From the NCBI GenBank assembly GCA_040752695.1, contig JBFMGO010000063.1, forward strand, positions 1 through 33,494: DNA of 33,494 bases, written 5' to 3'. The stretch comes from a bacterium (GTDB taxonomy: Bacteria; SZUA-182; DTGQ01). Made by a program: the position numbers and the translations under genes. The first letter of the stretch is position 1. Each line of letters opens with the position of its first letter. Positions 1 through 33,494 of the stretch are shown here, one piece after another. The notes under the pieces were generated by a model. The model saw only the letters and a list, made by a program, of their open reading frames with translations, was not told where the DNA came from and searched no databases.

Positions 1-277
1 CCGCTTTCCCCCCTTATGGCTGGTTGCAAATGATACATCAACATGGCACTATACCACAGTATGAAATCAGCGATTATTGGTCAAGTAAAAAAATCTAAAA
101 ACTATTATCGGGGGTGCGGAAGCACGGTTAGAGTACATCATGAGTGACTGCTAATGCATCCTTAATCTATCTCTAAAAATGTGTCCGGTAGTGAAACACA
201 AGAAAAGGAAAATGAAAATCTAGGAAAATTACTTACTATAGTGAAATAAGCGTTGTAGGGTTAATAGCGCCATAGAT

Positions 278-3200
278 TCATTCAGATAACACCTCGTGGA
301 TGTTCGTTGCCACCTTGAAGTTGACCCCCAGAGCATTGAAGTGGGCCTGGCCGCAATCGATTTTGCGGTTTTCCATTTCCCGGCGTTTGTCCCGGTCATG
401 CGTGCTCTTGGTTTCCCGGACAAGGTAGAGCTTTTTATCCTGCTCTGTAACGACTGCCCAGTCAGGGTTGTAATTTCCAAGAGGGGTTGGTACGACAAAC
501 CAGCGCGGCAGCTTGCAGAAGAATTTGACGTTACCGCTGGAATCAAGCTTTTGTGCAATGTCGCGTTCCACTTCCGACTCGAAAAGGATGTAATCGTACG
601 GTGTGCGGTTGTCTTTGCTCTGCACCTCGTAAAGGCGACTCAGGTACGCTTCAATCTCTCCTTCACCTTCACCCTCAAAGAGCCTCATCTCGTAATATTG
701 CCCCTCTATCTTCTCATATTTAATGCCATCGACTACCATTTCGTGGAGGCTGCGGTTGATCAGTTTGGCTGTTTCCGTCATGAAGCTCTGAGGATTTATG
801 CAAAACTCTTTCAGTCGTCCTGATTGTTTGAGGATTTCCACGAGCGTGCTTCGGGTCAGTTCGGTTTCCCTCTGCAAATAGGCGAGAATGTCCGGCAGTC
901 GTCGGTGGCTGCTCATGCGTTCAGTCCGGCTATCGGCCACTCGTCCACCTTCAACCCCGGCTTCAGTGATATCCACTTCGGTTTTTTCGATGAGCATACG
1001 AACCGGCTGGATTTGCTCCATTTTCCTGATCTTTTCTACTGATCTGGCAATAAGATCATCTGTCTTGAATTCCACTGAATAGCGGGTTTTCTTGTTAATC
1101 TTCTCCCAGAGCGCCTGGAAGTCCTCGTTGAGTTCTATGCGTTTGTTATATTTAAAAGTACGGCGTTCGCGGGCATCGGCTACATGCTTCTTGAAAATGT
1201 ACCGCTCCATTCTATCCATAATAGCAGGCCGCAATGGCTCAAGTTCGGCAGGCAGGTCCAGGCGAAAGCCCTCCTTTTTGGGGGTGAATTTGTCGGTAAG
1301 GTCTCCATCGGCATTCAGGTATCCTTTTTCCATCAGTGTCTGCCAGATTTTCCCTGATGCTTCCTGGCCAATGGGCTGGTCTGTGGCTTCATCGATCAGT
1401 CTGGCAAAGGCAATCTTTTCGATGCGGCCAAACTTAAAGCCCCCGCCAATATCATTTTCCATATCTTCCTGGAGTCCTCTGGCGTATTCCTCAAAGGACT
1501 CGCTGGCAATGACGGTCAGTTTATTGATGGTGTCATCGGGAATACGGTCTCCATTCTGGTTAACCGGCAGGCGAAGGCCGCGCCCCAGGGTCTGTCTGCG
1601 TTCGCGCTCGGTTCCCATTTCCCTGAGCGTACAGATTTGAAAAATATTCGGATTATCCCATCCTTCCTTTAATGCGGAATGGCTGAAGATAAACCGAAGC
1701 GGCTCATCCAGGGAGAGAAGCCTCTCCTTGTCCTTCATGATAAGCTGATAGGTTTCATCATCCGCCTTGGTCGAACCTGTGGTATCTTTTAAGGCGACAA
1801 TCTGACCCTTCTTCTTATCAACGGAAAAATAGCCATTGTGCAGATCATCCACACCGAAAGGAATCAGACCTGCATAGAGCGGCTTTTGGGAAATTTCCGC
1901 AAAAGCCTCCTCGAACCACACGGCAAGCTTCCCTTTCTGCGGATTTCCCTCATCGTCATACCAGCGGTAATTGGCTACCTTGTCTATGAAAAAGAGCGAC
2001 AGGACCTTGATGCCTTTATCTTTAAACCTTTTTTCCTTCTTGAAGTGCTCCTCGATTGCCAGGCGGATCTGGGTCTTGAGTACCTCATCACCCATGCCGC
2101 CTTCTTCCTGATTCAGCTCCAGGACTTTGCCATTGGCGAATTCAACATGTTCCAGGCCGCTTTCCGCGCAGATATTGGTGACAATATAGCTGTCATACCC
2201 TGGACGGTTCGTTTGCTGACTAATATTAGTTCCCTGCTTCAAAGTGATTACTTTTTCTCTCGGTACCCCGTTTCTATCCTCATGGATCGTTGCCTTGGCA
2301 TGGGGGATTTTTGCGCCTTTCGCATACCCGATACTGTCAAGGCGGATAAAAACATCATTGAAGTTGTCATCAGACCGGATGGATGCCACCTCGATCTGCT
2401 TGACCAGCCGCATATCGTAGGCCCGGATCGGATCGAGCTTGTAGAGCAGGTTATACGGGTTGGTATGAGTGGCGGAGTAGCGCAGGCAGAAAAGGGGCTT
2501 CAGGGTCTTGATGGCACGCTTGGCCTTGGCTGTATTGTCCACGCTTTGGGGCTCATCGATGATAACGATAGGGTTTGTGGCCTGGACATACTCAATGGGT
2601 CTTCGGCCTGACATTTTGTCCTGTTCCTGGTGAATGATGTTCAGTTTTTTCCGTTGCTCTTCCGAGAGCCTTGCATAGTCTTCGATATCCCCGGCATCTT
2701 TTTGGAAAGCCTGGATATTGATGATCATGATCTGAATTTCATTACTTACGGCAAACTGGCGGATTTTGTTCAGATCGCTTGAGCTGTACACGAAATGGTC
2801 AAAGGCAACGTTATCGTAAAGATCCTTGAAGTGATCTCTCATCAGGCCGATGGATGAAAGCACACCTTCGCGGATGGCCACAGAGGGCACCACGATAACG
2901 AATTTCTTAAAGCCGTATTTGCGGTTAAGCTCAAAAATCGTTCGCAGGTATACGTAGGTCTTTCCGGTTCCCGTTTCCATCTCAATGGAGAAATTTGCAA
3001 ACCCGTAGGTGTCACCTTTCTCAATCAGAGATTGGGACTTTGGGATGATGTTTCGCTCCTGGACCGCATGAAGGTTCGTCAGAAGTTGATCAGCTTCCAA
3101 CCCTAACCGGTTGCCGATCCCAAGGCTGCTGAACGCCAATTGCCCTCTTTGTTCAGCCAGATTGATTTCAAATTCACTCTGCTTTTGTGGCAATCCCTCA

Positions 3201-3280
3201 AAGAGGCCAACGACTGCGCTTATTGCCTCCAGTTGGTACTCAAGGTTGGAATCAAACTTCAGTTTCATTTTTTCTTGCAT
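278..3280 (-). CDS. res: Type III restriction-modification system restriction (Res) subunit
   Basis: 1000 aa; Walker A EMETGTGKT, DEAD-like IIDEPQ, SALKEGWDNPN, QTLGRGLR, C-terminal PD-(D/E)xK nuclease YNPDW...VRETK; downstream of mod on the same strand. Confidence 0.95.
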   Translation of the reverse strand: MQEKMKLKFDSNLEYQLEAISAVVGLFEGLPQKQSEFEINLAEQRGQLAFSSLGIGNRLGLEADQLLTNLHAVQERNIIPKSQSLIEKGDTYGFANFSIEMETGTGKTYVYLRTIFELNRKYGFKKFVIVVPSVAIREGVLSSIGLMRDHFKDLYDNVAFDHFVYSSSDLNKIRQFAVSNEIQIMIINIQAFQKDAGDIEDYARLSEEQRKKLNIIHQEQDKMSGRRPIEYVQATNPIVIIDEPQSVDNTAKAKRAIKTLKPLFCLRYSATHTNPYNLLYKLDPIRAYDMRLVKQIEVASIRSDDNFNDVFIRLDSIGYAKGAKIPHAKATIHEDRNGVPREKVITLKQGTNISQQTNRPGYDSYIVTNICAESGLEHVEFANGKVLELNQEEGGMGDEVLKTQIRLAIEEHFKKEKRFKDKGIKVLSLFFIDKVANYRWYDDEGNPQKGKLAVWFEEAFAEISQKPLYAGLIPFGVDDLHNGYFSVDKKKGQIVALKDTTGSTKADDETYQLIMKDKERLLSLDEPLRFIFSHSALKEGWDNPNIFQICTLREMGTERERRQTLGRGLRLPVNQNGDRIPDDTINKLTVIASESFEEYARGLQEDMENDIGGGFKFGRIEKIAFARLIDEATDQPIGQEASGKIWQTLMEKGYLNADGDLTDKFTPKKEGFRLDLPAELEPLRPAIMDRMERYIFKKHVADARERRTFKYNKRIELNEDFQALWEKINKKTRYSVEFKTDDLIARSVEKIRKMEQIQPVRMLIEKTEVDITEAGVEGGRVADSRTERMSSHRRLPDILAYLQRETELTRSTLVEILKQSGRLKEFCINPQSFMTETAKLINRSLHEMVVDGIKYEKIEGQYYEMRLFEGEGEGEIEAYLSRLYEVQSKDNRTPYDYILFESEVERDIAQKLDSSGNVKFFCKLPRWFVVPTPLGNYNPDWAVVTEQDKKLYLVRETKSTHDRDKRREMENRKIDCGQAHFNALGVNFKVATNIHEVLSE

Positions 3281-3302
3281 CCTTCATTATTTAGGCAATT
3301 CT

Positions 3303-3398
3303 CTACACAGTGTGTAGAGTTTTATGCCTATTGGATATCCTATGGTATTAATATATAGCATATATGAAATCAGGTTAGATTTACTACACAGGGTGTAG
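3303..3398. repeat. Two copies of the near-palindrome CTACACAG(T/G)GTGTAG (3303-3317, 3384-3398) upstream of res
   Basis: Read directly; first copy extends to the perfect palindrome CTCTACACA-G-TGTGTAGAG (3301-3319); copies 81 bp apart. Confidence 0.7.
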
Positions 3399-3444
3399 CG
3401 TTTTTCTCTCTGCGGAAATATTTCCCATTATTACCCGTTCACGG

Positions 3445-3675
3445 TTACATGTTCACTGCCAGCGGGTAATCGAATGAATCACCGACTGCCGGTAACTGCA
3501 CATTGCCTGCTCTTTCTGCACATGACTCCAAGAGCTTTCGGGCCACGTCCCTGGCGATTTCCAATGCTTCTGTAACTGTCCGGCCTTATGCCACAAGACC
3601 TTGCACATCTTCAGAGGTTGCCAGATAGACCCCTTCCGGCAGTTTTTCTATATGAATATTGATTACCTTTTCCAT
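3445..3675 (-). pseudogene. HicB-like (DUF1902-type) antitoxin pseudogene with in-frame TAA
   Basis: Manual translation MEKVINIHIEKLPEGVYLATSEDVQGLVA*GRTVTEALEIARDVARKLLES...; HicB-like pattern; stop at 3586-3588 where Gln (CAA) is expected; absent from the ORF track. Confidence 0.8.
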
Positions 3676-3727
3676 AGTTTTCCCAAAGTTCTACAGGTTT
3701 ACTTATCTTTTGCAGTTTCATCATCTT

Positions 3728-3952
3728 CTACAGTTTCATCACCCGCTCAACCATCCATTTTAAAGGCTTTCGAGTATGACCAACAAACTCGTTATATTCA
3801 CTTAAAAATGTCAGCCATCTATCGGCATCGATCCGGCCATCAACCATGAACGGGTTATGTGCATTGGCTGATAGTCGCCTCATATCTTCTTTGAGCCGGG
3901 CAGATTGCGACTGGCGTACCAGTTCTTCCTTTTCCTTATCAGTGAGAGCCAC
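3728..3952 (-). CDS. Small hypothetical protein, probable partner of the upstream nucleotidyltransferase
   Basis: 74 aa; overlaps the NTase stop by 14 bp; charged helical N-terminus. Confidence 0.7.
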   Translation of the reverse strand: MALTDKEKEELVRQSQSARLKEDMRRLSANAHNPFMVDGRIDADRWLTFLSEYNEFVGHTRKPLKWMVERVMKL

Positions 3953-4490
3953 CGTATTTTCTCCTTAATTCCCTGGCCGTTTCCTCAAGACCAAATAAAG
4001 TAAAATACTCCTCAATCCTCGACCAATCAAGGTCTTGGTGATGCAAGGCCATGATGCTTTCAATATCAGCCATGTCAGCAGTCCATCTTGCCTTATCATT
4101 GGCTATAGCCTGCACTTTTAAGCCAATCAGGTCTTCAGGTTTCAGTACCCTTATGGTTAGACTTCCACCGAATATTTTTTTCCCCTCAGCTCTTCTCATC
4201 ATGCTCATGGATATCTTACGAAAGGCGTGAATGAAGTCAATCTCGCCAAAAACAGCCAGTGGCGAAACATACTGAGAAACGTTTTCCGTCTGATGCACAC
4301 AGTCATAACCAAGTTCAGTCATAATATGGCTGATCTTTTCAAGATCATCCCGGTCAACGAGAAAATCAATATCTATTGTGGCTCGGTGCACACCCCAAAA
4401 ACCCAGGGCAAATCCCCCCATGAGGGCATACCGAATGCCCTCACTCTCGAATGCAGCCAGAAGCTTCTTCATTACCAGATTGAAATTCAT
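3939..4490 (-). CDS. DNA pol-beta-superfamily nucleotidyltransferase (TA/Abi-associated type)
   Basis: GGFALGFWGVHRATIDIDFLV (GG...RATxDxD) and later EDLIGLK...DMADI; AGGAG RBS upstream. Confidence 0.85.
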   Translation of the reverse strand: MNFNLVMKKLLAAFESEGIRYALMGGFALGFWGVHRATIDIDFLVDRDDLEKISHIMTELGYDCVHQTENVSQYVSPLAVFGEIDFIHAFRKISMSMMRRAEGKKIFGGSLTIRVLKPEDLIGLKVQAIANDKARWTADMADIESIMALHHQDLDWSRIEEYFTLFGLEETARELRRKYGGSH

Positions 4491-4613
4491 TTTTATAATG
4501 CTCCTGCCTTCTTGTACTGCGTGCTTAACATTTCAAAAGCAATCCGCTCCCCCTTATAGGCTGGCTCGATTTGCAGCTTCTCGTTGATTAGAAATGGCAT
4601 TGTCGTTATCCTA

Positions 4614-5063
<450 letters not shown>

Positions 5064-5076
<13 letters not shown>

Positions 5077-5384
5077 ATCCGTTCCCCCTCCTTGATTGCA
5101 TCAGTTGGGTAAGCAGTGATTAAAAAACCTTCATTATTATTAAGCCGTTTGGCTACGGCACAGATCCACCGTCCGGATCGCTTCAACCAATAAAAAAGAA
5201 GCACGGATGGATCACTGTGGCTCCGCCGGACTTCATCAGGGTTTCGAAGAGTGTGCTGCACATCTATCTCGCACCCTTTCATCACCGGATGCTTAATGGT
5301 AGTGATGAGATCCCAGTAGCCACGGCTGACGCGCACACAAAAGCCAAGAGGCGTTGGCACTTCAAAGATTATATCATCATTCAT
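5064..5384 (-). CDS. DUF4258-like putative RNase toxin
   Basis: ~106 aa; KHP...TLRNPDEVRRS...GFLITAY pattern; coupled to DUF2283; start could also be GTG 5396. Confidence 0.7.
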
Positions 5385-5502
5385 TCTCTCCCTCACACAG
5401 CCTATGAGAAGGATACCGTATCACAAACGAATACAGCGTTTACTCAGAGCTGCTGCTTTTTTAATGTATGATTATCTGTGTCCATACATGGTTTTTGATT
5501 CT

Positions 5503-7626
5503 TCAAACTGTCCTAAATACAATCTGTTCGGCCTCTTCGTCCTGCCCCTGGTTAAGGGCAGCGAAGGTCTGCACCGCATTGGCCTTGAGCTGGTCATTCC
5601 CATGAAAGCCCCGGTCAAGGCAGATGAACCGATGCGGTTTGGCCTCGACTACAGCGTCAATAAGCTCATGGGTGATTTCGTCCTCCAGGCAGATTAAAAG
5701 TGCCCCGTCTGACACAGCGAAAACCGTTTTGCCTGCCAGCTCCCGTCGTTCAACCTTTTCCGTAAGCATAAATCCTGCCTTCAGGAGGATTTCGTGGAGA
5801 ATGTCTTCCTGGGAGGCCGCCGGGTCAATGTGCTCAACATGGGCCGCGAGCTGCTGGATGATTTTCTCTTCAGAAGCGTCTGTATCCGGGCCATTCCAGA
5901 TTTTGAAGGTGGAGCGGTCGAGCTTGAATACTTTGAAACCAAGGTCGAGGTTCTTTGAACCATTAGGTGCATCCAATGCATTATCATCTTCATTTTTGTC
6001 AAATAAACTCAGTTGCTTGGTTTCACGCTTTTCATGTTTTTCATGGTTTCCATATGTTTCTTGGGTGATTTTCTGAATAACACGTCGAATGCGTTCCTTG
6101 CCGACATCGGCAACAGTTTTATAATTAGCCTTGTAGGCTTCGGAACTTGCCTCGCAAGGCTCAGGTAATTGCACCATGATAAACTTCCGTCTACCACCAT
6201 CTTGTTTATTCAGGTCTAAGACTGCATGAGCAGTAGTACAGGAGCCGGAAAAGAAATCAAGTATAAAGTCTGAGTCGCCACAAATATAACTAATGAGCCG
6301 TCTGATATCTTTCCAATTCTTGGGATTGTCAAACACGCGATCTTCCATCAAAGCTAAAAATTCCATTGTAGCAGTCTGAGCATAACTATAAAATACAGAA
6401 GGCATTACTTGCCCTTTATTGCCAAACAGATATCTTAACTGTCGGGGGAGTGTAGTTTCGTCTGGCCCAAAAACAACTCGACCAGCTTCTACTTCTTCCC
6501 AAAATTTTTCTGGACTGGAATATCTCCATCCTCCATCTGGGATCTTACAAGGCTTTTTAGTAAGTGGATGCTTTATATCGTATATAGGCCCTCCGCCTCC
6601 AGGCCAAGAAATGTTTCCATCATCCCGATACGGTCCATTTGGGCCTACTTTGGCGAACCGTCCCAATTTCTTTTTAGGGTCCGAAGATGGGAGTTTGCGG
6701 AAAAACTCGCGCCACTCCGCCTGTATACTTGACCAGTTTTCTTTATGCTTTCGACGTAATTCTTCATAAAATGCGCGGGCAGCATCAATACCTTTCTTTT
6801 GTTCGCGAAGCATAATTTTATTCTCGATAAGTAATTGCTTATTTTTTGCATAAATTAGCATATATTCGTGGCCAACAGAAAAAAACTTTGCGTCATTCTT
6901 TCGATTTTTATCCCACACAAGTACTGCAACCTTGTTTTCTTCTCCAAATACATCATTAAGTATCGAATTTAGATTAGATACTTCAGTGTCATCAATGCTA
7001 ACAACAATGAAACCATCCTCTCGCAACAAATTCCGCGCCAAATACAACCTTGGATACATCATATTCAGCCATTTGGTATGAAAGCGGCCCTCATTCGGGG
7101 TATTGGTTGAAAACCTCCTCCCTTCATCGTCCACCATCCCGGCATAAGCCAGATAGGTATCCAGGGATTCGGTGTAGTTATCCGGGTAGATAAACTCCTT
7201 GCCTGTGTTATACGGCGGATCAATGTAGATCATTTTTACTTTGCCGTAATAGGACTTCTGAAGGAGTTTGAGCACCTCAAGGTTATCGCCCTCGATAAAG
7301 AGGTTTTCGGTGGTATCGAAGTTGACCGATTCTGTACGGCAGGGCTTGAGGGTGGCAATGCTTGGCTGCTGGATGACCTTCATGCAGTCTTTCTTGCCTG
7401 GCCAGTCCATGCCGTAGCGTTCACGCCGGGATTCGAATACATCAGTAAAATTGCCCAGTTCGGCCTTGAGCTTCTCAAAATCAATACTCTCAACCAGTTC
7501 GCCTTTTTTATTCCTCGTCTCGGTAAAGACCGATGGGAACAGTTGTTTCATCTTTGCCCTGTTCTCTGCACTTATATCCATAGACCGCAGGTCCATTTTA
7601 TCAGGGATGCCAGCATTTGTGCTCAT
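5503..7626 (-). CDS. mod: Type III restriction-modification adenine methyltransferase (Mod)
   Basis: 707 aa; IEGDNLEVLK, motif IV IYIDPPYNTG, motif I ILDFFSGSCTT, LDLGFKVFKL; AT-richer central target-recognition region. Confidence 0.95.
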   Translation of the reverse strand: MSTNAGIPDKMDLRSMDISAENRAKMKQLFPSVFTETRNKKGELVESIDFEKLKAELGNFTDVFESRRERYGMDWPGKKDCMKVIQQPSIATLKPCRTESVNFDTTENLFIEGDNLEVLKLLQKSYYGKVKMIYIDPPYNTGKEFIYPDNYTESLDTYLAYAGMVDDEGRRFSTNTPNEGRFHTKWLNMMYPRLYLARNLLREDGFIVVSIDDTEVSNLNSILNDVFGEENKVAVLVWDKNRKNDAKFFSVGHEYMLIYAKNKQLLIENKIMLREQKKGIDAARAFYEELRRKHKENWSSIQAEWREFFRKLPSSDPKKKLGRFAKVGPNGPYRDDGNISWPGGGGPIYDIKHPLTKKPCKIPDGGWRYSSPEKFWEEVEAGRVVFGPDETTLPRQLRYLFGNKGQVMPSVFYSYAQTATMEFLALMEDRVFDNPKNWKDIRRLISYICGDSDFILDFFSGSCTTAHAVLDLNKQDGGRRKFIMVQLPEPCEASSEAYKANYKTVADVGKERIRRVIQKITQETYGNHEKHEKRETKQLSLFDKNEDDNALDAPNGSKNLDLGFKVFKLDRSTFKIWNGPDTDASEEKIIQQLAAHVEHIDPAASQEDILHEILLKAGFMLTEKVERRELAGKTVFAVSDGALLICLEDEITHELIDAVVEAKPHRFICLDRGFHGNDQLKANAVQTFAALNQGQDEEAEQIVFRTV

Positions 7627-7676
7627 CCTATCTTACTCCTTCTTATACTTCTTCCCTTACTTCTTCTTGTACCCTT

Positions 7677-7847
7677 TCAGATTAACTTCCACCGAATAGT
7701 GAAAAGGGTATTTTCTTCAATTTCCTGTTGCAGGCGAGCTTCAACATGATCAATCAATATATTCTACATGCAGCTCAACATATCTTTTTTCCGCTCAATT
7801 TCGCGGGTGGCTTCATTGTATTCACGTTCACACCAGGCATCATCTCT
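7677..7847 (-). pseudogene. Degenerate duplicate of the SNF2 helicase C-terminal 47 codons
   Basis: Translates RDDAW(CE)REYNEATREIERKKDML(SCM*NIL)IDHVEARLQQEIEENTLFTIRWKLI*, matching RDDAWREYDEAAREIERQKDTLIDHVETRLQQEIEGTELFTIRWRLT* at 9150-9293. Confidence 0.9.
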
Positions 7848-7951
7848 TCCATCAGATGGCCTCCGTTGTATTCAATAAAATAGTCACCAGCATATTTGTG
7901 TAAACCAAACAAAGAATTTCTTTACACAAATGGATTTGCATCTTACCCACT

Positions 7952-9067
7952 TTACACAACAGTTTTCCCCTCGGCGGCCAGGTTGATTAGGTCTGGAAAT
8001 ACGATTAAGGCGGGCCGTCGGCCCTTGCCTTCTTCCAGCACTTTCAATATACCGGCTTCCTCAAGCTTATTCAAGATCAGCATTGTCGTAGGCCGGGTTG
8101 GAATCCTTGCCAATTGTTGAAATTGTGTGCTGCGAAAAATAGGTTGTGAAAAAATAGCATCTAATGCCTGGACAGCATATTGAGAATGGGTGATATCCAC
8201 TACGCGGCCTTTCAATCCCTCGTAAAGGCCGATGATCGCCCTGACTTTTTTTGTATTTTGTTCTGCCTGTTCTGTCAAGGCAGTAAGAAAAAAGGCAACC
8301 CAGCCATTCCAGTCCTTTTCTTCGGAGATTGCCCGCAACCGTCTGTAATAGACTTCGCGGTGCTCTTCCAGGTAAGCGCTCATATAAAACATTGGCTTTG
8401 AAAGCAGACCACTGGCAAAAAGGAAAAGGGGAATCAACATTCGGCCCAGCCTGCCGTTGCCGTCCAAAAATGGATGAATAATCTCGAACTGCGCCTTAGC
8501 CACACCAAGCTGGACAAGGCCATCTTTTTCTTCAGTATGCAAGTATTTCTCCCAATTATCCAGGGCAGTGGGCAGATTATCCGGCGATGGTGGAACAAAG
8601 GTCGCCTCCTCAATGGAACAGCCGGGCGAACCGATATAGTTTTGACTTCTTCGAAATTCCCCTGGCGATTTGTTTTTGCCGCGGACGCTTTTGAGAAGGA
8701 TGGCGTGCAATTCCTTGATCAGGTTCAGGCAAAGAGGCCGCTTTTGCAGCTTTACCACCGCCACCTCCATAGCCTGGCGGTAGTTGATGATTTCCTGGAT
8801 GTCCGCGCGCTTTTCGGGCGTTATCTCCTCTCTGGGTGTAGCCTCAAATTCCAATACCTCTTCCATGCTCGCCTGAGTACCCTCAATGCGAGAAGAAAGA
8901 ACAGCCTCCTGGGTCGTCAGAGGAGACAGCAGCACAGCCGGATTGACAATTCCCTCCAAGGTGCCGTCATATCTTGCCAGAGCAGCGTTCGCCCGGCCAA
9001 TGAGAGTCACATGCGCGGCCCAATCGAGACAGTCAAGCGGTAATCTGTCGGGCACAAAAGGCTTCAT
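7952..9067 (-). CDS. Fic family protein (N-terminal inhibitory helix, C-terminal HTH)
   Basis: Canonical HPFLDGNGRLGR; N-terminal SSRIEG inhibition motif; GGAGG RBS. Confidence 0.93.
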   Translation of the reverse strand: MKPFVPDRLPLDCLDWAAHVTLIGRANAALARYDGTLEGIVNPAVLLSPLTTQEAVLSSRIEGTQASMEEVLEFEATPREEITPEKRADIQEIINYRQAMEVAVVKLQKRPLCLNLIKELHAILLKSVRGKNKSPGEFRRSQNYIGSPGCSIEEATFVPPSPDNLPTALDNWEKYLHTEEKDGLVQLGVAKAQFEIIHPFLDGNGRLGRMLIPLFLFASGLLSKPMFYMSAYLEEHREVYYRRLRAISEEKDWNGWVAFFLTALTEQAEQNTKKVRAIIGLYEGLKGRVVDITHSQYAVQALDAIFSQPIFRSTQFQQLARIPTRPTTMLILNKLEEAGILKVLEEGKGRRPALIVFPDLINLAAEGKTVV

Positions 9068-9149
9068 CCTCCCACCTCCTCACGAACATCGATCTTCTCC
9101 GCAACCTCACGATAGAGAACTTTTTTGCCTCTTTCGTGTATTTCGTGGT

Positions 9150-12100
9150 TCATGTAAGTCTCCATCGAATAGTAAAAAGTTCCGTCCCCTCAATTTCCTG
9201 TTGCAGGCGAGTTTCAACATGATCAATCAATGTATCTTTCTGCCGCTCAATTTCGCGGGCAGCCTCGTCATATTCACGCCAGGCATCATCTCTCTTTTTA
9301 TCAAGGGTACGGATCTTTTTCTGGATCTCCAGCTTATCCGGGAGGTTTGGCGCTATCCGTGCCTGTTTTTTCAGATCCGCGATTTGATCGTCATAATCCT
9401 TGAGTGAAGTCTTGAGAGATTTGCGTTTATCTTCAGCCCACCGATTCAACTTGTCCATTTCTTCTTCAAAAAAGAGAGCGTTTCGCTGCGATATATCGCC
9501 CAGTACCTTATCCTTCATTCGCCTGTAGATAGCGCTGACACCGACACCGGTATTAACACCAGTGCCGTCACCAGTACGGATCCCACCATCAAAGGACAGG
9601 CGACTGAGGCGGTTGTTGCGGCTGCCTGGCGTATCTTCCGCCAAAAAGTTTGGAAGGCTGTGACACGAGATGTTGGAACACGGGAGATTAAAGAGCCGCC
9701 GGGCCTGATCTGCCTCCAGCTCTTTCCCTGCATCGGTTATTGCTGCCATAATAAGGTAATCTTCCGGCTCCGGTGCCTTAACGGTCAGGCACTTGGCTAT
9801 CAGGACTCCGGATTGACCGATGAGCGGGTTAATGGCTGATATTTTCTTTCCTGATGCCCTGTAGGCAGAGTAATCAAACACCAGTTCAGCATCGGGCAGG
9901 ACCTTGGCCTGTGCAGACTCGATTACCCACTGGGCCAGGGGATGCTGGAGCCGGTAATGGTATCCCAACCCGTTCTGGGGCTTGAGCTTAAGCATGTAAA
10001 GGCCAACCGGGATATTCCGTTGCGGAGATTGCTTTAAGGTGAAGGTCAGGGTCTTTTCATTAAAGGAAGCCCGGCCATCCAGCATGTGGCGTGTGGTATC
10101 CCAGAGCAGGGCTTTGTAGCGGTTCAGAGAGGCTTGCGTTTCGGCCTTGTAAACATTTAGTTTCTCGGCAACTTCAGCATCGAAATTTTCCAGCAGTTTC
10201 TGGCGGGTTGTGCACATATTTTCATTGACTTGAGTGCTTAATTCTTCCTGCAAGGCATCAAAAGATGCCTGGATTTCCTCCGTTGTTCTACAGGTTTGAT
10301 AAATTTCGGCAATGCGCTTTTCAAAATCGACTCCAGACTCAATGCTGCCCAGTACCTCATCACTTGCTCCGAACACGCCACTGAAAAGGCGGAATTTTTC
10401 TGACAGCAGCTCATAAACCCGCTGGTCTGCGGCATTGTTTTTATTCAGGAAATTTACAACTACCACATCGTGCTTCTGCCCATAACGATGACAGCGGCCT
10501 ATACGCTGTTCGATGCGCTGTGGATTCCAGGGCAGGTCATAATTCACCACCAGGGAGCAAAATTGCAGGTTTATACCTTCCGCCGCTGCTTCGGTAGCGA
10601 TCATGATTTTTGCCGTCTCGCGGAAGTACTCCACCAGAGCGGCGCGGGTATCGGCAGTGCGAGAGCCGGTGGCTTTATCCGTGCCCTCAAAACGGGTTTT
10701 CCAGGCGGCATAGATTTCACGGGATTTTGCATCGCTGTTTGAGCCGTTGAACAGGACTATATCATCGTCGCTGTACCCATTTTCGGAAAGCAACCTGAGA
10801 AGATAATTCTGTGTGCGCCGTGATTCAGTGAATATTATGGTTTTTTCAGCCCCTCCCAATTCTCTGGCCATTCTGAATCCGATTTCCAATGCCTGAAGAA
10901 GTGCCCCTCCCTTGGCATTCTGAGTAATCTTCATGGCCAGATCGCAGAAGATGCGAAGCTCCTCAATCTCAGCCTGGATAACATCACGCTCTTCTTCCAG
11001 AGAAGCATATTCATCTTCACGGCCATTTATTTCAGAGCCATTTATTTCACAATCACTTATTCGGCAATCACTTATTCGACGGTCATCTATTTGGCAATTA
11101 TCCATTTGACTGCCATTTATTGGGCAATCGCCCATTTCACATTCATCCGCTTCACGGCCAGCCATTTCACGATCATCTTCATACTCGTCCGCCAACTCGC
11201 CATATGCTTCGAAATCCTCCGCCAGGGTATTATCCAGTTCCTCCTGCCCGGCAGCATGGGTACGCTTGTGGCCTTTGTTGGTATGGCCTCCGTTATGGTC
11301 TTCATTAATGTTGGTAGAGCCTCCATTGATAATGGTATCATGACCTTCCCTGGTGAGGTCCCTGCGCCGCCGCTCCAGCTTATTGGCAAGAGCATCCAGC
11401 GCTCCTGCTATGGCAAATGTCGATGAAGCCAGGAGCTTGCGCAGGACCAGTGTCATCAGGGTGCGCTGGCTTACCGGAAGCGCTTGCAGATTCGGACGGC
11501 GAAGATATTCTGAAACCATGTCATAAAGGGTTTCCTCCTCATCCGAAGGAATGAACTCCTGAGTATGGGCTTTTCGCTCGGTAAACTGGATATATTCAAG
11601 CACCTGACGCCGAAGCGTTCGCTTGCAGACCAATTTCAGGCGCTGCTTGAGATCATCAAAACTGCTGTCTGAGGTCAGCCGGGCAAACTGAGTACGAAAA
11701 CTCTTCAGGTCCCCAAATGCATGTTCATCAATAAAACTGACTAGGCCATAAAGCTCAAGCAGAGAATTCTGTAAAGGCGTAGCGGTCAGGAGAAGTTTGG
11801 GCACGTGCTTAAGCGCCTGTTTCAATGCCTGGGCGATCTTATTGCCACTTTTATAAACATTTCTCAGCCGATGCGCTTCGTCTATAACTACCAGATCCCA
11901 GTTTACGGCCTGTACATATTCAGCTTTATTCCGGGCAAAATAGTAGGAGCAAATGACAATCTCAGGAATATCAAAGGGATTGATGCCAAAGGGGTTAATA
12001 CCGAAGAGACTACTGCCACAGGGAGTACTACCAGTGGGATTGCTGCCAGCGGGACTACCGCCAGAGGAACTGCTGCCAGAGGGATTAATACCAAGGGAAT

Positions 12101-12482
12101 TGCGCTTGCCATCCTCGATTGCTTTATTGAAGGTTCGGGCTTCAAGTATCTGGGACGGCAGATAGAATTTTTCCTGAAGCTCCTGATGCCACTGTTTTCT
12201 TAAACTTGACGGGAGTATGACCAGTATTTTGCGCTTTCCTTCCGCCCATTTCTGAGATAAAACGATCCCCGCTTCAATAGTTTTTCCAAGCCCCACCTCA
12301 TCTGCCAGAATAGCCCCTTTGGAAAGAGGTGAGCGGAATGCAAACAAAGCCGCATCCACCTGATGAGGATTCAGATCGACCTGAGAATCCATAAGCGTTG
12401 CAGCAAAACGCTCCACGCTGTCTGATGGGCACCGCCTGAGTAGTTCGTGTGCGAATAACTTGGCATGATAATCAGTAATCAT
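9150..12482 (-). CDS. SNF2-related helicase/ATPase associated with the type III R-M system
   Basis: LADEVGLGKT, IDEAH, LTATP, AAAEGINLQ, DLPWNP, EQRIGRCHRYGQ; start chosen at MITDYHAK (12482); several low-complexity insertions. Confidence 0.92.
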   Translation of the reverse strand: MITDYHAKLFAHELLRRCPSDSVERFAATLMDSQVDLNPHQVDAALFAFRSPLSKGAILADEVGLGKTIEAGIVLSQKWAEGKRKILVILPSSLRKQWHQELQEKFYLPSQILEARTFNKAIEDGKRNSLGINPSGSSSSGGSPAGSNPTGSTPCGSSLFGINPFGINPFDIPEIVICSYYFARNKAEYVQAVNWDLVVIDEAHRLRNVYKSGNKIAQALKQALKHVPKLLLTATPLQNSLLELYGLVSFIDEHAFGDLKSFRTQFARLTSDSSFDDLKQRLKLVCKRTLRRQVLEYIQFTERKAHTQEFIPSDEEETLYDMVSEYLRRPNLQALPVSQRTLMTLVLRKLLASSTFAIAGALDALANKLERRRRDLTREGHDTIINGGSTNINEDHNGGHTNKGHKRTHAAGQEELDNTLAEDFEAYGELADEYEDDREMAGREADECEMGDCPINGSQMDNCQIDDRRISDCRISDCEINGSEINGREDEYASLEEERDVIQAEIEELRIFCDLAMKITQNAKGGALLQALEIGFRMARELGGAEKTIIFTESRRTQNYLLRLLSENGYSDDDIVLFNGSNSDAKSREIYAAWKTRFEGTDKATGSRTADTRAALVEYFRETAKIMIATEAAAEGINLQFCSLVVNYDLPWNPQRIEQRIGRCHRYGQKHDVVVVNFLNKNNAADQRVYELLSEKFRLFSGVFGASDEVLGSIESGVDFEKRIAEIYQTCRTTEEIQASFDALQEELSTQVNENMCTTRQKLLENFDAEVAEKLNVYKAETQASLNRYKALLWDTTRHMLDGRASFNEKTLTFTLKQSPQRNIPVGLYMLKLKPQNGLGYHYRLQHPLAQWVIESAQAKVLPDAELVFDYSAYRASGKKISAINPLIGQSGVLIAKCLTVKAPEPEDYLIMAAITDAGKELEADQARRLFNLPCSNISCHSLPNFLAEDTPGSRNNRLSRLSFDGGIRTGDGTGVNTGVGVSAIYRRMKDKVLGDISQRNALFFEEEMDKLNRWAEDKRKSLKTSLKDYDDQIADLKKQARIAPNLPDKLEIQKKIRTLDKKRDDAWREYDEAAREIERQKDTLIDHVETRLQQEIEGTELFTIRWRLT

Positions 12483-12614
12483 GAGGACTCTTTCCGTATA
12501 CTTCGTGCTTTTATTTACAAGTATCAGCAATAGAAGGCAAGCAGAAGGCAAACTAAACTCGAAGGGTTTATCTTTCCCTGATTGGCCTCGCTAACCATTA
12601 CAACCCTCAAGAAC

Positions 12615-12645
12615 ATTGTATAATGAACGTTTCTTTACTGTAAAG
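12615..12645 (-). promoter_or_regulatory. Candidate sigma70 promoter for the helicase-mod-res operon with an overlapping palindrome
   Basis: Minus strand TTTACA-N18-TACAAT; perfect palindrome CTTTAC-T-GTAAAG (12633-12645) covers the -35. Confidence 0.4.
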
Positions 12646-12752
12646 TGAAATGGTTATATTTTCGGGTAGATACACGCCAATATTTTTGATTCCAATGGCT
12701 TATGATGAATGAGGACATCAAGGGGTAAAATTGATAGATACATCCTTAATAA

Positions 12753-12886
12753 GAATGGCACTTACATAATGAATCATGAAGCTAATTCCTTTTTAAGATT
12801 ATCCTTGAGTTCATTGCGGGATTGCTGAAGCCAGCCATAGGATTTAGGGCGTCGTTTTTTACGTCTTGGCTCGATGCGGTTAGGTC
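12753..12886 (-). mobile_element. 3' remnant of an IS4-family element (transposase C-terminus and right end)
   Basis: Minus-strand RPNRIEPRRKKRRPKSYGWLQQSRNELK...* (stop 12774-12776) resembles the IS4 RPxRxEPRxxKRRPK tail; followed by ...GTAAGTGCCATTC end; cut by IS66 at 12887. Confidence 0.7.
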
Positions 12887-13584
12887 GTGTCCTTCCGGTA
12901 AGCCTGCATGAAAAATAGGAAATAAAGCATTATCATAGGTTATCCAACAGACTAAGATAAGGGAGGATAATCTGTGAAACAAGATTGCGAACCAGTCGTT
13001 AAACCAACCATAGAGGAAATTAAAGAGCAGTTTATATTGTGGCGTAATAACCGGAAGTGCCGAGGGCAAGTTCCAGAGCAGTTATGGGAGGCAGCGATAA
13101 GGCTGGCAGAAGAATACTCCATTGGCCATATATGCAAAGTATTGGGCCTGAACAACAGGCAGCTTAAAAGGAGGATTCAAGCCCACAGTGGTAGTGGGTA
13201 TGGGGAGGAGGGAAAATCTTGCCATTTTGTGGAACTTGCCGTAAGCAGCCCAGAATCTGATACGGTAAGCGAGCCGGAATCTGATACTGAATACGTGATG
13301 GAGATGGAGGACCAGAAGGGAGGCAGACTGAAGGTACACCTCAAGGGAGGAGGAGCCAGCGTTAGTCTTGTGGAAATGGCAAAAGCATTTTGGGGGAGAG
13401 ACACATGATCCAGCTCACTCCCCAGATGAGGATACTGGTAGCGGTAGAGGCAGTGGATTTTCGCCGAGGGATCGATGGTCTGGCAAGGGTATGTCGGCAG
13501 GTGATGGGGGCTGATCCCTTTTCAGGATGGGTGTTTGTATTTCGCAATCGCAGAAGGACAGCCATAAAGGTGTTAGTGTATGAT
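12887..13584 (+). mobile_element. IS66-family element, 5' half (copy 1)
   Basis: Begins GTGTCCTTCCGGTAAG, shared with copy 2; carries tnpA and truncated tnpB; no tnpC. Confidence 0.85.
12974..13408 (+). CDS. tnpA: IS66 accessory protein TnpA-like (HTH)
   Basis: VPEQLWEAAIRLA...ICKVLGLN...FVEL; GGAGG RBS; ATGA overlap with tnpB. Confidence 0.8.
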   Translation: MKQDCEPVVKPTIEEIKEQFILWRNNRKCRGQVPEQLWEAAIRLAEEYSIGHICKVLGLNNRQLKRRIQAHSGSGYGEEGKSCHFVELAVSSPESDTVSEPESDTEYVMEMEDQKGGRLKVHLKGGGASVSLVEMAKAFWGRDT

Positions 13585-13593
13585 TTATGTTGA
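13405..13593 (+). pseudogene. tnpB: IS66 TnpB truncated by the RIT element
   Basis: VDFRRGIDGL...FVFRNRRRTAIKVLVYD, then runs into the RIT inverted repeat (LC*). Confidence 0.9.
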
Positions 13594-13676
13594 GTAGTTA
13601 TTTACGTGGAGTTGCTCACTTACCTGCTTCCTGATGCAAAATTCTCTAAATGGCAACTCCACATTAATTTTGGGCC

Positions 13677-14699
13677 TTATAGTGATTCAAGCCAATCAAG
13701 GATTGTTTTATCGCGATGCCATGGGGCTGTACTACATGCCTGTTGGTCCTGTACCGGTTTGATACTTTCGATCGCTTTGCGCTTCATTTCCAGGTCAATT
13801 GCAGCATAGCGGTTTGTAGTGTCGAGGCTCGAATGTCCCAACCACTGACTTATCGTTGATAAGTCCACACCGGATTTTATAAGAGCAACTGCGGTACTGT
13901 GGCGCATACTATGAGGATGAAGCCGTTTTGAACGGAGATTGGGAATAGAATCTTGAGCGCGCTTCAAGCAGTTATGCAAGATATGCCGGACTCCAAAGCG
14001 AGTAAGAGGTGCGCCTTGGCAGTTCTGGAATATGCGAACCTCAGAACCGAGGTCTATGTGCAGTTCTCCACAGAGGTGGCGCAAAAGTTCTGCGGTCTGA
14101 GGCCAGATAGGACAGTAGCGTTGTTTTCTTCCTTTTCCCATCAACTGAACTTGAAAAGGTTTAGTGAGTTGAAGATCACTAGCCCTCAGATTCAGAATCT
14201 CCTGAACCCGCGCGCCAGTGTTGAACATGGTTGATAACAGGGCATAATCCCGTCGTCCTTTGGATGTGGTCCGATCAATGACAGAGAGAACCTCTTTTAT
14301 CTCATCATACTCCAGATAATCAATCACCCGCGAAGTAGTTTTCTTGAATGGAATTCCCAATATCTGCTGGGCATGTTCCAAGCGGTCGGGATGCTGAGCA
14401 GCAACAAAGCGGAAAAAAGCGTGAATGGCAGAAAGCCTGTTATTTCGCGTGGAAACACTGTTATTACGTTCCTGTTCAATGTGAATAAGAAAAGAATGAA
14501 TTTCCTGAGGGCCAAGGTCATTCAGATCCAACGAAAAGGCCGGTCGATTCTTGTGGCAGGTAAGAAATCGCAACAGCAATACCATGCTATCTCGATAGCT
14601 ATGGATTGTGTGTGGACTCATGCCACACAAATGAGAGAGGTGATTTTCAAAGAAGCCTTTCAGCAGGACGGCAAGGAGGTTGGGTCGTTTAGTTTTCAT
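13677..14699 (-). CDS. Tyrosine recombinase, RitC position
   Basis: Catalytic set intact: GARVQE, GKGRK, HSMRH, LGH, TNRY. Confidence 0.92.
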   Translation of the reverse strand: MKTKRPNLLAVLLKGFFENHLSHLCGMSPHTIHSYRDSMVLLLRFLTCHKNRPAFSLDLNDLGPQEIHSFLIHIEQERNNSVSTRNNRLSAIHAFFRFVAAQHPDRLEHAQQILGIPFKKTTSRVIDYLEYDEIKEVLSVIDRTTSKGRRDYALLSTMFNTGARVQEILNLRASDLQLTKPFQVQLMGKGRKQRYCPIWPQTAELLRHLCGELHIDLGSEVRIFQNCQGAPLTRFGVRHILHNCLKRAQDSIPNLRSKRLHPHSMRHSTAVALIKSGVDLSTISQWLGHSSLDTTNRYAAIDLEMKRKAIESIKPVQDQQACSTAPWHRDKTILDWLESL

Positions 14700-14715
14700 C
14701 TTACGTCTTCCTCCC

Positions 14716-15690
14716 TTATACCTCTCGAATCAAAGAACCATAGTAAGCTGCAAAGGCTGAACTGGCGAGTGTGGCCAACGGTTCAATAAATCTCAGATAG
14801 TAGTACGTGGAGAGAATCGAAACATGACCCATGCAAGCAGCGAGAAATGGCAATTTGGCTTGGACATCTTCACCGTTACGGTACCATCGCAGGAGTGCGT
14901 TAACAGCAAAACTGAAAAGGAGGTCATGAATGCGAGGCAGACGGCCGTCTGGTTTCTTAATCCCGGCAAGATTAAACAGAATATGAAGGTTTCGTCTCAG
15001 TTGGGTACTTGAATACGTTCGACCTCCACAGTATGGATTATAGAGCAAAGAGGCATTTACAGGCAGTTGTGGTCGAACAGATTCATATGTTTTTAAAAGC
15101 TTTTCAACCTCCATAGCCACATCATCCGGCAAAGGCAAAAGGCGTGACTTGTGAAACTTCGATTCGCGAATCATGAGCGTTTGAGTTGATGGATTGTAAT
15201 CTGATGCAGTCAACCGTAGCAGTTCTCCCCGACGAAGACCGGTAGAGTATAGGAGAATCACGGCCAGGCGAGTTGTGGCTGCCCGTAAGGGGGATCTTGC
15301 AGAAACAGGGATACGGTCACTGTAGCTGAGAATCTTGGCGATATCGGGATCAGAGAATATATATGGTTGTGCCGTTGGATGGGCTTTTGGGAATTGAGAA
15401 GAATCAGGGACAAAACAGCCTGGATTAGTGCGTCTACGGTAAATGCAGAAATTTCTGACTACACGCATTCTCTCCAGCCTGACATTGCAGGAGACAGGTT
15501 CCAATGTCTGGCACCACAGTCTGAACGTTTCTGCAATGAGATCCGGATTTTCCTGCTTGCACAAAAACTGATCCAGCTTAAGCAGGATTCTTGACTGGTG
15601 TTCGAAGCAACGCCCTAAGGCTTGTTTGATATTGATATAGTTTACAATCTCATTCGCGACTGTGGATCGAAATGAATCTGTCTTGATCAT
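14716..15690 (-). CDS. Tyrosine recombinase, RitB position (HxxR altered to HDLL)
   Basis: GLRRGE, SKFHKSR, IHDLLFSF, MGH, TYYY; AAGGAGG RBS and ATGA overlap with ritA. Confidence 0.88.
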   Translation of the reverse strand: MIKTDSFRSTVANEIVNYINIKQALGRCFEHQSRILLKLDQFLCKQENPDLIAETFRLWCQTLEPVSCNVRLERMRVVRNFCIYRRRTNPGCFVPDSSQFPKAHPTAQPYIFSDPDIAKILSYSDRIPVSARSPLRAATTRLAVILLYSTGLRRGELLRLTASDYNPSTQTLMIRESKFHKSRLLPLPDDVAMEVEKLLKTYESVRPQLPVNASLLYNPYCGGRTYSSTQLRRNLHILFNLAGIKKPDGRLPRIHDLLFSFAVNALLRWYRNGEDVQAKLPFLAACMGHVSILSTYYYLRFIEPLATLASSAFAAYYGSLIREV

Positions 15691-16330
15691 GACTGCACCT
15701 CCTTTTGCCATTCTGGGGAACGCGGCATAGGAAGGGCAACCTCCCGCAAGTCTTCAGTGGCGAGTCGAATGTAGACCGCTGTACTTTCGGGCGAGCGGTG
15801 ACCCAACAGATCTCCAATCGCCTTTAAAGACAAACCACGACGCAACAGATGGAGAGCATAGGAATGCCGTAAACAATGAGTCCCTTTGAAGGGAATATCA
15901 AGTCCGCTCTTTCTGGACCAGGACTGAAAGGCTTCAATCACTGCTGTTGGCTTCAGAATACCATCAGGGGCTTTGAGGCGAAGGAAAATCTCCCGGTACT
16001 TGCCATACCGAGGGACGGTCTTGAGGTAATCATAGATTGCTGAACTAACCTCGTTTGTCAGAGGCAACTCTAAGGGATTGCCAGTTTTAGCCTGACAGAT
16101 CCGAATACAGCCGCTTCGCCATTTTATATCGTCGAGTTTGAGAGCTACAACATCGCATGCACGTAATCCATAGGTGGCCATCAAGGAGAACATTGTGTAG
16201 TCTCGCTTCCCAATAGCCGTACTCCTGTCAATAGAACGAAGAAATGCTTGCACTGTTTCCCATGGCAAGGCTCGCGGAAGTTGCTCCTGCCGGTAAATAC
16301 GTGGAGTATCGATCTGGCTGTCTAGTCCAG
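15687..16330 (-). pseudogene. Tyrosine recombinase RitA, 5'-truncated
   Basis: Frame extends upstream as GLDSQIDTPRIYRQEQLPRALPW to ~16330, where it abuts IS982; catalytic half retained (GLRACD, HCLRH, LGH, Y). Confidence 0.85.
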
Positions 16331-17139
16331 ATTCACCGTTTCGATGAGAGATCTTTTCCTGAGGAATATTTTATCTATAAGGGGAATGAGTTTATTTTTC
16401 ATGTTTTTCTTAATTTTCGTAATGAGTTCAATCCCTCTTTGAATAAGGGTTTCAAAAAGATCCTGGGATATGTATCCCTTATCGCCAAAGAGTTTTCCAA
16501 AAAGATCTTTGGTCAATTTATCTATGAGGTCTCTGTTTCGATCATCCACATTGCCAGGGGTGAGATTAAAGGAGAGCAACTCTCCCTTGTCATTGATAAC
16601 AATATGGAGTTTAAAGCCATAGAACCATCCTACAGAGGTTTTTCCTCTTTGGGCACTGCCCGCAAACACACGATGAGAGTGAATCCTTCTGGGATGGCAC
16701 ACTCTTAAAGGGGTTGAATCAATAAATGAGATTCCCGTTACTTGGCCAAGCCTCTGAGTTTGAAGATAAAACAGCAGGGGGATTATTACTCCTTGTGATA
16801 GCTCTACAAACCTGTTATAACTTACCAGGTTGGGGAAGGCTGAATGCAGAGAGCCGCTTATCAACTTTACATAATAATCCTTGAAAGTCCTATACTTAGA
16901 GAAATGGAAGTATATGATTATGGTCATGATTTCACTCATAGTTAAGCGGGTGATTTGACTCTTTTTACCGTTCCTGTTTCAAGTAATCTCTGTTCCCAGC
17001 AACTTTCGAATACCTTACAGTAATTATCAACATCATAGAAAATTTCTTCTAACATGGCTTTTGGTCCCCCCTTCTTGGTTTTTCTCTGATGCTATTAATT
17101 CTACCAAGATCGGGGGACTTCGCTATGTCGAACTCACGT
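16331..17139 (-). mobile_element. IS982-family element, frameshifted and 3'-truncated
   Basis: Left end ACGTGAGTTCG at 17139; ATG 17055 MLEEIFYDVDNYC..., 1-nt frameshift near 16950, then MSEIMTI...IDSTP...GWFYGFKLH...GDKGY...RSLIETVN, ending at the junction with ritA. Confidence 0.88.
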
Positions 17140-17217
17140 TAATTAATGTGAAGTGAAAAATAATTTATTGCCTTAAAAGACGGGGGCGGCTTGTAGCAAC
17201 TCCACATAAATAACTAC

Positions 17218-17406
17218 TCAACATAAATCATACATTAACACCTTGATGGCTGTCCTCCTGCGATTGCGAAATACAAATACATACCCTGAAAAGGGATCAG
17301 TTTTTATCACTTGCCGGCATACCCGCGACAAACCATCGATTCCCTGGCGAAAATCCACTGCCTCTACCGCCACCAGTATCCGCATCTGGGGAGTGATCTG
17401 GATCAT
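17218..17406 (-). pseudogene. tnpB: IS66 TnpB truncated by the RIT element (copy 2)
   Basis: VDFRQGIDGL...AIKVLMYD then LC*; same breakpoint as copy 1. Confidence 0.9.
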
Positions 17407-17975
17407 TGGTCTCTTCCCCAAAATGCTTTTGCCATTTCCACAAGACTAACGCTGGCTCCTCCTCCCTTTATATGGACCTTCAGCTTGCCTCCCTTCTGGT
17501 CCTCCACCTCCACCACATATTCGACATCAGATTTCGGCTTGCCTATCATGTCAGATTCTGCTTTATTTACTGCACCTGATCCACGCCTGCTTACCGAATC
17601 AGATTCTGGCTCGCTTACGGTAAGCTCTACAAAGTGGCAAGATTTTCCCTCCTCCTTCGGATACCCATTACCATTATGCTCTTGAACCATCCTCTTGAGC
17701 TGCCTATTATTCAGGCCTAATACTCTGCATATCTGCCCAATTGAGTAATCTTCTGCCAGCCTTACCGCTGCCTCCCATAACTGCTCAGGAACTGGCCCGC
17801 GGCACCTCTTGGTGTTACGCCATAATATAAACTGCTCTTGGACTTCCTCTATGGTTGGTTTAGCGATTGGCAGGCATTCTTCTTTCATAGCTTATCCTCC
17901 TTTATCTTAGTCTGTTGGATAACCTATGATATTGCTTTTTTACCTATTTTTCATGCAGCCCTACCGGAAGGACAC
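17227..17975 (-). mobile_element. IS66-family element, 5' half (copy 2, inverted)
   Basis: Begins GTGTCCTTCCGGTAGG on the minus strand at 17975; diverged paralogue of copy 1. Confidence 0.85.
17403..17888 (-). CDS. tnpA: IS66 accessory protein TnpA-like (copy 2)
   Basis: 161 aa, clear paralogue of 12974..13408 with extra 8-aa repeats. Confidence 0.8.
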   Translation of the reverse strand: MKEECLPIAKPTIEEVQEQFILWRNTKRCRGPVPEQLWEAAVRLAEDYSIGQICRVLGLNNRQLKRMVQEHNGNGYPKEEGKSCHFVELTVSEPESDSVSRRGSGAVNKAESDMIGKPKSDVEYVVEVEDQKGGKLKVHIKGGGASVSLVEMAKAFWGRDQ

Positions 17976-18148
17976 GGATTCTTCTCTCTCACATTAAATT
18001 TCCCGAATCCTCTTATTTCAACCGATTCTCGTTGAGCGAGTGAATTTTTAATCAGATTAATGGTCTGTTCGTATATCTGTTTTGACTGTTGGAGAGTTAA
18101 ATCGGGGAATTGGTTCCAGATTGATTTGATAATTTCTTCTTTGGTCAT
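17976..18148 (-). pseudogene. HU/IHF-family DNA-binding protein truncated by IS66
   Basis: MTKEEII...ESVEIRGFGKFNVREKNP, then IS66 end; the GRNP arm is missing. Confidence 0.88.
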
Positions 18149-18351
18149 TTTTGGGGGGACTCCCTGCCTTGCTTTATAGATTGATGGTTTAATATGGAAG
18201 AGATTTAGTTATGGGGAAATATTACTGCAAAAGTGGTTTATGTGCAAGGGGGATGTTGGGTTACGGAAATAAATTCAGCATCTTTTAGGTTCTCAGAAAC
18301 GTGGGGAAAAGAGCAAACAGATATTCCTCTTCCTTGGCTGTTAGTCAATCT

Positions 18352-18939
18352 TCACATTGATGGCAAAAAATCATAGAGAGATTCTTGCCCAAGGTGTTTA
18401 ACAAATTTCTTTACCAGATTTTCCAGCGAATCTGGTCTACCAATATAAATCCAGTCATCGGTAGTTCCGATAAAGGAATATCTTTGAGTGATAAATTCTC
18501 TCTTTTCCTCATCAGTAAGTATAAACCTGAGCATTGGACTATAGGTGATTTCCCTTTCAAAAATTTTAGCTATGGTCTCTTTTGATTTATTGGGGAGAGC
18601 AGATTGTACAAGGTCAGATAATATATTCTTGTCCTGATCTGCGATATAGATTGTGATAATTTCTTTTTTAATATCAATTTTATAGTCCTTTTCCTTTGAA
18701 TATTTCTCCATACCCGTTTCTACAACAGTTCTTTCCATATCGGTGATAAGTTTTGGCTGAATTATTCGGAGAAATACCTGAGCATTGGGGTTCTCATATA
18801 TTTCATAACCATCAGGAATAGTTTCAGCTAAGGTTCCATCACTTTTGGTTGAGAAATAATATTTATCTTTACCTGTGCTGGTTTTTCCGATATGAAGGTA
18901 GTAGGTCAATTCTTTTCGATTTATGTAGGTAACAGGCAA
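18352..18939 (-). CDS. Hypothetical protein
   Basis: ~195-202 aa AT-rich ORF (YYLHIGKTSTGKDKYYFS, YEIYENPNAQVFLR); TTG start with AAAGGGG RBS. Confidence 0.75.
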   Translation of the reverse strand: MPVTYINRKELTYYLHIGKTSTGKDKYYFSTKSDGTLAETIPDGYEIYENPNAQVFLRIIQPKLITDMERTVVETGMEKYSKEKDYKIDIKKEIITIYIADQDKNILSDLVQSALPNKSKETIAKIFEREITYSPMLRFILTDEEKREFITQRYSFIGTTDDWIYIGRPDSLENLVKKFVKHLGQESLYDFLPSM

Positions 18940-19007
18940 AATAATTCCCCTTTCGATCACCTATTGAAATATTAAGTGGATCAATTCATAGGCAGAAGTA
19001 TAATCTC

Positions 19008-19229
19008 TCATTCATTTTTTTCCACCCATTCTGCAAGAGCTTTCTCTAAATCCTGCATAGCTTCATCCAAGGTCTTATAACCCTCTTTACCTTCCTAAAC
19101 TGTACCTCCCTCATCCAATGCTCTGATAAATGAACCATTGGAATCATCTTGCTGTCCAATTTCAATCCAACCTTGACTTTCAACCCAATAGGCAATATTC
19201 GGATAGGTTTCTTCAAATGAATTTTTCAT
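19008..19229 (-). pseudogene. Small hypothetical protein with premature TAG
   Basis: MKNSFEETYPNIAYWVESQGWIEIG...IRALDEGGTV*EGKEGYKTLDEAMQDLEKALAEW; TAG at 19095-19097, probably from TGG; absent from the ORF track. Confidence 0.7.
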
Positions 19230-19248
19230 TTTTTCCCGTCTCCATTAT

Positions 19249-19464
19249 TCACAAAAGAGAATCGACATAATCTTTGGATACTTTTAATCCCTTCCCTGTC
19301 AATTCTACTGCCCTTTTGATTGCTTCGATGTTCTTTCCTTGAGAAATAAGGGAACGTATCTCATCTTCTATTCCCAAAGGATCAGATTTTCCACAATGTT
19401 GGCAGACCTTAAATTCGGTCTTAAGGGTTTTTTGGCAAAACCTGCATATTGTTTTCTTGGCCAT
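19249..19464 (-). CDS. Zinc-ribbon plus ribosomal L7/L12 C-terminal-like small protein
   Basis: CRFC...CQHC followed by KNIEAIKRAVELTGKGLKVSKDYVD; GGAG RBS. Confidence 0.7.
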   Translation of the reverse strand: MAKKTICRFCQKTLKTEFKVCQHCGKSDPLGIEDEIRSLISQGKNIEAIKRAVELTGKGLKVSKDYVDSLL

Positions 19465-19706
19465 ATTGTTTATTTCTCCCATTCTTAGAAATGTTCGATA
19501 TTCTTTTGAAAAATAATACGTTAAAATTGATTTTCGTGCAAGAAATATGTTGAGTTACAGGATCAAATATTGAAGTCGGGATTTTTCCCTCGGTTTCGAT
19601 TCCAGAAACGACATCCAACAAATTTCATAGCCATTTTATGATCTTGATAGTCTCTTCCAGTTTTTTTCAAAATCTGGTAAGATAATGTCCACATATAAAC
19701 ATGGGT

Positions 19707-20150
19707 TCATGTTGTTCTATTGAAAACAAATTTGGTAATAATTTTTATTGGTTCTATACAGCCCTGTGAAATGAGCATATTTTTATACTGGTTGCCTCTT
19801 TCTGGATTCATTCCTAATCTTTTGTATCTTTGGGTAGTATTTGATAATGGAAAATGATGAATGTCTGTAAGAAGTCTTATTGTATGATTATCTGACGGGT
19901 TTTTGGGGTGTTTGGGTATTTCTTCTTTGTTATATTTATCTGAGGCCAAATACCCCCTATTTGGTTCAAGCTTATCATCGTCAGGGCTTGGCAAATACCC
20001 CTCTTGGTTAAATTCTGTCCTGCTATCCCTCTGGACTGGAAAATCTATCTCTCTTTTTCTCAAATCCTCATCTGTTATCCTTCCCTTTTTTACCGGCACA
20101 AGCGGGATTTTGACCAGGCAGGGATCAATCCTATTTTTGATTTTTACTGA
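19707..20150 (-). pseudogene. Fragment of a larger protein (possibly the C-terminal part of an ATP-binding protein)
   Basis: Frame open upstream of the GTG at 20099 (VKIKNRIDPCLVKIPLVPVKKG) with no convincing start; family assignment is weak recall. Confidence 0.35.
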
Positions 20151-20305
20151 GTGATCATGAAACCAGATTCACTAATGGCAAAACTAATAGATCTTATATA
20201 CATAGTAATAGTAGGAATCAAACAGGTGTCTCTGAACTACAACGTCTTACTATAGATTTTGTAGAAAATGAAAGTACTGATTTTGAAACCTGTATAGATG
20301 AATTT

Positions 20306-20863
20306 GTGCGTGATTTCAAAAAAAAGTTAACTGGGGAAAATTTACTATTTTATAGAGGAGTAGACATTTCCGTTAAGGAAAAATTAAAATCACTATTCAT
20401 TGGTCCATCTCCAGCTTCAAAGGATGGGAGATATAATAGGGAAGGGGAAAGGTGTCTTTATTTAATCACCGACATAGAACCTTTAAAGTCAGAATTGAAA
20501 TCTTCTGAATTATTAGTTCAAGAATATTATATCCCTGTTGATAGATATAAAATAGCTGATCTGGCATCTGATAACAGCGAACTTCACAATAATCTTGCTA
20601 TAGCGTTTCATATGGCAGAAAGAGGGGCAACTCCTTCTGGATATGACATAGAAAAAGAATTGGAAAAAAGAAGGAGATCTAAATATAGTTTTAGCCAGCT
20701 ATTAGCTTCAATCTTCAAAAGGTATAATTGGGATGGTTTGTATATTCCGGGTGTACATGGTAGTCCTGGGAAATATTATTGTAATATGGCCATCTTTGAC
20801 TCAATTATTGATCAGTGGGAGAGTTGGGTAAAACCGGGATATTACCCCAAAAATATCGATTAA
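20306..20863 (+). CDS. RES-domain protein, probably 5'-truncated
   Basis: FYRG...GRYNREGERCLYL...SQLLA...DGLYIPG...NMAIF; frame is open from ~20141 with no ATG. Confidence 0.65.
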   Translation: MRDFKKKLTGENLLFYRGVDISVKEKLKSLFIGPSPASKDGRYNREGERCLYLITDIEPLKSELKSSELLVQEYYIPVDRYKIADLASDNSELHNNLAIAFHMAERGATPSGYDIEKELEKRRRSKYSFSQLLASIFKRYNWDGLYIPGVHGSPGKYYCNMAIFDSIIDQWESWVKPGYYPKNID

Positions 20864-21117
20864 TGTCATTTTGTTGATTTTTCCTCATATTTTTTAATGA
20901 GGATGAATAGCAGTTCAATTTTCACAGCTATTTTTAAACTTGATAATTATTTTAAATTTTTTCCGAATTTTATAATATAAGCGATAGGCATCAATAGTCA
21001 AAAACCACCCCCGAATACTTCAAAGGAAAGGCACTGTAAATGATAATCGATGAGCAAGATAAAAGAATAGCCAAAATCCTTGGGGTAGAAATATCGGAAG
21101 ATAGTGAAAGTTACAGG

Positions 21118-21147
21118 AACCTGCCCGAACGAAACCGGGCAGGCTCT
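21118..21147 (-). terminator. Hairpin downstream of protein B1
   Basis: CCTGCCCG/CGGGCAGG 8-bp stem. Confidence 0.6.
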
Positions 21148-21183
21148 TTGAAAGATGAAATAAAGATTACACATCGGATGGAA

Positions 21184-21663
21184 TCAGATGCCGAGCAAAA
21201 GTAATGTCGAGGCCGAAGTCCCCCCAAGCAAAAGGGCTGTGGTTGTTCCAATAGTTGGCGTGGTGGTAAGTGTGGGAACCGTCGTAGTGGTAGGAGCTGT
21301 TGCAGCCAGAAGAGCCAGGGTCGTTGTCGAAACCCCTCCAAGCAAAAGGGCTGTTGTAATCCCCAGCGTAGTCGTTGGGACGGTGGTGGTTGTGGGAGTA
21401 AGAAGCGAAGCTGCCAGGAGCGTACTGGTCAATGGGACTGCGGCATGCCTGCTTGGGTAGCCATAATCGGGATAGCCATAAAAAGGTGATATCCCTAATG
21501 GGAATCCTCCGTAATAGGAGAAGGGAGCAGGAAAGGCCGGGGGGTAATACGGCATATATTGAGCACTGCCGAACTGGACAACGGTTATTGAGAGCAGCAT
21601 CGTGATAGCGAAAAATACGATAACTTTTTTTAATGCGGTAATTCCTGAGTAATCGGTTCTCAT
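21184..21663 (-). CDS. Secreted Tyr/Pro-rich plus Thr/Leu-rich uncharged protein 'B1' (unknown)
   Basis: 159 aa; AAGGAG RBS; signal peptide ending GSA-Q; paralogue of 23365..23844. Confidence 0.85.
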   Translation of the reverse strand: MRTDYSGITALKKVIVFFAITMLLSITVVQFGSAQYMPYYPPAFPAPFSYYGGFPLGISPFYGYPDYGYPSRHAAVPLTSTLLAASLLTPTTTTVPTTTLGITTALLLGGVSTTTLALLAATAPTTTTVPTLTTTPTIGTTTALLLGGTSASTLLLLGI

Positions 21664-21730
21664 TCGTGAATCTCCTTGAAAGTTAAAGGGCCGTAAAGAG
21701 CCTGTCCAAAAACAGGCGTTGCCTTAAGCG

Positions 21731-21786
21731 GAGCATGGTGTCCTGCACAAGCTCTCTCGCAGAGCATGGTCCTGCACAAGCTCTCT
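21731..21786. repeat. Tandem duplication GAGCATGGT(GT)CCTGCACAAGCTCTCT x2
   Basis: Copies at 21731-21757 and 21762-21786. Confidence 0.85.
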
Positions 21787-21816
21787 TTGGCCGAAGGCTT
21801 GTTGTGGGGATAACTT

Positions 21817-22371
21817 CTAAATTAAAGATAGTCCGGCAATCGCGCTTGTAGTCAGTAAGGGGGCAAATTGCGGATAGGTAGTATAATACGTATTATTCGC
21901 CGTTGGAACATTCGCCGAAAGCCACGTTGTGCTCGTCGGCAGCAGGGTGCTCCATTTGACCGTGCTCAGGTTGAGCGGGAGAGGGGTTCCGAGAGGACTC
22001 AGGAGATAGCTGGGGGGCCACAGGTTAATGCCAAACAAAGGATCATAATAGACCATGCCCGATGGGGTATCGTACAGAAGCCAGGGATAAGTCCGGTTGA
22101 CCGGATCCCAGGTTAATCCTGGTTGCACGGGAAGAACGGTATTTTTGGTCAGGCTGCTGACGATAGGGATTGGAATGCCGAAAATATTCGGTGGAGAGAG
22201 AACCGATGACCATAAGGGCCATAAGGTATTGTAAGGCGGCAATGGCCACCAGTTGAAGGTAGTCACTGCTGCAGCGTGACTCAAAGAAATCCCGGCCGCA
22301 AAGATACATGCGAATATGATAATACCTGCTACACTCTTTCTAAAACCCATATTTTTTCTTGATGTATTCAT
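21817..22371 (-). CDS. Secreted Trp/Pro-rich protein 'A1' (unknown)
   Basis: 184 aa; signal peptide ending SHA; paralogue of 23941..24513. Confidence 0.88.
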   Translation of the reverse strand: MNTSRKNMGFRKSVAGIIIFACIFAAGISLSHAAAVTTFNWWPLPPYNTLWPLWSSVLSPPNIFGIPIPIVSSLTKNTVLPVQPGLTWDPVNRTYPWLLYDTPSGMVYYDPLFGINLWPPSYLLSPLGTPLPLNLSTVKWSTLLPTSTTWLSANVPTANNTYYTTYPQFAPLLTTSAIAGLSLI

Positions 22372-22600
22372 TAGTTAATTTCCTTTTCTCATAAGTAGTT
22401 AAGAGCCGGAAACATACTTCAATATGCAAATCTCTACTATAAACATCCCTCCTTTCAAAATAGATCATCACTTACAGGCACGGAAAAAAGAAAAATAAAG
22501 TATGTGGGATGCCAGCTAAAAATTGTTGGAGAATATTTTTCTTAATAACCAGCAAAATAGATGAGAGTTACTCCCTGATTGACAATGGCAAATCTATGAA

Positions 22601-22631
22601 TGATAAATTTTCCAAGGTGATAAATTTATCA
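22601..22631. promoter_or_regulatory. Tandem palindromic sites TGATAAATTTTCCA / TGATAAATTTATCA (candidate activator sites)
   Basis: Second site is a perfect palindrome; related site TGAAAAATTTTTCA at 25030-25043 lies upstream of the paralogous operon. Confidence 0.5.
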
Positions 22632-22769
22632 AAGAAAAAGCAGGGAGGAATTTCGAACCTCACTGAAAAGGCGAGATAAGAAGTTCCCCCCTTTGCGCAA
22701 TAAGGGCATCTGTTTTGGGCTTAACAGAGCCAGGATGATATTTTGGCTCAGGCTACTTTCTTTATCATA

Positions 22770-22786
22770 AGCATAACGCATGCCAA
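22770..22786 (-). promoter_or_regulatory. Sigma54 (-24/-12) promoter upstream of A1-B1
   Basis: TTGGCATGCGTTATGCT = GG-N10-GC. Confidence 0.65.
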
Positions 22787-23252
22787 GGATGCCATCTGCC
22801 AAACAAGCAGTCAAAACAATGGCTTGGTGAGGATATTAGATTACTTCAGTCTATAATCTCAAGCATGTGTAGCGAACCCGGACGCCAAAGTATAGACTGA
22901 GTAGCAAAGATGGATACTGGAGCGGTTTTCAATTGCTTTGGGGTGCATTTATAGGGGGTGCCTTTGGAAAAGGGTGGACAGGGCTTGTGAAGGGTAGGTT
23001 TTTTCACATACATCTACAAGTTTTGTATCCCACGTCATTCTGAGCGAAGGCTGGAATGACAGAATGAGGCCATTTTGGCTGAATATTAAAATTTCCAGGT
23101 TTATCCATAAAAAACCTCCTCTTGTAAGGAGGGCAGGGGAGCCAGCCGTAGTTTGATCAGACCGCCGCTCTTTGGAGGGCCGGGTAACCGGGGTTGGCCG
23201 GGTACTGGACATGAAGATACTGGATACGGAAAAGAGTGCTGCGCGGTATTGC

Positions 23253-23311
23253 CAGGATGACCAGGAAGGCAGGAGCTTGTGTGCTCCTCTTTGTGCTTCC
23301 TGGTCATCCTG
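23253..23311 (-). terminator. Long stem-loop downstream of B2
   Basis: Perfect 16-bp stem CAGGATGACCAGGAAG/CTTCCTGGTCATCCTG with inner AGGAGC/GCTCCT stem. Confidence 0.65.
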
Positions 23312-23364
23312 TTTTAAGGATCAGACCGAAAGGGCTTTTCAGTTGCTCATCCTCAGCAGTAAGA

Positions 23365-23844
23365 TCAAATTCCAAGCAAGAGCAGAGTTGAAGTTGAAAC
23401 TCCTCCGCTCAGCAGCAAGGCAGTAGTCGTCCCGATGGTTGGCGTAGTAGTAACGGTAGTGGGAACCGGCGTAGCGGCCAGAGTAGCCAAAGTTGTGGAC
23501 GAAAGCCCTGTTCCTCCCAGGGTAGCCAGAGTAATGGCTGTGCTGACTCCAATTACGGGAGTTGCTGTAGTTGTAGTCGTGGGAGTGGTAAGCAGCGTTG
23601 GTAAAAGAGTAGAAGTTGACAGTAGAACAGCGGCACTCCGGGTGGGCAGGTAACCATAAAGCGAGCCATAAAGGGGTGGCGGCGCTACAATGGGAAAGCC
23701 TCCGTAATAGGGGAAGACGGAAGGGTAGAAAGGTGCGATCTGGGCTCTTCCCTGCTGTACAAAGGCTCCTAGCAGCATTATGATGATGCCGACAATCATA
23801 ATTGCCCTTTTGGCCTGTTTTATTCCAATCTTATTGCTTATCAT
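23365..23844 (-). CDS. Secreted Tyr/Pro-rich plus Thr/Leu-rich uncharged protein 'B2'
   Basis: Start moved to MISNK (AAGGAGG RBS), giving 159 aa; signal peptide ending GRA-Q; same STLLLLGI terminus as B1. Confidence 0.85.
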   Translation of the reverse strand: MISNKIGIKQAKRAIMIVGIIIMLLGAFVQQGRAQIAPFYPSVFPYYGGFPIVAPPPLYGSLYGYLPTRSAAVLLSTSTLLPTLLTTPTTTTTATPVIGVSTAITLATLGGTGLSSTTLATLAATPVPTTVTTTPTIGTTTALLLSGGVSTSTLLLLGI

Positions 23845-23940
23845 GGCTAAAACCTCCTTCCATTTCCGGATAGGTTCTTTTGCCCGATGGACTACCATAA
23901 TACTGTATACTTCACGTGCTGTATGCTTTTCAATACCGTT

Positions 23941-24513
23941 CTAAATAAGAGTCAATCCCGCAATTGCACTGGTCGTCAAAAGGGGAGCGAACTGCGGGTA
24001 CGTGGTATAATAAGTACTGTTAGCCACCGGAACGTTTGCTTGGAGCCAGCTTGTGCTTGTCGGCAGCAGGGTACTCCAGGCAATCGTACTCAGGTTAAGA
24101 GGAAGAGGCGCACCCAAAACATTCAAAAGGTAGCTTGGCGGCCAGAGGTTAATTCCGAATAAGGGATCGTAGTACACCATACCTGAAGGAGTATTATATA
24201 AAAGCCAGGGATATTTCAGGTTAACCGGATCCCAGGTCAGGCCGGGTTGAACGGGAAGAACAGTGTCTTTCGTCAGGCTGGTTACGATAGGCTGTGGAAT
24301 CCCAAGAGCATTCGGTGGTGACAGGACAGAAGACCACAACGGCCACAGGGTATTATAGGGCGGCAGGGGCCACCAGTTGATCGTTGTGGCTGCAGCGGCA
24401 TGGCTTGACGATACTACTATTAACTGACTCATGGATAACAGGGCCAAGAGAGCAATCATGAAAGTGATGGTACGGAATACGGTTCTTTTTGAATAATTGG
24501 ACTTCTTAATCAT
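23941..24513 (-). CDS. Secreted Trp/Pro-rich protein 'A2'
   Basis: Start moved to MIKKS (GAGGAG RBS), 190 aa; mature part differs from A1 at 19 of 148 positions by hand count. Confidence 0.88.
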   Translation of the reverse strand: MIKKSNYSKRTVFRTITFMIALLALLSMSQLIVVSSSHAAAATTINWWPLPPYNTLWPLWSSVLSPPNALGIPQPIVTSLTKDTVLPVQPGLTWDPVNLKYPWLLYNTPSGMVYYDPLFGINLWPPSYLLNVLGAPLPLNLSTIAWSTLLPTSTSWLQANVPVANSTYYTTYPQFAPLLTTSAIAGLTLI

Positions 24514-24910
24514 ACTAGGCTCCTCTTCAGAATGTATTATTAATAACTGGGGAATGTTTTGCAGCAATATCACAATATGGGCATCCCCTCCTTTCACGGC
24601 AGTTAGTGGATCGTAAGATAACAACAGGTAAACATAACAACAGACATCAGGTAAACATAACGCCAAGTCAGATTATGAATACCCCACTGGTGATAAATAG
24701 CCAGTCCTTGGTCTAAAGGTCACAGACGGTGAAGGTTCAATGGAGGATCTACCGGGAATTGGGACCGACGAGGAAATGCTTCACTTCAGGATTCTCAAAA
24801 TTAACCTTACTGCCCAAGGTATAAGGTATATATTGGCTCTCATCACAGCAAACTTCAGAATATGATACATATACCAAAGGTAAAAATCTTTTTCTAAATT
24901 AGAAAATTAA

Positions 24911-24927
24911 AGCATAAACTATGCCAG
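24911..24927 (-). promoter_or_regulatory. Sigma54 promoter upstream of A2-B2
   Basis: CTGGCATAGTTTATGCT = GG-N10-GC; same distance (~400 bp) from gene A as the site at 22770. Confidence 0.7.
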
Positions 24928-25134
24928 ACAGCATTTGCCTGTCGCTGTTATATATCATTTATTTTCAGATAGATAGATCTGGTAAAAATAAGCCTGACAC
25001 CCTGATTGGATCAACAGGGCCAATTTATGTGAAAAATTTTTCATACCATCCATTGTTTATAACATAACTTACTGTTTATCAATAAGATTTTTCATTGGAC
25101 GATGTGAAATTGGATTCACTATTGCTTTTTGTGC

Positions 25135-26139
25135 TCAGTGGGAATCCTGACACATCTCGACAACTAAATTCTCGAGAATGAGGCGGGGATGGCAACTGCT
25201 CGATTTCAAGGCAAGATCCGTTTTCAGGAACCTGCCGTACAAGGTTTGCAGCCTCTCGGAGCTGAACGACTTGGCCTGCTCGGCGATCTGGCGGGCAAAT
25301 GTCGGAGGAATACGCAAGGCCCCCACCACTTCAGGCATCCCGCCTCCTCTTTCCATGATGGACCTGGCCAGATAGATCTGGCGAAATTGCCGGACAATCA
25401 TGGCCAGAAGCAGAACCTGACTGGTACCCTCTTCCATCAGCTTGTCCAGAATCCTCAAAGAAGACTCTACATTTTTTTCCCCCAGATTTCTCACTAAATC
25501 AAAGACGGAAAAAATCCGGGACTCTCCCGAAACAATAACCAGGTGCTCCTGTGTGATCTGACTGTCCCTGCCCATATAAAGATAGATCTTAGTCAATTCG
25601 CTCTCGATCCGGCAAAGATCGTTGCCCACCATCTGGGCCATTAATTGAGCCAGGGGAAGAGAAATGACCTTGCCGCTCTCTTTCACCCGCTGGACAATCC
25701 AGGAGGGGACTTTATCCTCGAACAGTTTATAGAAATGAACCAAAACTGCCGCTTTTTTGATAATTTCAGCCAGTTTTGTCCGCCCGTCGATCTTTTCAGC
25801 CATCAAGACCAGGCACAGGGAAGGGTGTTTTCTTTGCAGAATCTGCAAGAGGCGGTCAGCGTCTGCCTTTTTGACTTTCTCAACTCCTTTGAGCACGATC
25901 ACCCGACCCTTACCGACCAGAGGAAGAGTCTGGACGAGAGCAAGAAAAGAGTCCATATCAAGATCATCTGCACTGAAGGTATGAAAATTCTCCTGCTCTT
26001 CCTCTTTGGGCAGAGCATGACTCTTGATCAGGCTCACCGCCTGGTCGATCAAATAGGGTTCATCCCCGGTAAAAAGATAGAGAGGGTCCACGGTCCCCTC
26101 GTTGATTCGTCTTTTGAACTCTTCGGGTTTTAGCTGCAT
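25135..26139 (-). CDS. holA: DNA polymerase III subunit delta
   Basis: PLYLFTGDEPYLI, GNDLCRIESELTKI, SVFDL, DLALKSS; directly downstream of lptE. Confidence 0.93.
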   Translation of the reverse strand: MQLKPEEFKRRINEGTVDPLYLFTGDEPYLIDQAVSLIKSHALPKEEEQENFHTFSADDLDMDSFLALVQTLPLVGKGRVIVLKGVEKVKKADADRLLQILQRKHPSLCLVLMAEKIDGRTKLAEIIKKAAVLVHFYKLFEDKVPSWIVQRVKESGKVISLPLAQLMAQMVGNDLCRIESELTKIYLYMGRDSQITQEHLVIVSGESRIFSVFDLVRNLGEKNVESSLRILDKLMEEGTSQVLLLAMIVRQFRQIYLARSIMERGGGMPEVVGALRIPPTFARQIAEQAKSFSSERLQTLYGRFLKTDLALKSSSCHPRLILENLVVEMCQDSH

Positions 26140-26147
26140 ACGATTTC

Positions 26148-26224
26148 ATGCTCTGGATTAACGCTCAGAATTAATACTCAGAATTAATGCTCTGGATTAA
26201 CGCTCAGAATTAATGCTCCGTATA
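26148..26224. repeat. 13-bp tandem repeat (AYRCTCWGRATTA) x ~5.5
   Basis: atgctctggatta acgctcagaatta atactcagaatta atgctctggatta acgctcagaatta atgctccgtata. Confidence 0.9.
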
Positions 26225-26265
26225 ATGCCCCTTAAACATATGCCCCGGAAAAAGAACGCCCCGTA

Positions 26266-26781
26266 TTAATGCCCCATAAATCTTTGATCGAGCAGTCTCC
26301 TTGCCAGGTCCCTGACTGCTTTCTGACGGGCCTGATACTCCTTGGTACGGGTTCGGGCCAGATCATCCTTAAAAAACTGATAATCTCCCTGGATGACGAT
26401 ATCCTTCTCCTGCCATATTGTCTTGCCGGTTGAAATCTCTTCCATATACAGGTCAGCACGGATGGTCAGCCGGTATTCCCGTATGTTGTGGTCCCGGTCA
26501 AAGGAGAGGGACTGATCAGCCGCATATTCATGGATTACTCCGGACAGGACCGCCTGTGCTTCATCGCGGTTGACGATTCGCACGGTTGTGCCCCAGTGCC
26601 AGAACTCCTGGATCAGAGCGTCGGTGAATACGGTATCAAGGCCCGGTTCCATGCTCTGGTTGCGAATGGTTTCCACATAGATCAGGCGGATACTTTCGGG
26701 CCAGGATAAGGGTTTTTCCAAAATCCGGTAGCCGCATGCGGTCAAGGCCATACTCAGAAAAATGAGGAATACTATCTTCAA
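26266..26781 (-). CDS. lptE: LPS assembly lipoprotein LptE family
   Basis: Lipobox LTAC-GY; NQSMEPGL, EYRLTI, IWQ motifs; lptE-holA synteny. Confidence 0.85.
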   Translation of the reverse strand: MKIVFLIFLSMALTACGYRILEKPLSWPESIRLIYVETIRNQSMEPGLDTVFTDALIQEFWHWGTTVRIVNRDEAQAVLSGVIHEYAADQSLSFDRDHNIREYRLTIRADLYMEEISTGKTIWQEKDIVIQGDYQFFKDDLARTRTKEYQARQKAVRDLARRLLDQRFMGH

Positions 26782-26968
26782 TGTTTCATTTCTCCCTGAT
26801 TAAAACGGAGTACTGTGCCGAAAAGGATTATAGCAAAATCTCCTATGGATCCCAAATGAATATTTGACATACCACCACACAGGACGTTTTCTCCATCTTG
26901 ACTAATCCTTTAGCACGAAATTTTTCAGCTTTGATGGAACAATTACGTTTTAAGCAAGGAGGATTCTC

Positions 26969-33494: not shown

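Follow-up and report, generated by a model that had tools for sequence, protein, structure and literature searches.

How does one mobile element come to lie between the front halves of two others? The window analysed here – the whole stretch of 33,494 nt, which is an entire contig of a 239-contig draft bin – holds a RIT (recombinase in trio) element with the 5′ half of an IS66 insertion sequence on either side (Table 1). Elements of this type were reportedly treated by Ricker et al. in 2013, and we know of no demonstration of the way in which they move. In those parts of PMC3414803 and PMC5737581 on which we draw, RIT elements are described as three adjacent tyrosine-recombinase genes on one strand, about 3.5 kb long, bounded by inverted repeats of roughly 30 bp, one end being overlapped by a palindrome. 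RITs frequently interrupt the genes of further mobile elements, and the same parts of PMC3414803 (Van Houdt et al. 2009/2012) name a Tn6049-like transposase gene and radC as locations of copies, while convincing binding sites are not reported; no target rule is stated there or in the corresponding parts of PMC5737581 (Nielsen et al. 2017), and both the target specificity of RITs and their movement appear as 'not tested' in PMC10214605.

Table 1. Features of the RIT element, its two IS66 arms and the outer flanks (positions in the window).
Feature	Position	Strand	Remarks
Left outer flank	12777..12886	-	36 C-terminal codons of a broken gene, truncated by the IS66 arm
IS66 copy A, 5′ half	12887..13585	+	left terminal repeat starts at 12887
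Copy A tnpA	12974-13408	+	
Copy A tnpB, codons 1-65	TTG at 13390, ATG at 13405	+	TATGAT end at 13580-13585
RIT element, 3.6 kb	13586-17225		between two inward-facing IS66 5′ halves
RIT terminal inverted repeat, ritC end	13586..13616	+	
ritC	13677..14699	-	tyrosine recombinase, 340 aa, intact frame (Pfam)
ritB	14716..15711	-	tyrosine recombinase, intact frame, catalytic Arg replaced by Leu (Pfam, homologues)
ritA remnant	15687..16330	-	C-terminal ~213 codons (catalytic domain) only (tblastn)
IS982-family element	16331..17144	-	5′ end and body kept, cut at 3′ end (16331), transposase frame broken
Native RIT sequence (~50 nt) and ritA-end terminal inverted repeat	17145..17225	-	repeat at 17195-17225
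IS66 copy B, 5′ half	17226..17975	-	terminal repeat finishes at 17975
Copy B tnpB, codons 1-65	17421-17227	-	TATGAT end at 17232-17227
Copy B tnpA	17888-17403	-	
Right outer flank	17976..18148	-	start of an HU/IHF-type gene (~58 codons), truncated by IS66 copy B

IS66 elements carry tnpA, tnpB and tnpC and produce an 8-bp target duplication. The two arms resemble them in having a terminal repeat, tnpA and the beginning of tnpB, and differ from them in lacking the second tnpB half and all of tnpC, their repeats beginning GTGT. Each arm holds one tnpA-like ORF and one truncated tnpB, and a terminal-repeat scan finds at its outward end an IS66-type terminal repeat, GTGTCCTTCCGG...; the TnpB_IS66 profile (PF05717, cut-off 26.6 bits) matches arm A with 59.7 bits and arm B with 58.4 bits, in both over profile positions 2-53 of 101 only. 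Arms A and B each finish in ...GTATGAT and then enter the same 31-nt RIT terminal repeat, the two copies (13586-13616 and 17225-17195) being identical at 30/31 positions. The initial annotation had described a RIT between two inverted IS66 5′ halves cut alike, with neither a tnpB 3′ half nor tnpC, and this description stands: both arms stop after TATGAT, the Tyr-Asp codons of tnpB, and the window contains no tnpB 3′ half and no tnpC (DDE transposase, PF03050). Across the 239 contigs of the bin the two stubs are the only PF05717 matches, and the sole PF03050 match is a partial gene on contig C210.

The outer flanks had been said to show no target duplication, the right one being the 5′ part of an HU/IHF gene. 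Both points are borne out: the outer 8-mers, GTTAGGTC and GGATTCTT, differ, an 8-bp duplication thus being absent at this copy, and on the right stands a truncated HU gene that matches PF00216 with 47.7 bits over profile positions 1-57 of 90, an intact orthologue of which lies on contig C39 of a same-genus genome, G002. No orphan 3′ part of the HU gene was found in the bin; the 36-codon remnant on the left, labelled an IS4 3′ end in the initial annotation, matched no NCBIfam model and has no second copy elsewhere in the bin, so that the IS4 label is at most provisional. The HU side of the window matches contig C39 of G002 and the helicase side matches contig C55 which, together with the differing 8-mers, suggests that the two flanks derive from different loci. 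These flanks also bear on the notion of a composite transposon, that is, of the whole unit between the terminal repeats having moved in one piece with an IS66 transposase acting in trans. Sites compatible with such movement are found elsewhere in the bin, where all five paired ends of a sister IS66 variant carry 8-bp duplications; at two of the five paired sites each end is of the left-end type (122-126 nt), the 8-bp duplication is perfect, and taking out the element restores open frames, one of 163 codons and one of at least 817. In the window, however, the 8-mers disagree and the flanks are pieces of different genes rather than of a single interrupted one, and we regard a composite transposon as very improbable.

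Our assignment of the central element to the RITs is based on gene order and on relatives that carry the same trio, Pfam and NCBIfam having no RitA, RitB or RitC family profiles and the trio proteins falling below Xer cut-offs. Like known RITs it has a recombinase trio on one strand – three adjacent PF00589 frames, with an overlap between ritA and ritB and 16 nt between ritB and ritC – a similar size, and terminal inverted repeats, here of 31 nt where about 28-34 bp is expected of a RIT. The ritC-end repeat contains two direct subrepeats of ~11 nt (type TWATGTKRAGT), the inner of which recurs as a third, inverted copy at 13653-13667. The intact relatives have, in addition, the end-overlapping palindrome typical of RITs, which is absent from the window and from the whole bin; the window copy departs from known RITs in this absence and in its position between two 5′ halves.

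The element itself has decayed. RitC matches Phage_integrase with 105.6 bits and SAM-like N-domains in Pfam, and is 44-77% identical to the third trio gene of the 13 public loci discussed below. For RitB (Pfam, 45.2 bits), a threshold of E<=1e-10 gives 2594 homologues, the best of which share 60-72% identity with it, and alignment position 258, in its H-x-x-R box, is L in the window and R in 34/34 homologues. Four RitA frames from relatives served as tblastn queries, three of them full-length (419-460 aa) and the fourth, from L013, of 312 aa; each matched with no more than its last ~200-213 residues, at 16331/16328-15690; the window RitA lacks about 205 N-terminal residues, and by tblastn this part is nowhere in the bin. 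Next to the remnant stands the IS982 fragment (transposase NF033520 of NCBIfam, 213.7 bits against a cut-off of 130), which replaces about 675 nt of the RIT and is 90.7% identical to a full-length copy on contig C34; the 3′ end that it has lost is found on C229 and C188. A related RIT contig in run X7 loses homology at 16330, and one in run X6 matches 17142-17224 and then runs into non-IS982 sequence. To judge from the truncated RitA, the lost catalytic Arg of RitB and the IS982 fragment inside, the element is now dead and immobile, and any recombinase activity must therefore be older than its decay. The initial annotation had recorded none of these three features. A later IS982 insertion about 50 nt inside the ritA end would have been followed by a deletion that took the IS982 3′ end with the first ~205 codons of ritA; ritB, for its part, has lost a catalytic Arg, which leaves the element immobile.

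A critical issue is the identical point at which the two arms end. A survey of other RITs for this junction, proposed in the initial annotation, showed that in 13 of 80 public RitB loci the RIT begins precisely where the same Tyr/Trp-Asp codons of IS66 tnpB end; the 13 come from MAGs whose labels span at least six phyla, and at the 15 junctions listed for them the same RIT end sequence directly follows the codon pair. Eleven are ordinary insertions with a 5′ half on one side and a 3′ half on the other (5′/3′), and their RIT bodies point one way in seven cases and the other way in four, which agrees with the earlier proposal that RIT targets this tnpB site in either orientation. The uninterrupted target is seen in G002 (...TATGAC/GGGCAAGG) and in run X7, where intact tnpB of an arm-B-like sequence runs on across 17227/17226. 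From such comparisons we conclude that this RIT clade inserts site-specifically in IS66 tnpB, right after the Tyr-Asp codons TAYGAY; it differs from the RITs of the papers cited above in having this one exact target. The two further loci, L012 and L019, are 5′/5′ forms like the window and belong to two other genomes, with arms 93.6% identical over 374 nt in L012 and 99.3% identical over 143 nt in L019. A RIT between two 3′ halves (3′/3′) was seen in none of the 14 cases formed by the 13 public loci and the window.

The junctions of the ordinary insertions share a layout: 5′ half, hexamer X, RIT, inverted hexamer X′, 20 bp, hexamer X, 3′ half. On the 3′-half side, hexamer, 20 bp and hexamer make up a 32-bp palindrome, in which the 20-bp stretch may represent two back-to-back recombinase-binding arms. 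In 8/9 parsed 5′/3′ insertions the 5′-junction hexamer recurs as its reverse complement beside the far RIT end, and this inverted hexamer covaries with the target (TACGAC, TATGAC, TACGAT, TATGAT, TGGGAC). The palindrome occurs in all nine parsed 5′/3′ relatives – perfect in five, degenerate in L021 – and always on the 3′-half side, although the orientation of the RIT body varies. It is absent from all three 5′/5′ forms, and a window without a palindrome is the outcome predicted for a 5′/5′ product. With its inverted hexamer and arms, the layout implies that an integrated RIT retains an internal site – RIT end, X′ and arm – which appears to resemble the site expected on an excised circle.

In Cre/loxP and Xer/dif, the sites consist of inverted binding arms round a crossover spacer of 6-8 bp, and the relative orientation of two sites sets inversion versus deletion. 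The RIT junction likewise pairs inverted candidate arms with a short spacer, the hexamer; it differs in comprising three hexamer copies, six candidate arms and three different recombinases. Multi-tyrosine-recombinase transposons with a 6-bp coupling or crossover sequence can bring that sequence from donor to target, and the two junctions of L018, which carry different hexamers, are what a carried hexamer would give. Unlike this RIT clade, however, those transposons have neither terminal inverted repeats nor an extra palindromic site pair, and the clade was seen here in integrated form rather than as circles or in excision.

Two 5′ halves could in principle stem from a single IS66 by inverted duplication, one half having been copied in inverted orientation at RIT insertion – by a fold-back or replicative process – and having drifted since. 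The inverted copy of the 6-nt target hexamer in ordinary insertions and the near-identity of the L019 arms accord with such copying. The window arms, however, differ by about 18%: between 12886-13616 and 17195-17976 they align as three collinear segments of 380, 326 and 78 nt with 83-86% complementarity (80.4% over 751 nt by gapped blastn), with dN/dS of 0.36 for tnpA and 0.18 for tnpB, which indicates that they diverged while both coded. Such divergence under purifying selection places the arms in two separate IS66 lineages. Arm A is, moreover, nearer to the IS66 of another genome than to arm B (dS 0.28 to the intact IS66 of G002 against 0.43; 98% amino-acid identity with the uninterrupted tnpB of G002 across 60 codons), and each arm stops exactly at the IS66 terminal repeat, beyond which an unrelated broken gene begins. 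We consider inverted duplication scarcely credible here.

We think it probable that the 5′/5′ joint is genuine and that it brought two IS66 loci together, by whichever route. The initial annotation had proposed such a joining; the two lineages, the unrelated broken flanks and the recurrence of the form in two genomes speak for it, and the expected reciprocal product was found neither in this bin nor in G046 or G049, the two other genomes with a 5′/5′ form (which hold one and four intact tnpB copies, respectively). A pattern search of metagenome_contigs for the palindrome between two tnpB 3′ halves likewise gave 0 matches. Absence from the genome is nonetheless weak evidence, since the bin lacks any IS66 bodies.

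The reading that we favour, tentatively and at a little under even confidence, is that the window is a fossil of recombination at the RIT attachment hexamer, catalysed by the RIT. A RIT inserted in one IS66 copy would have recombined, through its internal site, with the tnpB site of a second IS66, differently diverged and in inverted orientation. One product would be 5′ half A, X, RIT, X′ and inverted 5′ half B, predicted to lack palindrome, tnpB 3′ half and target duplication and to have unrelated outer flanks. The reciprocal would be two 3′ halves tail to tail round the palindrome – itself a long, near-perfect palindrome – and would have been lost. The joint would then be the work of the RIT's own recombinases, with the crossover in the hexamer. 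The substrates present fit this reading: the intact tnpB copies of G046 and G049 accompany 5′/5′ forms, and RitB is mostly single-copy in genomes with such loci.

An identical 5′/5′ product is expected of homologous recombination, of the RecA type, within the 3.5-kb bodies of two oppositely oriented RITs in IS66 A and B, which would leave one RIT between 5′ halves and another between 3′ halves, or a deletion that loses the latter. Both body orientations exist at the site and 3.5 kb of identity is ample substrate, but two RIT copies per cell are required, and RitB is single-copy in nine of the ten genomes with such loci, the tenth having a second, degraded copy. The reciprocal of this exchange would be stable, yet the 3′/3′ form is wanting against three 5′/5′ cases, and is missing from all three genomes that carry one – a weak argument, because MAGs may collapse or drop repeats. 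We judge homologous recombination unlikely, if far from negligible.

A draft assembly also invites the suspicion of a mis-threaded short-read contig, in which the RIT ends come from different molecules or copies, each perhaps an ordinary 5′/3′ insertion or a separately rearranged fragment. Contig ends in this bin overlap by 127 nt, and the window passes two k=127 repeat nodes: 12986-13112 in the left arm, identical to the end of C210, and 16331-16457, with which C48 ends and C229 starts. That a shared node is exactly k long is odd; the two RIT parts are linked through an IS982 stretch of 818 nt that is probably a collapsed repeat, its body having to represent at least two copies; the bin would have lost any piece below about 1.7 kb, tnpB 3′ halves among them; and none of the public sequencing runs searched contains the window. 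Both tnpB/RIT junctions, however, lie in bin-unique sequence more than 127 nt from the nodes, and arms only about 82% alike, with RIT repeats of 31 nt, make a hairpin walk impossible at k=127. The RIT parts on either side of IS982 complement each other without overlap and adjoin it in one consistent orientation; by tblastn, no N-terminal part of ritA occurs elsewhere in the bin; the other pairing would leave 127 nt of IS982 orphaned between flgL and ritA; and L012 shows the same 5′/5′ form with diverged arms. An artefact of assembly seems to us rather improbable.

If recombination at the hexamer is nevertheless taken one step further, an integrated RIT may attack a second IS66 through its internal site without excising, so that both IS66 copies are destroyed, their front halves are welded together and the resulting unit is moved by an IS66 transposase in trans. 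We offer this extension with considerable doubt. Were it true, the outcome would be a symmetric unit with an IS66 left end on each side, and the RIT would gain a second spreading route; the two bin sites with left-end sequence on both sides and 8-bp duplications would be units that have already jumped.

What appears to be new is a RIT clade specific for one tnpB codon pair, a hexamer that covaries with the target and a recurrent 5′/5′ form. The exact and widely conserved target, the covarying hexamer and the 5′/5′ by-product make RIT movement testable, and the recurrence of the 5′/5′ form points to an internal site that is still active after integration. For genome annotation, this accounts for pairs of 'half IS66' elements round integrase trios: one mobile element inactivates and rearranges another, and is possibly carried along by it.

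The segment bounded by positions 12887 and 17975 comprises two inverted arms, resolved by a repeat search into three collinear segments of 380, 326 and 78 nt with 83-86% complementarity; gapped blastn aligns arm A with arm B at 80.4% over 751 nt. Each arm begins at its outer end with an IS66-type terminal repeat (GTGTCCTTCCGG...) and carries a tnpA-like frame together with tnpB codons 1-65; Pfam TnpB_IS66 recognises the two stubs at 59.7 and 58.4 bits (cut-off 26.6), over profile positions 2-53 of 101 only. Both stubs finish ...GTATGAT and pass directly into the 31-nt repeat of the recombinase-in-trio (RIT) element, whose two copies match at 30/31 positions. The outer 8-mers, GTTAGGTC and GGATTCTT, are unlike and show no target duplication. 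Junctions, repeats and differing outer 8-mers thus bear out the initial annotation, which described a RIT bridging two inverted IS66 5' halves cut at the same point; what it overlooked was that an IS982 fragment is present and that the RIT has decayed. We rejected the possibility that the ~700-nt arms are the RIT's own long repeats: they are parts of IS66 with terminal repeats of their own. The gene tail in one outer flank matches no NCBIfam model. The inverted third copy of the inner subrepeat (see table) seems to be shared by relatives, in which the junction stretches finish ...AACTC, and direct repeats in the neighbouring helicase frame encode low-complexity inserts.

Features of the window, and of other contigs and loci (L numbers) mentioned in the text
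Feature	Location	Strand	Details
SNF2-type helicase frame	9150-12551	minus	1133 codons
Families of direct repeats in the helicase	10900-12200		15-nt spacing
IS66 5' half, arm A	12887-13585	plus	
127-nt assembly node, left	12986-13112		
31-nt RIT repeat, arm A side	13586-13616		
Third copy of the terminal repeat's inner subrepeat	13653-13667		inverted; 37 nt inside the ritC end
Three tyrosine-recombinase frames	between the 31-nt repeats	minus	Pfam, 105.6, 45.2 and 87.1 bits
IS982-family fragment	between the 31-nt repeats		NF033520, 213.7 bits (cut-off 130)
127-nt assembly node, right	16331-16457		
31-nt RIT repeat, arm B side	17225-17195		
IS66 5' half, arm B	17226-17975	minus	
Gene tail	one outer flank		36 codons
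Truncated HU gene	other outer flank		PF00216, profile 1-57 of 90
Second trio-like recombinase set	C142, ~2040-3775		
Solo remnant of IS66 copy-A left end	C14, 77305-77423		120 nt
Left/left pair	C42 end / C211 start		8-bp duplication AAGTGATC
Left/left pair	C120 end / C92 start		8-bp duplication CAATGTTT
Stretch after intact tnpA-tnpB	L005 (G002:C73), 1-200		
tnpC in ordinary insertions	L014, 8591-9409; L030, 8615-9325		
Extra tyrosine-recombinase-like frame	L021, 3608-4300; L087, 3630-4325		

A critical issue is whether this arrangement exists outside the assembly. The window is one entire contig (C63) of a bin of 239 contigs (6.05 Mb) in which contig ends overlap by 127 nt, and two such nodes lie inside it. 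The left node is the first 127 nt of contig C210; the right node is both the end of C48 (the flgK-flgL flank) and the start of C229 (the IS982 3' end, then purA). C63 probably owes its 818-nt IS982 stretch to the collapse of a repeat, because C229 and C188 each require an IS982 body. Exactly 127 nt, the apparent assembly k, are common to the 5'-cut IS982 following flgL and to the 3'-cut IS982 within the RIT, and flgL and purA sit on separate contigs in the comparison genome G001 and in G002 (same genus), giving no confirmation of the C48-C229 adjacency. We nonetheless regard a mis-join as an improbable account of the window. Both tnpB/RIT junctions fall within sequence unique in the bin, the RIT repeats are far below k in length, and the arms are only ~82% alike; moreover, the two RIT parts are complementary and adjoin IS982 in one consistent orientation, and the alternative pairing would strand an orphan piece of 127 nt. 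None of the public runs contains as much as half of the window's words (shares 0.05-0.09); the four runs examined contain Logan contigs of 90-97% relatives only, and inform the positions of junctions, not linkage. Were the left node alone mis-threaded, the core – a RIT between two tnpB 5' halves – would stand and the statement on the left flank would fall.

The two arms could in principle derive from a single IS66 5' half that was copied in inverted orientation and then decayed. This is ruled out by the manner of their divergence: by the Nei-Gojobori method dN/dS between arms is 0.36 across 144 codons of tnpA and 0.18 across 60 codons of the tnpB stub, and the tnpB of arm A is closer to the intact tnpB of G002 (dS 0.28, 98% amino-acid identity) than to that of arm B (dS 0.43). 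The arms are therefore separate IS66 lineages that diverged while coding. Since the broken genes on the two flanks are also unrelated and no target duplication is present, this indicates that IS66 copies inserted at two different loci have become joined at the RIT site. In G002 contig C39 has an intact HU gene and contig C55 the helicase-side sequence, which hints that the two sides are of distant origin; synteny in G001, G002, G004 and G005 is too weak to separate inversion from deletion.

The RIT itself has decayed. RitA is full-length in three relatives (419-460 aa), and of these and the 312-aa frame of L013 only the last ~200-213 residues match the window; the N-terminal part was found nowhere in the bin. 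In a related RIT contig from sequencing run X7 homology to the window ends at 16330, and one from run X6 goes on beyond 17142 as non-IS982 sequence. Together these observations indicate that IS982 inserted ~50 nt inside the ritA-end repeat, and that a later deletion removed its 3' end with ~675 nt of the RIT; the IS982 3' end, absent from the window's RIT, is found on C229, C188 and C34. The H-x-x-R box of RitB has Leu in place of the Arg of 34/34 aligned homologues. Judged by its cut-down ritA and the lost catalytic-box Arg, the window's RIT is dead. The bin also holds a second, distant set of trio-like tyrosine recombinases (on C142), 29-36% identical to RitA, RitB and RitC of the window.

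Evidence for the specificity of the target came from relatives. The intact tnpB of G002 reads ...GTATATGAC and then GGGCAAGGG... at the very point where homology to the window ends. An exact 24-nt pattern of the RIT end gave no matches in genome_contigs or metagenome_contigs, since RIT ends vary too much, and loci were therefore collected via RitB. A threshold of E<=1e-10 gave 2594 homologues; the top matches reach 60-72% identity, and many lie on ~3.5-kb contigs. An alignment of 35 homologues led to 128 relatives in genome_contigs, and 80 loci were retained from these. Pieces of tnpB, sought by tblastn with the TnpB of G002 and then with two small HMMs built from the hits, are present in 14 of the 80. 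In 13 of these 14 (L012-L021, L030, L044 and L087) the RIT end adjoins tnpB codon 65, Tyr-Asp or Trp-Asp; the fourteenth, L053, has a 22-residue fragment only and lay outside the junction analysis. The 13 loci carry MAG labels as varied as Uhrbacteria, Desulfobulbales, Desulfoarculaceae, beta- and deltaproteobacteria, Bryobacterales, Terriglobales/Terriglobia, Acidobacteria and Proteobacteria. Their junction consensus is ...TAYGAY at the tnpB side and T(T/A/C)ATGTT... at the RIT side, with two ~11-nt direct subrepeats within the RIT repeat; in genome G044 a degraded second RIT copy likewise adjoins a tnpB 5' half.

The remaining 66 loci, mostly at 42-52% RitB identity, yielded no tnpB by tblastn or the HMMs. 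Among the 20 same-phylum genomes in the collection, this one included, the RIT clade is absent from the other 19, the best RitB match being 34% identity, in G019 only; a DNA search across 41 genomes matched the tnpB part alone. RitB at 40-46% identity occurs in 39 plasmid records, two of which (H1 and H17) were inspected and have no annotated IS66 tnpB adjoining, so they are uninformative for the tnpB-targeting clade. In L005 of G002 an intact tnpA-tnpB is followed by ~200 nt without a tnpC start, and then by the contig end.

Ordinary insertions, with a tnpB 5' half on one side of the RIT and the 3' half on the other, account for 11 of the 13 loci. The palindrome always lies on the side of the tnpB 3' half. 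The RIT body varies in orientation, tnpB being opposite to ritB in seven loci and parallel in four, and the initial claim that RIT targets this tnpB site in either orientation holds accordingly, as does the Tyr-Asp junction it proposed to survey (Tyr-Asp or Trp-Asp in 13/80 loci). In nine parsed loci the far RIT end is followed by a hexamer (X'), 20 bp made of two inverted subrepeat copies, a second hexamer (X) and tnpB codon 66. X' is the reverse complement of the 5'-junction hexamer in 8/9 and covaries with the target (TACGAC, TATGAC, TACGAT, TATGAT, TGGGAC); in 7/9 the two direct hexamers match each other exactly. The 32-bp unit is perfectly palindromic in 5/9 and degenerate in L021, and L030 and L087 have a similar unit. 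A lox-like 13-6-13 reading was dropped, since hexamer covariation better fits two arms between two 6-bp crossover spacers. The integrated RIT thus has three hexamer sites, and the middle one (RIT end, X', arm) corresponds to the site that an excised circle would be expected to carry. In L014 and L030 the tnpB 3' half and tnpC are on opposite strands, suggesting a further inversion within these IS66 copies. In L021 and L087 the tnpB 3' half is ~6 kb away from the 5' half, and an extra tyrosine-recombinase-like frame separates it from the RIT.

The arrangement of the window recurs. In L012 and L019 two tnpB 5' halves surround the RIT, again without palindrome, and the arms are 93.6% identical over 374 nt and 99.3% over 143 nt respectively, both lengths being limited by contig ends. 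With the window included (n=14), 5'/5' forms number three, 5'/3' forms 11 and 3'/3' forms none. Beside 5'/5' forms PF05717 detects intact tnpB – one in genome G046 and four in G049 – plus the two stubs, and no orphan tnpB 3' half in either genome. The clade's RitB is single-copy in 9/10 genomes examined, the exception being G044 with its second copy.

Two routes to such a joint can be envisaged. A RIT residing in one IS66 copy could, through its internal site, recombine with the corresponding tnpB site of another IS66 copy that is naive and lies inverted to the first; as reciprocal product this would leave two tnpB 3' halves around a solo palindrome. Alternatively, two RIT copies whose bodies face opposite ways could undergo homologous recombination, and the reciprocal would then be a RIT with a palindrome on each side between two 3' halves. 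On small numbers we favour the former, because RIT is usually single-copy and IS66 multi-copy, and because the stable reciprocal of the homologous route was seen in 0/14 loci; the reciprocal of the preferred site-specific route, a long near-perfect palindrome, should be unstable. In line with that expectation, a strict pattern for such a palindrome flanked by tnpB 3' halves had no matches in metagenome_contigs; long solo palindromes may survive or assemble poorly.

What remains of IS66 elsewhere in the genome bears on the fate of such forms. IS66 bodies are absent from the bin: PF05717 matches the two stubs only, and PF03050 matches C210 only. This 3589-nt contig is a copy-A derivative in which tnpA codon 46 is fused to mid-tnpC, tnpC being interrupted by ~2.1 kb with a long reverse frame and followed by an IS66 right end; the solo copy-A remnant on C14 has one mismatch to the window and unrelated sequence next to it. 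A third IS66 variant has its left end on nine contig ends and its right end on four. Their 8-bp duplications pair these ends into three ordinary left/right elements and two left/left pairs, the latter with perfect duplications, 122-126 nt of left-end-type sequence, including the tnpA start, on both sides and an interior absent from the bin. Removal of element and one duplication restores open frames at 5/5 joints (163, >=817, 391, 540 and >=817 codons), those of the left/left pairs being 163 and at least 817 codons. Paired duplications and restored frames indicate that units bounded by two left ends have transposed in this genome, and they are the basis of a speculative and less probable reading in which IS66 transposase would mobilise 5'/5' units.

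Published descriptions (PMC3414803, PMC5737581, PMC10214605) present RIT elements as trios that have ~28-34-bp inverted repeats and, at one of their ends, a palindrome; their mobility has never been reproduced and their target specificity is given as not tested. A literature search found no paper linking RIT to IS66 tnpB in the text available, although PMC2864759 contains both terms. Set against the RITs so described, the exact tnpB target and the 5'/5' form are features of the window's clade. What is added to the known biology of RIT elements is a new and exact target and a rearranged form that recurs, together with a testable mechanistic model.
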